Positions 1 through 64,000 of a stretch of 64,000 nt of DNA are shown here, piece by piece. Position numbers and translations under genes: made by a program. The notes under the pieces were generated by a model that saw nothing but the letters and a program-made list of their open reading frames with translations, did no database searches and was not told where the DNA came from. Each line of letters starts with the position of its first letter. The stretch's first letter is position 1. Origin of the DNA: an uncultured Chloroflexia bacterium. Its GTDB lineage: Bacteria; Chloroflexota; Limnocylindria; QHBO01. The DNA is taken from the NCBI GenBank assembly GCA_963827475.1, contig CAWHAZ010000005.1, positions 864,001 through 928,000 on the forward strand. Reading direction: 5' to 3'.

Positions 1-846
1 ACGACGCTGGCAACGATCGTGGCGGCGGAGGTCGGCGCGCAGCTGCGGACGACGTCGGGGCCGGCCATCGAGCGGGCCGGAGACCTGGCCGCCATCCTGA
101 CCGGCCTCCAGCGCGGCGACGTCCTGTTCATCGACGAGATCCACCGCCTGTCGCACGTCGTCGAGGAGGTGCTCTACCCGGCGATGGAGGACTTCGCGCT
201 CGACATCGTGCTGGGCAAGGGCCCGGGAGCGCGGACGGTTCGGCTCCAGATCGAGCCGATCACGATCATCGGGGCCACCACCCGGGTGGGGAGCATCACC
301 GGACCGCTGCGCGACCGCTTCGGGGTCACCCATCGGCTCGACTACTACACCGATGCCGACCTGGTCACCATCCTCCACCGCAGCGCCGGGATCCTCGAGA
401 TTCCGTTGGACGGCGACGCGGCCACGCTCATCGCGCGCCGCAGCCGGGGCACGCCCCGGATCGCGAACCGGCTGCTCAAACGGGTCCGCGACTACGCGCA
501 GGTCCGTGGCGACGGGGACGGGCGAGCGACAACGGCCGCCGCGGAGGCGGCCCTCGATCTGCTCGATATCGACAAGCGGGGGCTCGACGCGCTCGACCGT
601 CAGCTGCTGACCGCGATGGCCGAGCACCACGGCGGGGGACCGGTCGGCCTCCAGACCATGGCCGCCACCATCAGCGAGCCGGTGGAGACGATCGAGGACG
701 TCGTCGAGCCGTACCTCATCCAGGCGGGCCTGCTGGCGCGGACCTCGCGCGGTCGCCTGTTGACGCCCACCGCCTGGACCCACCTGGGGATGACGCCCCC
801 CGCCGAGGCGCTGACCGCGAGCGCGCAACCGGGCCTGTTCGACTGA
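1..846 (+). CDS. ruvB: Holliday junction branch migration helicase RuvB (5' truncated by window edge)
   Basis: Motifs [58 protein letters not shown]; frame is open from position 1. Confidence 0.98.
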
Positions 847-1005
847 ATTTCGGGCCCCTGCCGCACGAATCGGTGCGGTCGGGGACAGCCGCGCAGAAAT
901 CCGCCGATATCCACATTCTGGCCCGCTACGATCCGGCTCCGGGTCGCGTCACGCACCCAGCCCTTGGTGCGGCGTCGGCCCAGGGAAGAGGAGGGTCCCC
1001 ATAAC

Positions 1006-2350
1006 GTGGATTCGTTCTTCAAGTTCACGGAACGGGGTACAAACGTCGGCACCGAGATCCGGGCCGGCGTAACCACTTTCTTGGTGATGGTCTATATCGT
1101 GGCCCTCAACCCGGCGATCATCGCCGGGCCGATGGGTCTCGATCCAGTCGCGGTGGCGGCGGGGACCGCGCTGGTGGCCGGAATCATGACCCTGGCCATG
1201 GGCCTCATCACCAACTATCCCTTCGCCCTGGCCGCCGGCCTCGGTCTGAACGCGGCGGTTGCGTTCGGCCTGGTGCTCGGCCTGGGCATGACGGCCGCCC
1301 AGGCCATGGGCGTGATCGTCATCGAAGGTCTCATCATCTCGTTGCTGGTCATCGTCGGCCTGCGCGAGGCGATCATGAACGCGGTGCCACTGGGCCTGAA
1401 GCGGGCCATCGGCGTGGGCATCGGCCTGTTCATCCTGTTCATCGGCTTCTGGGATGGCGGGATGATCGTCGGGGTTACGCCGGAATTCGCTCCGCCGCCC
1501 CCGCCGCTCGCGTTCCAGTTCCCGACCGATCCGGCCGACTTCGTCTTCCTGGCCGGCCTGCTCCTGACCTTCGCGCTCTGGACCCTGAAGGTGAGGGGCG
1601 CGCTGATCATCAGCATCGCAGCGACCACCATCCTGGCCATCATCACCGGGGTGCAGGCCATTCCGGATGAGTTCGTGTGGACGCCGAGCTTCAGCACGCT
1701 GGGCCTGGGCCTCCAGGACCTGGCGGGGATCTTCACCATCGAGGCCGGCGTGCTGGCCGCGATCCTGGCGATCTTCACCATCATGCTCAGCGACTTCTTC
1801 GACACGATGGGCACCGTGACCGGCATCTCCGCCGAGGCGGGTCTCGCCGAGGAAGACGGCACGGTTCCGGGCGTCGGACGCGTCCTCCTGGTCGACGGCC
1901 TGGCGGCCGCGGTTGGTGGTGCGGCTGGCGTCAGCTCGAACACGACGCTACATCGAGAGCGCGGCTGGAGTGGGGGAGGGCGGACGGACCGGCATGACGG
2001 CCGTCGTCGTCGGCCTCCTGTTCCTCGCCGCGATCTTCCTGGCACCGATCGTCCAGATCATCCCGCTGGTGGCCACGGCCCCGGCCCTGGTCCTGGTCGG
2101 CTACCTGATGTTCACCCAGATCGGCGAGATCGACGTTCGGGACATCTATATCGGTCTCCCGGCGCTCCTGATCATGATCCTGATGCCGTTGACCTTCACG
2201 ATCACGATCGGCATCGGCGCCGGCCTCGTCGTATGGGTCTTCCTCAAGGTCATCGGGCGCCAGGCCCGGGACGTCCACTGGCTGATGTGGATCGTCTTCC
2301 TGGCGTTCCTGGTGTACTTCGCGCAGGCGCTGATCCAGACGTACATCTAG
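1006..2350 (+). CDS. NCS2/AzgA-family purine permease; frameshift near 1950 (likely sequencing indel)
   Basis: TEIRAGVTTF, NYPFALAAGLGLNA, DFFDTMGT in ORF 964-2370; continues as YIESAAGVGEGGRTG...ATAPAL in ORF 1913-2350; GAGGAGG RBS before GTG at 1006. Confidence 0.93.
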
Positions 2351-2368
2351 CGCCTGCCTCAAACCGAT

Positions 2369-2399
2369 GACGCCCGGCCGGGCCATCCGGCCGGGCGTC
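2369..2399 (+). terminator. 13-bp perfect inverted repeat after the permease, probable terminator
   Basis: gacgcccggccgg-gccat-ccggccgggcgtc; weak U tract. Confidence 0.6.
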
Positions 2400-2434
2400 G
2401 CACTGTTCCCCGTCGATCGGACTAGCCTGTTGTC

Positions 2435-3508
2435 GTGACCGATGCCTCCGAACGCCGTCTTCGGGTCGACGACTTCGACTACGAGCTGCCGACCGACGCT
2501 GTCGCCCAGTCGCCGGCCGAGCCGCGAGACGCCAGCCGGTTGCTGGTCTTCGATCGCGCTGCCTCCACGCCGGGGCAGCCCGCGCTGACCGAGGGACGCT
2601 TCGCGGACATCGGCCGATGGCTGCACCGCGGTGACCTCCTGGTCGTCAACGACAGCCGCGTGCTGCGGGCCCGGCTCCGCGGACGGCGCTCCGGCGGGGG
2701 AGCGACCGAGGTCCTGCTCCTCCGTCCACTGTCCCACGGGCAATGGGAGGCCCTCGTCCGGCCCGGTCGCCGCCTGCGACCGGGCGCATCGGTCCAGCTC
2801 ACGAACGGCGACACCCTGACCGTGGGCGATGCGGTGGGGGAGGGGACGCGGGCGGTGACCCTGACGCGCGACCCGATCGAGCTCATGGACGAGATCGGCG
2901 AGATGCCCCTGCCGCCGTACATCACCGCCGGCGATGCGCCCGACGACCGGTACCAGACCGTCTACGCCGAGCCGCCCGGCTCGGCGGCCGCTCCGACGGC
3001 TGGCCTCCACTTCACGCCGCGCCTCCTGGACGAGCTCGCGCAGGGGGGCGTCGAGCGCGCGGCAGTGACGCTCCACGTGGGGCTGGACACGTTCCAGCCG
3101 CTGGACGGCACGTACGTCGACGAGCACCACATCCACCGCGAGTGGTACGTCGTGCCGGACGCGACCCGGTCGGCCATCGTCCGGACGAAGACCGGTGGCG
3201 GCCGGGTGGTGGCGGTCGGGACCACGACGGCCAGGGTCCTCGAGACGCTCGCCCAGACGGGCGACCCCCAGGGTTGGACCGACCTGTTCATCGCCCCGCC
3301 CCACGCCTTTCGGTCGGTGGACGCGCTGGTGACCAACTTCCATCTGCCGCGCAGCTCGCTGCTGCTGCTGGTGACCGCGTTCGTCCAGGACGGGATGCAG
3401 GGCACGAGCGCGCTCGAGGCCCGTGACACGCTGCTCGCCGCCTATCGGTCCGCGCTGGAGCGCGGCTTCCGGTTCTACTCGTTCGGGGACGCGATGCTCG
3501 TCCGCTGA
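2435..3508 (+). CDS. queA: S-adenosylmethionine:tRNA ribosyltransferase-isomerase
   Basis: DFDYELP, PLPPYI, YQTVYA, AAPTAGLHFT, TNFHLPRSSL, FYSFGDAM. Confidence 0.98.
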   Translation: MTDASERRLRVDDFDYELPTDAVAQSPAEPRDASRLLVFDRAASTPGQPALTEGRFADIGRWLHRGDLLVVNDSRVLRARLRGRRSGGGATEVLLLRPLSHGQWEALVRPGRRLRPGASVQLTNGDTLTVGDAVGEGTRAVTLTRDPIELMDEIGEMPLPPYITAGDAPDDRYQTVYAEPPGSAAAPTAGLHFTPRLLDELAQGGVERAAVTLHVGLDTFQPLDGTYVDEHHIHREWYVVPDATRSAIVRTKTGGGRVVAVGTTTARVLETLAQTGDPQGWTDLFIAPPHAFRSVDALVTNFHLPRSSLLLLVTAFVQDGMQGTSALEARDTLLAAYRSALERGFRFYSFGDAMLVR

Positions 3509-3538
3509 CCGGGCTTCCCCGGCCGGTATCCTCGGCAC

Positions 3539-4711
3539 GTGCCGCCACCCATCAGCTTCGAGGTCCGGCCCACGGGCGTCGGCCGCGCCCGCCTGGGTCG
3601 GCTGGACACGCCGCACGGCACCGTGGACACGCCGCAGTTCATGCCAGTCGGAACCCAGGCCACGGTAAAGGCGGTCACCCCGCGCGACCTCCGCCAGGCC
3701 GGAACCACCATCCTGCTCGCCAACACCTACCACCTCACCCTCCGGCCGGGAGAGGAGCGGATCGCCCGGTTGGGCGGACTGCACGAATTCATGGCCTGGG
3801 ACGGACCGATCCTCACCGACTCCGGTGGCTACCAGGTCTTCAGCCTCGGCCATCTGCGAACGGTGGACGACGATGGCGTGACCTTCGCCTCGCACCTCGA
3901 TGGATCGGCAGTCCGCCTCACCCCGGAACGGGCGATCGAGATCCAGGAGGCACTGGGCAGTGACATCGCCATGGTCCTGGACCACCTGGTCGGGTCGGAC
4001 GCGCCGCCGGGCGAGACGTCGGCGGCCATGGACCGGACGCACGCCTGGGCGGCTCGTTCCCTCGCGTCCCGGCGGCGGGCCGACCAGGCGGTGTTCGGGA
4101 TCATCCAGGGCGGGGTGGATCGCTCCCTGCGGCAGGCGTCAGCCCGCGCCATCGGCGGGCTGCCCTTCGACGGCATCGCCATCGGTGGCCTGTCGGTCGG
4201 GGAGTCGAAGGCGGACATGGCCGCGGCCCTGGAAACGGTCGCCGACGCGCTGGCCGACGACCCGCGTCCGCGCTACCTGATGGGGGTCGGGTCGCCGGAG
4301 GATTTCTTCGTCGCCATCGAGCATGGGGTGGACCTGTTCGACTGCGTGCTCCCCACCCGCCTGGCGCGCCACGGGCAGCTGTGGACCTCGGAAGGGCGTC
4401 TCCGGCTGGCGAACACGGCGGTCCAGGACGACCCCCGCCCGGTGGACGCAGCCTGCGGCTGCGAGACCTGCCGCGACTACTCCCGGGCATACCTCGCCCA
4501 CCTGTTCCGGGCCGGGGAGCTGCTCGTCCATCGGCTCACTTCGGTCCATAACCTCACCTATACTCTCGACCTGATGCGGGCCATCCGCCAGGCGCTCACG
4601 GATGGCGGCTACGAGGCCCTTCGCGACCGCGTGACAGGCCAGTTCGCGGCTCCGGACGACGACCCGCAATCAAGCAGTAACGAGCCGATACAGGACGCTG
4701 TCCGAGACTGA
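3539..4711 (+). CDS. tgt: tRNA-guanine transglycosylase
   Basis: TPQFMPVGT, ANTYHL, TDSGGYQVFSL, GGLSVGE, PRYLMGVG, DCVLPTR, zinc site CGCETC...HN. Confidence 0.98.
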   Translation: MPPPISFEVRPTGVGRARLGRLDTPHGTVDTPQFMPVGTQATVKAVTPRDLRQAGTTILLANTYHLTLRPGEERIARLGGLHEFMAWDGPILTDSGGYQVFSLGHLRTVDDDGVTFASHLDGSAVRLTPERAIEIQEALGSDIAMVLDHLVGSDAPPGETSAAMDRTHAWAARSLASRRRADQAVFGIIQGGVDRSLRQASARAIGGLPFDGIAIGGLSVGESKADMAAALETVADALADDPRPRYLMGVGSPEDFFVAIEHGVDLFDCVLPTRLARHGQLWTSEGRLRLANTAVQDDPRPVDAACGCETCRDYSRAYLAHLFRAGELLVHRLTSVHNLTYTLDLMRAIRQALTDGGYEALRDRVTGQFAAPDDDPQSSSNEPIQDAVRD

Positions 4712-4749
4712 TCCTGCGTCGGACATCGACAGGGACGAGTGATACGCCG

Positions 4750-4899
4750 ATGGGCAATCGAGACCGCCCCAAGAAGCAGCCGAAGCGCCAGAAGAAGGAC
4801 AAGGCCCACAAGGCCGCGCCGCCGATGGTCTACGAGCCCACGACGGTGGAGGTCATCAAGCCGACCCGCAAGCCGCGCGACGAACCCGACGCCGGGTGA
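4750..4899 (+). CDS. Small basic hypothetical protein, 49 aa ([49 protein letters not shown])
   Basis: Translated by hand; ATG 4750 to TGA 4899, mostly G/C third codon positions, fills the tgt-recA gap; below the ORF-track cutoff. Confidence 0.6.
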
Positions 4900-4943
4900 C
4901 CCGCGAAGCCACCCGAGCAGTCAGGAAGGAGCCCGGATCCCGC

Positions 4944-6056
4944 ATGGACGCGACAGCGGCCGCCCCCAAGACCAAGGCCAACGGGGAGAAGAACCCGGCC
5001 AACGGCGAGCGCGCCCGCGCGGTCGATGCGGCCATCCTCCAGATCGAGAAGCAGTTCGGGCAGGGCGCGATCATGCGGCTCGGCGACACCGGTGCGCGGA
5101 TGGCGGTCGATGTCATTCCGACCGGGTCGATCGCGCTCGACCTCGCCCTCGGCGTGGGCGGCGTGCCGCGCGGCCGGATCACGGAGATCTTCGGCCCCGA
5201 GTCGAGCGGCAAGACGACCCTGTGCTACCACATCGCCGCCAACGCCCAGAAGACCGGCGGGATCGTGGCCTTCATCGACGCCGAGCACGCGCTGGACCCG
5301 GGGTACGCCCGCAACCTGGGCGTCAACGTGGACGAGCTGCTCGTCAGCCAGCCGGACACCGGGGAGCAGGCACTCGAGATCGCGGAGACCCTCATTCGGA
5401 GCAGCGGCGTGGACGTCGTCATCGTCGACTCGGTGGCGGCCCTCGTGCCGCGGGCGGAGATCGAAGGCGAGATGGGGGACTCCTTCGTCGGCCTCCAGGC
5501 CCGGCTCATGAGCCAGGCGCTGCGCAAGCTCACCGGCGCCGTGAGCCGCTCGAACACGGCGCTGGTCTTCACCAACCAGCTGCGCGAAAAGATCGGGGTC
5601 ATGTTCGGCAACCCCGAGACCACGCCCGGCGGCCGCGCCCTGAAGTTCTACGCCTCGATCCGGATGGACATCCGTCGGATCGAGACGCTGAAGAACGGGA
5701 CCGATGCGTTCGGCAGCCGGACCCGGGTCAAGGTCGTGAAGAACAAGGTCGCCTCGCCTTTCCGGATCGCGGAGTTCGACATCCTCTACAACGAGGGCAT
5801 CTCCCGCGAGGGCGGCCTGCTCGACGTCGGGATCGCGTCGGGCGTGCTGTCGAAGACGGGCGCGTGGTTCAACTACGGCGACACCCGCCTCGGCAACGGC
5901 CGCGAGGCGGCGCGCGAGTTCCTGAAGGCCAACCCCGGCATGGCCGACGCGATCGAGGACGAGATCCGCGGCCGGGTGGCGGCCATCACCATCGGCGACG
6001 ACGGGACGGTGCCCGAGTCGGAGTCGGCGACCGCGGAGTCCGCGACCCCGGCCTGA
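4944..6056 (+). CDS. recA: Recombinase RecA
   Basis: [52 protein letters not shown]; AGGAAGGAG RBS upstream of ATG 4944. Confidence 0.99.
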
Positions 6057-6060
6057 CCGG

Positions 6061-6633
6061 GTGACAACGCCTCGGAAGCGCGCGGGGAGGGCCTCGGAGC
6101 CGAAGCCTCCGCCGGATCCCGAGCAGGCGTTCGAGATCGCGGGACGCTTCCTCGGGACGCGGCCTCGCTCTCGCTGGGAAGTCGAGCAGCGGCTTCGCCG
6201 TGCCGGCGCGTCCGACGAGGTGGTGGCCGCCACGCTCGAGCGCCTGGAGCGGATCGGGTTCGTGGACGACGAGGCCTTCGCCCGGTGGTGGGTGGAGCAG
6301 CGCGATCGCCACGCCCCGCGCGGACGGATGGCGCTCGAATCTGAGTTGCGGGCCAAGCGGCTGTCGCCGGCGGTCATCGCGTCGCTGCGGGACGCGCCGG
6401 ACGGGGAGCTGCCGGCCACCGATGACGAGCGGGCGGCCGCCGCGCTTGACCGGCACCTGAAGGGACGGCCGCTGCCAGAGGACCCGAAGGCGCTCCAGCG
6501 GCTCGGGATGTTCCTCGTGAGACGCGGCTTCGAGCCGGGCACGGCGCGGCGCGTCCTCCAGGCAGCTTCCGCCGAAAGTACTGGTGCCGAAAGTACTGCC
6601 GGAGGGGGTCGTTCCGCCGCGGACGAGGACTAG
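6061..6633 (+). CDS. recX: Regulatory protein RecX
   Basis: Directly after recA; RPRSRWEV..RL, GFVDDEAFA, LVRRGF. Confidence 0.93.
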   Translation: MTTPRKRAGRASEPKPPPDPEQAFEIAGRFLGTRPRSRWEVEQRLRRAGASDEVVAATLERLERIGFVDDEAFARWWVEQRDRHAPRGRMALESELRAKRLSPAVIASLRDAPDGELPATDDERAAAALDRHLKGRPLPEDPKALQRLGMFLVRRGFEPGTARRVLQAASAESTGAESTAGGGRSAADED

Positions 6634-6671
6634 CCTCGCATGAGGTGACGAGGCGCGTCACCAACAGGCGA

Positions 6672-6762
6672 TGGCCTGAAAAAGGCAAACCTGCCGCGAG
6701 GTGGGGACGCAAAGCCAAGGGTCTCGTGGTCGAACCCCACGAGACAGCCCGGCCGCCAGAAT
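6672..6762 (+). promoter_or_regulatory. Cyclic di-GMP-I (GEMM) riboswitch
   Basis: Matches the class consensus: GGCAAACC-tgcc-GCGA(GNRA)-ggtg-GGGACGCAAAGCC..GGGTCT..stem..AGACAGCC..GCC; G at the Vc2 G20-equivalent position (6684). Confidence 0.92.
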
Positions 6763-6793
6763 GCCCTCGCATCATTCTGTGAAGGGGAGAGTG

Positions 6794-8485
6794 ATGCAGG
6801 CAGTCAGCACCGCAGGCGCGGATGTCGACGGTCGACGCGACCGCGCCGCCGACCGCGCTCTGGTAACCCACATCGAGCTTCCCGCCGGTCCTGTTGCACG
6901 GCTGCGGATCCTCTTCGGCGTGTCCTGGGAATACTTCCGATCGGGCCCTTCATCCGGCGGGAGTCGGCCCTTTGGGCGTCCGCATCGCTTTGCGACTGCC
7001 CTGACCGCCTTTGCGCTCTTCGCCTCGGTCGTGGCGCCTTCCGCATCCATGGGCGCGACCTACGATCCGGCCACCGATCCGTACGCGATGTCCAACACGA
7101 CCCTCTTGATGGGCGCCGCCGCCTGGTGGCAGGCGGGATACACGGGCGCCGGGGTGGACGTCGCGGTCATCGACACGGGAGTCAACCCGGTCGAGGGACT
7201 GGCCACTCCCGGCAAGATCGTCTACGGCCCCGACCTGTCCCTGGAATCGCAGGCCGACGCCTACCGGCACCTCGACACCAATGGGCACGGGACGTTCATG
7301 GCGGGCCTGATCGCCGGCCGGGATTCCGGACTCCAGCAGCCGTACGCCTCCGCTCCGGCGTCGGCCTACCGGGGTGTCGCCCCGGATGCCCGAGTCGTGA
7401 GCCTCAAGGTGGGCGTCGCGGACGGCGGCGTCGATGTCTCGCAGGTGATCGCGGCCATCGACTGGGTCGTCCAGCATCGGTACGACAACGGGATGAACAT
7501 CCGCGTCATCAACCTGTCCTACGGGACGAACTCGACCCAGGATGCGATCTTCGATCCGCTGTCGTTCGCCGCCGAGCAGGCGTGGAAGAAGGGGATCGTG
7601 GTCGTGGCGGCCGGGGGCAACGCGGGCTTCCAGCGGCACATGAACAACGCGCCGGCCCTCGCCAACCCGGCGAATAACCGCTACCTGCTGGCCGTCGGCT
7701 CGACCGACTCGCTCGGCACCGCTGTGCTCGCCGACGACGTCGTCCCGGCGTTCTCGCCGTGGCCGAAGCGCGGCGCGACGAGGGGTGTCGACCTGGTCGC
7801 CCCGGGTGTCCGCCTCCAGGGCCTGCGCGTCCCGAACAGCTACATCGACCTCAACTACCCCGCGGGACAGCTCGGTGATCGCTTCTTCCGGGGCAGCGGC
7901 ACGTCGGAGTCGGCCGCACTCGTTTCGGGCGCCGTGGCGCTCGTCCTGCAGAAGTACCCCGACGCCACGCCGGACCAGGTCAAGGCGCTGCTCATGGGCA
8001 GCGGGTACGAGATCAATGCCAAGGCGCAGGCCATCGGCGGCGGTGAGGTCCAACTCACTCAGGCGCTCACCATGAACCTGCCGATCTCCGTGCAGATCTG
8101 GCCGTCCTCGGTCGGTACCGGATCGCTCGAGCTGGCCCGCGGCACGGACCACGTCTCCGACGATGGGGTCGTGCTGTCCGGCGAGCAGGACATCTTCGGC
8201 CACGAATTCAATTCGCCGGCCATGGCCGCTCTCGAAGCCGCAGGCAACTCGTGGTCCGGTGGCGTCTGGAACGGCAACAGCTGGTCGGGCAACTCGTGGT
8301 CCGGCAACTCGTGGTCCGGCAACAGCTGGAGTGGGAACAGCTGGTCGGGCAACTCGTGGTCCGGCAACAGCTGGAGTGGGAACAGCTGGTCGGGCAACTC
8401 GTGGTCCGGCAACAGCTGGAGTGGGAACAGCTGGTCGGGCAACTCGTGGTCCGGCAACAGCTGGAGCACGGGCGGCTGGAACTAG
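6794..8485 (+). CDS. S8 (subtilisin-family) serine peptidase with signal-like segment and C-terminal GNSWS repeats; start codon uncertain
   Basis: Catalytic triad VAVIDTG / NGHGTFMAG / GSGTSES; AAGGN oxyanion region; hydrophobic ATALTAFALFASVVAPSA; RBS GAAGGGGAG before GTG/ATG at 6791/6794. Confidence 0.93.
   Translation: MQAVSTAGADVDGRRDRAADRALVTHIELPAGPVARLRILFGVSWEYFRSGPSSGGSRPFGRPHRFATALTAFALFASVVAPSASMGATYDPATDPYAMSNTTLLMGAAAWWQAGYTGAGVDVAVIDTGVNPVEGLATPGKIVYGPDLSLESQADAYRHLDTNGHGTFMAGLIAGRDSGLQQPYASAPASAYRGVAPDARVVSLKVGVADGGVDVSQVIAAIDWVVQHRYDNGMNIRVINLSYGTNSTQDAIFDPLSFAAEQAWKKGIVVVAAGGNAGFQRHMNNAPALANPANNRYLLAVGSTDSLGTAVLADDVVPAFSPWPKRGATRGVDLVAPGVRLQGLRVPNSYIDLNYPAGQLGDRFFRGSGTSESAALVSGAVALVLQKYPDATPDQVKALLMGSGYEINAKAQAIGGGEVQLTQALTMNLPISVQIWPSSVGTGSLELARGTDHVSDDGVVLSGEQDIFGHEFNSPAMAALEAAGNSWSGGVWNGNSWSGNSWSGNSWSGNSWSGNSWSGNSWSGNSWSGNSWSGNSWSGNSWSGNSWSGNSWSGNSWSTGGWN
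8273..8467 (+). repeat. 13 tandem 15-bp units encoding (GNSWS)13, with a 45-bp higher-order period
   Basis: Units ggcaactcgtggtcc / ggcaacagctggagt / gggaacagctggtcg cycle from 8303 to 8467; one extra GNSWS at 8243-8257. Confidence 0.97.
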
Positions 8486-8518
8486 GCGGCTCAAGGCCCG
8501 GAGTGGGCTGACGACGCT

Positions 8519-11173
8519 ATGAACGGCCGCCTCGGGGAGCGCCTGCGCCACTACCCCGGTCTCGGCCGGGGCAGGACGCTTGGCGCACCGATGGCTCAGG
8601 CTGTCGTGGCTCGACTGACCCGGGTGCCGCTCGTATCGCGGGTCTGGGCCTTCGTGTTGCTGATCGACGTCGCCGCGGTGGCGGTGGCCGTCCTGGTGCT
8701 CCCCGGGCTGGAGCCCCTGGATCCGTCATGGCAGCTGCCCTGGTTCGTGCTCGCCGGCGGTTTCTGGGCCGCCGAGGCCCGCGTCATCCACTTCCATTTC
8801 CGCCGAGGGGCTCACACGTTCTCGTTGAATGAGCTCCCGCTCGTCATCGGCATGTTCCTCGCCGCTCCGCTGGACGTCGTCATCGCGCAGGTGGTGGGAT
8901 CCGCGGTGGCCCTGGCCTGGAACCGCCGGCAGCCCCCGGTCAAGCTGGCCTTCAACATCGGTTCGTTTGCGCTGTCGTCGAGCATTGGGCTCGCGGTCTT
9001 CCACATGGTCGGGTCCGGACCGATGACCGATCCATCTCGTTGGTTGGCGGCCTTCCTCGGCACGGGGATCGCGAACGTGGTGGGCGTCTTCGCGGTGGCT
9101 GCCGCGCTCACCGTGTCCGAGGGCAGCCTGGGGTTGGCAAAGCTGCGGCAGATGCTCGGCGTGTCATCGGTCGTCGCCGCCACGAACACGAGCGTGGCCC
9201 TGCTGGCGGTCATCATCGTCATCGCCGACCCGCGCGCGGCATGGCTCCTGGTCGTGCCCATCGCCACCCTCTTCTTCGGGTATCGAGCCTTCATCGGAGC
9301 GCGACAGCAGCACGAGTCCATGGAGCTCCTGTACGAGTCCACGCGCATCCTCCAGCGCACGCCCGAGCTCGACTCGGCGCTCGTCCAGCTGCTGGTCCAT
9401 AGCCGGACGATGTTCCGTGCGGAGCGCGCGGAGATCGTCATCTTCCCCGCCGAGCCGTCGGAGGCGTACCTGGTGACATCGGTGGCGGAGGACCGGACGA
9501 CGGTCATGGCGCCCGGCGACGCCGCCATCTGGAAACCACTCCACGCCTACCTGGCCGAGCACCCGAAAGCGTTCCTCCTGAACTCCACCTCCCTCGAGCT
9601 TGGCGAGGACCGCGAAGTCCGAGACGCGATGGTGGCGCCGTTGGGGACCGACGAGGGCATCGTTGGTGCGATGGTCGTGACCAACCGGCTCGGGGACGTG
9701 ACCACCTTCACCGCGGAAGATCTGCGCCTGTACGCGACGGTCGCCAGCCACGCCGGCACGGCCCTGGAGAATGGGCAGCTGGAGCGCTCGCTGACCAAGC
9801 TGTCCGTTCTGCAGGATGAGCTCAAGCACCAGGCATTTCACGACGGGCTGACCCAGCTGGCCAACCGCAGCCTGTTCCGCGAGAACGTCGATGCGCGGCT
9901 GGCCGCAATCACGCGCAGCCGGCGATCGGTAGTGATGTTCGTGGACCTCGACGATTTCAAGTTCGTGAACGACACGTACGGACACGAGGTGGGGGACGCC
10001 ATGCTGGTGGAGGTCGCGCGACGGCTCAACCTCTGCACCCGGACGGCCGATCTGACCGCTCGCCTGGGCGGCGACGAGTTCGCGATCCTGGTGGACGACC
10101 ATGCCGACCTGTCCAACGCCGAGCAGGTTGCGCAGCGCGTCACCGACTCGATCGGCCAGCCGTTCCTGATCGGGGACATCCAGACCCACGTCACCGCCAG
10201 CATCGGAATTGCCGCCGGACGGCAGGGAGGCTCGGCCGAGGACCTCCTCCGCCAGGCCGATATCGCGATGTACAGCGCCAAGGCAGCCGGAAAGGGCCGC
10301 TGGGCGGTGTACAAGGCGTCGATGCTGAAAGGCATCCAATCCCGGCATGACGCCGGCGAGGAGCTGCGCCGGGCCGTCGACCTCGGCGAGTTCGAGCTCC
10401 GCTACCAGCCGGTCGTCTCGCTCGAGTCGGGGGCGATCGTCGGCGCCGAGGCGCTGCTGCGCTGGAACCATCCCACCCGAGGCGAGGTCGAGCCGGACGA
10501 GTTCATCGGGGCCGCCGAAGACGGCGCGATCATCGTGCCCATCGGTCGCTGGGTGCTGGACGAGGCCTGTCGCCAGGCAGCGCGCTGGGGATCCGGCGAT
10601 GGATCGGGAGCGCCGTGGGTGGCCGTCAACCTCTCAGCGCGCCAGCTGCTTCACCCCACCCTCCTCGACGACGTCCGCGGCGCCATCGCCCGGTCCGGCC
10701 TGGCGCCGGCAAGCGTGGTGCTGGAGGTGACCGAGAGCGTGCTCCTGCACGACGCGGAGGCGGCGATCGCCGTCATCAGCGATCTGCGCAGGCTGGGGAT
10801 CCGGGTTGCCCTCGATGACTTCGGGACCGGATTCTCGTCGCTCAGCTACCTCCATCGGTTCCCGATCGACATCCTGAAGATCGGGCCCGGCTTCGTCGGG
10901 GTTGGGGATCGGAGCGACACCCGGTGGATCCTGACCGATGCGATCATCTCCCTCGGCAAGGCGCTTGGCCACCAGGTCGTGGCGGAGGGAGTCGAGCGCC
11001 GACATCAGGTCCAGCGCCTGAAAGCCGCCGGCTGTGAGCTGGCCCAGGGCTTCTTCTTCGCTCGGCCGCTGCACCCGGACACCCTCGCCACCCAGTTTGC
11101 GCATGACCTGGCCCAACGCCAGGGGTCGGACCGGATGGTGCAGTCGGAGGTCGGCGTAGACCAGGCCGCGTAG
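8519..11173 (+). CDS. Membrane-bound GAF-GGDEF-EAL diguanylate cyclase/phosphodiesterase (start may be 8591)
   Basis: Multi-TM N-terminus; GAF-like segment; HDGLTQLANR, DLDDFKFVND..GH..GD, RTAD I-site before RLGGDEF; YQP, EALLRW, EVTES, DDFGTGFSSL, VAEGVE, QGFFF. Confidence 0.96.
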   Translation: MNGRLGERLRHYPGLGRGRTLGAPMAQAVVARLTRVPLVSRVWAFVLLIDVAAVAVAVLVLPGLEPLDPSWQLPWFVLAGGFWAAEARVIHFHFRRGAHTFSLNELPLVIGMFLAAPLDVVIAQVVGSAVALAWNRRQPPVKLAFNIGSFALSSSIGLAVFHMVGSGPMTDPSRWLAAFLGTGIANVVGVFAVAAALTVSEGSLGLAKLRQMLGVSSVVAATNTSVALLAVIIVIADPRAAWLLVVPIATLFFGYRAFIGARQQHESMELLYESTRILQRTPELDSALVQLLVHSRTMFRAERAEIVIFPAEPSEAYLVTSVAEDRTTVMAPGDAAIWKPLHAYLAEHPKAFLLNSTSLELGEDREVRDAMVAPLGTDEGIVGAMVVTNRLGDVTTFTAEDLRLYATVASHAGTALENGQLERSLTKLSVLQDELKHQAFHDGLTQLANRSLFRENVDARLAAITRSRRSVVMFVDLDDFKFVNDTYGHEVGDAMLVEVARRLNLCTRTADLTARLGGDEFAILVDDHADLSNAEQVAQRVTDSIGQPFLIGDIQTHVTASIGIAAGRQGGSAEDLLRQADIAMYSAKAAGKGRWAVYKASMLKGIQSRHDAGEELRRAVDLGEFELRYQPVVSLESGAIVGAEALLRWNHPTRGEVEPDEFIGAAEDGAIIVPIGRWVLDEACRQAARWGSGDGSGAPWVAVNLSARQLLHPTLLDDVRGAIARSGLAPASVVLEVTESVLLHDAEAAIAVISDLRRLGIRVALDDFGTGFSSLSYLHRFPIDILKIGPGFVGVGDRSDTRWILTDAIISLGKALGHQVVAEGVERRHQVQRLKAAGCELAQGFFFARPLHPDTLATQFAHDLAQRQGSDRMVQSEVGVDQAA

Positions 11174-11217
11174 CGCGGCGCAGACGGGGCACAACCGGCC
11201 GGGTACCCTCTGCCCCG

Positions 11218-12210
11218 ATGCGCTTCGCCCTGATGACCGAGCCCCAGCAGGGGCTGTCCTACGACGAGATCCTCTCCGCCGCGCGGGCGGCCGAGACAGC
11301 AGGGTTCGAGGCGTTCTTCCGCTCCGACCACTACGCGAGCTTCCCCGGCCCGCCGGACAACCCGACGACTGACGCGTGGGCCACCCTCGCCGGCCTGGCC
11401 CGCGACACGGCGACCATCCACCTCGGGACGCTCGTGTCGCCGGTCACCTTCCGCCATCCGGGCAACCTGGCCAAGGTCGCGGCCACCGTCGACGAGATGA
11501 GCGGGGGCCGGGTCGAGGTCGGCCTGGGAGCCGGCTGGAACGACGTGGAGCACGCCGGGTATGGATTCCGTTACCCGGACCTCCCGGAGCGCTACGACAT
11601 GGTCGAGGAGACGCTCACCATCATCCACGGCCTGTGGACCGAGCCCGACGGTTGGTCGTTCACCGGGACGCACTGGCAGGTCCGCGACGCCCTGTTCCGC
11701 CCGCGGCCCACGGCATCGGGGAAGAAGCATCCGAACCTCCTCCTCGGCGGCGAGGGCGGCCCGCGCCAGGCCCGCCTGGTCGCCACCTGGGCCGACGAGT
11801 ACAACCGCACGTCGGCCTCGCCAACCAATGTCGGCGCGTCCTACGAGCGGGTGCGCGCCGCGTGCGAGGCGATCGGTCGCGATCCGGCCGAGGTCGAGCT
11901 GTCCGCCATGGTCGGTGTGCTGGTCGCGGAAACGGCGACGGAGCTGCAGGAGCGCGTCCGGGCCCAGCTGGCGGCATTCGGGTCAGACGCGCGTGGGGAT
12001 GGCGAAGCCTGGCTGGCCGAGCGGCGGGGGAGATGGATCCTGGGGACCCCGGACGAGGCACGGGAGCAGATCCGGGTCTTCGAGCAGGCGGGGGCGCAGC
12101 GGCTGATGCTCCAGGACTTCCTGCCCCGCGATCTCGACATGATTGGTCTGCTCGGGCAGATCGCCCGCAGCCTGAGCGCGGGAGGCGACCACCGGGACCA
12201 GTTGGAGTAG
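11218..12210 (+). CDS. LLM-class (luciferase-like), probably F420-dependent oxidoreductase
   Basis: TEPQQG, FFRSDHY, DAWATLAGLARDT, LVSPVTFRHPG.LAK, VDEMSGGRVEVGLGAGW. Confidence 0.92.
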   Translation: MRFALMTEPQQGLSYDEILSAARAAETAGFEAFFRSDHYASFPGPPDNPTTDAWATLAGLARDTATIHLGTLVSPVTFRHPGNLAKVAATVDEMSGGRVEVGLGAGWNDVEHAGYGFRYPDLPERYDMVEETLTIIHGLWTEPDGWSFTGTHWQVRDALFRPRPTASGKKHPNLLLGGEGGPRQARLVATWADEYNRTSASPTNVGASYERVRAACEAIGRDPAEVELSAMVGVLVAETATELQERVRAQLAAFGSDARGDGEAWLAERRGRWILGTPDEAREQIRVFEQAGAQRLMLQDFLPRDLDMIGLLGQIARSLSAGGDHRDQLE

Positions 12211-12324
12211 AGTACCCGCCACCGATCGTCGGACCGAACCCCGCCCATCGGCTTGACAGACCGTTAACGCGGGCCCTGGCAGGGCACGCCCGGACCTGAT
12301 CCTCGCTCCTAGAGGAAGGGAGCC

Positions 12325-13853
<1,529 letters not shown>

Positions 13854-13857
<4 letters not shown>

Positions 13858-14667
13858 CCGCCGCCGGCGCTGCCACCATGCGGTGCCTGGCGATCGGCGA
13901 CATCATCGGCAAGCCGGGCCGCCTGGCCATCGAGAACGCGCTGCCCGACCTGCGAACCGAGCTGGAGGTCGACTTCGTGATCGCCAACGGCGAGAACGTG
14001 GCCGCCGGGGCCGGCCTCACACCGAGCCTGGCCGAAGGGCTGTTCGAGACGGGAATCGACGTCATCACCAGCGGCAACCACATCTGGGACAAACGCGAGA
14101 TCTACGACTACCTCGACACCGATGCGCCGGTCCTCCGACCGGCGAACTACCCCGATGACGCCCCGGGCCGCGGCTGGCTCATCGCCAACCTGGCCGACGG
14201 CACGCCGGTGGCGGTCATCAACCTCATGGGTCGGGTCACCATGAACCAGCTCGACTCACCATTCGTGATGGCCGACACCCTGCTCGACGGGGTGGGGGAG
14301 CCGCTGCCGCTCCTGCGATTCGTGGACTTCCACTGCGAGCTCACCTCCGAGAAGAACGCCATGGGCTGGCACCTGGACGGTCGGGTGACCGCGGTGGTGG
14401 GCACCCACACCCACGTCCCGACCGCCGACGCCAAGGTCCTGCCCCAGGGGACGGCGTACCTCAGCGACGTCGGGCATGACCGGTCCGCGCGACTCGGTCA
14501 TCGGCTTCCGGCTGGACACCGTCCTGCCCCGCTTCCTTCGCCACCTGCCGACCCGGTTCGAGGTGGCCGAGGGCCCCGTCAACCTGAACGCCGCGCTGAT
14601 CGAGGCCGACCGGGCGACTGGCCTGGCGACGAGCATCCAGCTCATCCAACGCCTGGTCGAGGTCTGA
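13854..14667 (+). CDS. ymdB: YmdB-like metallophosphoesterase; frameshift near 14475
   Basis: IGDIIGKPGR, ANGEN, TSGNH, RPANYP, VDFHCE.TSEK, GTHTHV; C-terminus MTGPRDSVIG in next frame; ATGA overlap with rny. Confidence 0.93.
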
Positions 14668-15651
14668 CCGATCTGACCGATCCGCTCATTCGCGCCTCAG
14701 GGCGGCGGACATCCCGACCCGCTCCACTCGGTGCCGTGGTCGGGCCGACAGCCACCGGAAAGACTGACCTCTCGCTGGTGCTCGCCGATCAGCTAGAGCG
14801 CGGAGATCCTCGTCGCCGACTCGCGGCAGGTGTACCGCGGCCTGGACATCGGAACCGCCAAGGTGGGCGCCGCGGATCGGAAGCGGGTGCCGCACCACCT
14901 CCTCGACCTGGTGGAACCGGGTGAGCCGTTCACGGTTGCCCAGTGGGCCGAGCGGGCGCGGACGCTCGTGCCCGAGATCGCGTCCCGCGGCCGCCTGCCG
15001 CTGGTCGTGGGCGGAACGGGCCTGTACGTCACCGCCCTGGTGGACGGCTTCGACTTCGCCAGCCAGCCGTGGAGCCCGGAGGTGCGGGAGCGCCTGGCGG
15101 ATGAGCTCGAAGCCGAGGGCCTCGCGGTGCTGGCTGAACGGCTCACGATGCTCGATCCGGCGAGCGCGGCCCGGACCGACCTCCGCAACCCCCGCCGCGT
15201 GCTCCGCGCTCTCGAGCGGGCGGACCTCATCGGTGCCGCGGCCGCCAACACCGTTGGCGCGAAGCCCTACCCCGGCCGGATCGGGCTCATCGGTCTCACC
15301 AGGCCGTTATCGGTCCTCGACCAACGGGTGGGGGAGCGGGCCGAGACCATGTTCCGCGAGGGGATCCTCGGCGAGACCCGCGTCCTCCTCGAGCGCAACC
15401 TCGACCCGGCCACGCCGGCCTTGACCGGCCACGGCTATGCGGAGGCTGCCCGTCATCTGGCGGGGGAGTGGAGCCTCGAGGAGGCGATAGCCGTCACCGC
15501 GCGCCGGGTCCGTCGCTATGTCCGCCGGCAGCTGAGCTGGTTCCGACGCGATCGGCGCATCGTGTGGCTCGACGCCGGCGACAAACCGGCAGACGATCCG
15601 TCGCTCGTGCGGCAGGGGAGTGATCTCCTGCGCAGCCTGACCCTGGGCTAG
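14664..15651 (+). CDS. miaA: tRNA dimethylallyltransferase; frameshift near 14795; probable CTG start
   Basis: VVGPTATGKT in one frame, DSRQVYRGLDIGTAK, PHHLLD, VGGTGLY, RQLSWF in the next. Confidence 0.95.
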
Positions 15652-15663
15652 CATGGCCGCTTC

Positions 15664-16989
15664 ATGAGTCGTTCCACCGCCAAGACCGTGGAGGTTGCCC
15701 CGCCGGTCGAGCGCGCATTCCTCGTCGCGCTCGAGTCACCGGCTGCCGAGCGCTGGCCGGTCGATCGTCGCCTGGCGGAGCTCGCGGCCCTCACCGCGGC
15801 CGCCGGGGCGGAAGTGGTGGGGAGCGCCTCGCAGAAGCGGGCGCATCCTGACCCAACGTGGTACTTCGGGAAGGGACGCGCAGCCGATCTGGCCGACGAA
15901 AAGGCCCTGTCCGGGTTCAGCGTGCTCGTCGTCGACGACGAGTTGAGCCCGGCTCAGCAGCGGACGCTCGAGAAGCTGCTCGACGGCAAAGTCGTTGACC
16001 GCAGCGCCCTGATCCTCGACATCTTCGCGCGCCATGCCCGGACCCGCGAGGGCCGGCTCCAGGTCGAGCTGGCCCAGCTCGAGTACCACCTGCCGCGGCT
16101 GACCCGGATGTGGACCCACCTCTCGCGCACCGCCGGCGGGATCGGGGCCCGGGGCCCTGGCGAGAGCCAGCTCGAGACCGACCGCCGCCGCATCCGGGAA
16201 AAGATCCATCGGCTCCGCGGCGAGATCAGTCGGGTGAAGCGCCATCGCGCGACCGCCGGTCGTCGTCGGGATCGGTCCGAGGTGCCCGTTGTGGCGCTGG
16301 TGGGGTACACGAACGCCGGCAAGTCCACGCTCCTGAACGCCCTGACCGATGCCGACGCGTTCGTGGCCGACATGCCATTCGCGACCCTGGATCCGACCTC
16401 GCGGCGGATCACGCTCGAATCGCACCGCAAGGTCGTGCTGACCGATACGGTGGGCTTCATCAACAAGCTGCCCCACGACCTCGTCGACGCCTTCCGCGCC
16501 ACGCTGGAGGAGGTCCTGCGCGCCGATCTGCTGCTCGAGGTGGTCGACGCGTCCGACCCGGACTTCATCGCCCAGCAGGAGACGGTGGCGACCGTCCTCG
16601 AGGAGCTCGGAGCGGGCGGCAAGCCGCGCATCCTGGTCTTCAACAAGCTCGACCGCCTGAACGGGGCGGTGGCCACGGCCGGGCCGCCACCATCCGACGA
16701 CGACGTCGCCTACGTCAGCGCGCTGACCGGTGACGGGCTGGACGCGCTCCGGGATCGAATCGCAACCGCCCTCCGCGGCCGGCTGGTGCCGGTGGATGCG
16801 GTCGTGCCCTATCCGCGTGCCGAGCTGCTGGCCCGTGCCCGCTCGGCGGGGGAGGTCACCGAACGCTTCACCGATGACGGCGTCCGGATCATGGGCCGCC
16901 TGCCGGAGTCACTCGCCGGCGAGCTCCAGGCTGCCGCCGTGGGCCCGCCACCCCCGTCGCCCCGTCGGCGCGCGTCGCAGGCGGGCTAG
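15664..16989 (+). CDS. hflX: GTPase HflX
   Basis: LILDIFA, QVELAQLEY, GPGESQLETDRR, GYTNAGKST, FATLDPT, DTVGF, NKLD. Confidence 0.98.
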   Translation: MSRSTAKTVEVAPPVERAFLVALESPAAERWPVDRRLAELAALTAAAGAEVVGSASQKRAHPDPTWYFGKGRAADLADEKALSGFSVLVVDDELSPAQQRTLEKLLDGKVVDRSALILDIFARHARTREGRLQVELAQLEYHLPRLTRMWTHLSRTAGGIGARGPGESQLETDRRRIREKIHRLRGEISRVKRHRATAGRRRDRSEVPVVALVGYTNAGKSTLLNALTDADAFVADMPFATLDPTSRRITLESHRKVVLTDTVGFINKLPHDLVDAFRATLEEVLRADLLLEVVDASDPDFIAQQETVATVLEELGAGGKPRILVFNKLDRLNGAVATAGPPPSDDDVAYVSALTGDGLDALRDRIATALRGRLVPVDAVVPYPRAELLARARSAGEVTERFTDDGVRIMGRLPESLAGELQAAAVGPPPPSPRRRASQAG

Positions 16990-17021
16990 ACCCACCGCCC
17001 AGCGCGACCCTCGCGGCCCGC

Positions 17022-17328
17022 CTAGCGGCCGAGTGACGCGTCGCCTGCGTGGGACGGCGCCCGCCACGCCGACGCGCAGCGCGCTGCTCGCGCCGTACGA
17101 GGAGCTCGACGCCCGACGACGACCCAGCCGCCAGTCAGGACGAAGAGCAGGCCGTAGCGCGCCGGCGAGGAGCGCGCCGCCACCTGCCACGAATGCGCCG
17201 ATCGCCGGCCGAATGGACTCCAAGGCCACGGTACGCCAACCAGCCGGCAGCGCGCATGACCCTCGCGTCGTCTTCTGCATGACCGAGACGCTACGGCGGC
17301 GCTGGATCCAGGCGACATCCATGGCCAT
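17022..17328 (-). CDS. Possible small membrane protein, frame broken; boundaries uncertain
   Basis: Hydrophobic runs AIGAFVAGGGALLAGA and YGLLFVLTGGWVVV fall in adjacent minus frames. Confidence 0.3.
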
Positions 17329-17378
17329 TCAGGTCGTCGGCCCGATCCATTAGTCCCCGAACGGCTGCTCGCGCCATC

Positions 17379-17406
17379 ACTTCCGCAAATGGAGGTTATG
17401 TTGCGT
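17379..17406. other. Candidate dif site (XerC/XerD chromosome dimer resolution)
   Basis: ACTTCCGCAAA-TGGAGG-TTATGTTGCGT, 11-6-11 layout; left arm resembles B. subtilis ACTTCCTAGAA, right arm carries the conserved TTATGT; intergenic and located at the strand switch. Confidence 0.75.
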
Positions 17407-17500
17407 TAGGCTCGAAACCAAGCGGTGGCGGCTGAGTGCCCATGGCCATGACTCGCGCCCTGACTGGACTGATTCGCAGGATTGGCCCGGGGTTCGGCAG

Positions 17501-18091
17501 TCAGCGACGCGTCCACGGCGTGCCGGGCATGCCGACCAGCAGGACCCACGCGGCCATGAAGCGACATTCCTTCGTCTCGCAGGCGGAAATGTCCACGGGC
17601 TCGGGGGTGAGCTCCAGCTGGTCGCCGTCAACGCGGTACTGAAACTCCTGGCCGTTGATGACGATCGTGTCGTCATCAACTAGGGAGTACTCCCCGTCGT
17701 CCACCTGGTCCCCGTTGAAGTCTCGGGATCCGAAAGCTCCGTCTGCCGTGAAGAAATGGGAGTGCTCGCGATCGACCGCTCCGGCGCACGGCTGGCCTGG
17801 ATCCTGCAGTTCTGACGTGTCAGGTGGCACACCAGGAACCAGCTCGTTCCCATAGATCTGTTCCGCAACGAATTCGTCCAGGCCGGCATCAGTCAGAAGC
17901 GCATAGATCGTGTCGCAATCGTGGAGGGCCATCCACTCGCCGACGATTGGGTCGGCCGCGCTCGATGCCACGGCGGCGGGTGACTCGGACGAGAGCACAG
18001 AACTCGGCGGAGTCGACGCCGAGGGCGTCGCACCGCCGCATGCAGTGACAGCACTGAGGAGTACGGCAGCCATCATGGATCGGCGTTGCAT
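17501..18091 (-). CDS. Hypothetical lipoprotein
   Basis: Signal peptide with lipobox (LLSAVTA-C), Ser/Pro linker, acidic Cys-containing domain. Confidence 0.75.
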   Translation of the reverse strand: MQRRSMMAAVLLSAVTACGGATPSASTPPSSVLSSESPAAVASSAADPIVGEWMALHDCDTIYALLTDAGLDEFVAEQIYGNELVPGVPPDTSELQDPGQPCAGAVDREHSHFFTADGAFGSRDFNGDQVDDGEYSLVDDDTIVINGQEFQYRVDGDQLELTPEPVDISACETKECRFMAAWVLLVGMPGTPWTRR

Positions 18092-18157
18092 CGAACGCGC
18101 ACCTCAACTCGGGTGGGCCTCAGTTGCCGGGGCGTGGCCCCTGTTGGGCGCAGGACC

Positions 18158-18599
18158 TCAGAGCAAGGCTACTGGAAGTGCCCGATGGTCCATCGGCGGG
18201 GATGCGCAGCCTGAGTCAGTCGCCGTTCGGGATCTGGACGCCGAGGGTGATGGCCGCAGCGACCACGGCAGCACGGCGAGCGCAACGGATTCGACGCCCG
18301 TGAGGTCGGCGTCACCGCCGAGGGCCTGGAAGATCTCCCACGGGAGCGCGGCGAAGATCACCGGCGCAATGGTCCAGGCCAGCACGACGACGGTGGGAGC
18401 GACGGCGCCCGGGAGGCTCATGGCCCGGGTCGCCACGCCGGTCAGGAGTCCCAGGAAGGCCGCCAGGAGCAGGATGAGGATCACGGCCGGTTCCTCGTGC
18501 CGCGCCGGAGCCCTGGACGAGCTTCACGAGGCCCTGCTGAACCACGGCGACGACGCCAGTGAGGAGCAGGGTGAGCAGCACCGCTCGGGCGCCTCTCAA
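18158..18599 (-). CDS. Hypothetical membrane protein; frameshift near 18485
   Basis: Hydrophobic ORFs 18312-18599 and 18158-18484 join; start overlaps the murC stop. Confidence 0.55.
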
Positions 18600-20008
18600 G
18601 AGATGCCCTCCCCTGCCTGCTCCTCGAGGATTTCGGCGATCCGGGCCGCGATCTTGTGGCTGGAGCCGATCCCGAGCGTGACCACGGCCTCGCCCGGCCG
18701 TAGCTTGTGGCCGACGTAGTCGCCGGTCTCGAGCACGTCCCCCGTCGCGATGGCGGGCACGGCCGACACCTCCTCGATGGCATCGGCCAGCTCCTCCGCG
18801 CTCACGATCGTGGTGTCGGGGTCGCGGGCGGCGAAGACATCGGCCACCACCACCTCATCGGCCGCACCGAAGGCAGAGGCGTACTCGTCGAACATCGCTC
18901 GCGTTCGGGCGAACGTGTGCGGCTCGATGACGGCCCACAGCCGGCGGTTCCCGACCCGCTGCCGGGCGCCCTCGAGCGCGGCCCGCACCTCGGTCGGATG
19001 GTGCGCGTAGTCGTCGAACACGAGCACGCCGGCAGTATCCGCGATCAGCTCCAGCCTCCGGGACGCCCCGCTGAAGCCATCCAGAGCCTCGTGGAGGGTC
19101 TCAGGATCGATTCCCAGCTCTCGGGCCATGACCAGCGCCCCGACAGCGTTGAGCACGTTGTGCGCGCCGGCCAGGCGCGATCGGTAGCGCAGGCCGAACA
19201 GGTCGAAGCTGGTGCCGCCCTGGTCGAAGGTGACGTTGGCCGCCGCGATATCGGTGCCCGGCCCGTACTCAACCAGCCGGCCGTCCCAGCCCTCCAGCCG
19301 GGCCAGGACCGCCTCGGTGCCCGCATCCCCTGCCAGGGCCACCAGCAGCCGGCCGCCCACCAGCTCGTGGCTGCTCATCCCGAGCAGGAAGCGGACGAAC
19401 ATGTCGTACACGGCGTCGGTGTCGACGAACACGTCGGGGTGGTCCATCTCGATCGTGGTCAGGAGGACGGCCGATGGGTGGAGGTGGAGGAAGTTGCCGT
19501 CGTACTCGTCGGCCTCGGCGATGAACTCCAATCCCCCACCGGTCCGCGCCGATGCGCCCCAGGCCGGGATCAGCGCGCCGACTTCCACCGCCGGGTCGTG
19601 GCCGGCGGCGAGGAGGAGGTGGCCAAGGAGGGCGGTCGCGGTCGACTTGCCGTGGGTGCCGGCGACGGCCACCCCGAGCCGACCTCGCTCCCCCATCAGC
19701 TCGCCGAGGAGGGTCTGCCAGGGCACGACCGGGATCCCCCGCTCGCGTGCGGCGGCGAGCTCGGGCAGGTCCGGCTCGAGACGCAGGGCTGCGCTGACCG
19801 CGACCCGGTCCACGCCTTCCAGGTGGGCTGGGTCATGGCCTGTAACCACTGAGACACCGATACTGGTTAGTGGCTCGGTGTACGCCGACAGCCCGGCGGC
19901 ATCGCAGCCGTCCACCTGGGCCCCGGCATGGGCGGCGAGCAGAGCGGTCCCTGCGGCTCCGGCGCCGGCGATGCCGATGACGTGGATCCGCTCGCCGGGC
20001 GCCACCAT
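18596..20008 (-). CDS. murC: UDP-N-acetylmuramate--L-alanine ligase
   Basis: IHVIGIAGAG, AVAGTHGKSTAT, EADEYD, DHPD, GAHNVLNA, DDYAHHPTEV, EPHTFAR. Confidence 0.93.
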   Translation of the reverse strand: MVAPGERIHVIGIAGAGAAGTALLAAHAGAQVDGCDAAGLSAYTEPLTSIGVSVVTGHDPAHLEGVDRVAVSAALRLEPDLPELAAARERGIPVVPWQTLLGELMGERGRLGVAVAGTHGKSTATALLGHLLLAAGHDPAVEVGALIPAWGASARTGGGLEFIAEADEYDGNFLHLHPSAVLLTTIEMDHPDVFVDTDAVYDMFVRFLLGMSSHELVGGRLLVALAGDAGTEAVLARLEGWDGRLVEYGPGTDIAAANVTFDQGGTSFDLFGLRYRSRLAGAHNVLNAVGALVMARELGIDPETLHEALDGFSGASRRLELIADTAGVLVFDDYAHHPTEVRAALEGARQRVGNRRLWAVIEPHTFARTRAMFDEYASAFGAADEVVVADVFAARDPDTTIVSAEELADAIEEVSAVPAIATGDVLETGDYVGHKLRPGEAVVTLGIGSSHKIAARIAEILEEQAGEGIS

Positions 20009-20511
20009 CAGGGGGTGGTGATCTCCCTGCGCGCGAGCTCGAGCGCGGCGAGGGCTGCCGCGGCCTTGTTGCCGTCCCGGTCGTGGCTGAACACGTGGCG
20101 CTCGACGGTGGCGGGATGTCCCCGACGGGAGGCGGCGACGAAATGGAGGCCGACCGGCTTGTCCACTCCCCCGCCGTCCGGCCCGGCGATCCCGGTCACC
20201 GCCACGCCCAGGTCGGCGTCGAACCGGGTCCGGACGCCCACGGCCATGGCGTGCGCCACCTCCTCGCTGACCGCGCCGTGGCTGACGAGCAGGTCCGCCG
20301 GAACGTGCAGCTCCCGCTCCTTGGCCAGGTTCGAGTATGCGATCACGCCCCCGAGGTAGTAGCGGCTGGCGCCGGGGATCATGGTGATGACATGACCGAT
20401 GAGCCCCGCCGTGGAGGACTCGGCGGTGACGAGCGTCCACTCGGCGGCCAGCAACGCCTCCCCCAGGCCGGCCGCGGCCGATTCGAGATCGGTCTCGGCG
20501 GGCCCGCTCAT
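20008..20511 (-). CDS. CinA/PncC-family NMN deamidase
   Basis: TAESSTAGLI, PGASRYYLGGVIAYSN, HGAVSEEVA, VTGIAGPDGG..KPVG. Confidence 0.93.
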   Translation of the reverse strand: MSGPAETDLESAAAGLGEALLAAEWTLVTAESSTAGLIGHVITMIPGASRYYLGGVIAYSNLAKERELHVPADLLVSHGAVSEEVAHAMAVGVRTRFDADLGVAVTGIAGPDGGGVDKPVGLHFVAASRRGHPATVERHVFSHDRDGNKAAAALAALELARREITTP

Positions 20512-20996
20512 CGGTAGTTGATGAACTGGAGGGCGACCGGGTAGTCGAGTGCCCGCAGGTCGGTGATGACCGCCTGCAGGTCGTCCTTCTTGGGCGAGAT
20601 GACCCGCAGCGCGTCGCCCTGGATCGAGACCTTGACCTTGGGAAAGTGGTCGCGGACGTGCTTCGACAGCTCCTTGGCCTGCTCGGAGGTCAGGCCCCGC
20701 TTCAGACCGATGACCTGGCGGACGGTTCCGCCGGCAGCCGGCTCGACCTTCCCCCAGTCGAAGATCTTCAGGGAGAGGCTTCGCTTCACGGCCTTGGACT
20801 GGAGCAGGTCCTTGACTGCGGCAGCGCGGAAGTCGTCGTCGGCGATGAGGGTGATATCGGTCTTGCCCAGGTCGAGGGCGCTCTTCGAACCCTTGAAGTC
20901 GTATCGGGTCGCGATCTCGCGCCGGACCTGGTCCAGCGCGTTCACCAGCTCCTGCTGATCGAAGTCGCTCACCACGTCGAACGAGAAGTCTGCCAT
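20508..20996 (-). CDS. yajQ: YajQ-family nucleotide (c-di-GMP)-binding protein
   Basis: SFDVVS, ELVNALDQ, TRYDFKGS, IQGDALRV, KKDDLQ, LQFINYR. Confidence 0.97.
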   Translation of the reverse strand: MADFSFDVVSDFDQQELVNALDQVRREIATRYDFKGSKSALDLGKTDITLIADDDFRAAAVKDLLQSKAVKRSLSLKIFDWGKVEPAAGGTVRQVIGLKRGLTSEQAKELSKHVRDHFPKVKVSIQGDALRVISPKKDDLQAVITDLRALDYPVALQFINYR

Positions 20997-21007
20997 CGGT
21001 CCCTATC

Positions 21008-21757
21008 TTATGGGCTGGTGGGGCTGCCGCTCGGCAGCGCGGCGGGCGGCGCACTCGGGGCCGGGGTCGGTGTTTCGGGCGGCAGGGTGACCGTGATCGT
21101 GCGACTCACCGGGCTCGACGGGCGCAGGGTCACCGGGTCGGTCGCGACCAGGGTGATGACGTTCGAGCCGGGCACCAGCTCCACCCGGATCGTGAAGACT
21201 CCGGTGTCCGAGGCGGTCGTGCTCGGGTTCTCGCGGAGCCCGTCGACGGTGATCTCGGCATCCGGCACCGTCTCTCCACGGACGAGGTAGGAGGTGCTCC
21301 CGTAGGCGGCGATGTCGGTGGGCGGGTCGGTCACGATCAGGCCGGGCGTGCCGGCGAAGGTGAGGAACTGGTAGGCGAGGTACGACACGAACCCGACGAC
21401 CACCAGCAGGAGCGCCACTCGAACGAGGCGCGCTGTGGTGATGAGGGTCGTTCCCCGGGGCTCGACCGATGTCGGGCGCGGGGCGATGGGGGCGGGTTTC
21501 GCCTTCTCGGCCGGGTTCGTCTCCAGGCGGTAGAGATCGAGGCACCACTCGGGGTCGAGACCGAGGTACCGAGCGTAGTTGCGGACGAAGCCGCGGGTGT
21601 AGACCGGGTCCGGCAGGTCGCGGTAGTCGCCGGCCTCCAGCGCGGTCAGGTATCGGGCACGGATCCGGGTCTCGCGCTCAACGCGGGCGATGTCCCAGCG
21701 CTTCCCCTCGCGGGCCGCCCGGAGCGTCTGCCCCAGCGTGCGGCTCGCATCGGTCAT
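21008..21757 (-). CDS. RodZ-like HTH membrane protein with C-terminal beta-rich (Ig-like) domain
   Basis: LGQTLRAARE, TRIRARYLTALE, YTRGFVRNYARYLGLD, one TM; follows ftsK. Confidence 0.88.
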   Translation of the reverse strand: MTDASRTLGQTLRAAREGKRWDIARVERETRIRARYLTALEAGDYRDLPDPVYTRGFVRNYARYLGLDPEWCLDLYRLETNPAEKAKPAPIAPRPTSVEPRGTTLITTARLVRVALLLVVVGFVSYLAYQFLTFAGTPGLIVTDPPTDIAAYGSTSYLVRGETVPDAEITVDGLRENPSTTASDTGVFTIRVELVPGSNVITLVATDPVTLRPSSPVSRTITVTLPPETPTPAPSAPPAALPSGSPTSP

Positions 21758-24033
21758 GCCTCATCCTCACCCGGGCCGATCTCCCCGCCCCAGCCGTCGG
21801 GCGTGATGAGCACCTCGCGGAAGCGGCTGCCGTCGGCGGGGCCGACGATGCCGCGGTCCTCCATCTGGTCAAGGATGCGGGCCGCGCGGGCGTAACCCAC
21901 CCGCAGGCGGCGCTGGAGGAGCGACGCCGAGGCCTTGTCCGAGCGGCGGACGATATCGACCGCCTGGCGGAGCAGCGGGTCCGCATCGCCCTCGCCGTCG
22001 GTCCCGTCACCGTTGCGGTTGTCGCGGCGAGCCGCGGTGATCTCGGTCCGATAGCGCGGCGCGCCCTGGGCCTTCCAGAAGCGGACGAGGCCCTCGATCT
22101 CCGGGTCGGTGACCAGCACACCCTGGAGGCGAACGGCGCGCGGCGCGTCGATGGGCAGGTACAGCATGTCGCCGCGGCCGAGCAGGTCCTCCGCTCCCCC
22201 GGCGTCGAGGATCGTCCGCGAGTCGACGCCGCTGGTCATGGCGAACGCGATGCGGGACGGGATGTTGGCCTTGATCAGCCCGGTGACGACCTGGACCGAT
22301 GGGCGTTGGGTGGCAACGACGAGATGGATGCCGGTCGCCCGCGCCAGCTGGGCGATGCGAGTGATGGTGGCTTCGACCTCGTAGGCGCTCATCATCATCA
22401 GGTCCGCCAGCTCGTCGATCACGACCACGATGTACGGCATCCGCGGCTCGTCCGAGCGCAGCGCGGCGTTGTAACCGGCGATGTTCCGCACGCTCCGCAG
22501 CGCGAACTCGTGGTAGCGGCTCTCCATCGTGCCGACCGTCCACTTCAGAGCGTTGACCGCCTTCTCGGGCTCGACGATGACCTCGGTCAGGAGGTGCGGC
22601 AGGCCGCGGTACTGGGCCAACTCCACGCGCTTGGGGTCGATGAGGATGAGCTTCACCTCGTCGGGCTTGGCGCGCATGACCAGCGAGCAGATGAGCGCGT
22701 TCACGCACACGCTCTTGCCCGACCCGGTGGCGCCGGCGATGAGCAGGTGCGGCATCTTGCCGAGGTCCGCGGCCACCGGCTGGCCGGCCACGTCCTGGCC
22801 GAGCGCGAAGGCCAGCTCGCCCTCCGAGGCGACCTGGATCAGGACCTTGGAACCGAGCACCTCCTTGAGGGTGACCAGGTCGAAGGCCGCGTTCGGGATC
22901 TCGATGCCGACGAACGGCTCGCCCGGGATGGGGGCCTGAATCCGGATCGAGCGGGCGGACAGGGCGAGGGCGAGGTTATCGGCGAGGCCCTGGATGCGGG
23001 ACAGCTTGATCCCCGGGTCGACGTCGAGTGCGTACTGGGTGACGACCGGGCCCTCCTGGATGCGGGCCACCTTCACCCCGATGTCGAAGCTGGCCAACGT
23101 GTCCCTGATCCGGTTTCCCTTGGCCGTGAGGTCCATCTGGGCCGGACCGTTGCCCGGTGCGTCGGCGAGCAGGGTGAGGTCCGGCAGGGCCCACTCCTGG
23201 GCAGCCGCCTCGAGGGCGGCATCCACCGCTTCCCGCTCCCCGATCTCGGCCAGGTGCGCTTCCTCGCTGGACTCGATGTCCTCCTCGGTCGCCGGCGGCG
23301 GACTGACGATGGGCACGGCCACTGCGCTGGCAGCCGTGGCGGCGGCCATAGGAGCGGGCTCGGCCCGCTGCCGTCGAAGGATGAGGGGCGGATCCTCGGG
23401 GACGGGGCGACCGGTTGGCACTGGGGCCACGCCCGCCTTGGACCCCTTGCCACCAGCCGCCGCGGCGGCTGCGGCGGGGCCTACTTCTTCCTGGCGGCGG
23501 GACCAGGCGGTGAACACGTCCCCGATGGTCATGTTGAAGAAGAGCAGGAAGCCAACGACCAGCAGCAGGAACAGCACGATGGCCGCGCCAGTGGTGCCGA
23601 GCAGCAGCACGAGCGGAGCGCACATCAGGGTGCCGATCACCCCTCCCCCATCGCCCGGCGGCACGACCGCGCCCGCGCCGCCGACCGCCAGTTGGAACAG
23701 CCCCAGCAGCGAGAGCGTCACGAGGAGCACGCCGAGGGCGGAGATGATCCGCTCAGTCGGCACGGTGCGCATCCAGAGCAGGAGCGCGGCGAGCAGGAGG
23801 AGGGCAGGAGCGAAGAAGATCCCCCACCCGAGCATCGTCTCGAGGAAGTCTCGCCAGAGCGCCACCCCGGCCGCGGCGTCCGGGGTCAGGATGGCCAGCA
23901 GCGACACCAGGGCCAGGACGACGAGCACGATGGCGCCGACCTCGCGGACGACGCGGCGGCTGATCCGGATCCCGGTGTTCGCCGCCCTCCGGGCCCGCTT
24001 CTGGCGCCGCGAGCGACTCCTCGCCTTGGCCAT
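21754..24033 (-). CDS. ftsK: DNA translocase FtsK
   Basis: 4-TM N-terminus, MPHLLIAGATGSGKS, IDPKRVEL, IDELADLM, ATQRPS, LLGRGDML, gamma domain LQRRLRVGYARAAR. Confidence 0.98.
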   Translation of the reverse strand: MAKARSRSRRQKRARRAANTGIRISRRVVREVGAIVLVVLALVSLLAILTPDAAAGVALWRDFLETMLGWGIFFAPALLLLAALLLWMRTVPTERIISALGVLLVTLSLLGLFQLAVGGAGAVVPPGDGGGVIGTLMCAPLVLLLGTTGAAIVLFLLLVVGFLLFFNMTIGDVFTAWSRRQEEVGPAAAAAAAGGKGSKAGVAPVPTGRPVPEDPPLILRRQRAEPAPMAAATAASAVAVPIVSPPPATEEDIESSEEAHLAEIGEREAVDAALEAAAQEWALPDLTLLADAPGNGPAQMDLTAKGNRIRDTLASFDIGVKVARIQEGPVVTQYALDVDPGIKLSRIQGLADNLALALSARSIRIQAPIPGEPFVGIEIPNAAFDLVTLKEVLGSKVLIQVASEGELAFALGQDVAGQPVAADLGKMPHLLIAGATGSGKSVCVNALICSLVMRAKPDEVKLILIDPKRVELAQYRGLPHLLTEVIVEPEKAVNALKWTVGTMESRYHEFALRSVRNIAGYNAALRSDEPRMPYIVVVIDELADLMMMSAYEVEATITRIAQLARATGIHLVVATQRPSVQVVTGLIKANIPSRIAFAMTSGVDSRTILDAGGAEDLLGRGDMLYLPIDAPRAVRLQGVLVTDPEIEGLVRFWKAQGAPRYRTEITAARRDNRNGDGTDGEGDADPLLRQAVDIVRRSDKASASLLQRRLRVGYARAARILDQMEDRGIVGPADGSRFREVLITPDGWGGEIGPGEDEA

Positions 24034-24038
24034 CGGTG

Positions 24039-25701
24039 TCAGACCTCGAGCACGATGGGCAGGATCATCGGTCGGCGGTGAGTCTTCTCGTAGAAGAAGC
24101 GGCTGAGCACGTCGTGGATCTTCGACTTCAGGTACCCCGGCTCCGCCCGCTGGCCCTCGCCGGTCTGCTCCAGCGCCTTGGCGAGGTGAGCGCGAGCCTC
24201 CTCCATCACCGGGTCGTCGGGGTCGGACAGGAAGCCGCGGCCGGTGAGGTCGGGGCCGCTCACGGGCCGTCCGGTGGCCGCGGCCACGGTCAGGGCCACG
24301 GTCACTACACCGTCCATGGCGAGCGCCCGCCGGTCACGGAGAATGACCCCGTCCACGCCGTCCACGGCGGCCAGGCCGTCCACCAGCACCGCGCCGGCCG
24401 GGACGCTGCCCGCGAGTCGGGCCCGCTGCCCGTCGAACTCGACCACCTGTCCATTCTGCAGGACGAAGATGCGGTCGACGGCCACCCCGGCCCCCTCGGC
24501 CAGCAGCGCATGCTGGACGAGCATCCGGTACTCGCCGTGGACCGGGATGAAGTGGCGCGGCTTGGCCAGGCCGAGCATGAGCTTGAGCTCCTCGCGCGAG
24601 CCGTGGCCCGAGACGTGGCAGTGGGTCATCGGCTCGTAGTGGACCATCGCGCCTTCCTTGAACAGGTTGTCGATGGTCCGCGCGACCGCCTCCTCGTTGC
24701 CGGGGATCGGCGAGGCGGACAGGATCACCGTGTCGCCGGGCACGATCGTGATGCTCCGGTGGTCGCGGTTGCTCATCCGGGTCAGCCCGGACATCGGCTC
24801 GCCCTGCGAGCCGGTGGTGACGACCATCAGTCGCGACGGGTCCAGTCGGTCGAGCTGGTCCTTGCGCACGACCGTGCCGTCGCGCCCATCGAGATAGCCC
24901 AGCTCGGTGGCGATGGCCGCGTTCTGCTCCATGCTCCGACCGATGAGCACGACCTTGCGGCCGTGCTCCGCGGCGGCATCGATGGCCTGTTGCACGCGAC
25001 CGATGTTCGACGCGAAGGTGGCCATGATGACCCGGCCTTGGGCGGCCCCGATCAGCTGGCGGAGCGACTCCCCGACCGTGGCCTCGGACAGCGTGTAGCC
25101 CTCGCGCTCGGCCCGCGTCGAGTCCGACAGGAGGAAGTCCACGCCCTGCTTCCCCCACTCGGCGATGAGGCCGAGATCGGCGCGCGTCCCGTCCGGTGGG
25201 GTGTGGTCGAACTTGAAGTCCCCGGTGTGGATGATCGTCCCCCGCTGATGGCGGATCGCGAACCCGACGCCGCCGGGAATGGAGTGGTTGACCCGGAACG
25301 GGGTGATCGCGGAACGCGCCGACCGTGAACTCGACCCCCGGCTCGACCTCGTGGAGGGTGGTCGAGCCGAGCAGCTTGTGCTCCTTGAGCTTGCCGGTGA
25401 CCAGGCCGATGGTCAGCTTGCTGGCGTAGATCGGGGTGCCGCTGATCCGGGGCAGGACGTACGGCAGGCCGCCGGTATGGTCCTCGTGGCCGTGGGTCAG
25501 GACGATGCCGCGGACCTGGTCGCGGTGCTCGGCGAGATAGGTCGCGTCGGGCACGACCAGGTCGATGCCGAGCATGTCCGGATCGGGGAAGGCGAGACCG
25601 CAGTCGACGACGACGATCTCGTCATCGGCCTCGATGGCGGTGATGTTCTTGCCGACCTCGCCGACCCCGCCCAGCGGGATGATGCGTAGGGTTCCTGGCA
25701 T
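24039..25701 (-). CDS. rnj: Ribonuclease J; frameshift near 25310
   Basis: PLGGVGEVGKN, THGHEDH, HTGDFK, FASNIGR, TGSQGEP, HVSGH, PVHGEYR. Confidence 0.96.
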
Positions 25702-25724
25702 TGGGTCCTTTCAGATAGCTGTGT

Positions 25725-26420
25725 TCAGAAAAGTGTGAGTTGGTCGTCGTCCCGGGACGCCGGCAGCGGCGCCTCGGCGGGTGAGTCACCCGGCGAGTCA
25801 CCCGGCCCCACGGGCGTGATTCCCTGGTCTGCCCCCTCCGCCTGCTCGGCGGCGAGCGCCTCGCGCGCCTCCAGGAGCGCCGCCGGCAGCGCCGCGAAGT
25901 CTCGGGCCAGCGTCTCGCGCAGGGCCGTGGCCCGGAGCGCGGCAGCGGGATGGTACATCGGCAGCACAAACCGGCTGCCCGATCGGCGGAGGCGGCCGTG
26001 GACCTCCGAGATGCGCGCCCCGGGCAGGTAGCGCTGGAGCGAATACCGGCCGAGGGTCACGATCAGGACCGGGTCCAGCGCCCGCTCCTGGCGGTCGAGG
26101 TACGGGCCGCACGCGGCGATCTCGGTCGGCTCAGGGTCCCGGTTGCCGGGCGGGCGGCACTTCACCACGTTGGTGATGAACACGTCGCTCCGCCCCCAGC
26201 CGATCGAGCCGAGCATCTCCTCGAGGAGCTGTCCAGCGGCGCCCACGAACGGGCGGCCGGTGGCGTCTTCCCGCTGGCCGGGCCCCTCCCCAACGAGCAG
26301 GACGTCGCTGATCAGGTTCCCCTCCCCTGGAACGGCCAACGTGCGGCCGTTCGCCAGGGGACAGCGGGTACAGGCTCGCACCTCGGCCGCGACCGCGGCG
26401 AGATCGGCCTCCCCGCTCAT
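25725..26420 (-). CDS. Uracil-DNA glycosylase, family 4 (Fe-S)
   Basis: CTRCPL, GEGPG, GRPFVGAAG, TNVVKCRPP.NRDP, YHPAA. Confidence 0.96.
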   Translation of the reverse strand: MSGEADLAAVAAEVRACTRCPLANGRTLAVPGEGNLISDVLLVGEGPGQREDATGRPFVGAAGQLLEEMLGSIGWGRSDVFITNVVKCRPPGNRDPEPTEIAACGPYLDRQERALDPVLIVTLGRYSLQRYLPGARISEVHGRLRRSGSRFVLPMYHPAAALRATALRETLARDFAALPAALLEAREALAAEQAEGADQGITPVGPGDSPGDSPAEAPLPASRDDDQLTLF

Positions 26421-26436
26421 TCGGGGATTGTCCGCC

Positions 26437-29070
26437 TTACGAGCGCTCCGCGTCCGACCCGGCCGCAGCCCCGACGCCGGAGTGGGCCATGTGCCGCTCC
26501 ATCGCCGCGCGCCGGCTGAGGTTGACGCGACCCATGCGGTCGATCTCGGTCACGACCACCATCAGCTCGTCGCCGATGGTCACGACGTCCTCGACGCGAG
26601 CCACCCGGTAGTCGGCCAGCTGGCTGATGTGGACCAGCCCCTCCTTGCCCGGCAGGATCTCGACGAAGGCCCCGAAGTTCATGATCCGGGTGACCTTGCC
26701 GAGGTACTCCTTGCCGACCTCGACGTCGCGGGTCAGGCCCTCGATCCAGCGGACCGCCTTCTCGGCGGCCTCGCCGTCCACGGCGGCAATCTGGATCGTG
26801 CCGTCGTCCTCGACGTTGATCTGGGTTCCGGTCTCGGCCGTGATCTGGCGGATCACCTTGCCGCCGGCGCCAATGACGTCGCGGATCTTGTCGACCGGGA
26901 TCTTCAGGGTCGTGATCCGTGGCGCGTACGGGCTCAGCTCCGAACGGCTGGCGCTGATGACCGAGGTCATCTTGTCCAGGATGAACAGTCGCGCGGTGCG
27001 CGCCTGCTCCAGGGCGTCGCGGAGGATCTCCGCCGTGATGCCGGCCACCTTGATGTCCATCTGGAGGGCGGTCACGCCCTCGGCCGTGCCGGCCACCTTG
27101 AAGTCCATGTCGCCGTACGCGTCTTCCTTGCCGGTGATATCGGTCAGGACCGCGTAGCGGTTGGTGTCCGGGTCGGTGATCAGGCCCATGGCCGCGCCGG
27201 CCACCGGGGCCGAGATCGGCACGCCGGCGTCCATCAGCGACAGGGTGCTGCCGCAGGTGCTCGCCATCGAGGTCGAGCCGTTGGACGACACCACCTCGCT
27301 GACGACGCGGATGACGTACGGGAACTCGTCAACCGAGGGCAGGACCGGCAGCAGCGCCCGCTCGGCGAGCGCGCCGTGGCCGATCTCTCGGCGGCCGGGG
27401 CCCCGCATCGGTCGTGACTCACCCACCGAGTACGGCGGGAAGTTGTAGTGGTGGAGGTACCGCTTCTCGGTCTCCGGCCCGATCGTGTCCAGGCGCTGGA
27501 CGTCGCTCGAGGGACCGAGGGTGGCGATGGACAGGGCCTGGGTCTGGCCGCGGGTGAACAGGCCCGAGCCGTGCGTCCGCGGCAGGACGCCGACCTCGAC
27601 CGAGATCGGTCGGATGGTCGTCGCGTCGCGGCCGTCGATCCGGATGTTCTCCGACAGGACGAGCTCGCGAGCGCCGGCCTTGGTCAGGACGTCCATCAGG
27701 GGCGAGCCGATGCCGTGGCGGCGGCGGACGTCCTCCAGGGCCTGTCCCTGCTCGGCGCGGTTGTACGCTTCCTTGCCCCGCCGAATTTCGGCCGCGATAT
27801 CGGCCCGGACAGCGTCCAGCCGCTCGATGAGGTTGCCGGTCAGGCTGATGAACAGCTCGGCGGTGGCCTCCGCGTCGGGCATGGCCCGGTGCGCAGCCGG
27901 ATGGTCCTTGCCGAAGATGAAGCGCATGAGGTCGGCCAGCTTGTAGCCGCCGGCATCGGGGTAGAGCTGGTAGGCCAGCTCGAGGGTGTCGTAGATCGCG
28001 CTGGGAGCCCACTCGACGTCATTCGGCAGATGGCGCAGCACGAACGGCAGGTCGAAGGCCACGTTGTGGGCCACCACCGGGGCGTTGCCGACCCACTCGA
28101 CGAACTTGGGGAGCACCTCGGCCGCGGTCGCGGCGGAGGACACGTCTTCATCGGTCAGGCCGTGGATCTGGTGACCGATGATCGAGCGACCGGGGTTGAC
28201 CAGCGACTCGAAGCGGTCGACCACTTCGCCGTCCCGCACGCGCAGGGCGGCGATGTCCACGATGTAGCCCTGCTCGGGCTTCATGGCCGTGGTCTCGACG
28301 TCGAGGATCACGAACTCGGCGCCCTTCTGGCTGAGGGCGCGGCCGAGCTTGACGATGGAGTCGGCCTTCGGGCCGATGAACGGCGAGCGCTTGGGCGTCC
28401 CGGAGTTGGCGACCAGCTTCTCCTGGATGTCGATCGACTTCTGGAGCTCGCTGTGGCCCCAGGTGATCGCGTCGAGCATGACCGCCTCGGGCAGGATCTT
28501 CGCCCCGGCCTCGACCATCATGATCGCGTCGCGGGTGCCGGCCACGACCAGGTCCATGTCGCTGTTTTCCAGCTGGCTGGTCGTCGGGTTGGCCACGAAC
28601 TGGCCGTCGACCCGGCCGACGCGGACGGCGCCCACGGGGCCGAGGAACGGGATGCTGCTCACGCTGAGCGCGGCCGAAGCGCCGTTCACGGCGAGGATGT
28701 CGGGGTCGTTCTCCTGGTCCGCGCTGAGGACGGTCAGGACGACCTGGACGTCGTTCTTGTAGCCCTTCGGGAACAGGGGGCGAATCGGCCGGTCCGTGAG
28801 GCGCATGGCCAGGATGGCCGCCTCCGACGGGCGCGACTCGCGCTTGATGAAGCCGCCGGGGATCTTGCCCGCGGCGTACATCCGCTCCTCGTAGTCGACG
28901 GTGAGCGGGAAGAAGTCGATCCCCTCCCGGGGCTCGGACGAGACGGCGGTGGCGAGCACGACCGTGTCGCCGTAGCGGAGCACGACGGCGCCGTCCGCCT
29001 GTTCGGCGAGCTTGCCCGTCTCCATGGACAGGGTCTGCCCGCCGATTTCAGTTTCAACCTTGATGGCCAA
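26437..29070 (-). CDS. pnp: Polyribonucleotide nucleotidyltransferase with an internal DEDDh exonuclease domain (877 aa)
   Basis: [75 protein letters not shown] and S1 domains; about 160-aa insertion with DVETT/HNVAFD/HRAMPD. Confidence 0.98.
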
Positions 29071-29202
29071 GAGTTTCCTCCAATGTGGTGGTCCGCTCCG
29101 GCGCGGCAGACCCGGATCGGGTGGCGCGGCACGGACGGGGTGCGTCGCGAAGGACGCGAAATACGGGAATCCCGGCGGAGCCGGGTCAGTGGGTAGGTGA
29201 CG

Positions 29203-29472
29203 TTACCTTCGCAGGCCGAGTCGGCCGATGACCGCGCGATAGCGGTCCACGTCCGTGCGGACGAGGTAGGCCAGGAGTCGGCGGCGCTGCCCGACGAGCT
29301 TCAACAGCCCGCGGCGCGAGGCATTGTCGTTGGGATAGCTGCGGAGATGATCGGTCAATGACTTGATCCGCTCGGTCAGGAGCGCGATCTGCACCTCGGG
29401 CGAACCGGTGTCGCCGTCGTGGGTGGCGAAGTCATTGGCGACAGCGACCTTCGTTGCCGGGTCGAGCGGCAT
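29203..29472 (-). CDS. rpsO: 30S ribosomal protein S15
   Basis: [36 protein letters not shown]. Confidence 0.99.
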
Positions 29473-29513
29473 TCATCCTCCAATTTCAAACGTCTTTCGT
29501 CCGGCGCATCGTA

Positions 29514-30447
29514 TCAGACGGCCACGTTGAGCGCGGCGCGGGCATCGGATTCGTCCCGTTTCATCTGCTCGATCAGATCGTCGACCGATGCAAATGTGCG
29601 TTCCTCGCGCAGGCGGGCCGCGACCTCAACCCGCAGCTCCTGGTCGTACAGGTCGCCGTCCCAGTCGAGGAGATGGGCCTCGAAGACAACGTCGCCATCG
29701 GTATGGAACACCGGACGTCGGCCGACGCTGATCAGCGCTGGTTGACCGATGGCCCAGCCGGCGTAGATGCCGAGCGCCGGCAGTGCGGGACGGTAGCCAA
29801 AGGCGAGGTTGGCGGTGGGATAGCCGAGCTCGCGGCCGCGACCGTCGCCACGGACCACGGTCCCGGTCACCGCCGACAGGCGACCGAGGAGCCGATGCGC
29901 GGTCTCCACGTCACCGTCGGCCAGGGCCTGGCGGATCCGGGACGAGGAGATCACGCCGTCGTCCGTCTCGGGCTCGACGAGCACGACCTCGAACCCGCGC
30001 TGGGCGCCAATCTCCGTCAACCGCTCCGGCGTACCGGCTCGGTCCTTCCCGAACGAGCTATCCGGGGTCATGAGCGATGGCAACGGGGCGTAGGCCAGGT
30101 CCCAACCGGTCGAGGAACACCTCGGGCGGCAAATCGCGGACGGCGGGGTCGAACCGCACGGCGAGGGGCTGGACGCCCACCGCCGCGATGTGCTCGAGGT
30201 TCTCTGCCAGCGGAGCAAGACGCTCCACGGTGCGGTCCGTGCGGATGACCTCGATCGGCGATGGGTCGAAGACGAGCGCCACCGGCTGGGCATCGCGGGC
30301 CGCGGCTGCCTCCCGGGTCGCCGAGAGGAGGTACCGATGTCCCCGATGCACTCCGTCGAAGACGCCGAGCGCGAGCGCGACCGGCCCGATCGACAGCTCG
30401 GCGACCTCGTCGAGGGCGAGGACGCGGTGGGTGATGGTGGCAGTCAT
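29514..30447 (-). CDS. ribF: Riboflavin kinase/FAD synthetase; frameshift near 30075
   Basis: GVFDGVHRGH, ISSSRIR, GRELGYPTAN, EAHLLD..GDLY. Confidence 0.95.
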
Positions 30448-31316
30448 CCGCCTTCGACCAGCACAGTCCGCGGATGGAGGCGGCCGTCCCGCAGCTCCCC
30501 GATCCCGAGCAGCCCGGACGGCCCGTGGACCTGGACCCGCCCCTCACCGAACCACGCCAGCTCTCCGCCGTGGGTGAATCGGCTCGCCTGGTCGGCGTCG
30601 AGGGTCACCGGCTGCAAGTCGAGCAGGCGCTCGACGGGAATGATTGCCACGTCCAGCCGCCCCTCGGTGGCCAACGACTCCAGCGCATCCGGCGTCCGCC
30701 CCTCGGTGGCGGTCAGTCCCGCGGCCTCCGTCCGGCGCAGGGCGTGGAGGTAGCCGCCGCAGCCCAGCTGCTCCCCGAGGTCCCGGGCCACCGAGCGCAC
30801 GTAGGTTCCCGGACCGGTCTCGAGGTCGAGGCGGACGTCGAGCCAGCCCTCGCCCTGAGTCGTGCCCAGCAGCCTGATCGCGTGGATCGTGACCTCTCGT
30901 GGCTCGAGCTCCAGCACCGATCCCCCGCGTGCGGCCTCGTAGGCGACCACACCGCCCGACTTGCGCGCGGAGTAGGCCGGCGGCCGTTGCGCGAACGTGC
31001 CGACGAACCCGGGGAGCACCTCCCGGACCGCGTCCTCGCCAGGCGGCTCGGTGCCGGGTTCGATCGGTCCCTCGCCGTCATCGGTCCGTGACCGGAATCC
31101 CAGGCGGACCACCGCGTCGTACCGCTTCCGGCCCCCGGTCAGCTCCTGGGACAGCCGGGTAGCGGGCCCGACCAGGATCGGCAGCACGCCTGATGCCAGT
31201 GGATCCAGGGTGCCGGCGTGCCCGATTCGGCGCAGCCCGGTCAGCCGTCGGACGAGGCCGACCATGTCGTGCGAGGTGGGACCGACCGGCTTGTCGAGGT
31301 TAATGACGCCGATCAT
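30444..31316 (-). CDS. truB: tRNA pseudouridine(55) synthase
   Basis: DKPVGPTSHD, GHAGTLDPLASGVL, PPAYSA, GTYVRS. Confidence 0.98.
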   Translation of the reverse strand: MIGVINLDKPVGPTSHDMVGLVRRLTGLRRIGHAGTLDPLASGVLPILVGPATRLSQELTGGRKRYDAVVRLGFRSRTDDGEGPIEPGTEPPGEDAVREVLPGFVGTFAQRPPAYSARKSGGVVAYEAARGGSVLELEPREVTIHAIRLLGTTQGEGWLDVRLDLETGPGTYVRSVARDLGEQLGCGGYLHALRRTEAAGLTATEGRTPDALESLATEGRLDVAIIPVERLLDLQPVTLDADQASRFTHGGELAWFGEGRVQVHGPSGLLGIGELRDGRLHPRTVLVEGG

Positions 31317-32278
31317 CGGCGCGTTTCAGCTCCCGCTCGCACTCGGCGAGGACCTGCACCCGGGCGTCCGCAAGCGGCGCCGCGACCGTGCAGCCCGCCG
31401 CGCGGGCATGACCACCCCCGCCGAAGACCGATGCCACCGCCACCGCGTCGGCCACGTCCGTGGTGCGGATGCTGACCCGTGTGGCGTCGGGGCCGTGCTC
31501 CTTGAACAGCAGGACGATGTCCGCCTCCTTCGACAGGCTGAGGATGTCGATGAACCCCTCCGAAGCCTCCCGCGTGGCGCCGGTCTCGGTCAGCATGGCC
31601 TCGGTCATCGCGGCGTGGACGATGCGTCCTTCAGCGGCGAACCCCACCGTGCCCAGGATCCGGCCCCAGACCGCGATCGTGACGTTGGACTTCTCGGCGT
31701 AGATCTTGCGATTGATCTCCGACAGGGAGGCTCCGGCCTCGACCAGGGCGGCGGCCACCCGCAGGGTTCGCGGCGTGACGTTGGGGTGAGCGAAGGTGTG
31801 GGTGTCGTTCACCATGCCGGCCAGGAGGACCGTGGCCAGCTCCTGGTCCAGCTCGACGCCCAGGTCCGGTAGAAGCAGGGCGACCATCTCGCACGTCGAC
31901 GCGGCCTCGGCATCAACGTGGTTCACCGCGCCGAAGCCGGGATTGCTCACGTGGTGGTCGATGTTCACGATCCGCGCCCGCTCGAGCCATGCCCCATGGT
32001 CGGTGGCGATCGTTCCGGTCCGCGCCAGGTCGCCAGAATCGACGATCACCGCCACGTCCGGCTCGAACCCGGGCACGCTGGCGCACGTCCGCCACGCCGG
32101 GCAGGAATTGGAGGTAGGACGGGACGGGGTCCGCCATCACCACCTCGGTCGGGATACCGAGCCGCTCCCCCACCTTCCGGATGGCGAGCGCGGCCCCCAG
32201 GGTGTCCGCGTCGGGATTCTCATGACCGATGACCGTGAGCCGCTGCGCCCCGCGGATGGCGTCGACGACCTCCTTCAC
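31300..32278 (-). CDS. nrnA: DHH/DHHA1 oligoribonuclease/pAp phosphatase (NrnA-like); frameshift near 32075
   Basis: HENPDAD, NIDHH, GGGGHARAAG; lies between rbfA and truB. Confidence 0.9.
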
Positions 32279-32631
32279 TCCTCGTCGTCCTCGTCCGCAT
32301 CCAGGTCGTGCAGGATGCGCAGCACGTTGTCCCCGCTGGCGATGGAATCGTCGAAGCGGAACTCGAGGCGCGGGACCTTCCGGATGGTGAGCCTCTCGCC
32401 CAGCCGGTGCCGAAGCCAACCCGCGGCATCGGTCAGCGCTTTGATCGTCGTCCCCGAGTCCGCTTCTGGGCCGTACACGGACACCCACACCTGCGCCAGG
32501 GTCAGGTCGGGAGTGGTGTGGACCCGGGTGACGGTCGCGAAGCCGATGCGCGGATCGGCCATGTCTCGCTGGAAGATCTGCATCAGCTCGGCCCGGATCT
32601 GGCTGTCGAGCCGATCGGTGCGCTGGCTCAG
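32275..32631 (-). CDS. rbfA: Ribosome-binding factor A; probable CTG start
   Basis: [32 protein letters not shown]; follows infB. Confidence 0.96.
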   Translation of the reverse strand: MSQRTDRLDSQIRAELMQIFQRDMADPRIGFATVTRVHTTPDLTLAQVWVSVYGPEADSGTTIKALTDAAGWLRHRLGERLTIRKVPRLEFRFDDSIASGDNVLRILHDLDADEDDEE

Positions 32632-34515
32632 GCGGAACCCTCCGACACCATCTGGAAGCACTCGATGACGTCGCCTTCGGCGAACTCCGGCGATCCGGCA
32701 AGGCCGATGCCGCACTCGAAGCCCGAGGCCACTTCGCGGACGTCGTCCTTGAACCGACGCAGTGACTCGATCCGTGACTCGACGACGAGCTGCCCGCCGC
32801 GCATGAGCCGGGCCTGCCCACCGCGGACCATCTTTCCGTCGACGACATAGGAGCCGGCGATGGTGCCGGCCTTGCCCGCCTTGATCAGCTGCCGGACCTC
32901 CGCGTGGCCCTCGATCTGCTCGATCAGCTTCGGGGTCAGCAGGCCCTGCAGCGCGAGCTGGATGTCATCGGTCAGCTTGTAGATGACCTCGTACAGGCGG
33001 ACGTCCACCCCGGAGGCCTCGACCGCGCGCTCGGCGCCGGGATCGAGCTTGGTGTTGAAGCCGACGACCACCGCCTGGGAGGCGGCCGCGAGCAGGACGT
33101 CAGACTCGTTGATGTCGCCCGCCCCCTCGCTGAGGATGTTGATCCGGGTCTCGGTCGTGCTCAGGTTGTCGAGCGCATGGCGGATGGCGCCGAGCGAGCC
33201 CTGGACGTCGGTCTTGAGGATGACCCGCAGCTCCTGGACCTCCGAAGACTGGATCTGGGCGCTGAGCTCCTCGAGGCTGGCGGCGCCGGAGCTGGCGGCG
33301 TGGCGCTCCACGGCCTCGGCCGCGTCGCGGGCGGCCTTCTCGTCGGCAACGACCCGCAGCAGGTCGCCGGCCTCCGGCAGGTCCTGGAGGCCGAGGATCT
33401 CGACCGCGGTCGCCGGCTCGGCGGTCTTGACCCGCCGTCCTGCTGCCGTGACGAGGGCGCGCACCCGACCGAAGGTCTTGCCCACGGTCACGATGTCGCC
33501 GACCTTCAGCGTGCCGGTCTGGACCAGGACGGTGGCCACGTTGCCACGGCCCTTGTCGACCTTCGACTCGATGATCGTGCCGTACGCCTCGCGGTCGGGG
33601 TTGGCCTTCAGGTCCTGGAGGTCGGCCACCAGGCCAATGACCTCGAGCAGGTCATCGAGCCCGATCCGCTGCTTGGCGGAGACGGCTACCGACGGGATGT
33701 CGCCGCCGAACTCCTCGATCAGCACCCCGTTGTCGGCCAGCTCCTGCTTCACGCGGTCCGGGTTGGCATCGGGCTTGTCGATCTTGTTGATGGCGATGAT
33801 GAGAGGGACGCGGGCGGCGCGGACGTGGTCGATGGCCTCCTTGGTCTGGGGCATGACGCCGTCGTCGGCGGCGACCACGATGATCGCGATGTCGGTGACC
33901 TGCGCGCCACGTGCCCGCATGGCGGTGAACGCTTCGTGTCCGGGTGTGTCGAGGAAGACGATCCGCCGGTCGCCATGAACCGCCTCCGAGGCACCGATGT
34001 GCTGCGTGATCCCGCCGGATTCCCGTGACGCCACGGCCGTGTCGCGGATGGCGTCCAGCAGGCTCGTCTTGCCGTGGTCGACGTGGCCCATGATCGTGAC
34101 GATCGGGGCTCGGGTGACGAGGTTCGCGGGGTCATCCTCGCCCCACGGCGTGACCCGCACGCCGTCGTCCCCGATTGCTCCCGGCGCGACCAGGGCCGGC
34201 GCCGGCGCCTCGCCGTCAGCCGCGCCCTTGGCGACGAGCTCCATGCCCATCTCCGCCGCGACCAGGGACGCGGTGTCGTAGTCGATCGACTGGTTGATGG
34301 TGGCGAAGATCCCGTTCCGGATCAGCTCGCTGATCACGGCCGCGGTGCTGACGCCGAGGGCCGCGGCCAGGTCCTGGACGACGACGGTCTGGCCGACCTC
34401 CACCGGCCCGGTCGGGCGCGGCAGCGTGGCGGTCTCGGCGGCCGCGCTGCGCGGCCTCCCGCCGCTTCGGCGGCCGCGGCCCGCGGCGATTCTGGGTGTA
34501 CCTACGCGGAGGCAT
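32628..34515 (-). CDS. infB: Translation initiation factor IF-2, short N-terminus; apparent frameshift near 34450
   Basis: [45 protein letters not shown]; N-terminal [12 protein letters not shown] lies in another frame. Confidence 0.97.
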
Positions 34516-34747
34516 GGGTCACTCCGATGCCGAGCGCGCGGGCAATCGCCTTCTCGCGGGCTGGGTTGGCCTGGCAGGCGGGGTCCGCGCACACGTACGT
34601 GCCCCGGCCCGGCAGCCGGCCGCTGGCGTCCATCACCGCCTCGCCGTCCGCGGTGCGAACGACGCGCTGCATCTCCCGCTTCGGGCGCACGGTCCGGCAG
34701 ACCGCGCAGGTGCGCTGCGGCTGGTGATCAGGCCGGCGTTTCGGCAT
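34502..34747 (-). CDS. ylxR: YlxR-family RNA-binding protein
   Basis: PQRTCAVCR, KREMQRVVRT, GRGTYVC; between nusA and infB. Confidence 0.93.
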   Translation of the reverse strand: MPKRRPDHQPQRTCAVCRTVRPKREMQRVVRTADGEAVMDASGRLPGRGTYVCADPACQANPAREKAIARALGIGVTHASA

Positions 34748-35888
34748 CTTGCACGGCCTCCTCGACGCCAGCCTCGGCGCCGTCTTCGGCGCCATCCGCC
34801 GATGTATGCGCGCTGCGGGTGCCACCGGCCCCGGCCGCCGCCACGCCCGCGTCAGAACGGATGTCGATCCGCCAGCCGGTGAGCTTGGCCGCCAGCCGCG
34901 CGTTCTGGCCCTCGCGGCCGATGGCCAGCGACAGCTGGCGCTCGGGGACGATGACGTTGGCGATGCGGTGCTCCTCGTCGATGCGGACCTCGATGACCTC
35001 TGCCGGCGAGAGCGCCTCCGCCACGAACTGCGACGGATCCTCGTTCCACAGCACGACGTCGACCTTCTCCCCATTCAGCTCGGCGACGATCGCCTGGATC
35101 CGCGTCCCCCGCTGGCCGACGGCCGCGCCCTTGGCATCGACGCCGGGCTGGCGGGATTCGACCGCGACCTTCGAGCGGCTGCCGGCCTCGCGAGCGATGC
35201 CGCGGATGACGACCGACCCGTTGTAGATCTCGGGGATCTCCATCTCCATCAGGCGGCGCAGGAATCCGCGATGGGTGCGACTGACGACGAGTACCGGACC
35301 ACGCGTCGTCCGACGCACCTCGAGCACGAAGACCTTCAGGTGCTGACCGATGCGGTAGTGCTCCCCCGGCAGCTGTTCGCTGACCGAGAGCACCGCCTCC
35401 ACGCCGCGGCTCATGTCGAGCACGACCGCGGACTCGGTGGTGCGGGTCACGACCCCGGTCAGGATCTCCCCCTCTCGGCTCACGTACTGGTGGTAGACGA
35501 CGTCGCGCTCCGCCTCGCGGAGACGCTGGCGGTAGACCTGACCGGCGGTCTGGGCCGCGATCCGGCCGAGCTGGGCCTGGGTGACGTTCTCCGGCACGCG
35601 GACGCGGCCGCCGACCCCGACCCCCTCCTCGATCTCGACGGCTTCCGCGACCGTCTTCTGGAGCTCGGGGTCTTCCACTTCCTCGGCCCCGGCGACGACC
35701 TCGTACTCGCGGAAGACGCTGATCTCCCCGGTCTCCGGGTCGATCTTGACCACGACGTTCTCCGGCGCCTCGGCATTTCGTCGGTATGCCGATTCGATCG
35801 CCTGCTCGAGGGTCTGGAGCAGGATCTCCTGGGGAACGCCCTTCTCGGCGTTGAGCTGCAGCAGGGCGCCAATGAAGTCGCGGTTCAC
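34728..35888 (-). CDS. nusA: Transcription termination/antitermination factor NusA
   Basis: GRIAAQTA, AREAGSRSKVAV, VGQRGTRI, LSLAIGREGQNARLAAKLTGWRIDI; GGAGG before GTG at 35888. Confidence 0.98.
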   Translation of the reverse strand: MNRDFIGALLQLNAEKGVPQEILLQTLEQAIESAYRRNAEAPENVVVKIDPETGEISVFREYEVVAGAEEVEDPELQKTVAEAVEIEEGVGVGGRVRVPENVTQAQLGRIAAQTAGQVYRQRLREAERDVVYHQYVSREGEILTGVVTRTTESAVVLDMSRGVEAVLSVSEQLPGEHYRIGQHLKVFVLEVRRTTRGPVLVVSRTHRGFLRRLMEMEIPEIYNGSVVIRGIAREAGSRSKVAVESRQPGVDAKGAAVGQRGTRIQAIVAELNGEKVDVVLWNEDPSQFVAEALSPAEVIEVRIDEEHRIANVIVPERQLSLAIGREGQNARLAAKLTGWRIDIRSDAGVAAAGAGGTRSAHTSADGAEDGAEAGVEEAVQDAETPA

Positions 35889-35909
35889 GCTGGCACCTCC
35901 CTGCCGGAT

Positions 35910-35947
35910 CAATAACAGAACGTGGGTTGGCAGACCGACCCACGTTC
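35910..35947 (-). terminator. rimP-leader-like attenuator hairpin upstream of nusA
   Basis: Minus strand GAACGTGGGTCGG-TCTG-CCAACCCACGTTC followed by TGTTATT, downstream of a TGaTATACT promoter at 36000-36008. Confidence 0.7.
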
Positions 35948-35999
35948 CGAGTTCAAGTGCCTATCGGTTTGGCCCGCACCGGTCGCTAGACCGTTTCGG

Positions 36000-36008
36000 A
36001 GTATATCA
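36000..36008 (-). promoter_or_regulatory. Extended -10 promoter (TGnTATACT) of the nusA-infB operon
   Basis: Minus strand TGATATACT about 110 nt upstream of nusA; the same motif precedes rpsB and rplS. Confidence 0.65.
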
Positions 36009-36083
36009 GCGACCCCCGAAACCGCCAATTCCCCGCCTCGTTCGGCCGCTCCGGCACGGGCGGGGGCCCTGTGGCGTGCCGGC

Positions 36084-36644
36084 TCAGCCGGTCGAGCGCC
36101 TGGAGAAGAGCAGCCCGACGACCCCTACCAAACCTGCGAACGCGATCAGACCGACACCGCCCTGGAAATCGCCACCGAAGCTGGCCAGGATTCCCAAGAG
36201 ACCGATGAGGGCGGCACATCCGATGAAGCAACCGGTCCGGGCCTTGGTGGCGCCGGCGGGCGATAGCCCCGTCGTGAGGGCCCCGCATCGCCGGCACTCG
36301 TACCCGCCCTTCGTCGGGCTCCACCACTGCGCGAACAGGGGGCTCCCGCAGTGCTGGCAGACGGTGGGCGGCTGCGGGACTCCCGGTGATGGCGCGTCCG
36401 CGGGCGACCGAGGCCATGCGGTGCTGGCTTGGGCGGCGGGTGGAGGGAGCGGGACGGACGTCGGGATGGCATCGGGAATCGGTACGGCGTCCGCCTGGGC
36501 GGGCTCGTCGTCTTCGAGGACGGTGAACGCGGCGGCCGATGGGGCGTCGGCGGCGCGCGCCAGCCCGCAATTCGGGCACGCTTCGACGGAATCGTCTGCC
36601 GAGGTGAAGCAGCGCTTGCAGATCCATCGTCCCGGCGCGGCCAT
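36084..36644 (-). CDS. Hypothetical double zinc-ribbon membrane protein
   Basis: WICKRC..CPNC, Pro/Ala linker, CQHC..CRRC, two C-terminal TMs. Confidence 0.7.
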   Translation of the reverse strand: MAAPGRWICKRCFTSADDSVEACPNCGLARAADAPSAAAFTVLEDDEPAQADAVPIPDAIPTSVPLPPPAAQASTAWPRSPADAPSPGVPQPPTVCQHCGSPLFAQWWSPTKGGYECRRCGALTTGLSPAGATKARTGCFIGCAALIGLLGILASFGGDFQGGVGLIAFAGLVGVVGLLFSRRSTG

Positions 36645-36760
36645 CAGGGCAAACGCCGGGCGTCTAGAGCTGCCGGAACCGGGTCACGTCGACGGTCACA
36701 GGCTGCAGTCTGCGCCGGCGGTACCGCGCAGCGGACCAGGAAATCGCCGGTCAGCGCAGC

Positions 36761-36868
36761 CTATGACAGGGCGGAGGACAGGGATAAGACCACGTAGACC
36801 ATGACCCCGATCAGGATCGCCAACCCAATGGCGCCGAAAAGCAGGCGAGCCGCCAACTGACCGCTCAC
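36761..36868 (-). CDS. Possible 35-aa single-TM small protein (MSGQLAARLLFGAIGLAILIGVMVYVVLSLSSALS)
   Basis: Translated by hand; GTG 36868 to TAG 36761, purine-rich stretch abutting the start. Confidence 0.4.
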   Translation of the reverse strand: MSGQLAARLLFGAIGLAILIGVMVYVVLSLSSALS

Positions 36869-37123
36869 CTCCCTGGCAGGCGGGCGATGTCCCGGATCGA
36901 GATCAGTACCACGCACCCTCAGGATACCGATTCGAGCGTGCAGAACGTTCCCTGGCGTCCACGTTCACCCGGAAATCGATCCGCCAAGGGGTCCAGATTG
37001 GGTTACAGGGCGGGCTGCGCAGGGCACCGCATGGTCCTATTTTCGAGGCCGCCGCACTAGGCCAGTATGCGACTCCTTCCTATCGAGGGAAGTCCCGAAA
37101 GGGAGGTAAGAAGGAGGAATCTG

Positions 37124-37357
37124 ATGGTTAAATATGGTCCGATGGGATGGGTGATGGTGACGGTCGGCGTCTTCCTCGTCGTCCTTGGCCTCGTGCTGGG
37201 CGGGGCTACGTGGAACACCACCATTCTCATTGCCGTCCTTGGAATCGTTCTCGTCGGGGTCGGAGCGGTGATGGCAATCCGCGCTCGACGCCAGAGTCCG
37301 CCGGCGGCTGAGGGCGAGTCAGGTGCGACCGATTCCGCTAGCAGCAGCGGCGAGTAG
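37124..37357 (+). CDS. Small 2-TM hypothetical protein
   Basis: Strong AAGGAGG RBS, two hydrophobic helices. Confidence 0.7.
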   Translation: MVKYGPMGWVMVTVGVFLVVLGLVLGGATWNTTILIAVLGIVLVGVGAVMAIRARRQSPPAAEGESGATDSASSSGE

Positions 37358-37507
37358 AGCCGGCTCCCGACGCCCACCTCGGCTACCGCGGGTCCCGAGA
37401 GGTCGAATCGCCGCGAGCCCGGCGGCAGGAGCAGTCCGACGGAGGGCCTCAGGCCGGGGGGCGGGGCAGTGTACGGCCCGCCGAGTGGAGGCGCTCTCGT
37501 GCTCAGA

Positions 37508-38632
37508 TCAGGAGCCGGGCAGCCTCGCGATGTCCTGGATCGAGATCAGGATGACGAGGGCGATGAGGACCACGAAGCCTGTGAAGTAGATCAGGGCCTC
37601 GCGCTCGGCGGAGAGCTTGCGGCGGCGGATGGCCTCGATCAGCACGATCAGGACACGGCCACCGTCGAGCGGTGGGAATGGCAGCACGTTCAGCACGGCC
37701 AGGTTGATCGAGAGCAGGCCGACGAAGAACAGCTGGCTGACGAGTGGGGCGTCGAGCAGGCGACCGGTCTGCTGCGCGATCCCGATCGGGCCGGCCACGT
37801 CGCCGGTCGGCGGCGCGAGGCCGAGCATGCCGGCAATGGCTCGCACCAGTCCGCCGGGGATCTCGGCGGCGACACGGGCCGCGGTCGAGAAGCCCTGGGC
37901 CAGGGCATCGACCGGTCCATCGGCCAGCGGCGGCCCCATGACCACCTCGGCCGACTCCCATCCGAAACCGACCGCCCCCATTCCGGCCTGCTGCTGCTCC
38001 TCGGTGAGCACCCGTGGGGTCACTTCGACGTCGATCTGCTCCGTGCCGCGGGTCACCTGGAGGGTGACCGGCTCACCGGCCTGATCGCGGACGTACTCAG
38101 TCAGTTCGGCCGAGAGCTCGAACGTGCGGCCATCGGCTCCGGTGATCACGTCGCCCTCGAAGAGCAGCCCTTCGCCGGGGCTGTCCGCCTGGATGGAGGT
38201 GATCGTCACCGGGCCGTGGTACTCCGGCGTGGGCTGGGCGTAGGCCATCGCGAACAGGAGCCCGCCGACCACGAAGTTCATCAGCACCCCGGCCAGGAGC
38301 ACCGCCAGGCGAACCGGGATCCGGCGCCGGCTGAGGGCGCCATCCATGACCTTCTCGATGGCGGTGTCGGACAGGCCGCGCTCGCGGAGGCGCTCGACCT
38401 CGATCTCGCCATCCTCGCCGAGCATCTTCACGAAGCCGCCGAGCGGGATCGCGTTCAGGGAGTAGCGGGTTCCCCGGAAGACGACCGAGGCGATGCGCGG
38501 CGGGAACCCGACCCCGAACTCCTGGACGGCCACGCCCGACCACTTGGCGACCGCGAAGTGGCCAAGTTCGTGGACGAGCACGAGGATGACGATGATCGCG
38601 AGGAAGGCGACGATGGTGAGCAGGACGTCCAT
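37508..38632 (-). CDS. rseP: M50 intramembrane zinc protease with PDZ domain
   Basis: HELGH, IPLGGFVKM, LAGVLMN, NVLPFPPLDGG. Confidence 0.96.
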   Translation of the reverse strand: MDVLLTIVAFLAIIVILVLVHELGHFAVAKWSGVAVQEFGVGFPPRIASVVFRGTRYSLNAIPLGGFVKMLGEDGEIEVERLRERGLSDTAIEKVMDGALSRRRIPVRLAVLLAGVLMNFVVGGLLFAMAYAQPTPEYHGPVTITSIQADSPGEGLLFEGDVITGADGRTFELSAELTEYVRDQAGEPVTLQVTRGTEQIDVEVTPRVLTEEQQQAGMGAVGFGWESAEVVMGPPLADGPVDALAQGFSTAARVAAEIPGGLVRAIAGMLGLAPPTGDVAGPIGIAQQTGRLLDAPLVSQLFFVGLLSINLAVLNVLPFPPLDGGRVLIVLIEAIRRRKLSAEREALIYFTGFVVLIALVILISIQDIARLPGS

Positions 38633-39780
38633 CAGGCAGCCTCACCGATGCCGAGCTCGCCCTCGAGCGAACCGCGCACCTCCGCGTCAAGAGCGGCGAT
38701 CTCTTCCAGGCCGGGCTCGGCGTCGCTCCCCCATCGCCCGACCGCATGCTCGATGGTGGTCGCGATTCCCGGGAACGGGAGCGCACCGATCAGGAACGCG
38801 GAAATGGCCACTTCATCGGCCGCATTGAGCACCGTCCCGCGGTTGCCACCGGCCTCGGCGGCGGCGCGGACCGTGGCGTACGCCGGGAAGCGAGCCGGGA
38901 CCAGCGGAGCGAAGGTCAGCGGCTGCCAGTCCTCGGGCGCGGCGATCCGCGCGGGGCTCGGATGCCGTTCGGGGTACGACAGCGCGTACTGGATCGGGAG
39001 CCGCATGTCGGGCATGCCGAGCTGGGCCTTGAACGAGCCATCGACGAACTCCACCAGGGAGTGGACGATGCTGCCGGGGTGGAGCACGGCGTCGATTCTA
39101 GGGTAGGGCAGGTCGTACAGCCATTTGGCCTCGATGGCCTCGAACGCCTTGTTGACCAGGGTGGCGGAGTCGATCGTGATCTTTGGTCCCATCTGCCATG
39201 TCGGGTGGGCCAGGGCGTCGGCCGGCGTGACGTCCGCCAGCGTCGCGGGGTCCCGGTCGCGGAACGGGCCGCCGCTGGCGGTGAGGATCAGACGCGCAAC
39301 GTCCTCGATTCGTTCCCCGCGCAGGCATTGCCAGATGGCCGAGTGCTCGCTGTCGACCGGCCGCAGCCAATCCAGCGCGTCGTTCGTATCCGCGGGCAGG
39401 GCCGCGCGGACGAGGTGCCCGCCGGTGACCAGCGCCTCCTTGTTGGCGAGCGCCACCCGGCGTCCGGCGCGCAGCGCGGCGAGCACGGCGGGGAGGGCGG
39501 TCATTCCCGTGGTCGCCACGACCACGATGTCCACCCCGTCGGCCGTGGCCAGCTCCTCCAGGCCGCCGTTCGCCCAGCGAGCCCATTCCAGGTCCGGAAT
39601 GAGCCCCTCCGCGGCCCAGACCGATGTCTCCGGCCACTCCCGGACCTGCGCTTCGAACGCGTCGCCGGCGTGCCCCGCCGCGAGGGCGACCAGCCGATAT
39701 CGGTCAGGTGCCGCCCGGATCACCTCCAGGGCCTGGGTTCCAATCGAACCGGTCGAGCCGAGCAGGGCGATCCCGGTCAC
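38632..39780 (-). CDS. dxr: 1-deoxy-D-xylulose-5-phosphate reductoisomerase
   Basis: LGSTGSIG, LANKE, PVDSEHSAIWQ, LTASGGPF, HPTWQMGPKITIDSAT, NAADE. Confidence 0.98.
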   Translation of the reverse strand: MTGIALLGSTGSIGTQALEVIRAAPDRYRLVALAAGHAGDAFEAQVREWPETSVWAAEGLIPDLEWARWANGGLEELATADGVDIVVVATTGMTALPAVLAALRAGRRVALANKEALVTGGHLVRAALPADTNDALDWLRPVDSEHSAIWQCLRGERIEDVARLILTASGGPFRDRDPATLADVTPADALAHPTWQMGPKITIDSATLVNKAFEAIEAKWLYDLPYPRIDAVLHPGSIVHSLVEFVDGSFKAQLGMPDMRLPIQYALSYPERHPSPARIAAPEDWQPLTFAPLVPARFPAYATVRAAAEAGGNRGTVLNAADEVAISAFLIGALPFPGIATTIEHAVGRWGSDAEPGLEEIAALDAEVRGSLEGELGIGEAA

Positions 39781-40682
39781 GTCGTGACCCACATGCCCCC
39801 CAACACGACCGCGAAGACGACCAGGACCGGCGCCGCGAACAGCAGCGAGTCGATGCGGTCCAGCACCCCTCCGTGGCCGGGAATGATGTGGCCGGAGTCC
39901 TTTCGTCCGGCGGTTCGCTTCAGCATCGACTTGGCCAGGTCTCCCCGCTGGGCCACGGCGGCGGTGACCGCGCCGAGGACCAGGCCGATGAGCGGGCTGA
40001 GCCCAATGAGCAACCATCCCAGCCCGGCGCTGACCAGGCTCGCCACCACGATCCCGCCGACGTAGCCCTCGACCGTCTTGCCCGGGCTGACCTGGGCGTG
40101 GAGTTTGCGCTTCCCGACCGATCTGCCCACGAAGTACGCCCCGGTGTCGCAGCTCCAGACCAGCCCGAACAGGACGAACAGCCAGCCCGTCCCCGCGGCC
40201 CAGCCGAACTGCCCGAGGGGGGTGTCCGGGTCTCCCCCGAGTGGGCCCAGGTGACCGACCACCGCGAGCATGGGACCGAGCAGGCCGATCCAGGTCACCA
40301 CGAACACGGAGCCCATCCAGGACGACAGCCCGGCCTGGGGATCGGGGTGACGCAGGGCGGCCGCGGAGAGGCCGATGACGGCGAGGACGAGGATGACCAC
40401 CGGCAGGCCGAAGCGGAGGACGTCCGCCGACAACATCCCGCCGGGGTCGATCCCCACTTCGTGGAGGGTCAGCAGCACGGATCCGGCGACCAGGAGGCCG
40501 GCAAGCACTGTGGCCAGACGATGAACCGCGAAGCCGGCGGCCTGGAGCAGATCGGTCGCCTCCCACAGGGCGATGCCCACCACCAGGAATACTCCCAGGG
40601 ACAGCCATGGCTCGCGGAACCAGGCCACCGCCAGGACGAGGGGCCCCAGGACGAGGGCGGAAAGGACGCGAGTTCTCAGCAC
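39777..40682 (-). CDS. cdsA: Phosphatidate cytidylyltransferase
   Basis: DTGAYFVG, SPGKTVEG, GDL.KS.LKR, KDSG..IPGHGGVLDRIDS. Confidence 0.96.
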   Translation of the reverse strand: MLRTRVLSALVLGPLVLAVAWFREPWLSLGVFLVVGIALWEATDLLQAAGFAVHRLATVLAGLLVAGSVLLTLHEVGIDPGGMLSADVLRFGLPVVILVLAVIGLSAAALRHPDPQAGLSSWMGSVFVVTWIGLLGPMLAVVGHLGPLGGDPDTPLGQFGWAAGTGWLFVLFGLVWSCDTGAYFVGRSVGKRKLHAQVSPGKTVEGYVGGIVVASLVSAGLGWLLIGLSPLIGLVLGAVTAAVAQRGDLAKSMLKRTAGRKDSGHIIPGHGGVLDRIDSLLFAAPVLVVFAVVLGGMWVTT

Positions 40683-40700
40683 GGCGTGGTCATCGGTCTT

Positions 40701-42697
<1,997 letters not shown>

Positions 42698-42701
<4 letters not shown>

Positions 42702-43336
42702 GCTGCCGGCGACGCCTCTTCCTCGTCGGTCGTGCTCTCCCCCACCGCCATCCGCGCGAAGCGAGCGACCCGGATGTTCTCGCCGAGGGTGGCGATCTTG
42801 TCGGTGATGAGCTCCCCGATACGCCGATCCGTGTCGCGGTACGGCAGCTCGAGGAGGCACACCGACTCGAACCACTTGTCGAGCTTGCCCTGGACGATGT
42901 CCTCGACCCGATCCGCCGGCTTGCCGCTGGCCGCCGCCTCGTCGGCGAACTTCGCACGCTGCTCGGCGACCGTGTCGGCGGGCACGTCCTCGCGCGCGAC
43001 CCACTTCGGGGAGAGCCCGGCGACCTGCATCGCGAGCTCGCGGGCAAGCTGCTGGAAGTCGTCGGTGCGGGCCACGAAATCGGTCTCGCAGTTGAGCTCG
43101 AGCAGGACGCCGAGTCGCGAGCCGTGGTGGATGTACGACGCGATCACGCCCTCGCGGGCCTCGCGGCTCGCCTTGTCCCGGGCCGTCGCGAGACCCTGCT
43201 CGCGCAGGTAGGCGACCGCCGCCTCGACGTCGCCGCCGGAGGCCTCCAGGGCACGCTTGCAGTCCATCACTCCCGCGCCCGTGCGGTCGCGGAGAGCCTT
43301 GATCTCAGCCGGGCTGATCATCGGGGTGGTGCCCAT
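42698..43336 (-). CDS. tsf: Elongation factor Ts (short form)
   Basis: IKALRDRTGAGVMDCKRAL, ELNCETDFVA, GENIRVARF. Confidence 0.98.
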
Positions 43337-43337
43337 G

Positions 43338-44466
43338 TCAGGCGGTCTCCTCGACCGCTTCAGGCACGTCGGCCACCGCGGTCGCAGCCGTCGCATCGGG
43401 CGCCGCCGTCGCATCCGGCGCTGCCGTCACCTCGGTCGCACGCCGTCGGATCTGGAGTCGCCGTCGCATCGGGTGTCGCCGTCGCATCCGGCGCAGCCGT
43501 CGCATCCGGCGCAGCCGTCACATCGGTCGCACCCGTCACCTCGGCGATTTCGGCGGCCGTCGCCTCACCCAGCTCGCTCTCCAGCCCCTCGTCGAACTCC
43601 ATGCTGGCCGCCCGGCGAGCACGCGCCCGTCGCTCGGTCTCCTCGTCCTCCTCCGGCTCCGGCTCGAAGACGAGCGCCTCGCCGGAGGCCAGGGCGGCGC
43701 TGTAGTCGGCGTCCGGGCCGAGCGCGGCCTCGTCGACCGGCGGCAGGGCCTCGACCGTCTCCATCTCCTCGTCGATGCGGGCCTTGCGCTCGGCCAGGCC
43801 CTCCATGCACGCGTCCGCGACCTGGGCGCACAGGAGGCGCACGGAGCGGATGGCGTCGTCGTTGGCGGGGATGACCCAGTCGATGAGGTCCGGGTCGCAG
43901 TTGGTGTCAGTGATCGCGATGACCGGGATCTCGAGCCGGCGCGCCTCTTTGACGGCGATCGCCTCGCGATGGGGATCGACCACGAACACCGCGCCGGGCA
44001 GTCGGCGCATGCGGCGAATGCCGCCCATCGCGGCGTTCAGCTTCTCGATCTCCTCGGTGAGCTTGCCGGCTTCCTTCTTCGTGAGCCGCTCGAACTCGCC
44101 AGCTTCGCGACGCGCCTCGAGTGCCTCGAGGCGCTGGATGCGGCGCTTGATGGTCATGAAGTTGGTGAGCAGGCCGCCGAGCCAGCGGTTTTCGACGTAG
44201 TGCTGGCCGGCGCGGGTCGCTTCTTCGCGGACGGCTTCCTGGGCCTGCTTCTTGGTCCCGACGAACAGGATCGACTCGCTGCGGCGGGTCGTCTCGCGCA
44301 CGAATTCGAGGGCCTCGTCGAGGCGCGACACGGTCTGGGCCAGGTCGATGATGTGGATCCCGTTGCGCTCGGCGAAGATGTACTCGCGCATCTTGGGATT
44401 CCAGCGGCGGGTCTGGTGTCCGAAGTGGACGCCCGCCTCGAGCAGCTGCCGCATGTTTGCAGCCAT
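43338..44466 (-). CDS. rpsB: 30S ribosomal protein S2 with long acidic/repeat tail; tail frameshift near 43435
   Basis: [53 protein letters not shown]. Confidence 0.98.
43380..43520 (-). repeat. Degenerate 18-bp tandem repeat encoding DATA(A/T)P in the S2 tail
   Basis: Recurring gccgtcgcatc(c/g)gg units on the + strand. Confidence 0.8.
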
Positions 44467-44469
44467 GGT

Positions 44470-44612
44470 TCCTCCGGTTGTGGTCCTCGGCCTCCGTCAG
44501 CTTCGCATCGGTCCACCTGGCGAACCAGGCACCGGGACCTGCGAATCGGGAGTCCTGTGAGATGGATCGGCCGGCTCGGTGTACCCGGGCCGGACCGCTC
44601 GGGAGTATAGCA
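44470..44612 (-). promoter_or_regulatory. rpsB promoter (TGcTATACT) and probable S2 autoregulatory leader
   Basis: Extended -10 at 44604-44612; about 130-nt structured leader with CCGGTG...GATG...GGAGGC...AAC elements resembling rpsB leaders. Confidence 0.55.
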
Positions 44613-44781
44613 CCGAGCCCGGAAATGGCCCTTTGACCGATCCGGTCCAAACCGGACCGATGGAGGGCCAGTCGCCCGCTTCGCAACGGTACCGAAGTAC
44701 CCCGCACCCCACCAGATCGGCCAATTGTCCATGTGGGCGGTGCGGCCGAGGATCGGGCCCTGCACCCCTGGAGGCGGCCAG

Positions 44782-45897
44782 ATGCTTCGAATCCCTCGAT
44801 CGCGCCGCGGGCTGTCCGCACTGCTGGTCACGAGTCTGCTGACGCTGTCGATTGCCACGCCGGCCGCGGCCGGTGACGAGCTGGTCGTCCAGCGCGGGGA
44901 CACCCTGTGGGACCTGGCCCGCCGCCATGGCGTGAGTGTTGCCGAGCTGGCAGCCTGGAATCGGATCGGGAATCCGTCGCTGATCCGAGTCGGCCAGCGC
45001 CTCGTGCTGGAGCCGCCGGTGGCGCCGGCCGCGGCCAATCCTCCGCCCCCATCGGCCCCCGCCCCGTTGGTCCACGTCGTGCGGGCCGGCGACACGCTGT
45101 GGGCGATCGCCATCCGATACGGGACGACGGTGGCGGCCATTGCGGCCGCGAATCAGCTCGCGAACCCATCGCTCATCCGCGTCGGCCAGGCGCTGGCCAT
45201 CCCCCAGGCCGCTCCTTCCCCACCCGCGCCGGCACCGGCTTCAGCACCCACCCTCGCCCCGACGCCGCCCGCTTCGGTCACCCATGTGGTGCAGCGAGGC
45301 GAGACGTTGTGGGCCATCTCCGCTCGATATGGCGTGTCGATCGAGGCGATCGTCTCCGCCAACGGACTCGCCAGCGCTTCGTTCATCCGTACCGGGCAGC
45401 AGCTGGTCATCCCGAGCAGCGCTGGATCAGCGACCGCGCCTTCGACCGCGCCGACCTCGACGACGGGCATGTCGCCCGACATGGCCGCCAAGGTGGCCGC
45501 CCGGGGGGCCGCCCGCGATCTGCTCCTGGCCGCGGCCGGCGAGTTCGGCGTCCCCGTCCCGTTCGTGCTCGCCGTCGCGTGGCACGAATCGGGCTGGCAA
45601 CCGGGCGCGGTGTCGTCCGCCGGGGCGCTTGGCTTGATGCAGCTCATGCCCTCGACGGCGGACTGGGTGGCAGGGTCCATGCTCCACGAGGCGCCAGCGA
45701 TCAGCGATCCACGCTGGAACGCACGGGCCGGGGTGCGGCTGCTGGCCTACTACCTCGTCCGCTACCAGGGCGACAAGACAAAGGTGCTCGCCGCCTACCT
45801 GCAGGGCATGACCTCAGTCGACCAGATCGGCGTGCTCGTCACGTCGCAGCCGTACATCAACAGCATCCTCGCCCTGGAGGTCATCTTCAGCCGCTGA
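44782..45897 (+). CDS. Secreted 3x LysM plus lytic transglycosylase (SLT) domain protein
   Basis: Signal peptide; three V.RG(D/E)TLW-type LysM repeats; AVAWHESGW, SSAGALGLMQLMP, AAY. Confidence 0.93.
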   Translation: MLRIPRSRRGLSALLVTSLLTLSIATPAAAGDELVVQRGDTLWDLARRHGVSVAELAAWNRIGNPSLIRVGQRLVLEPPVAPAAANPPPPSAPAPLVHVVRAGDTLWAIAIRYGTTVAAIAAANQLANPSLIRVGQALAIPQAAPSPPAPAPASAPTLAPTPPASVTHVVQRGETLWAISARYGVSIEAIVSANGLASASFIRTGQQLVIPSSAGSATAPSTAPTSTTGMSPDMAAKVAARGAARDLLLAAAGEFGVPVPFVLAVAWHESGWQPGAVSSAGALGLMQLMPSTADWVAGSMLHEAPAISDPRWNARAGVRLLAYYLVRYQGDKTKVLAAYLQGMTSVDQIGVLVTSQPYINSILALEVIFSR

Positions 45898-45906
45898 GCC
45901 ACCGGG

Positions 45907-46278
45907 TCACCAGGCGTCCACGCCGGGAAGTCGGGTGAGACGCCAGGTTCGAGGCTCCGGCCCGGGGCTCACCGCAACCAGGTCGACGCGCAGGCCACGA
46001 TGGTCGATCGGGGTGGCGCGGGCATAGGCAGCGAGTGCCGCTCGCAGGCGGCGCACCTTGTCCGCCTGGACAGATTCGATGGCCTGGCCGCTCCGACCCG
46101 AACGACGCAGCTTGACCTCGACCGCGACGAGGACGTGATCGGGGTCGAGGGCCACGAGGTCGATCTCCGCGGTGCCTGAGCGGTGCCGCTCGCCCAGGAT
46201 TCGCCAACCGGCTTCCGACAGCCAGTCCGCGACCCGGCGCTCCGCCTGCAGCCCCAGCACGTGACGGGGATCCGCCAC
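45907..46278 (-). CDS. yraN: YraN-family putative endonuclease
   Basis: LGLQAE, EIDLVA, VEVK.R, RVDLVAV; follows rnhB. Confidence 0.92.
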   Translation of the reverse strand: MADPRHVLGLQAERRVADWLSEAGWRILGERHRSGTAEIDLVALDPDHVLVAVEVKLRRSGRSGQAIESVQADKVRRLRAALAAYARATPIDHRGLRVDLVAVSPGPEPRTWRLTRLPGVDAW

Positions 46279-46281
46279 GGC

Positions 46282-47022
46282 TCAGTTGTCGTTCGGCTCG
46301 AAGGCGTCCTCGTCGACGAGCGGGAACTCCGCGAACTCGAGATCGAGCGGAAGCTGGGTCCCGGCCAGCAGCATGCGGATGGGCGCGAATGAGCGGCGAT
46401 GCCACTCGCATGGGCCTTCGCGCACCAACGCCGCGTAGTGGCCGCGCGTGCCATATCCCTTGTGCCGGGCGAACCCGTAACCGGGGAAGCGGTCGTCCAT
46501 CTCGTCGCAGATCCGGTCGCGCGTGACCTTGGCCACGATCGAGGCCGCGGCGATCGACGCGGAGATCGCGTCGCCGTCGATGATCGCCCGCTGCGGGTAC
46601 ATCGCCTCGCGGAGCGTGAGGGCGTCGATCAGCAGGTGGTCCGGCGGCTCGGGGAGGTGGGCCAGCGCCTCGCGCATGGCCAGCTTGGTGGCCTGCAGGA
46701 TGTTGATCCGGTCGATGACGTCGACCTCCACGCAGCCGACGCCGATGGCGTCCGCGCGGACGATGATCTGCTCGTAGAGGGCCTCGCGACGGCTGCGGGC
46801 GAGGACCTTGCTGTCGCGGAGGCCCTTGATCCGCGGCCGCGCTGGCAGGATGACCGCGGCGGCGACCACCGGACCGGCGAGCGAGCCGCGCCCCACCTCG
46901 TCGAGGCCCGCGATCCGGCGAAAGCCGGCGCGGCGCAGCTCGTACTCGTGAGCGAGACGGGCGTCGCGGGGTCGGTGGACGGAGCGGCGGCGAGCGGGAC
47001 GGGCCGGAGCCCAGGCGCTCAT
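46282..47022 (-). CDS. rnhB: Ribonuclease HII
   Basis: GLDEVGRGSLAGPV, DSK, IDA, IAAASIVAKVTRD, HKGYGT, HRRSF. Confidence 0.97.
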   Translation of the reverse strand: MSAWAPARPARRRSVHRPRDARLAHEYELRRAGFRRIAGLDEVGRGSLAGPVVAAAVILPARPRIKGLRDSKVLARSRREALYEQIIVRADAIGVGCVEVDVIDRINILQATKLAMREALAHLPEPPDHLLIDALTLREAMYPQRAIIDGDAISASIAAASIVAKVTRDRICDEMDDRFPGYGFARHKGYGTRGHYAALVREGPCEWHRRSFAPIRMLLAGTQLPLDLEFAEFPLVDEDAFEPNDN

Positions 47023-47026
47023 CGGT

Positions 47027-47383
47027 TCAGCGCGAGGGGCGACGCTCGCGGAGAGTGGCAGCCTTGCCGACCCGGTTGCGCAGGTAGTACAGCTGGGCGC
47101 GGCGGGCAACACCGTGGCGGACGACCTCGATCTTGTCGACGCGAGGGGCATGCACCGGGAAGGTGCGCTCGACGCCCACGCCGCTGCTGATCCGCCGCAC
47201 GGTGATGGTCTGGTTCAGGCCGCCGCCACGCATTCGCATGACCGTGCCCTCGAACACCTGGACACGCTCGCGGCTGCCTTCGACGACCTTGACCGAGACC
47301 CGGACCGTGTCACCGGGCGCGATCTGCGGGATGTCGGTCCGGAGCTGCTCGCGTTCCAGCTCCTGGATGGGGTCCATGCTCAC
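47027..47383 (-). CDS. rplS: 50S ribosomal protein L19
   Basis: [32 protein letters not shown]. Confidence 0.99.
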
Positions 47384-47515
47384 GATCCTCGATTACCGCC
47401 GGCTCAACGCCGGGTTGCCCTTGGGCTGACGCAACGACGCGACCGCCGGAGCGGCCGCGAACGGTGGCGAGTATAGCAGCGGCCGAGTCCATCGGCGCAA
47501 TCGGCTGATCCGGCG

Positions 47516-48265
47516 TCAGTCGTTCCCGGCCGATTCCGCGCGCAGCCGCTCGAGCTCGGCGCGGTCCGCATCGGTCAGGGTCGCGCCATCCAGCAAGTCG
47601 GGGCGGCGCTCGACCGTCCGACGCAGGGCCTCGCGCCGGCGCCAGGCCGCCACTTCGCCGTGGTTGCCCGAGAGCAGGACGGACGGCACGCGCATGTCCT
47701 CGAACTCCTCGGGCCGGGTGAACTGCGGGTGCTCGAGCAGGCCGGTCGAGAAGGAGTCGGCTGCGCTGGAGGCGGCGTCGATGACGCCGGGCACCAGGCG
47801 GCTGACCGCGTCGATGACCACCAGCGCCGGGAGCTCCCCGCCGGTGAGGACATAGTCACCGATGCTGATCTCGCGGTCGACCCAGGCGCGGACGCGGTCG
47901 TCCACGCCCTCGTAGCGACCACAGACCAGCGCGAACCGCGGCATGGCCGCCAGCTCGCGGGCGAGCGGGTCGGTGAGCTGCTCGCCGGCCGGGTCGAGGA
48001 GGAAGACCGGGACGTGCTCCGCCCGCAGCGGGGCCAGGGCGCCGGCCAGCGGTTCGGGACGGAGGACCATGCCCGCTCCCCCGCCGTACGGGGTGTCGTC
48101 GACCTGGCGGTGGCGACCGAGGCCGTGCTCGCGCAGGTCGTGGAGCTCCACGGACACGACTCCCCGCTCCACGGCGCGACCCAGCACGCCGGCGGCCAGG
48201 GCCGGCCGGAACAGGTCGGGAAACAAGGTCACGACGTCGATCCGGAGCAGCGGCGAGGGGGCCAC
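47516..48265 (-). CDS. trmD: tRNA (guanine37-N1)-methyltransferase
   Basis: VTLFP, VDDTPYGGGAGM, CGRYEGVD, SIGDYVLTGGE, LLSGNH. Confidence 0.98.
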   Translation of the reverse strand: MAPSPLLRIDVVTLFPDLFRPALAAGVLGRAVERGVVSVELHDLREHGLGRHRQVDDTPYGGGAGMVLRPEPLAGALAPLRAEHVPVFLLDPAGEQLTDPLARELAAMPRFALVCGRYEGVDDRVRAWVDREISIGDYVLTGGELPALVVIDAVSRLVPGVIDAASSAADSFSTGLLEHPQFTRPEEFEDMRVPSVLLSGNHGEVAAWRRREALRRTVERRPDLLDGATLTDADRAELERLRAESAGND

Positions 48266-48267
48266 GA

Positions 48268-48795
48268 TCAGACCTCCTCGAGCCATTCCGCGGGGTCGAG
48301 GATCGTCATCTGGCCGGCGCCCAGATCGATCTTGACGACGATGGACTGCAGCGACGGCACGAGAACCTCGCCGTCGGGTCCCACCACGCGGTAGACCTCG
48401 TTGGAGCCCGCCCGGAAGACCTCCTCCAGCCGACCGATGGCCCGGCCATTGATCGTGATGACCTCGAGCCCCTCCAGCTCGTGCCACCAGTAGGTCCCGG
48501 CCGGAAGGTCGTCTGGAGCGCGGGGGGCCAGGAGATGTCGACCGATGAGCGCGCTCGCCCCGTCCCGATCGGTGATGCCGACCAGGCGCAGCACCGGGCC
48601 GTGCTTGGATGTCCCGGCCTCCATGATCTGACGAGGAGCCGTCTCTCCTTCGACGACCACCAGCTCACCCACCAAGAGCCGCTCGGGCGTATCGGTCAGG
48701 GACATCACCCGGAGGTCCCCCTTCAGTCCGCGGACGCCCATCACCCGGGCGACCGCGAGCGGTTCACTCGTGGGCTTCGATGTCGAGCTCGACAT
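48268..48795 (-). CDS. rimM: Ribosome maturation factor RimM
   Basis: GLKGDLRV, YWWHELEGLEV, GSNEVY, VLVP; rpsP-khpA-rimM-trmD synteny. Confidence 0.95.
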   Translation of the reverse strand: MSSSTSKPTSEPLAVARVMGVRGLKGDLRVMSLTDTPERLLVGELVVVEGETAPRQIMEAGTSKHGPVLRLVGITDRDGASALIGRHLLAPRAPDDLPAGTYWWHELEGLEVITINGRAIGRLEEVFRAGSNEVYRVVGPDGEVLVPSLQSIVVKIDLGAGQMTILDPAEWLEEV

Positions 48796-49000
48796 GCCGG
48801 CCGTCTCGCGCGCCCATGACGCGGAGGAGGCTCCGGATGGCGTTGGCGATGCGGCCGTCGCGGCCGATCACGCGACCCATGTCGCGCTCGTCCACTACCA
48901 GGGTCAGGGTGACCTCGTCGCCGTCCTCCTCGACCTCGACTTCGACCGCATCGGGGTGGTCGACCAGCGAGCGGGCCACGTATTCGAGGAACGCCTTCAT
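48764..49000 (-). CDS. khpA: KH-domain RNA-binding protein
   Basis: LVDHPDAV, DMGRVIGRDGRIANAIR. Confidence 0.95.
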   Translation of the reverse strand: MKAFLEYVARSLVDHPDAVEVEVEEDGDEVTLTLVVDERDMGRVIGRDGRIANAIRSLLRVMGARDGRHVELDIEAHE

Positions 49001-49814
49001 GACTCTGTCTCCTGGCTCTCGGCCTGGGGGGTTTCGGGTTCGTCCGTGGTCTCAGGTTCCGCTTTCGCCTTCCGGCCTCGAGCCGGCTTGGGCGCTGGTT
49101 CCGCGGCCGGCTCGGTCTCCGCGGCCGGCTCGCCATCCTCCGAAGCAGCTTCTGGCGCTGCCTCGGCCGCGGCGGCAGGTTCACTCGGCTCCTCGGGCTG
49201 AGCCGAATCCTCGAGTTCGGCCGCGGGCTCCGGTTCAGCCACGGGCTCCGGTTCGGCGTCCTGCGACGGCGCTTCGGCTTCAACCTCGGCCTCGGCAGGC
49301 GGCGCCGGCTCTGCGGCTGCCTCAACCTCGGGCTCAACTGCTGCCTCGACCGGTGTTTCGGCCTCGGCCTCGGCCTCAGGGGTAGCCTCGGCGGCTGGAA
49401 CCGCCTCCGGGGCCTCCTCCGCTTCGACGGCCGGCTCAGGCTGGGGTTTCGCCACCGGCTCGGGGCCGGCTTCGGGGCTTCGGCGGCAACCCGATCGGCC
49501 TCCGCCTTGGCGGCGGCCTTCTTCGCGGTGCGCGCCTTGGCTCGCGCCTCGTCCTTGGCGCCGGCGGGCCGCGGTCCTTCGGACGCGACCTTCATCAGTC
49601 GCTGAACCGCGTCCGACGGTCGAGCGCCATGGGACATCCAGAAGGCGATCCGCTCGTCATCGAGCTTCAGCGTGATCGGATCGGTCAGCGGGTTGTAATA
49701 GCCCAGGATCTCCAGGGCGCGGCCGTCGCGCGAGCGGCGGCTGTCAATGGCGATGACGCGGTAGGCCGGGCGCCGTGTGGCACCCACTCGCGTCAGCCGG
49801 ATGTGAACGGCCAC
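48997..49814 (-). CDS. rpsP: 30S ribosomal protein S16 with long Glu/Ala/Pro tail; frameshift near 49455
   Basis: IRLTRVG, YRVIAIDSRRSRDGR, LGYYNP, GARPSDAV; acidic tail in ORF 48997-49455. Confidence 0.95.
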
Positions 49815-49926
49815 GTGGTGATTCCTTCCGTCAACGGGATGAAACGGCGCTTCGGCGGGCTGCCATGAGGGGCTGACGTGGGGCCGAGCGCCGCGAAAGG
49901 ATACCGCCTCGGGGCGGCGGTGGCGA

Positions 49927-51282
49927 CTACCGGCCCGGAAGCGGCGGCAGGGACCCGGGTCGGCCACCGGTCCGGCCGGCCGTGTTGCTGAACTGCCGGA
50001 CGAGCTTCTGCATCTCCTCGAATTGGCGCAGGAGCCGGTTGACGTCGGCGACCGTCGTGCCGCTGCCGGCCGCGATCCGCCGCCGCCGGCTGGCCTTGAT
50101 GAGGTGCGGATCGCGCCGTTCGGCCGGCGTCATCGAGTCGATGACCGCCTCGATCCGCTTCAGCTCCCCGTCGTCGACCGCAGCCTGCGCGGCACCCGCC
50201 AGGTTGCCCGCGCCGGGCATCATCTGCAGGACCTGACCGATGGGGCCCATCTTCTTCACCTGCTGGAGCTGGTCCTTGAAGTCCTCGAGCGTGAACCGGG
50301 CTTCCATGAGGCGTTGGGCGGCTCGCTCCGCGTCGGCCCGATCGATGTGCTCCTCGGCGCGTTCGACCAGGGTCACGATGTCCCCCATGCCGAGGATTCG
50401 CTGCGCCATGCGGTCCGGGTGGAAGACCTCGAGCGCGTCGACCGCTTCCCCGGTTCCGACGTAGGCGACCGGCAGGCCCGTCACGCTGCGGATGCTGAGC
50501 GCCGCTCCTCCCCGCGCATCGCCGTCCAGCTTGGTCAGGACCAGCGCGGTCAGCGGCAGGCGCTCGAGAAACGTCTCGGCCACCCGGACCGCCTCCTGGC
50601 CTGTCATCGCGTCGACCACGAGCAGGATCTCCGCGGGCTTCGTGGCGGCCGCGATCTCCGCCAGCTCGGCCATCATCGGGGCGTCTACGTGCTGGCGGCC
50701 GGCGCTGTCCACGATGACCACATCGGTCTGGTCGGATCCCGCAGCAGCCAGGGCTCCGGTGACGATGTCGAGCGGCGCCGTCCCGGTGGAGGCGGTCCGC
50801 ACCGGCACGCCGACCTGCTCTCCGAGGCGCACGAGCTGCTCGACGGCGGCGGGACGATACACGTCGGCTGCCACCAGCGCGGGATGCCGCCCATCACGCT
50901 TCAGGCGCCGGGCGAGCTTGGCGGCTGACGTCGTCTTGCCCGAGCCCTGCAGGCCGACCATCAGGATGACCGCCGGGGACTCCGGAGCAGACCCGTCGAG
51001 GTGGAGCGGGTACTGCTCGCGGCCCAGGATCTCGACCAGCTCGTCGTGCACCAGCTTCACGATCTGGTGGCCGGGTCGCACCCCGTCGAGGACCGCCGTC
51101 CCCAGCGCCTGCTCGCGGACGTGGGCCACGAACGACTTCACGACCCGGAAGTTGACGTCCGCCTCGAGGAGAGCGAGTCGAACCTCGCGCAGCGCGTCGT
51201 CGAGGTCGGCCTCGGTCAGCTTGGCCTGACCACGAAGCCGGGTGGCGATGTCCTGGAGGCGGTTGGAGAGGCGGTCGAACAT
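49927..51282 (-). CDS. ffh: Signal recognition particle protein Ffh
   Basis: ALLEADVN, GLQGSGKTT, DVYRPAA, DSAGR, TKLDGDARGGAALS, RILGMGD, RIAAGSG. Confidence 0.99.
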   Translation of the reverse strand: MFDRLSNRLQDIATRLRGQAKLTEADLDDALREVRLALLEADVNFRVVKSFVAHVREQALGTAVLDGVRPGHQIVKLVHDELVEILGREQYPLHLDGSAPESPAVILMVGLQGSGKTTSAAKLARRLKRDGRHPALVAADVYRPAAVEQLVRLGEQVGVPVRTASTGTAPLDIVTGALAAAGSDQTDVVIVDSAGRQHVDAPMMAELAEIAAATKPAEILLVVDAMTGQEAVRVAETFLERLPLTALVLTKLDGDARGGAALSIRSVTGLPVAYVGTGEAVDALEVFHPDRMAQRILGMGDIVTLVERAEEHIDRADAERAAQRLMEARFTLEDFKDQLQQVKKMGPIGQVLQMMPGAGNLAGAAQAAVDDGELKRIEAVIDSMTPAERRDPHLIKASRRRRIAAGSGTTVADVNRLLRQFEEMQKLVRQFSNTAGRTGGRPGSLPPLPGR

Positions 51283-51297
51283 CGAGGATGGGTCCGT

Positions 51298-52176
51298 TCA
51301 GGCGGCGAGGAGCCACTCAAGGTACGCGTCGGGATCGAACGGCGCCAGCGCGTCGAGCTCCTCCCCGAAGCCGGTGAACACGATCGGGATGCCGTACCGA
51401 TCCGCGATCGCCACCGCTACCCCGCCCTTCGCCGTCCCGTCCAGCTTGGCGAGCACGATCCCGGTCACGCCCGCCTCCGCGAGGAACGCCTCCGCCTGGG
51501 AGAGCCCGTTTTGCCCGGTCGTCGCGTCCAGCACGAGCAGGACGTGCCGTGGCTGGTCCGGCAGCTGACGGGTGACGACCCGCCGGATCTTCGCCAGCTC
51601 GGCCATCAGGTCCTTCGAGGACTGCAAGCGACCCGCCGTGTCCACGATCACCGCATCGATGCTCCGGGCGACCGCGGCGGCGGTCGCGTCATACGCCACG
51701 GCCGCCGGATCAGCCCCCGCGCGCTGGGCAACCACGTTCACCCCGAGCCGGTCGCCCCACAACCGCAGCTGCTCGATGGCGCCCGGTCGATACGTGTCCG
51801 CGGCCGCAAGGAGCACGCTCCGGCCCTCCCCGCGCAGCCGCGCCGCGAGCTTGGCGGCGGTTGTCGTCTTTCCGCTGCCGTTGACCCCGACCATGAGCAC
51901 GATTGCAGGCACATCACCCAGCTCGAACGCGGCGGCCGGTGCCTTCGCCAGCCGCTCCCGCAGGGCGGCGGTCATGGCATCAGTCCCGGACAACCCGGCG
52001 GCAACCTGGCCTCGGGCGGCCGCCACGACCTCGGCCGCCAGCACCGGACCCAGGTCCGCGGCGACCAGTGCCTCTTCGGCGGCTTCCCACGCGGCGTCGT
52101 CCATCCCCCGCTCGAGGCCCAGGGCCGCGCGCAGTCGTGACCCGAGCCCCCCACCCGATGGCGGTCTGGCCAGCAT
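51298..52176 (-). CDS. ftsY: SRP receptor FtsY
   Basis: GVNGSGKTT, DTYR, DTAGRL, DATTGQN, KLDGTAKGG. Confidence 0.98.
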   Translation of the reverse strand: MLARPPSGGGLGSRLRAALGLERGMDDAAWEAAEEALVAADLGPVLAAEVVAAARGQVAAGLSGTDAMTAALRERLAKAPAAAFELGDVPAIVLMVGVNGSGKTTTAAKLAARLRGEGRSVLLAAADTYRPGAIEQLRLWGDRLGVNVVAQRAGADPAAVAYDATAAAVARSIDAVIVDTAGRLQSSKDLMAELAKIRRVVTRQLPDQPRHVLLVLDATTGQNGLSQAEAFLAEAGVTGIVLAKLDGTAKGGVAVAIADRYGIPIVFTGFGEELDALAPFDPDAYLEWLLAA

Positions 52177-52179
52177 CGG

Positions 52180-55100
52180 TCAGGCGGGAACCTCGACCGG
52201 CAGATCGGCCAGGCGGAGGGAGAGCACCCGGCTCACGGCGGCATCGGTCATGGTCACCCCGTAGATCGTGTCCGCGGTCTCGATGGTCGCCCGGTTGTGG
52301 GTGATGACCACGAAGTCGATGGTCTGGGCCAGGCGACGCAGGGCGTCGGCGAACCGGCCGATGTTCGCCTCGTCGAGGGCGGCGTCCACCTCGTCCAGGA
52401 CACAGAACGGCACCGGGTTCACGGTCAGCATCGCGAACAGGAGCGCGACCCCGGCGAGCGCCCGCTCCCCGCCCGAGAGCATGGCCAGGCGCTGGAGCCG
52501 CTTCCCTGGCGGGCGAACGGCGATCTCGATTCCGCCGGGCGCCTCCACGCCGTTCGAGGATTCGCTGTCCGCCTCCGCCTCGTGGGTCAGCTCCAGCGAG
52601 GCGCTCCCCCCGTCGAAGAGGAGACGGCAGTACTCGTCGAACCGCTGACCGATGGCCGCGAAGGCGGCCTGGAACTGGCTCGAGATCTCCTGGTCGAGCC
52701 GGGCGATGAGCTCCTCGGTCGAGTCCGCGGCCCCACGCAGGTCGGCCTCCTGGACGGTGAGCTCCTCCAGTCGGGCCGACAGCTCGCGGTGCTCCTCGAT
52801 GGCGAACGGGTTGACCGATCCGATCTGGTGCAGCGTGCGCCTCGTGCGACGAAGCTCCTCGGCCAGCTCCTCCTCGTTCAGGGCCGTGGGGTCGGCCGCG
52901 TCCGGATCAGCCTGCGTGCCCTCTTCGGCCTCGGGCACGCCCTCGAGGGACAGCTCCCGCTCGCGCTCGAGTCCGGCCAGCGCCTCTTCCAGTCGCGAGA
53001 CCTCGGCGACGGTCTGCCGCTGGTCGGCATCCAGCTCGGCCATCCGGCCGGCTCCGCCTCCCGCATGCCGCTCCGCCTCGAGCAGGGCCTGGCGTGCCGC
53101 CTCGCGAGCCTCGTCCGCGCCCGCCCGACGCTCCGTCGATTCCGTCTCGGCGGCGCGCGCGGTCGGTTAGCGTGGCCGCGGCCTCGCGCAGCGACTCGCC
53201 CACGACGGCTCGTTCGGTTGCGATGCGGGCGATCGCGCGGTGGAGCTGGTCGGTGCGCTCGGCATGGCGGGCGGCGCTGGCGCGGTGGTCCCCGGCCCCC
53301 GCGTCCTGTTCGTCGGCAAGGCGGACCGCGGACTCCCACGCCTGTCGGGCCTCGTCGCGTTCCGCGTCGGCGGCCTCGCGGGCAACCCGAGCCTCGGCGG
53401 TGGCGGCCTCCAGGGACGGCGATCTCCCCGCCGACGGCTGCGGACTGGTTCGGAGCCTGGCCCGGGGCCGGCAGATCGGCCAGGGCGGCGGTCAGCCGGT
53501 CGCGGTCGGCGGAGAGGCGCTCGGCAGCCGCGTCGGCGGCGATGCCGTCCTCGTCGGCTCGGACCGAGGCCGCGCGTGCCGCTTCCGCGCTCGACTGCGC
53601 CACGGAGGCGGCCTCAGTGGCGGCCTCGAGGGCCGCCCGGGCTCCCGTCAGGGTGCGGGCGGCTTCGTCCGCGTCGGTGTTGATCCGGTTGGCGAGCTCG
53701 GTCAGCTCGGCCAGCCGGGCAGCGCGGCCGCGGTTCGGGGCGTCAGTGGTTGCGCGGCCGCGGACCGTGACCATGCCGCGGGCGTCGGCCAGGTCCCCGG
53801 CGAGGGTCACCGCCGCCCATCCGTCGGGGAGGCGAATCCACCCCGCGAGCAGCGCCTCGATGTCCGGGGCGACCACGGTGCGGTGCAGGATCTCCGGCGC
53901 GGCGCGGTCGTTCAGGAGCTCGGCGAGGGTCTGGGTGGCGCCGACCGCAGCCAGCGCCTCGGGCCGACCGGTCGGTTGGCCATCGGCGGGCGCCAGGAGG
54001 CGAGCCTCGCCGGCCGTCTCTCCCGATGCCGCCTTCCCGACGCCGGCGCCGGCTCCTGGCTTCCAGCTCAACGCCCGATCAACGTCGCCGAGGACAGCGG
54101 CCACGGCCGCTTCGGCCTCCGGGGGGACGTTGCCGAGCGCCTTCGGCTGCTCCCATCCGCCGGATCGCAGCTCCGCCGCCAGATCCGTGGTGCTGTCCGA
54201 CGGTTGACGCTCGATCTCGACCAGCTCTGCGGTGACGCGCGATCGGCGCTCGTCGAGCTCGGCTGCCGCGACGGCCGCTCGGCCAGCGTCCTCTTCGAGC
54301 GCGCCACGGCGGGCGACTGCGGCAGCGGCCGCCTCCTCGAGACGCGCGCAGCTCTGCGGCAGCCACAGTCCGCGCCCCCGCCAGCCGCGAAGCGGTCGCC
54401 GTGGCTTCCGATAACCGGGACGCGACATCGGCCAGGTCGCGGTCGGCGGCTTCGCGCCGCGCCTGTGCGCCCGCGGCCTCCTCCGCCCAGCGGCCAGCCT
54501 GTGCCAATCGGTCTGCCTCGCGCAGGCGCACCGCTGCCAGGGCCTCCTCGGCGGCCAGCACCTCGGCCGCGGCACCCCGCGCACGTTCGGCAGCCGCGCG
54601 CCAGCGTGCCTCTGCGGCGGTCGCGTCCGCGCGGCCGGTCCGTGCCGAGGCGGTGGTCCCAGGTGTCTGCTCATCGGCGCCCACGACCTGCGCCAGCTCC
54701 GCCAGCTCGTGCTCGACGCGCCCCGCCTCTGCCCCGAGGTCGAGGTCGCGCTCGACCAGTCCGTCGTGGCGTCCCTCGGCCCGGATCGCCGCCTCACGCG
54801 CGGCTTCCCACGCCGCCGACGCCTGCCGGGTCTCCTCTTCCGCGGCCCAGTAAGCCGCTTCGGCATCGGCGACCGCCTGCCGACCGCTTGCCTGCGCGCT
54901 CTGCTCCGCCTCCGCGTCGGCGGCCAGCGCCGCCGCCCGACGCCGCGCCTCGCCGAGCGAGGTCTGAAGGACCTGCGCGCGACGGGCGTGGTGCTCGAGG
55001 ATGAGCGCCCGGGCCCGCAGCCCGAGCCGGTCGTGCGCCTCCTGGTGCTCGGCCTGGAGAGCCAGCCGACGGACCTGCGGCTTCAGCTCGCGCACGAGGT

Positions 55101-55680
55101 CGGACATGCGGGTCAGGTTGTCGCGTGCCTTGCCGAGCCGAGCCATGGCCTCGTTCCGCCTGACCTGAAGCGCCTTCACCCCGGCCGCCTCCTCGAACAG
55201 CTGGCGCCGCTCCTCCGGCCGCAGGGAGAGCGCCGCGTCGACCGTCCCCTGCCCGACCACCACCAGCTCGTTGGCCCCCAGCCGGCCACCGGCGAGCAGC
55301 TCGACCACGTCCCGCAGCCGCGCCCGGCTCCCGTTGATCAGGTACTCCGGGTCCCCGGACCGGTACGCCCGGCGCGCGATCGTGACCTCCTCGAACTCGA
55401 TCGGCAGCCAGCCATCGTGGTTGTCGAAGGTGAGTGTCACCTCCGCCATGCCAATCGGCTTGCGGCTCTCGGAGCCGGCGAAGATCACGTCGTCCGACCG
55501 CCGCGTGCGAAGGGATCGGTTCGACTGCTCGCCCAGCACCCAGCGGATCGCGTCGGCCATGTTGCTCTTGCCGCTGCCGTTGGGACCGATGACCGCGGTC
55601 ACGCCCGGCTCGAACACGAACCGGGTCGGCTCCGCGAAGCTCTTGAAGCCGTGGAGCTTGAGCTCCTTCAGGCGGGTCAT
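52180..55680 (-). CDS. smc: Chromosome segregation protein SMC; at least three frameshifts (about 54350, 53410, 53150)
   Basis: GFKSFA, GPNGSGKSN, FEEAAG, long coiled coils, LSGGER, LDEVDAALD, VITH. Confidence 0.95.
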
Positions 55681-56381
55681 GCCCCCACCTCGGCCAGGTG
55701 CTCCAGCGCGGCCTGAGCGGCGACTTCCTCGGCCCGCTGGCGGCTGCTGCCCGAGCCGGTGGCGAGGCGTTCGGCGCTGATGACGACCGCGACGGTGAAC
55801 TGCTGGGCGTGGGCCGGGCCGCGAGATTCCACCAGCTCGTATGCCGGGCGGACGCCGCGATGTCGCTGGCTCCATTCCTGGAGCCGGCTCTTGGCCGACT
55901 TCGGCCCGGCCGCATCCGACGGCGGGGCGAGATGAGCGGACAGGATCGGGGCGAAGGCGCTCTCGACGGCGGCCATGCCCTCGCTGAGGTAGACCGCCCC
56001 GACGAGGGCCTCGAAGGCGGCGGCCAGGACCGATGGACGGCCGGCGCCGCCGCTGTCCAGCTCCCCGCGGCCGAGACGGAGGTAGCGGTCGAGCTGGAGC
56101 TCGCTGGCGAGGCCAGCGAGGGCGGTGCGGTTGACGATCGCCGCCCGGTGGGCGGTCAGGCCGCCCTCATCGGACTCGGGGAAGCGCTGGTACAGGATCC
56201 GGCTGACGATCAGGCCGAGGACGGCGTCGCCGAGGAACTCGAGGCGCTCGTTGTTGCCCGTGACCAGGTCGGGGTTCTCGTTGGCGTACGAGGCATGGAT
56301 GAACGCCTGATCGATGGCGTCTGGATCCTGGAAGACGAGGCCGAGTCGCTCACCCAGCTCGCGGATGGTGGGTGAGGTCAC
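55677..56381 (-). CDS. rnc: Ribonuclease III
   Basis: NERLEFLGDAVL, EG.LT, FEALVGAVYL, C-terminal dsRBD. Confidence 0.98.
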   Translation of the reverse strand: MTSPTIRELGERLGLVFQDPDAIDQAFIHASYANENPDLVTGNNERLEFLGDAVLGLIVSRILYQRFPESDEGGLTAHRAAIVNRTALAGLASELQLDRYLRLGRGELDSGGAGRPSVLAAAFEALVGAVYLSEGMAAVESAFAPILSAHLAPPSDAAGPKSAKSRLQEWSQRHRGVRPAYELVESRGPAHAQQFTVAVVISAERLATGSGSSRQRAEEVAAQAALEHLAEVGA

Positions 56382-56389
56382 GGGGGAAC

Positions 56390-56632
56390 CTACTGCTGGC
56401 GTTCCTCGATGTATTCGACCGCGTCGGAGACCTTCTGGATCTTCTCGGCATCCTCGTCCGAGATCTCCATGCCGAACTCTTCCTCGAGGCTCATGATGAG
56501 CTCCACCAGGTCGAGCGAGTCGGCGTTCAGGTCCTCGACGAACGCCGCTTCCAGCGTGACGTCGTCTGGTTCGACGCCGAGCTGCTCAACGATGATCTTC
56601 TTGAGCCGCTCGAACGTGGTGCCGTCGGTCAC
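56390..56632 (-). CDS. acpP: Acyl carrier protein
   Basis: [26 protein letters not shown]. Confidence 0.99.
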
Positions 56633-57073
56633 CCTTCGTCTCCCTCAGGTTCGGGTCTGACAGGTTGGGGCTTGGCCACACCTCGGAGGACGCCACCGAC
56701 GAGTCGGGCCGCCGATTCCCCGGCGTACGTCCGAGCGAGAGAGACCGCGTCGCGGATCGTTCCGCTCGGAATCGCGGCGGAGTATAGCACCTCAAAAAGG
56801 GCACTCCGGAGGATCGTCCGTTCGATCCGGCCAAGCTCCGCGACGGGGATCTTCGGGGCGCGGGTGGCGATCTCCGCGTCGAGCTCCTTCACGTGGCTGG
56901 CGACGCCGGAGACGATGGCGCGCGCGTGCTCGACGACCCTCGGCTCGGCCTCCCATTCGAGCGGCCAGCCGCTCCAGCGCGGCGGCGGCCTGCTGGGGCG
57001 GGAATTCGGCCTCGAACAGGGCCACCATGGCCAGCCGCCGGGCGCGCCGGGCCGGCCGTTCGCGGCCCGCCAC
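56629..57073 (-). CDS. nusB: Transcription antitermination factor NusB; frameshift near 56950
   Basis: [43 protein letters not shown]. Confidence 0.88.
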
Positions 57074-58144
57074 CTAGGAGGCGGGCTCCACCGGGATCGG
57101 GGTCGGTGCCTCGGCCTCGTCGTCCTCCGAGTCGCCGGTGTCCGCGGCGAGCCCCGGATGCCGGCGGCTCCACTCGGCGATGACCGCGGGCATGTTCGCC
57201 GCGGCGGCCTCGGAGCCGACGCGGATCGCGTTCTCCACCATCCTGGCCTTGGCCCGGCCGTGCGTCACGATGCTCACCCCGCGCACCCCGAGCAGCGGCG
57301 AGCCGCCGAACTGCTCGTAGTCGAACCGATGCCGGAGGCGATCGATCCCCGGTCGCAGGGCGAGGACCGCGAGCGGCGCCACCGGGCCGCGGAGGAGGTC
57401 CTCGCGGATCGAGCGGAAGATGTACGAGGTCAGGCCCTCGGTCAGCTTGATCATGGCGTTGCCCACGAACCCGTCGCACACCACCACGTCGGCGACGTGG
57501 CCCGCCAGGTCATGCGGCTCGACGTTGCCGACGAAGTTCAGGTCCGCGGCGCTCAGGCGGACGAACGCCTCGCGGGTCAATGCGTCGCCCTTCTCCGGCT
57601 CCTCCCCGATGTTCAGCAGCCCGACCCGCGGCGTCGGGACGTGGAGGACGCGCTCGGCATAGAGCGAGCCCATCGCCGCGAACTGGACGAGGTTGTGCGG
57701 CTCGGAGTCGACGTTGGCGCCGACGTCGAGCAGGACGAGCGGGCCCGAGGGGGTCAGGAAGTAGGCGGGCAGGGCCGGGCGGTCGATCCCCTCCAGGCGG
57801 CCGAGGCGGAAGATCGCCGCGGCCATCGTGGCGCCGGTCGACCCGGCGCTGACCACCGCATCGGCCGATCCGTCGCGGACGAGGTCGGTCGCGACCCGGA
57901 TCGAGGACCGGCGGCGGCGGACGCCGGCGGCCGGCGACTCCCCCATCGCAACCACTTCGGGAGCGTCGACGAACGAGACGCTCGCCGGGCGACCGCGGCC
58001 GTACTCGTCGGCCTCGCGTTCGAGGCGCGGCACGTCGCCGACGAGGAGCACCTCGTCGGCGTGGGTGGCGGCGTAGTTGATTGCCCCCCGGACGATCTCG
58101 CGCGGTGCGAGGTCGCCGCCCATCGCATCGACCGCGATGCGCAT
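57074..58144 (-). CDS. plsX: Phosphate acyltransferase PlsX
   Basis: IAVDAMGGD, SAGSTGA, LDVGAN, LLNIGEE..KG, DGFVGN, LLGV. Confidence 0.98.
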   Translation of the reverse strand: MRIAVDAMGGDLAPREIVRGAINYAATHADEVLLVGDVPRLEREADEYGRGRPASVSFVDAPEVVAMGESPAAGVRRRRSSIRVATDLVRDGSADAVVSAGSTGATMAAAIFRLGRLEGIDRPALPAYFLTPSGPLVLLDVGANVDSEPHNLVQFAAMGSLYAERVLHVPTPRVGLLNIGEEPEKGDALTREAFVRLSAADLNFVGNVEPHDLAGHVADVVVCDGFVGNAMIKLTEGLTSYIFRSIREDLLRGPVAPLAVLALRPGIDRLRHRFDYEQFGGSPLLGVRGVSIVTHGRAKARMVENAIRVGSEAAAANMPAVIAEWSRRHPGLAADTGDSEDDEAEAPTPIPVEPAS

Positions 58145-58166
58145 CGGGCGGACGGTCAGTCAACCG

Positions 58167-58370
58167 TCAGCGGCCGGACTCGGTCGGGGTGGGCGCCGGC
58201 GGCGGTACCACCTCGCGGCCGTTGTGCCAGCCGCAGGTGGGGCACACGGTGTGAGCGCGCTTCAGCTCGTGGCAGTGGTCGCACTCGACCAGGGTCGGCG
58301 CACGCAGCGCGAGATGGGCTCGGCGCTCGTTCTTCCGGGACTTGGAGGCTCTTCGCTTGGGAACGCCCAC
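58167..58370 (-). CDS. rpmF: 50S ribosomal protein L32 (zinc-binding form)
   Basis: VPKRRASKSR, CDHC, HTVCPTCG. Confidence 0.96.
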   Translation of the reverse strand: MGVPKRRASKSRKNERRAHLALRAPTLVECDHCHELKRAHTVCPTCGWHNGREVVPPPAPTPTESGR

Positions 58371-58443
58371 AGGCTCTCCTGATCTGAATCGGGTTGAGGA
58401 GGCCGCAGTATAGCCGCGGCCAATGGCCGGGACCACCACCGGG

Positions 58444-58977
58444 TCAGTCGGGCGGCGGCTTCCAGTCCGCGAGCGCGGCAAGCCGGGGGTCCACGTCGAC
58501 ACCGCCGTGGTCCTCGTGGCCGGGGTCGTCCAGCCGGCGCCCGCAGACGGGACACAGGCCGCGGCAGTCCGGACGGCAGAGCGGGTGCATCGGCTCGGCC
58601 AGGGTGAGCTCATCGGCGAGCAGGGCGGCGAGGTCGATCTCGCGGTGGGCGTCGATCCGGGAGACGTCACCCTCGGCGCCGTCCACCGGCAGAACCGCTC
58701 CGGTGGCCGGATCGACGGACGCCAGGAACTCCTCGGCGAGCGCCACCTCCACCGGCTCGTCGAACTCATCGAGGCAGCGGATACAGGTCCTCCGGGCGAG
58801 GGTCCGTGCCCGCCCGGTGGCCAGGATGCCCCGGTTCGTGCGCTGGAGGCGGAGCGTGCCCAGCACCCGGCGTGGCGGCTGCCCGTCGATGGGCGCCCAC
58901 TCCAACTCGCCGAGCTCGACCGTGCGGGTGGTGCCGGCCGGATCCCGCAGCAGACCCGCCACGTTGAGGCGGGTCAC
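58444..58977 (-). CDS. YceD/DUF177-family protein
   Basis: CIRCL, LCRPDCRGLCPVCG, DPRLAAL; upstream of rpmF. Confidence 0.94.
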   Translation of the reverse strand: MTRLNVAGLLRDPAGTTRTVELGELEWAPIDGQPPRRVLGTLRLQRTNRGILATGRARTLARRTCIRCLDEFDEPVEVALAEEFLASVDPATGAVLPVDGAEGDVSRIDAHREIDLAALLADELTLAEPMHPLCRPDCRGLCPVCGRRLDDPGHEDHGGVDVDPRLAALADWKPPPD

Positions 58978-59497
58978 CCCGATACGGGCGTTCCGACTGC
59001 TCGATCAGCCTCGGGCTGGACGGGAATGGCATCGACCGTGGTCGGCCCGCGGCGCTGGTCGAGCATCTCGATCCCGTGCTTGATGCTGGTCAGCGTCTTG
59101 GTGACCTCTCCCTCGAGCCGGATGAGGACGCCGGCGGCGTACTCGTCCGCCCCGTGCCGCACCTCGCCGGCCTCGTGGGTCGCCTGCTCGAGGATCTCCC
59201 CCGCCCGCTGCTGGGCGAGGCGCACGAGCTCGCGCTCCTCGAGCATGTGCGCGGCCTGCTCCTGGGCCCGGGCGATGATCGCGTCGCCCTCCTCGCGGGC
59301 GTGATCCACGATCCGTCCCGCTTCCCCGGTGATGCGCTGCGCCTGGCGGACCTCTTCCGGCATGGCGACCCGGATCTGGTCCACCAGCTCGAGCACGGCT
59401 CCCTGGTCGACGACGACGTTGTTCGTGAGCGGGACCCGCGTGCCGGTGGCGACCAGCACTTCGAGGCGCTCCACAAGGAACAGGATGTCCGTGACAT
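58974..59497 (-). CDS. Conserved coiled-coil protein of the coaD-yceD interval; possible indel just after the ATG
   Basis: DILFLVERLE, RVPLT, MPEEVRQA, GADEYA; GGAGG-ATG at 59497 is out of frame with the body. Confidence 0.8.
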
Positions 59498-59579
59498 GAC
59501 CTCCGACGGCGGTTGTGGCCGATACTACACCCGGCCATCGTTGTCGTACAACGTCATACCGCGCCCGGAGGGCGCCAGA

Positions 59580-60083
59580 TCACTCCCTGCCTGGGGAGCT
59601 GCTCCCAAAGCGTTCCCGGAGAGCCGCCGCCACGCCGGGCGGCACCATCTCGGACACGTCCCCGCCGAACGTCGCCACCTCCTTGGCCAGGGTCGACGAG
59701 ACGTAGCCGTACTCCAGCCCGGTCATGAGGAACACGGTGTCGATGTCCGGCGCCAGGCGCCGGTTGGTGTGGGCCATCTGCAGCTCGGCCTCGAAGTCGC
59801 TGATCGCGCGCAGGCCGCGGATCACGAAGCCCGCCTCGTGGCGCGCGGCGAACTCCACGGTCAGCCCGTTGAAGGCCTCGACGCTGACCGATGGGCCCAG
59901 GTCGCCGACCTCGGCCGTGATCAGCGCCACGCGTTCGGTGGTGGAAAACAGCGGGCTCTTGCGGGTGTTGTCGAGGACGCCGATGACGAGCCGGTCGAAG
60001 AGGACCGCACCTCGACGCACGACGTCGAGGTGGGCGTTGGTGATCGGGTCGAAGGACCCGGGGAAGACCGCCACGCGGGTCAT
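59580..60083 (-). CDS. coaD: Phosphopantetheine adenylyltransferase
   Basis: FPGSFDPITNAH, IRGLR..SDFEAE, VSST. Confidence 0.98.
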   Translation of the reverse strand: MTRVAVFPGSFDPITNAHLDVVRRGAVLFDRLVIGVLDNTRKSPLFSTTERVALITAEVGDLGPSVSVEAFNGLTVEFAARHEAGFVIRGLRAISDFEAELQMAHTNRRLAPDIDTVFLMTGLEYGYVSSTLAKEVATFGGDVSEMVPPGVAAALRERFGSSSPGRE

Positions 60084-60619
60084 CGCTCCTCCTCCAGGAA
60101 GGTCAGCGCCGTCTCGCCGAACCGTCGGCTGCGGATGACCGCCAGGCCGGCTCCGGCCGGCATCGGTGTTCGCCAGAAGTGCTTGACCACGACCAGCGCG
60201 CCGGGCGCGAGGTGGGGACGCAGCCGTTCCAGCGGCAGGTCGAGTGTACGCTCCGCGTACGGCGGATCGAGGACGACGACGTCCCACGCCGGGGCGTCGG
60301 TGCCGGCCAGGAACGCCTCCACCGATCGGGCGTGGACCTCCGCCCCATCCGCCAACCCAGTCGTCGCCAGGTTGTCGCGGATGACCGACACCGCCGACCG
60401 AGCCCGCTCGACGAACGTCGCGCTCCCCGCCCCGCGGGACAGGGCCTCGATCCCGATCGCACCGCTCCCCGCGTACAGGTCGAGCACGCGGGCTCCGAGC
60501 ACCCGCTCGCCGATGGCCCCGAACAGCGACTCCTTCACCTTGTCGCTGATGGGCCGGGTCCGCGGATCCTTCGGCGCGGCGAGGCGCAGCCCGCGAGCCG
60601 AGCCGGCGATCACCCGCAT
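60080..60619 (-). CDS. rsmD: 16S rRNA m2G966 methyltransferase
   Basis: MRVIAG, TRP.SDKVKESLF, LDLYAGSG, EALSRGA, DPPY. Confidence 0.96.
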   Translation of the reverse strand: MRVIAGSARGLRLAAPKDPRTRPISDKVKESLFGAIGERVLGARVLDLYAGSGAIGIEALSRGAGSATFVERARSAVSVIRDNLATTGLADGAEVHARSVEAFLAGTDAPAWDVVVLDPPYAERTLDLPLERLRPHLAPGALVVVKHFWRTPMPAGAGLAVIRSRRFGETALTFLEEER

Positions 60620-62719
60620 CAGGCCGCGTTGCCCTCTTCGTCGGGGACGGTGAAGGCCCGCTGCTCGCGGACGAGCTCCGCGCGCCCGGTGAGGGCCGGG
60701 TCCTCCGCCACCAGGGCGCGGGCCAGGGTCCGGGCCTGCGCCGCCAGCTCGAGGTGGCGCGGGTTGAAGAGCGACGCCACCCGCAGCGGAGGCAGCCCCG
60801 ACTGCCGGGTGCCGAGCACGTTGCCGGAGCCGCGGAGCTCGAGGTCCGCCTCGGCGATGGCGAACCCGTCGCTCGAGCCGCGGACGACCTCCAGCCGGCG
60901 TCGAGCCAGCTCGTCGGATGCGTCGGACATGAGGATGCAGTAGGACCGATCCGCTCCCCGGCCGACCCGGCCGCGGAGCTGGTGGAGCTGGGCCAGGCCG
61001 AACCGCTCGGCGTCCTCGATGACCATCACCGTCGCGTTCGGGATGTCGATCCCGACCTCGATGACGGTGGTGGCGACCAGGACGTCCGTCTCCCCCGCCG
61101 CGAAACGCTGCATCGCCGCCTCGCGGTCGGCGGACCGCTGCTGGCCGTGGACGAGGTCAACCCGGACGTCCGGCAGGGCCTCCCGCAAGCGCTCCGCCTC
61201 GGCCTCGGCGGATGCCGCGTCGAGGGCATCGCTCTCGATGACCAGGGGAGCGACGACGAAGGTCTGCCGCCCGGCCCGCGCCTCGTCCGCGATGAACGCC
61301 TCGATCTTCGGCAGGGCTGCCCGATCTCGGATCTCGGTCCGGATCGGCTGGCGGCCGGGCGGCGGGTGGCGGAGGGTGCTGATGGCGAGGTCGCCGTACA
61401 CGGTGAGGGCCAGGGTCCGCGGAATGGGGGTCGCGGTCAGGGCCAGCATGTGCGGCTCGAGCTCACCGGCCTTGGCCTGCAGGGCGCCCCGCTGCGCGAC
61501 GCCGAACCGGTGCTGTTCGTCGACGACCGCCAGGCCGAGGCGCTCGAAGGCCACGCCTTCGCTGATCACGGCGTGGGTCCCGACCACGACGTCCACCTCA
61601 CCGCGCGCGAGGCGCTCATGCGCTCGGCGCTTGTCAGCGGCGCGGAGGGACCCGGAGAGGTACTCGACTCGCACGCCCAGCGGGGCAAGGAGCGGGGCGA
61701 AGCCCGTCGTGATGCTGGCGGGCGAGGATCTCGGTCGGCGCCATGAGCGCCCCCTGCCGGCCGGAGCGGCAGGCCACGGCCAGGGCGACGGCCGCGACGG
61801 CGGTCTTGCCGCTGCCGACGTCGCCCTGGAGCAGCCGTCGCATCGGCACGTCCGACGCCAGGTCCGCGAGCACCTCATCGACCGCCTGCGCCTGGTCCGG
61901 GGTCAGCGCGAACGGCAGGCTGGCGACGACCTCCGCTCGGATGTCGTCGGCCACCGCGATCGGTGGCGCCTGGCGCTCGGAGCGCGCCGCCGCCGCCTGG
62001 GCGAGGGTGAGCTGGAGGGTGAGCAGCTCGTCGAACGCCAGGCGGTCGAGGGCCGGCTCGAGGTCATCGGCGTCGTCCGGGAAGTGGGCCGTGCGGATGG
62101 CGAGCGGCAGGTCGAGGAGCCCGACGCGCTCTCCGGGCCGCAGCGGATCGACCACGGCGGGCAGGCAACGGTCGAGGACCCGAGCCAGCAGCTCGCGGAC
62201 TCTGCGCAGGGTCACCCCGCCGACGAGGCGGTAGACCGGAACGACCCGGGCGGTGTGCACCGACTCGCGTGACGCGGGCGAGAACTCGGGGTTCGCGAAC
62301 TGCATCCGCCAGCCCTGGGCAGTCACTTTGCCGCTGACCACGATCTCGTCCCCGGGTCCAAGCCGCTTCTCGATGAAGCGGCGGCCGAACCAGATCGCCT
62401 CCGCGCTCCCGGTCAGATCCGACAGCTGGGCGATCGTCCGCGGCGGCCGGCGCCCGAAACCAGGCTCTGCCTTGAGGTCGTCGACCCGGACTCGGGCCGA
62501 CTGCTTCTCGCCCGGGACGAGATCCGCGATCCGGCGAAGGTTGCTGAAGTCGTCGTAGCGGAACGGGAGATAGAGCAGCGCCTCGCGCGGAGTCTCGATC
62601 CCCAGCCGGCGCAGGGTGGCCAACCCACCGCCGAGCTCGGGCAGCGCCTCGCGGAGCGGCAGGTCGAGGCGCTCCGGGGTCACCGCCCGCGGCGCTGGCC
62701 CGCCCCGCCGCGATTGCAT
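60619..62719 (-). CDS. recG: ATP-dependent DNA helicase RecG; frameshift near 61710
   Basis: LQGDVGSGKT, APTEILA.QH, DEQHRFGV.QR, TATPIPR, TTVIEVG, QLHQLRGRVGR, DLELRG. Confidence 0.97.
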
Positions 62720-62802
62720 GGCTCGATCGTAGCGTGCTAGCATCGCCGCCGGTCCGGCTGCCCCGTGGCGGGCTGCCGGCTTCTTCGTGAATGGAGTCCC
62801 AA

Positions 62803-62994
62803 ATGGCCCGCGTCTGCGAGATCTGCGGCAAGCGCCCGATCACCGGCTGGAACGCCCAGTCGATCGGCATGAACCGGAAGCGCGCCGGACGACGCTGGCT
62901 GCCGAACCTCCAGAGCCTGACCGTCGTCCGCAATGGGCAGTCGGTCACCGTGCGCGCCTGCTCGCGCTGTCGGCGGACCGCCACCAAGGCCTAG
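62803..62994 (+). CDS. rpmB: 50S ribosomal protein L28
   Basis: MARVCEICGK, RRWLPNLQ, CSRC; divergent from recG. Confidence 0.95.
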   Translation: MARVCEICGKRPITGWNAQSIGMNRKRAGRRWLPNLQSLTVVRNGQSVTVRACSRCRRTATKA

Positions 62995-63446
62995 CCCGCG
63001 GCGGACTCGCTCGAATCCAGCACCAGGGTGAACGGCCCGTCGTTCACCAGCTCGACCTCCATCCGCGCCCCGAACTCCCCCGTCTCGACGGAGACGCCTG
63101 CGCCCCGCAGCGCGCTGACGAACCGATCGACCAGCGGCGCCGCCTGCTCGGGGCCGGCCGCATCGGTGAAGCCCGGCCTCCGACCGTGGCGCGTGTCGGC
63201 CAGCAGGGTGAACTGGCTCACGACCAGCAGCGCACCGTCGACATCGGCCAGCGCCAGGTTCGTCCGGCCGTCGGCATCGGTGAAATAGCGCAGGCCCACG
63301 AGCTTGTCGGCCATCCGGTCGACGACCGCTCCGTCGTCGGTCGCCGCGACCCCGACCAGCACCACCGCCCCTCGCCCGATCGTCCCCAGCTCGCGACCAT
63401 CGCTGTGGACGGACGCCCGTGTCACGCGCTGGACAACCAGGCGCAT
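62991..63446 (-). CDS. dtd: D-aminoacyl-tRNA deacylase
   Basis: VVQRV, VSQFTL, GEFGA.MEV.LVNDGPFT. Confidence 0.98.
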   Translation of the reverse strand: MRLVVQRVTRASVHSDGRELGTIGRGAVVLVGVAATDDGAVVDRMADKLVGLRYFTDADGRTNLALADVDGALLVVSQFTLLADTRHGRRPGFTDAAGPEQAAPLVDRFVSALRGAGVSVETGEFGARMEVELVNDGPFTLVLDSSESAAG

Positions 63447-63450
63447 CGGC

Positions 63451-64000
63451 CTACGGGGAGCTGGACGGCGGGGCGCTGGGTCCCGGCTCGTCGTCGGCGC
63501 TGGTGATGGGGGCCGATTCCTCGCCCGCCAGCGGTGCGCCGAGCGCGGCCTCCGAGAAGATGGCCGAGGCGTTCCAGATCATCCATCCCGCGCCGCCGTT
63601 GTCGGCCACCGCCTGCATCTCCGCGCGCACGTCAGCCGCGTTGTAGGCCCGGAAGCCGCCGTACCCGAAGTCCTGGATCCAGGGCCGGATGCGGAGCGGA
63701 AGGCCGGCGGCCTGGGCATTCATGATCTCCAGCGTCCGGTCGATCATCACGTAGGGCGCCTCGTTGGGGACCGCGACGTCGAACACGCCGGGGTAGTAGT
63801 GGCTGGGGTAGACCATCGGGCTGAAGTAGTCGACGTACGGCATGATCACCTCCGGTCGCTGACCGATGCCCTGGTCGTCGCTGGCGATGAACGCGATCGG
63901 GAAGACGTCCGCCGCGAGGAACGTCCGGGTCCAGGCCAGCTCGTCCGAGATGACCCGCATCACCCGCTGGATGGTCGGCAGCCGGAACGACTGGGTGTGG
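63451..64000 (-). CDS. Putative glycoside hydrolase (DUF4015-like), 5' truncated by window edge
   Basis: ADVF, GIGQ, VDYFSPMVYPSHY, RPWIQDF, W..WNA. Confidence 0.82.
   Translation of the reverse strand, partial: HTQSFRLPTIQRVMRVISDELAWTRTFLAADVFPIAFIASDDQGIGQRPEVIMPYVDYFSPMVYPSHYYPGVFDVAVPNEAPYVMIDRTLEIMNAQAAGLPLRIRPWIQDFGYGGFRAYNAADVRAEMQAVADNGGAGWMIWNASAIFSEAALGAPLAGEESAPITSADDEPGPSAPPSSSP

Follow-up and report, generated by a model that had tools for sequence, protein, structure and literature searches.

Membrane sensor domains of the MASE type and of the S-component fold are among the commonest inputs of bacterial signalling proteins and, to our knowledge, very few of them have a known signal. 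In Bacillus, the Phr pentapeptide signals are cut out by secreted proteases of the subtilisin family; three distinct proteins serve as precursor, protease and cytoplasmic receptor, and the cell imports the peptide. LapD has degenerate GGDEF and EAL domains together with HAMP and periplasmic domains, and the gene of LapG, a cysteine protease, is adjacent to lapD. ZmpI is controlled through transcription termination. In the available portions of the sources, LapD of Pseudomonas is described as a receptor for c-di-GMP by which the periplasmic protease LapG is recruited (PMC3032545, PMC3032553), and zmpI (PPEP-1) of C. difficile as a secreted-protease gene with a class I c-di-GMP aptamer in its leader (PMC6366702). 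Another source reports, in its available text, that the pyruvate sensors BtsS and YpdA have a membrane domain of the S-component fold, accompanied in YpdA by a GAF linker and an extra N-terminal helix, and that the outputs of LytS/BtsS/YpdA-type (5TMR-LYT) receptors are modular, either kinase or GGDEF/EAL (PMC11109136). MASE9 (PF20972) is presented, in the accessible part of its description, as a promiscuous 8-TM sensor domain whose loops are short and which has charged residues inside the membrane; it occurs on HD-GYP and GGDEF-EAL proteins, many of them from Actinomycetota (bioRxiv 10.1101/2021.11.05.467447).

The locus described here occupies positions 6675–11173 of the window (the whole stretch of DNA that was analysed, 64,000 nt from a Limnocylindria-type Chloroflexota MAG), where a c-di-GMP-I-class aptamer, an S8 protease gene and a membrane sensor gene follow one another in that order on the forward strand. 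A gap of 33 nt separates the protease stop codon (TAG, 8483–8485) from the sensor ATG (8519). The block is flanked by recX (6061–6633) on its 5′ side and by an F420-type LLM gene (11218–12210) on its 3′ side, with rny (12325–13857) beyond the latter. In five congeners without the protease, recX abuts LLM–rny, and riboswitch, protease and sensor are all missing together. The initial annotation had set the block, together with the LLM gene, between recX and rny; the location is right, but the LLM gene is part of the conserved backbone and lies outside the inserted block. We read the block as a mobile three-part cassette around an older two-gene signalling pair. The reading of its function that we prefer, and consider evenly poised, is that the receptor reports the action of the protease outside the cell, in the direction from protease to sensor, and that the riboswitch closes the loop.

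The pairing was followed through 79 species-level protease loci from Chloroflexota, Dormibacterota and Actinomycetota, the last including Acidimicrobiia, Thermoleophilia, Frankiales, Actinoplanes and Blastococcus. An HMM of the sensor TM domain matches an ORF adjoining the protease in 67 of these loci, and one more partner at a contig end (L103), found by tblastn, brings the total to 68. The partners lie downstream on the same strand (50), upstream on the same strand (14) or upstream and divergent (4). Eleven loci are partnerless: 5–6 of them are cut by contig ends, and in L054, L056, L062, L063 and L090 the sensor is missing although 3 kb or more of sequence is present on each side. When the search starts from the sensor, 9 of 12 strong TM-domain matches in 201 sampled genomes of the phylum adjoin a protease of the family, and three genomes (G186, G154, G203) have a strong sensor homologue and no such protease. 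Given the five sensorless loci and the three proteaseless genomes, either gene can occur without the other. No ORF family other than the pair is common to more than 9 of the 79 loci; no third gene is conserved around it. The output is GGDEF+EAL in 57 partners, GAF-HisKA-HATPase in L105 and L110, PAS-HisKA-HATPase in L044, L046, L049 and L050, and GAF-SpoIIE (a PP2C phosphatase output) in L093; the part of the sensor that is conserved beside the protease is the TM domain, with outputs swapped. The initial annotation had named a lack of conserved adjacency as one ground for refuting its proposal; adjacency holds in the 68 loci and three phyla. It had also anticipated homologous TM sensors on other outputs beside tail-bearing proteases, of which kinase and phosphatase examples are now in hand. 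The protease–sensor pair is, in our judgement, very probably a real functional module.

The two genes could also function together without a direct signal link. The sensor could read an unrelated small molecule or the state of the membrane, the protease being one effector of a shared programme (for instance a surface, biofilm or feeding transition), and co-regulation and joint transfer could be what keeps the genes side by side. We hold this alternative to be unlikely but worth keeping in play. It agrees with the lack of an obligate pairing and with the separate control of the two genes in 12 of the 20 riboswitch-bearing loci (see below). It also has a precedent in C. difficile, where the class I riboswitch, in the available account, merely puts a secreted protease under global c-di-GMP (PMC6366702). 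Moreover, proteases about 70% identical to that of the window adjoin the most divergent sensors, those of the PAS-kinase type with 19–23% TM-domain identity; the divergence of protease and sensor is thus not parallel, which favours co-function of this kind and counts against our preferred reading. On the other hand, co-regulation by itself rarely preserves adjacency across three phyla, changing neighbourhoods and three orientations, and kinase and phosphatase outputs share no messenger that would explain a constant TM domain and protease. In one genome (G195), three separate paralogous pairs have stayed paired.

The sensor gene (8519–11173, +) encodes 884 residues comprising an 8-TM domain (residues about 35–260; 8621–9298), a GAF domain (residues 319–418; 9473–9772; Pfam GAF and GAF_3), a GGDEF domain (residues 439–593; 9833–10297; E 1.2e-45, 155.6 bits) and an EAL domain (residues 614–850; 10358–11068; E 2.1e-70, 237.2 bits). 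The motif RTAD-x5-GGDEF at residue 508 combines an RxxD I-site with an intact GGDEF, and EALLR, DDFGTG and EGVE are found at 644, 766 and 823, so that the multi-TM GAF-GGDEF-EAL protein with intact motifs, annotated 33 nt after the protease, is seen in full. Judged by these motifs, the GGDEF and EAL domains look active. Among 53 full-length partners, GG[DE]EF is kept in 53, EALxR in 50 and DDFGTG in 49; sensor orthologues in congeners are 84–92% identical. Assignment as a LapD-type receptor was rejected (NF045673, 133 bits against a cut-off of 1020; motifs intact, no HAMP).

Hydropathy and the AF2 model (pLDDT 89.8 for the 8-TM domain) agree on about 8 hydrophobic segments between residues 35 and 260 that are joined by short outer loops only. 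In a VIA-align comparison with the modelled domain, the best 15 rows are ECF S-components or their kin, with 147–186 residues aligned, an rmsd of 3.0–4.3 Å and Z from 13.1 to 10.0, although a Z around 13 for a helical bundle can reflect a common arrangement; the next row has Z 7.0. Foldseek returned the same S-component chains with probabilities of 0.9–0.99 and no E-value at or below 0.001. On the model, the TM domain has a predicted six-helix fold like that of ECF S-components, of small-ligand-receptor type, with a further helix at the N-terminus. On our reading of the model topology, the motifs that are most conserved in the sensor, a β-hairpin at 90–101 and HRRQ..K..FN at 135–146, lie at the cytoplasmic face; they give no pointer to an outside pocket and count against the preferred reading. 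Pfam MASE9 (PF20972) does not match the window sensor at E up to 1; weak matches occur in 8 of 38 relatives (best E 1.8e-4), the L044 sensor, at 24.1 bits, falls just short of the cut-off of 24.3, and an Atlas feature search also points to MASE9. PF07694 (5TM-5TMR_LYT) was found neither in the window sensor (E up to 1) nor in the 38 relatives (E up to 0.1).

These features bear on a second alternative, inside-out control of the LapD–LapG kind, in which the sensor would read the cytoplasm and, on the outer side of the membrane, hold or release the protease, so that information would flow between the proteins themselves, from sensor to protease. A TM-GGDEF-EAL gene beside the gene of an exported protease is indeed the LapD/LapG layout, as far as the available text of those papers describes it (PMC3032545, PMC3032553), and a Trp-rich tail could conceivably retain the protease on the membrane surface. 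However, the GGDEF and EAL motifs show no degeneration, Pfam detects no HAMP domain, and the short outer loops leave no room for a periplasmic output domain. In addition, the TM domain is kept while the cytoplasmic module is swapped, as would be expected of an input domain. We regard inside-out control as quite improbable.

The protease gene (6794–8485, +; 563 residues) lies in an ORF at 6701–8485 whose product matches Pfam Peptidase_S8 (PF00082) over residues 118–403 (E 6.7e-40, 137.6 bits); among PDB entries, 3afg is the closest relative (E 6.7e-40). Translation most likely begins at the ATG at 6794, behind GAAGGGGAG, since this start is kept in relatives and is placed in a conserved hairpin. 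The catalytic residues D127, H165 and S371 and the oxyanion residue N276 are invariant in an alignment of 27 relatives, and from its sequence the protease looks active. A type VII secretion mycosin was considered and rejected (TIGR03921, 139 bits, below the NCBIfam cut-off of 278.75). The signal-like segment of the initial annotation corresponds to one hydrophobic stretch at residues 65–87 (6986–7054, +; hydropathy scan), a putative export signal or signal-anchor, which is preceded by a conserved 60-residue N-terminal stretch and, in the relatives, by an RR-containing motif (alignment A1). The host genome encodes TatC.

The C-terminal tail (8231–8482, +) is built of G-x-(S/T)-W-S pentapeptides, with 13 perfect GNSWS units at 8273–8467 flanked by degenerate ones and a TRF period of 15/45. 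The 13 units are encoded by five different 15-nt versions that leave the amino acids unchanged, the serine codons being drawn from both codon families; the same peptide from five DNA versions indicates that the peptide sequence itself is under selection. Of 6851 protease homologues, a Trp-periodic tail is present in 119 of the best 120. Family arrays hold 7–20 G-x-(S/T)-W-S units, the commonest unit making up a median of 53% of an array, and position 2 is freely N, S, G, K, L, A, D or T across the 119. The tail has no match in Pfam at E up to 1, gives weak phmmer matches to Qnr chains, which are pentapeptide-repeat proteins of the beta-helix type (E 0.084–0.5), and, in one AF2 run, no confident fold (pLDDT about 25). 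The G-x-S/T-W-S tail is a widespread, selected repeat type without a Pfam family.

As in the initial annotation, it could be supposed that the tail is itself the signal, the protease freeing pentapeptides or the whole tail for the receptor to bind; the locus would then make its own peptide signal. Selection on the peptide behind 13 identical units and five DNA versions would suit this, as would the small-ligand fold predicted for the receptor and the three pairs of G195, which bear three different units (GQ(S/T)WS, GSTWS and NNSWS, respectively). But mixed units and a free position 2 are more in keeping with a structural repeat in which one position is exposed, and tandem arrays homogenise spontaneously, so that paralogue-specific arrays are the null expectation; we consider the tail very improbable as the signal. 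That an unrelated protease and GGDEF-EAL gene were simply inserted behind a riboswitch as chance neighbours is practically negligible: among 11–12 GGDEF genes some will adjoin anything, but a homologous TM domain lies next door in 68 of 79 loci in three phyla, and joint gain and loss of the genes within the genus contradicts it.

Returning to the riboswitch, the aptamer was detected at 6675–6761 (+), directly 5′ of the protease as first annotated, by RF03167 (c-di-GMP-I-GGC; 64.4 bits, E 6.4e-13, gathering score 59), the sole match when the whole window was scanned against Rfam with cmscan. RF01051 (GEMM-I), the general c-di-GMP-I model, whose use was first suggested, also passes its gathering score (60 bits against 35, at 6674–6760); the best model is however the GGC variant. 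At the variant nucleotide the element departs from the GGC model despite this score: the G of the consensus GACGCGAAg, to which we take the family name to refer, is replaced by A in the window and in 20 of 20 related aptamers. This A, right after GACGC in GACGCAAAGCC, presumably corresponds to A47 of Vc2. In the available text on Vc2, G20, A47 and C92 are the contacts to c-di-GMP (PMC4744006).

The aptamer is the only one of the c-di-GMP-I class in the 1.92 Mb assembly. It is kept 5′ of the protease in G024 and in seven congeners; in the congeners it is the only aptamer of this class. Across the wider set, a riboswitch is found at 20 of 79 protease loci, in the Chloroflexota branch only, and at none of the Actinomycetota and Dormibacterota loci; the upstream aptamer first proposed for such pairs is thus a feature of one branch. 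Its absence from the other two phyla marks it as an add-on to an older protein pair, and its confinement makes any feedback loop lineage-specific at best.

Downstream of the aptamer, an expression-platform hairpin (6762–6802, +; MFE −20.5 kcal/mol, z −2.8 relative to shuffled sequences) base-pairs through its 3′ arm with the start codon (ATG, 6794–6796) and has the Shine-Dalgarno sequence in and beside its loop. The start codon is paired by the hairpin in 20 of 20 distinct leaders with differing arm sequences, and no terminator-like site was found on the + strand. From the leader sequences, the predicted riboswitch acts on translation of the protease. In 12 of the 20 riboswitch-bearing loci the sensor gene is upstream of the aptamer, so the predicted riboswitch gates the protease only. 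No conserved anti-sequestrator pairing was found in the 20 leaders (z about 0), and the start-codon hairpin persists in all thermodynamic folds; together these count against switching being explained in the preferred reading. In view of the 12 upstream sensors, the claim that the operon regulates itself through its own messenger reaches too far. Nor is the messenger pool private to the locus, as the host genome has 11–12 GGDEF genes. A feedback loop through c-di-GMP in the Chloroflexota lineage is plausible. Since the genome has only one c-di-GMP riboswitch, at the protease, and no match to a PilZ domain, the protease may be a main c-di-GMP output of the host.

In the preferred reading, in which the receptor reports on the protease, the first gene would supply an exported S8 protease ending in G-x-(S/T)-W-S units, which would be retained at the surface by its Trp tail. 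The TM domain of the receptor would report on proteolysis outside the cell, the signal most likely being a small product of that proteolysis, and pass it through a long helix and the GAF domain to the output. In the window, GGDEF and EAL would then set the level of c-di-GMP and, in Limnocylindria-type Chloroflexota, the c-di-GMP-I riboswitch would set translation of the protease through the start-codon hairpin, closing a feedback loop from c-di-GMP through the riboswitch to the protease. A more specific form, in which monoderm soil bacteria of three phyla share an undescribed mode of sensing their surroundings and use a dedicated exported S8 protease to make the ligand of an S-component-fold receptor with swappable outputs, strikes us as rather unlikely. 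There, the ligand could come from an environmental protein or from the protease's own pentapeptide array, the Limnocylindria riboswitch would make protease, receptor and messenger a self-tuning circuit, and the paralogous pairs of a genome such as G195, which differ in their repeat units, would each act as a channel of their own.

In the literature searched, no published description of this layout was found, as the initial annotation had supposed, and the evidence points to a protease-linked signalling module that is apparently undescribed there. A sensor domain with a fixed exported-protease partner offers a concrete, testable starting point for finding its input. Carriers of the pair include abundant but little-studied lineages of soil and fresh water (Limnocylindria, Dormibacterota, Acidimicrobiia and Thermoleophilia) and also the cultured actinomycetes Blastococcus (Blastococcus tunisiensis DSM 46838, L106) and Actinoplanes (Actinoplanes sp. 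NPDC026670, L101), in which genetics is possible.

Compared with the known systems, the window resembles zmpI, as the accessible text presents it, in that a second messenger would govern proteolysis outside the cell. The enzymes differ, ZmpI being a zinc metalloprotease and the window enzyme an S8 protease, and the window leader, with its start-codon hairpin and no terminator found, is unlike the control of zmpI; the available account of that system describes neither a partner sensor gene nor a Trp-repeat tail. LapD–LapG, again in the text available, likewise ties a membrane GGDEF-EAL protein to an exported protease. In contrast, the window has intact motifs, an 8-TM bundle with short loops and an S8 protease, and the cytoplasmic module of its relatives can be a kinase or a phosphatase. 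MASE9 and the window sensor are both 8-TM with short loops, although the window protein itself has no MASE9 match, and the part of the MASE9 description available mentions no protease partner (bioRxiv 10.1101/2021.11.05.467447). The 5TMR-LYT receptors have the same predicted fold, and YpdA, as described in the accessible text, the same N-terminal helix and GAF linker; they sense pyruvate and are described there without a partner protease, the word 'protease' being absent from that text (PMC11109136), and the window sensor, unlike them, has no 5TM-5TMR_LYT sequence match. With the Phr signals the likeness is one of analogy only: in the window the protease itself carries the pentapeptide repeats, and the putative receptor is a membrane protein.

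The S8 protease and the membrane domain of the neighbouring sensor form a pair that is kept across three phyla. Its surroundings and orientation vary, its outputs can be swapped and paralogous pairs occur. Close relatives of the protease occur at 79 loci in a scan of one genome per species. The genomes concerned are Chloroflexota, Actinomycetota (Acidimicrobiia, Thermoleophilia, Frankiales, Actinoplanes and Blastococcus) and Dormibacterota, with a single MAG labelled Verrucomicrobiia in addition. Partners were sought by tblastn with parts of the sensor and with an HMM of its transmembrane (TM) domain built from 36 sequences. A homologous TM domain adjoins the protease gene in 68 of the 79 loci; the initial annotation had suggested looking for such adjacency in other genomes, and it is found in all three phyla. 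The sensor lies downstream of the protease on the same strand in 50 loci, upstream on the same strand in 14 and upstream in divergent orientation in four, and was not found in 11. Among these partnerless loci, contig ends truncate L036, L060, L067, L071, L072 and, in part, L099; L054, L056, L062, L063 and L090, with at least 3 kb of sequence on both sides, truly lack a sensor. All-against-all clustering of the ORFs in these loci (100 aa or longer) recovered the protease in 78 loci and the sensor in 65. Further clusters in 70, 63, 62, 54, 21 and 16 loci are, by their listed example members, shadow or alternative frames inside the two genes, and no other ORF family is common to more than nine of the 79 loci, so the pair travels without a fixed third gene.

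What is conserved beside the protease is the membrane domain; the output varies. Of 67 ORFs matched by the HMM, 57 carry both GGDEF and EAL domains and two are partial; in the remainder the TM domain is followed by GAF-HisKA-HATPase (L105, L110), PAS-HisKA-HATPase (L044, L046, L049, L050), GAF-SpoIIE (PP2C; L093) or no recognised output (L051). With the sensor as the starting point, 201 sampled genomes of the phylum contain 12 strong TM-domain matches (at least 179 bits), nine of which adjoin a protease of this family: one each in the window's own genome (G000), G014, G049, G091, G096 and G120, and three in G195. The other three genomes, G154, G186 and G203 (the last flagged unpublished), have a strong TM domain and no such protease at E up to 1e-20. 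G195 (loci L125-L128) encodes three separate protease and sensor pairs, whose repeat units differ (GQ(S/T)WS, GSTWS and NNSWS); a fourth protease in this genome has an internal TGA and a neighbour without a strong TM-domain match.

In the window, the pair belongs to a cassette that is present or absent as a unit within the genus. The organism falls in Candidatus Limnocylindria (phylum Chloroflexota) by the names that its homologues carry. A close orthologue of the protease occurs in eight of 17 congeners and, where contigs allow, the gene order is tgt-recA-recX-[aptamer-protease-sensor]-LLM-rny, so that tgt, recA and recX precede the block and an LLM gene of the F420 type, then rny, follow it. 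The full order is seen in six congeners, and contig ends cut the remaining two (G007 and G011). One of the eight, G016, is flagged unpublished, and the conclusion does not depend on it. Rfam models place the aptamer before the protease gene in all seven congener loci with upstream sequence, and also in G024, which belongs to a different genus; a genome-wide scan found a single c-di-GMP-I aptamer in each of those seven congeners. Five congeners without the protease (G003, G006, G012, G013 and G015) have recX followed directly by LLM and rny, which indicates that aptamer, protease and sensor come and go together. The same arrangement shows that the LLM gene, which the initial annotation had set alongside the block, is instead part of the genomic backbone. 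Elsewhere on this side of the block, a 703-aa ORF on the minus strand (1931-4042) lacks a Pfam match and overlaps the 5' portion of tgt (3539-4711, plus strand), and a 15-nt tandem repeat of 2.2 copies (6019-6051) lies at the 3' end of recA.

In four runs of a single rhizosphere study, RNA-library contigs cover the locus with 90-99% identity. A contig of run X5 (record 21) spans 8438-9234, across the junction of the protease and sensor genes; this is no more than a hint of joint transcription, as contigs are not proof of a single transcript and RNA libraries may contain carried-over DNA. Over 6136-6691, contigs of three runs cover recX and all end at 6691, in the 5' part of the aptamer, perhaps through an effect of assembly at this conserved element.

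The protease gene lies on the plus strand, with the longest ORF running from 6701 and the likely start at ATG 6794, which is preceded by GAAGGGGAG and conserved in relatives. Pfam Peptidase_S8 spans residues 118-403, and D127, H165, N276 and S371 are invariant in an alignment of 27 relatives. A hydrophobic, signal-like segment (residues 65-87) is preceded by a conserved N-terminal stretch of 60 residues, MQA..GR.DR..DRA ... ILxGVSWxYxKS in the alignment of relatives (6794-6985, plus strand), which is limited to the Limnocylindria-type subfamily, where the I9-like propeptide of other members is missing. Just ahead of the hydrophobic segment the relatives have an RR-containing motif, HR in the window; together with the TatC present in the genome, this makes folded export by the Tat pathway possible. 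From its sequence, the protease is active-looking and probably exported.

The C-terminus of the protease contains 13 perfect GNSWS units (8273-8467, plus strand), along with degenerate flanking units. Trp occurs at every fifth tail residue in 119 of the best 120 database homologues. The unit is G-x-(S/T)-W-S, with W invariant and position 2 free (N, S, G, K, L, A, D or T); arrays contain 7-20 units (median 15), the commonest unit making up a median 53% of an array. The 13 identical GNSWS units are encoded by five different 15-nt versions, arranged in a 45-nt higher-order repeat, with Ser codons from both the AGY and TCN families. They differ at a mean of 3.5 positions per 15 nt with zero amino-acid changes, when silent changes are only about 17% of all possible single substitutions, which argues that the peptide sequence of the tail is under selection. 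The tail has no Pfam match at E up to 1, a PDB sequence search returned only weak matches to Qnr pentapeptide-repeat proteins (E 0.084-0.5), and its repeat strings matched no paper in the literature searched. An AF2 model of the whole protease is moderately confident in the catalytic core and not confident in residues 1-88; pLDDT is about 25 in the tail, so the model says nothing about the tail fold. The Trp tail may hold the enzyme at the membrane or wall surface.

The sensor gene starts at ATG 8519, 33 nt after the protease TAG (8483-8485), and runs on the plus strand to 11173. Its 884-residue product has about eight hydrophobic segments in residues 35-260, followed by GAF, GGDEF and EAL domains, and contains the motifs RTAD-x5-GGDEF, EALLR, DDFGTG and EGVE. 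Among 53 full-length GGDEF-EAL partners, GG[DE]EF is kept in 53, EALxR in 50, DDFGTG in 49 and RxxD in 42; these proteins thus look like working enzymes, not degenerate receptors. In the TM-domain alignment, E86, K142 and N146 are invariant and S102, P117, G127, R136, Q138 and F145 nearly so. The TM domain of the window has no Pfam match; MASE9 is matched weakly in eight of 38 relatives (best E 1.8e-4), L044 scores 24.1 bits, just under the MASE9 cut-off of 24.3, and a protein-atlas feature search also reaches MASE9-containing clusters. MASE9 is described in a preprint as a promiscuous 8-TM sensor of unknown ligand (bioRxiv 10.1101/2021.11.05.467447).

The AF2 model of the TM domain, from a 38-row alignment, is confident (pLDDT 89.8, pTM 0.80). 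In a structural search against representatives, the top 15 matches are all S-components of ECF transporters or their kin, including RibU, ThiT, BioY, FolT, PanT, CbiM, BtuM and similar proteins (Z 13.1-10.0, rmsd 3.0-4.3 Å over 147-186 residues, most of each target), and the next row has Z 7.0. Foldseek returned the same chains with probabilities of 0.9-0.99, none with an E-value of 0.001 or below. A Z of about 13 between helical bundles can reflect a common arrangement; the match is taken seriously because the top of the list is family-pure and a gap lies below it. By sequence and model, the sensor joins an S-component-like membrane domain to a bifunctional c-di-GMP enzyme that looks active. 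Complex prediction with alignments of the TM domain (30-300) and the protease (60-563) scored 0.00 in both runs, without controls, and is neutral on binding.

The aptamer (6675-6761, plus strand) matches RF03167 with 64.4 bits (gathering 59), and the general c-di-GMP-I model scores 60 bits at the same site (gathering 35); Rfam found no second RNA family in the 64 kb window, and the assembly (1.92 Mb, 90% complete) has no other c-di-GMP-I aptamer. The best-scoring model, RF03167, is a 'GGC' variant whose consensus has a conserved G immediately 3' of GACGC; this position is A in the window RNA, which is taken as an ordinary c-di-GMP-I aptamer for that reason, and A in all 20 aptamers upstream of related protease genes. 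The name 'GGC' refers to the nucleotide after GACGC, and the A there in the window probably corresponds to the contact position A47. The ligand contacts named in PMC4744006 are G20, A47 and C92. The parts listed in the initial annotation are thus all recovered: the aptamer before the protease gene (both models above their gathering scores), the S8 protease with signal-like segment and Trp repeats, and, beyond the short intergenic gap, the intact GGDEF, RxxD and EAL/DDFGTG motifs.

In 20 of the 79 protease loci, 19 of them labelled Chloroflexota-type, a covariance model built from nine aptamers placed an aptamer immediately before the protease gene and on its strand. A partial match in L088 (25.7 bits) is weak, lies elsewhere and is regarded as spurious. 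Rfam models found no c-di-GMP aptamer in eight Actinomycetota loci, nor at the more distant S8 loci L033-L035, L015 and L016. Two of these distant homologues, L034 (G035:C3) and L035 (G033:C78), which show 33-38% identity and belong to different families within the class, have GGDEF or EAL genes no more than 1 kb away, in divergent orientation. In G006, a congener that lacks the cassette, the only c-di-GMP-I aptamer lies at another site (L120, G006:C3:219500-228000), about 3 kb from a weak TM-domain homologue (42.7 bits); G019, G020, G030 and G039 also have aptamers in other contexts, and an ORF listing revealed no clear pattern around the aptamers of these five genomes.

Between the aptamer and the protease gene, the minimum free energy (MFE) fold from the aptamer end to 14 nt past the start codon contains a hairpin in 20 of 20 distinct leaders, its 3' arm pairing at least 2 nt of the AUG in every one. 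The arm sequences vary among lineages, and the z-scores of the hairpins run from -0.8 to -4.2. RNAalifold on 18 MAFFT-aligned leader tails gave no consensus structure because the alignment is out of register between lineages, and per-sequence folds were therefore used. Blocking the aptamer's 5' part leaves the hairpin in the MFE fold, and the hairpin persists in all thermodynamic folds; no terminator-like site was found on the plus strand from 6000 to 12400. An anti-sequestrator was sought as the best duplex that the 5' hairpin arm can form with the final 28 nt of the aptamer, and none is conserved (z -1.6 to +0.7 in 20 leaders, no better than shuffles). CAGAAUG (6756-6762) and CAUUCUG (6773-6779) in the window are complementary; given the negative test across lineages this pairing is not relied on. 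The leader sequences combine a c-di-GMP-I-class aptamer with a predicted translational platform, and the start-codon hairpin predicts that the switch acts on protease translation. The sensor gene lies 5' of the aptamer in 12 of the 20 aptamer-bearing loci, making the protease alone the conserved target of the switch. Of the operon self-regulation put forward in the initial annotation, the predicted gating of the protease by the aptamer therefore stands and its extension to the sensor does not.

The reading we favour is that information flows from the extracellular action of the protease to the membrane receptor: the protease would act outside the cell, a small product of its action would be the ligand, the receptor would make or break c-di-GMP, and c-di-GMP would feed back on protease translation in this lineage. 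One unchanging input domain combined with varied outputs is the pattern typical of a shared input, which favours this direction, and the S-component-like fold predicted for the receptor favours a small product as the ligand. Such receptor-controlled feedback can operate in this lineage. The genome has 11-12 GGDEF-domain genes, so the c-di-GMP pool is not private to the locus; the assembly has one riboswitch and no PilZ domain match, and the protease may thus be a major c-di-GMP output of this genome. Some observations speak against the protease-to-receptor reading: either gene can occur without the other, the most conserved sensor motifs appear in the model to face the cytoplasm, and protease and sensor sequences do not diverge in parallel.

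Each part of the cassette is of a known kind. In the literature searched, mostly outside subscription journals, neither the pair nor the repeat is described and no protease partner is reported for MASE9-like or S-component-fold receptors; MASE9 itself was met only in the HD-GYP preprint. Among the nearest systems, ZmpI of C. difficile is likewise a riboswitch-controlled protease (PMC6366702), and LapD-LapG ties a membrane GGDEF-EAL protein to an exported protease (PMC3032545, PMC3032553). The defining features of LapD-LapG are not seen at the window's locus. The third near system is that of the BtsS/YpdA-type receptors: PMC11109136 describes an S-component fold common to the membrane domains of LytS/BtsS/YpdA-type receptors, which bind pyruvate, with the membrane domain of YpdA linked via GAF, and does not contain the word 'protease'. 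The same fold is predicted here, and there is a fair chance that the pair represents a new way of generating a receptor's ligand.

Follow-up and report, generated by a model that had tools for sequence, protein, structure and literature searches.

Few RNA-degrading enzymes are as conserved or as well studied as polynucleotide phosphorylase (PNPase), whose domain plan has been treated as fixed. The canonical bacterial enzymes from S. antibioticus, E. coli, C. crescentus and others (solved chains of 700-784 aa) share with the PNPase described below two RNase PH domains (PH1 and PH2), KH and S1 domains, the phosphorolytic motif and the rpsO-pnp gene order. The GDMDFK motif of PH2 has a role in catalysis, and the helical domain is located on the face opposite KH/S1. 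The eukaryotic exosome with Rrp6 pairs a PH-type ring with a DEDD 3' exonuclease of the hydrolytic kind. The Caulobacter degradosome, as portrayed in parts of PMC4245959, likewise brings together such a ring, PNPase, and a hydrolytic DEDD 3' exonuclease, RNase D. The partners in both systems are separate, non-covalent DEDDy polypeptides, whereas in the PNPase described here a DEDDh domain lies covalently within the ring subunit itself. The insertion of a DnaQ-type domain into the middle of another enzyme has likenesses in PolC (P0129, between PHP and the polymerase core) and in a RecJ-like protein (P0265, between DHH and DHHA1), but those hosts are DNA enzymes and here the host is PNPase.

The window analysed is a 64,000-nucleotide stretch from an uncultured Chloroflexia bacterium of the class Limnocylindria, and its pnp gene was the sole pnp match in the 1.92-Mb, 7-contig genome. 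The first-pass annotation had described this gene as an unbroken 877-aa frame in the rpsO-pnp position, which proved correct; rpsO was found 5' of pnp in 46/46 Limnocylindria loci searched. It had also proposed an insertion of about 160 aa behind PH1. A full DEDDh domain is indeed present there, with the ExoI, ExoII and ExoIII residues where they had been placed (Table 1), but the foreign segment is longer, at 228 aa (229-456), and is not a mere addition, since it takes the place of ~62 aa of the helical domain of canonical PNPase. A conserved G-x-P-K-R, alignable with the canonical enzyme, closes PH1. The insert is absent from all solved PNPases, whose alignments split in two around it, and for the C-side segment no counterpart was detectable in canonical helical domains by hhalign, where the alignment starts at ~aa 457.

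Table 1. Features of the pnp locus, in positions of the window
Feature	Coordinates	Strand	Basis or remark
pnp ORF	26437..29070	(-)	877 aa + stop, TTG start, frame without stops
rpsO, upstream partner of pnp	29203-29472	(-)	directly upstream
RNase PH domain 1 with RNase_PH_C (aa 1-228)	28387..29070	(-)	Pfam and alignment
N-side linker of replacement segment (aa 229-250)	28321..28386	(-)	least constrained part
DEDDh (DnaQ-like) 3'-5' exonuclease domain (aa 251-410; Pfam 254-407)	27841..28320	(-)	profile matches, nearest structure
ExoI motif D257-V-E259	28294..28302	(-)	D257 = 28300-28302, E259 = 28294-28296
ExoII aspartate D340	28051..28053	(-)	motif position and conservation
ExoIII motif H394-x4-D399	27874..27891	(-)	H394 = 27889-27891, D399 = 27874-27876
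C-side replacement segment (aa 411-456)	27703..27840	(-)	arginine-rich, presumed helical
Last conserved helix of helical domain and RNase PH domain 2 (aa 457-710)	26941..27702	(-)	
KH domain (aa 720-777)	26740..26913	(-)	Pfam
S1 domain (aa 783-854)	26509..26724	(-)	Pfam

A Pfam scan of the protein returned PF01138 (RNase_PH) and PF03725 (RNase_PH_C) twice each, PF00013 (KH_1), PF00575 (S1) and, over profile positions 1-164 of 164, PF00929 (RNase_T; 84.3 bits with the cut-off at 24, E 1.8e-23), so that the insert scored as the DEDDh domain it had been taken for. The whole protein scored 981.9 bits with the PNPase model TIGR03591 (cut-off 525) and 977.5 bits with NF008805 (cut-off 471). The all-helical domain expected of a PNPase was not recovered, as only its flanks align (to aa 228 and from ~aa 457); this altered domain is a point of difference and no ground for excluding the protein from the PNPase family.

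The insert contains all the DEDDh motifs, namely ExoI D-x-E, the ExoII D and ExoIII H-x4-D. The solved structure closest to it was the PolC exonuclease domain 2p1j (E 7e-20), and it also matched NF005981 (Exo-DinG; E 1.7e-34) and the DinG structure PDB 8zef (E 7.5e-11). Scored alone, the insert reached 71.9 bits with TIGR00573 ('dnaq'; cut-off 71.5), and within the whole protein 68.6, below the cut-off. The best 25 of its 31 NCBIfam matches were all to enzymes of the DNA side or to exonucleases without a name (Exo-GIY-YIG 'PRK07883', PolC, DinG, epsilon, ExoX), and models of the Orn and RNase T families were absent among these 25. The domain is a member of the DnaQ/PolC/DinG/Exo-GIY-YIG branch. 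The DNA polymerase III epsilon model TIGR01406 gave 78.4 bits, under its equivalog cut-off of 222.7; the domain is also embedded in PNPase and not a stand-alone subunit. Exo-DinG (B. subtilis and S. aureus DinG; PDB 8zef) is of the same DEDDh subfamily, but here there is no helicase, the partner is a phosphorolytic RNase ring instead of an ATPase, and the domain is internal and not N-terminal; the DinG/XPD helicase domains PF13307 and PF06733 were found neither in the PNPase nor anywhere else in the genome.

The residues D257, E259, D340, H394 and D399 were invariant in 121/121 homologues, a set drawn from a database search in which the best 120 of 483 matches are listed, and in 37/37 insert-bearing rows from three families, down to 36% insert identity. 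The DEDDh part showed dN/dS of 0.04-0.32 in 11/12 pairs, the remaining pair being saturated. This is close to the 0.03-0.28 of PH1, and the N-side linker reached 0.93. The GDMDFK motif (aa 653-658), which the first-pass annotation had reported as intact, was matched at each position by no fewer than 117 of 118 ungapped sequences and was invariant over 44 rows that included canonical proteins, as were many columns of PH2, KH and S1. Judged by their conserved residues, the DEDDh catalytic pentad, the phosphorolytic site, KH and S1 all are intact. The fusion is maintained under purifying selection, and the earlier reading of it as a DEDDh module with a complete pentad, fused into a PNPase with a complete phosphorolytic site, is supported.

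Among the GTDB-defined families of Limnocylindria (f1-f5), PNPase matched continuously through the insert in 49/50 f1, 44/44 f3 and 6/6 f4 genomes, and the canonical form, matched in two pieces, was found in f2 (48/49) and f5 (1/1). When the insert columns were left out, the PNPase tree joined f1, f3 and f4 in one clade (SH-aLRT 100). On this tree the fusion is a single gain, in the ancestor of these three families. The class tallies take in the unpublished genomes G067, G084, G091, G093, G106, G112 and G120, and the phylum tallies G185, G281, G306, G354, G393 and G456, with loci L021 (G084) and L031 (G120) counted in the 46/46 for rpsO and in the 29/29 given below for UDG; tallies without them keep every pattern (e.g. 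insert in 46/47 f1, canonical form in 45/45 f2). Independent PNPase insertions elsewhere in the phylum were looked for with a canonical PNPase query on 401 Chloroflexota genomes, which matched 349 of the 355 outside Limnocylindria. At least two PNPase matches were obtained in 39 of these 349, with a full-length first match in 24 of the 39. The remaining 15 were all inspected and had frameshifts, contig breaks and one ~25-aa gap, with no large PNPase insert in any of them. Independent insertions were thus rejected for Chloroflexota, the scope of this negative. A separate fusion with a different DEDDh domain would lie hidden among 26,714 database matches.

RNase II/R (PF00773) was found in 0/151 genomes of the class and RNase D type domains (PF01612) in 0/100 f1/f3/f4 genomes. 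The genome studied here has neither a PF01612 domain, nor another DEDDh domain, nor a gene of Orn or RNase T type, and the insert is its only DEDD-type domain; RNase PH is present. The other recognised 3' exoribonucleases are therefore phosphorolytic, and the position of the insert as the only hydrolytic DEDD/RNB-type 3' exonuclease beside PNPase and RNase PH points to RNA. In contrast, its DnaQ/PolC/DinG/Exo-GIY-YIG affinity and its alternation with the Exo-DinG helicase point to DNA or R-loops. The absence of RNase II/R was considered as a reason for the gain and dropped, because the canonical sister families also lack RNase II/R.

The explanation that we consider best, and advance tentatively, is that the protein still works as a PNPase, with an active DnaQ-type DEDDh domain in place of most of the helical linker and beside the phosphorolytic site, giving a 3'-5' exonuclease of two chemistries. 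From the sequence and its relatives we infer the catalytic activity, trimer geometry and substrate of the DEDDh module as follows. At PH2, phosphate would be used for nucleotide removal with release of NDPs, and at the DEDDh site water would be used with release of NMPs, two metal ions probably being held by D257, E259, D340 and D399, with H394 as the putative base. In the preferred working model, three DEDDh modules would sit on the PNPase trimer at the usual helical-domain sites and attack, in a distributive and phosphate-free manner, any free 3' ends brought near by the KH/S1-bearing ring. Tails and leftovers of single-stranded RNA would be the main substrates, probably joined by ssDNA or the RNA of hybrids, which would make the fusion a single-polypeptide analogue of a PH-ring nuclease with its DEDD partner. 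The earlier interpretation, of a hydrolytic nuclease near the product exit of the trimer that could finish short oligomers, trim structured 3' ends or act on ssDNA, is as a whole partly supported.

Such a second, chemically different site would be a natural test case for the coupling of phosphorolytic and hydrolytic 3' decay in one particle, to be set against PH rings with separate DEDD partners. It would also be a model for phosphate independence in bacteria where every other recognised 3' exoribonuclease needs phosphate. A full-text literature search of main texts, Limnocylindria papers included, found no description of a PNPase-DEDD fusion; the main text of PMC13212565 had 0 occurrences of PNPase, exonuclease, DinG or RNase.

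A serious though doubtful alternative is a role on DNA or R-loops inherited from DinG: the DEDDh exonuclease borne on a DinG helicase in other Chloroflexota would have moved into PNPase in the f1+f3+f4 ancestor, and the helicase would have been lost. The DinG helicase domain PF13307 was found in 47/49 f2 and 1/1 f5 genomes, against 1/50 f1, 1/44 f3 and 0/6 f4, the two exceptions being a contig-end fragment and a 2041-aa frame. The sole PF00929 match of f2/f5 lay at the N-terminus of a DinG-type frame in 5/5 genomes examined, so that Exo-DinG is the form carried by these sister families and the pattern over families is complementary to that of the insert. The DinG helicase part had no match in the genome studied here, exactly one PF00929 domain per genome was found in 46/50 f1, 37/44 f3 and 38/49 f2, and the nearest families of the insert are DNA enzymes. 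Parts of PMC12525004 report that ssDNA, as well as the RNA strand in hybrids, is degraded by the DEDD domain of B. subtilis DinG, and that free ssRNA with Mg2+ is not. For B. subtilis and E. coli, PNPase has been reported to act on the ends of ssDNA and in repair (portions of PMC2709576, PMC3241651 and PMC5379764). However, because the complementarity falls on one tree branch, it amounts to no more than a single event and may have come about by chance. Furthermore, a second PF00929 domain in 5/6 f4 genomes means that one per genome is no rule, and the host PNPase is an RNA-binding machine.

Trees of 185 and 107 DEDDh domains (FastTree, IQ-TREE) supported the PNPase-embedded clade at 97-98. This clade takes in six fragments placed there by their DEDDh part (P0130, P0131, P0141, P0165, P0179 and P0216); the 107-row tree omits these and two further fragment proteins (P0124, P0126), eight in all, and every domain outside two neighbourhoods picked from the first tree. 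Against descent from DinG, the insert fell in the unconstrained trees with Exo-GIY-YIG and with stand-alone forms of small size, and not with class DinG, at weak support (74-86). The AU test, however, did not reject the insert and the class-DinG exonuclease as one clade (p 0.725), and the DinG-constrained tree was 30 log-likelihood units better than a short free search; the DEDDh tree thus decides nothing on origin. The neighbouring UDG gene does not discriminate either: it adjoins pnp downstream in 29/29 f1 loci and, at varying distance, lies in 3/6 f3, 2/3 f4 and 1/7 f2/f5 of 16 further downstream stretches, and as a hint of DNA repair it was dropped.

The alternation with an exonuclease-helicase over families may tie RNA decay to the processing of DNA or R-loops. 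A wider, rather unlikely scenario is a hand-over between DNA and RNA machinery, in which the sole DnaQ-family exonuclease left or outlived the DinG helicase in the ancestor of the three families and was built into PNPase, on which, as the single platform, all hydrolysis of 3' ends in RNA, R-loops and ssDNA would then have come together. If so, RNA decay would be physically merged with genome maintenance in a lineage without RNase II/R, RNase D or stand-alone DnaQ.

Improbable, in our judgement, is a dedicated nanoRNase that, like oligoribonuclease, finishes the 2-5-nt oligomers PNPase cannot degrade. Tethering to an enzyme that produces short leftovers, in a genome lacking an Orn or RNase T type gene, would suit such a role, but neither of these models is among the best NCBIfam matches of the insert given above, and the canonical sister families get by without the fusion. 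A DHH/DHHA1 (NrnA-like) gene lies at 31300-32848, 2 kb from pnp, and as a possible handler of short oligomers it weakens the idea further. This gene is frameshifted in the assembly, where indel-type frameshifts also occur in rnj and ribF. The chances are still slimmer that the DEDDh fold is a non-catalytic, structural or regulatory stand-in for the helical domain, for instance gating phosphate/NDP access or binding a partner. The domain replaced is, according to sections of PMC6181284, one that seems to control how phosphate and NDPs reach the active site, but all five catalytic residues are invariant in the 121 sequences and purifying selection on the DEDDh part matches that on PH1.

A chimeric assembly, or a neighbouring gene joined by frameshift, can be rejected despite the indels in rnj, ribF and the DHH gene, as the same architecture recurs in 99/100 sampled f1/f3/f4 genomes and in all of the best 120 listed of 483 database matches from several sources, GC content is even across the pnp region, and contigs of other public runs cross both junctions, linking PH1 codon ~179 with DEDDh codon ~355 at one and DEDDh codon ~401 with PH2 codon ~502 at the other. 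At the 27840/27841 boundary, where no listed contig has at least 31 letters on each side, continuity is given by one record (27566-27870) and overlapping unitigs; both junctions are thus spanned, as the first-pass annotation had required of a true fusion. The gene was also matched by contigs from two metatranscriptome libraries, some with 0 differences, these run matches being Logan contigs that give no ranking of depth or expression; a match in an RNA library is no proof of transcription. In the sources, these proteins are annotated as PNPase or as 'DNA polymerase III epsilon subunit family exonuclease'.

The single pnp of G000, the genome carrying the window (1.92 Mb, 7 contigs, 90% complete), has rpsO immediately upstream, lies in a region with a GC level of 0.66-0.72 throughout, and encodes a PNPase in which a DEDDh exonuclease domain stands between the two RNase PH halves. 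Pfam recognised two RNase_PH, two RNase_PH_C, one KH_1 and one S1 domain, and the PNPase equivalog TIGR03591 scored 981.9 bits (cut-off 525), in two stretches either side of the insert. The domain scan, the unbroken frame and the sole pnp bear out the first-pass annotation, which had also placed the five catalytic residues (D257, E259, D340, H394 and D399) correctly and reported the GDMDFK motif.

Features of pnp and its surroundings
Feature	Position	Strand	Remarks
pnp ORF	26437-29070	-	877 codons, TTG start, no internal stop
Replacement segment	aa 229-456		22-aa linker, 160-aa DEDDh domain, 46-aa arginine-rich tail
PF00929 (RNase_T/DEDDh)	aa 254-407		profile positions 1-164 of 164, E 1.8e-23
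GDMDFK	aa 653-658
KH_1	aa 720-777
S1	aa 783-854
RNase J	24039-25701	-	two overlapping ORFs, different frames
PF03167 (UDG superfamily)	25725-26420	-	E 8e-35, begins 16 nt past pnp stop
Variable base	29095		rpsO-pnp spacer
RibF	29514-30447	-	two overlapping ORFs, different frames
DHH/DHHA1 (NrnA-like)	31300-32848	-	two overlapping ORFs, different frames

When insert-bearing proteins were aligned with canonical PNPases of the same class, Limnocylindria, and 12 outgroup Chloroflexota, two shared anchors were found to be 265-271 aa apart in the former as against 102-115 aa in canonical proteins. Profile comparison aligned only the flanks, up to G-x-P-K-R (aa 228) and again from about aa 457 (96% and 92% probability), the conserved helix preceding PH2 (the second RNase PH domain) that is common to canonical PNPases. 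Thus, 228 residues substitute for some 62 in the all-helical domain; the span originally proposed, 27841-28320 (codons 251-410), held for a DEDDh domain of about 160 aa but not for the whole foreign segment. PNPase chains in the PDB (546-784 aa) all align in two pieces around the insert and none contains it.

A search with residues 215-450 matched 483 proteins, of which the best 120, from several sources, all combine PF00929 with RNase PH domains; those with a named source among the matches listed were mostly from Candidatus Limnocylindria or Chloroflexota. Contigs of four public runs (three studies) span all 30 bins of the region, one running from codon ~179 in PH1 to codon ~355 in the DEDDh domain and another from codon ~401 (DEDDh) to codon ~502 (PH2), so that both junctions, which the first-pass annotation had wished to see spanned, are crossed. 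An assembly artefact is excluded by these contigs together with the same gene in the 120 listed homologues and in 99 of the 100 genomes of the insert-bearing families f1, f3 and f4. Two runs come from metatranscriptome libraries, and among their contigs some showed zero differences from the window, which is consistent with, though no proof of, transcription of pnp. At 29095 a base was absent in one contig from each of the four runs, either a further assembly indel or a strain difference. The split RNase J, RibF and DHH/DHHA1 genes, among which pnp is intact, look like indel errors of assembly or real pseudogenes; the rnj and ribF pieces form one frame in relatives. One insert-bearing PNPase, P0071 (76% identity across the insert region), carries a Zixibacteria (candidate division) label from its source; this probably stems from wrong binning or labelling and does not point to a second phylum.

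The insert query was run against 151 class genomes (G000 and 150 others in five families, some of them unpublished; the patterns were the same after dropping these). One continuous match was obtained in 49/50 f1, 44/44 f3 and 6/6 f4 genomes. In f2 (48/49) and f5 (1/1) only the two-piece match of a canonical PNPase was found, in frames of ~740-820 aa, and seven such proteins examined in full were 736-740 aa long. When the insert columns were left out of a PNPase tree rooted on the 12 outgroups, f1, f3 and f4 formed one clade (SH-aLRT 100) with f2 and f5 as its sister (99), and a single gain of the insert is therefore the most economical history. A canonical query matched 349 of the 355 Chloroflexota genomes searched beyond the class; none of the 15 split-looking cases contained a large insert, all being frameshifts, contig breaks or small gaps.

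Scored alone, the insert was closest to Exo-GIY-YIG 'DEDD exonuclease' models (E 2.4e-40), PolC, DinG, epsilon subunits and ExoX; it barely passed the 'dnaq' model (71.9 bits vs 71.5), and RNase T and oligoribonuclease models were absent from its best 25 family matches. The closest solved structures were the PolC exonuclease domain 2p1j (E 7e-20), PolC, epsilon and DinG 8zef, and among Chloroflexota beyond the class the nearest relatives were Exo-GIY-YIG-UVR and Exo-DinG proteins (the latter a DEDD exonuclease fused to a DinG-type helicase). Searching 1.84 billion representatives yielded 26,714 matches; among those listed, Pfam confirmed a PNPase-embedded domain in P0124, P0126 and P0138 only, with which six further fragments group as candidates. 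The embedded forms made one clade in domain trees (97-98), whose sister position lacks resolution; by AU test (p 0.725), the DinG exonuclease of the class itself was not rejected as that sister. Further unusual DEDDh architectures among the closest representatives were a RecJ with PF00929 between DHH and DHHA1 (P0265, 739 aa), a protein with three tandem DEDDh domains followed by GIY-YIG and UVR (P0128, 1045 aa), a PolC with two DEDDh domains (P0129, 1631 aa) and a HAMP-PAS protein with a DEDDh domain at its C-terminal end (P0214, 913 aa). Automatic annotation holds hundreds of insert-bearing proteins under two names, PNPase or 'DNA polymerase III epsilon subunit family exonuclease'. No description of the fusion was found in full-text literature searches, nor by term search in the main Limnocylindria genomics paper (PMC13212565), supplements being outside both; the predicted parts, PNPase and DEDDh exonuclease, are known, and their combination and insertion site were not found in print.

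The five catalytic residues were invariant in 37/37 insert-bearing rows from three families, at insert identities down to 36%, and in 121/121 sequences of the set drawn from the insert-region search. Pairwise dN/dS of the DEDDh part was 0.04-0.32 in 11/12 pairs (the remaining pair being saturated), comparable to PH1 (0.03-0.28), while the short N-side linker was looser (up to 0.93). Each position of GDMDFK was retained in 117 or more of the 118 ungapped sequences, and many columns of PH2, KH and S1 were invariant even with canonical proteins in the alignment. From its sequence the DEDDh domain looks functional, and a non-catalytic role for it is very improbable.

The sole PF00929 match of G000 is the pnp insert; a broad DEDDh profile run on 19,681 six-frame ORFs found no other, even with the E limit at 10, and the DinG helicase of f2/f5 type gave no match.

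Nuclease domains by family (genomes with the stated content)
Domain	f1	f3	f4	f2	f5
DinG helicase, PF13307	1/50	1/44	0/6	47/49	1/1
Exactly one PF00929	46/50	37/44	1/6	38/49	1/1
RNase II/R, PF00773	0/50	0/44	0/6	0/49	0/1
RNase D/PolA exonuclease type, PF01612	0/50	0/44	0/6	8/49 (weak)	0/1

As PF00773 was unmatched in all 151 genomes, G000 included, and PF01612 in all 100 of f1, f3 and f4, the usual hydrolytic 3' exoribonucleases appear to be missing from the class. RNase PH is present in G000 (337 bits) and RNase II/R and RNase D were not found, so its other recognised 3' exoribonucleases are phosphorolytic; the window also encodes RNase J and a DHH/DHHA1 gene. The only DEDD/RNB-type hydrolytic 3' exonuclease domain predicted in G000 is thus inside its PNPase. 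In f2 and f5 the lone DEDDh domain was N-terminal on a DinG-type helicase in 5/5 genomes examined. Besides pnp, a second PF00929 domain occurs in five of the six f4 genomes (G011, G056, G065, G104 and G143), and G012, of the same genus, has an extra match in a 667-aa frame (contig C27:1421-1891).

The pentad is intact and under selection, and the host PNPase retains both its active site and its RNA-binding domains; the DEDDh domain is likely to be catalytically active. It is placed in a domain normally all-helical, which, according to a review (PMC6181284), appears to regulate phosphate/NDP access. The usual PNPase trimer would carry three DEDDh modules where the helical domains would be, and these could hydrolyse 3' ends via two metal ions, without phosphate and with release of NMPs. 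RNA 3' ends are tentatively favoured as the main substrate: the domain shares its chain with KH/S1, the searches yielded no other hydrolytic 3' RNase, and PH rings acting with separate DEDD partners offer a precedent. A role on DNA or R-loops inherited from Exo-DinG, while doubtful, could also be envisaged, as the domain's relatives are DNA enzymes, and in a B. subtilis study (PMC12525004) the DEDD domain of DinG is reported to cut ssDNA and, in hybrids, the RNA strand, whereas free ssRNA is not cut with Mg2+. PNPase is also reported to have a part in repair and at ssDNA ends (PMC2709576, PMC3241651, PMC5379764). The PNPase insert and the DinG helicase are, moreover, complementary across families; however, this goes back to one branch in the tree and is thus suggestive, not statistical. 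A pure nanoRNase role is improbable.

The uracil-DNA glycosylase superfamily gene (PF03167) adjoins pnp in 29/29 f1 loci; in most of the f3, f4 and f2 loci examined it was either more distant or not found.
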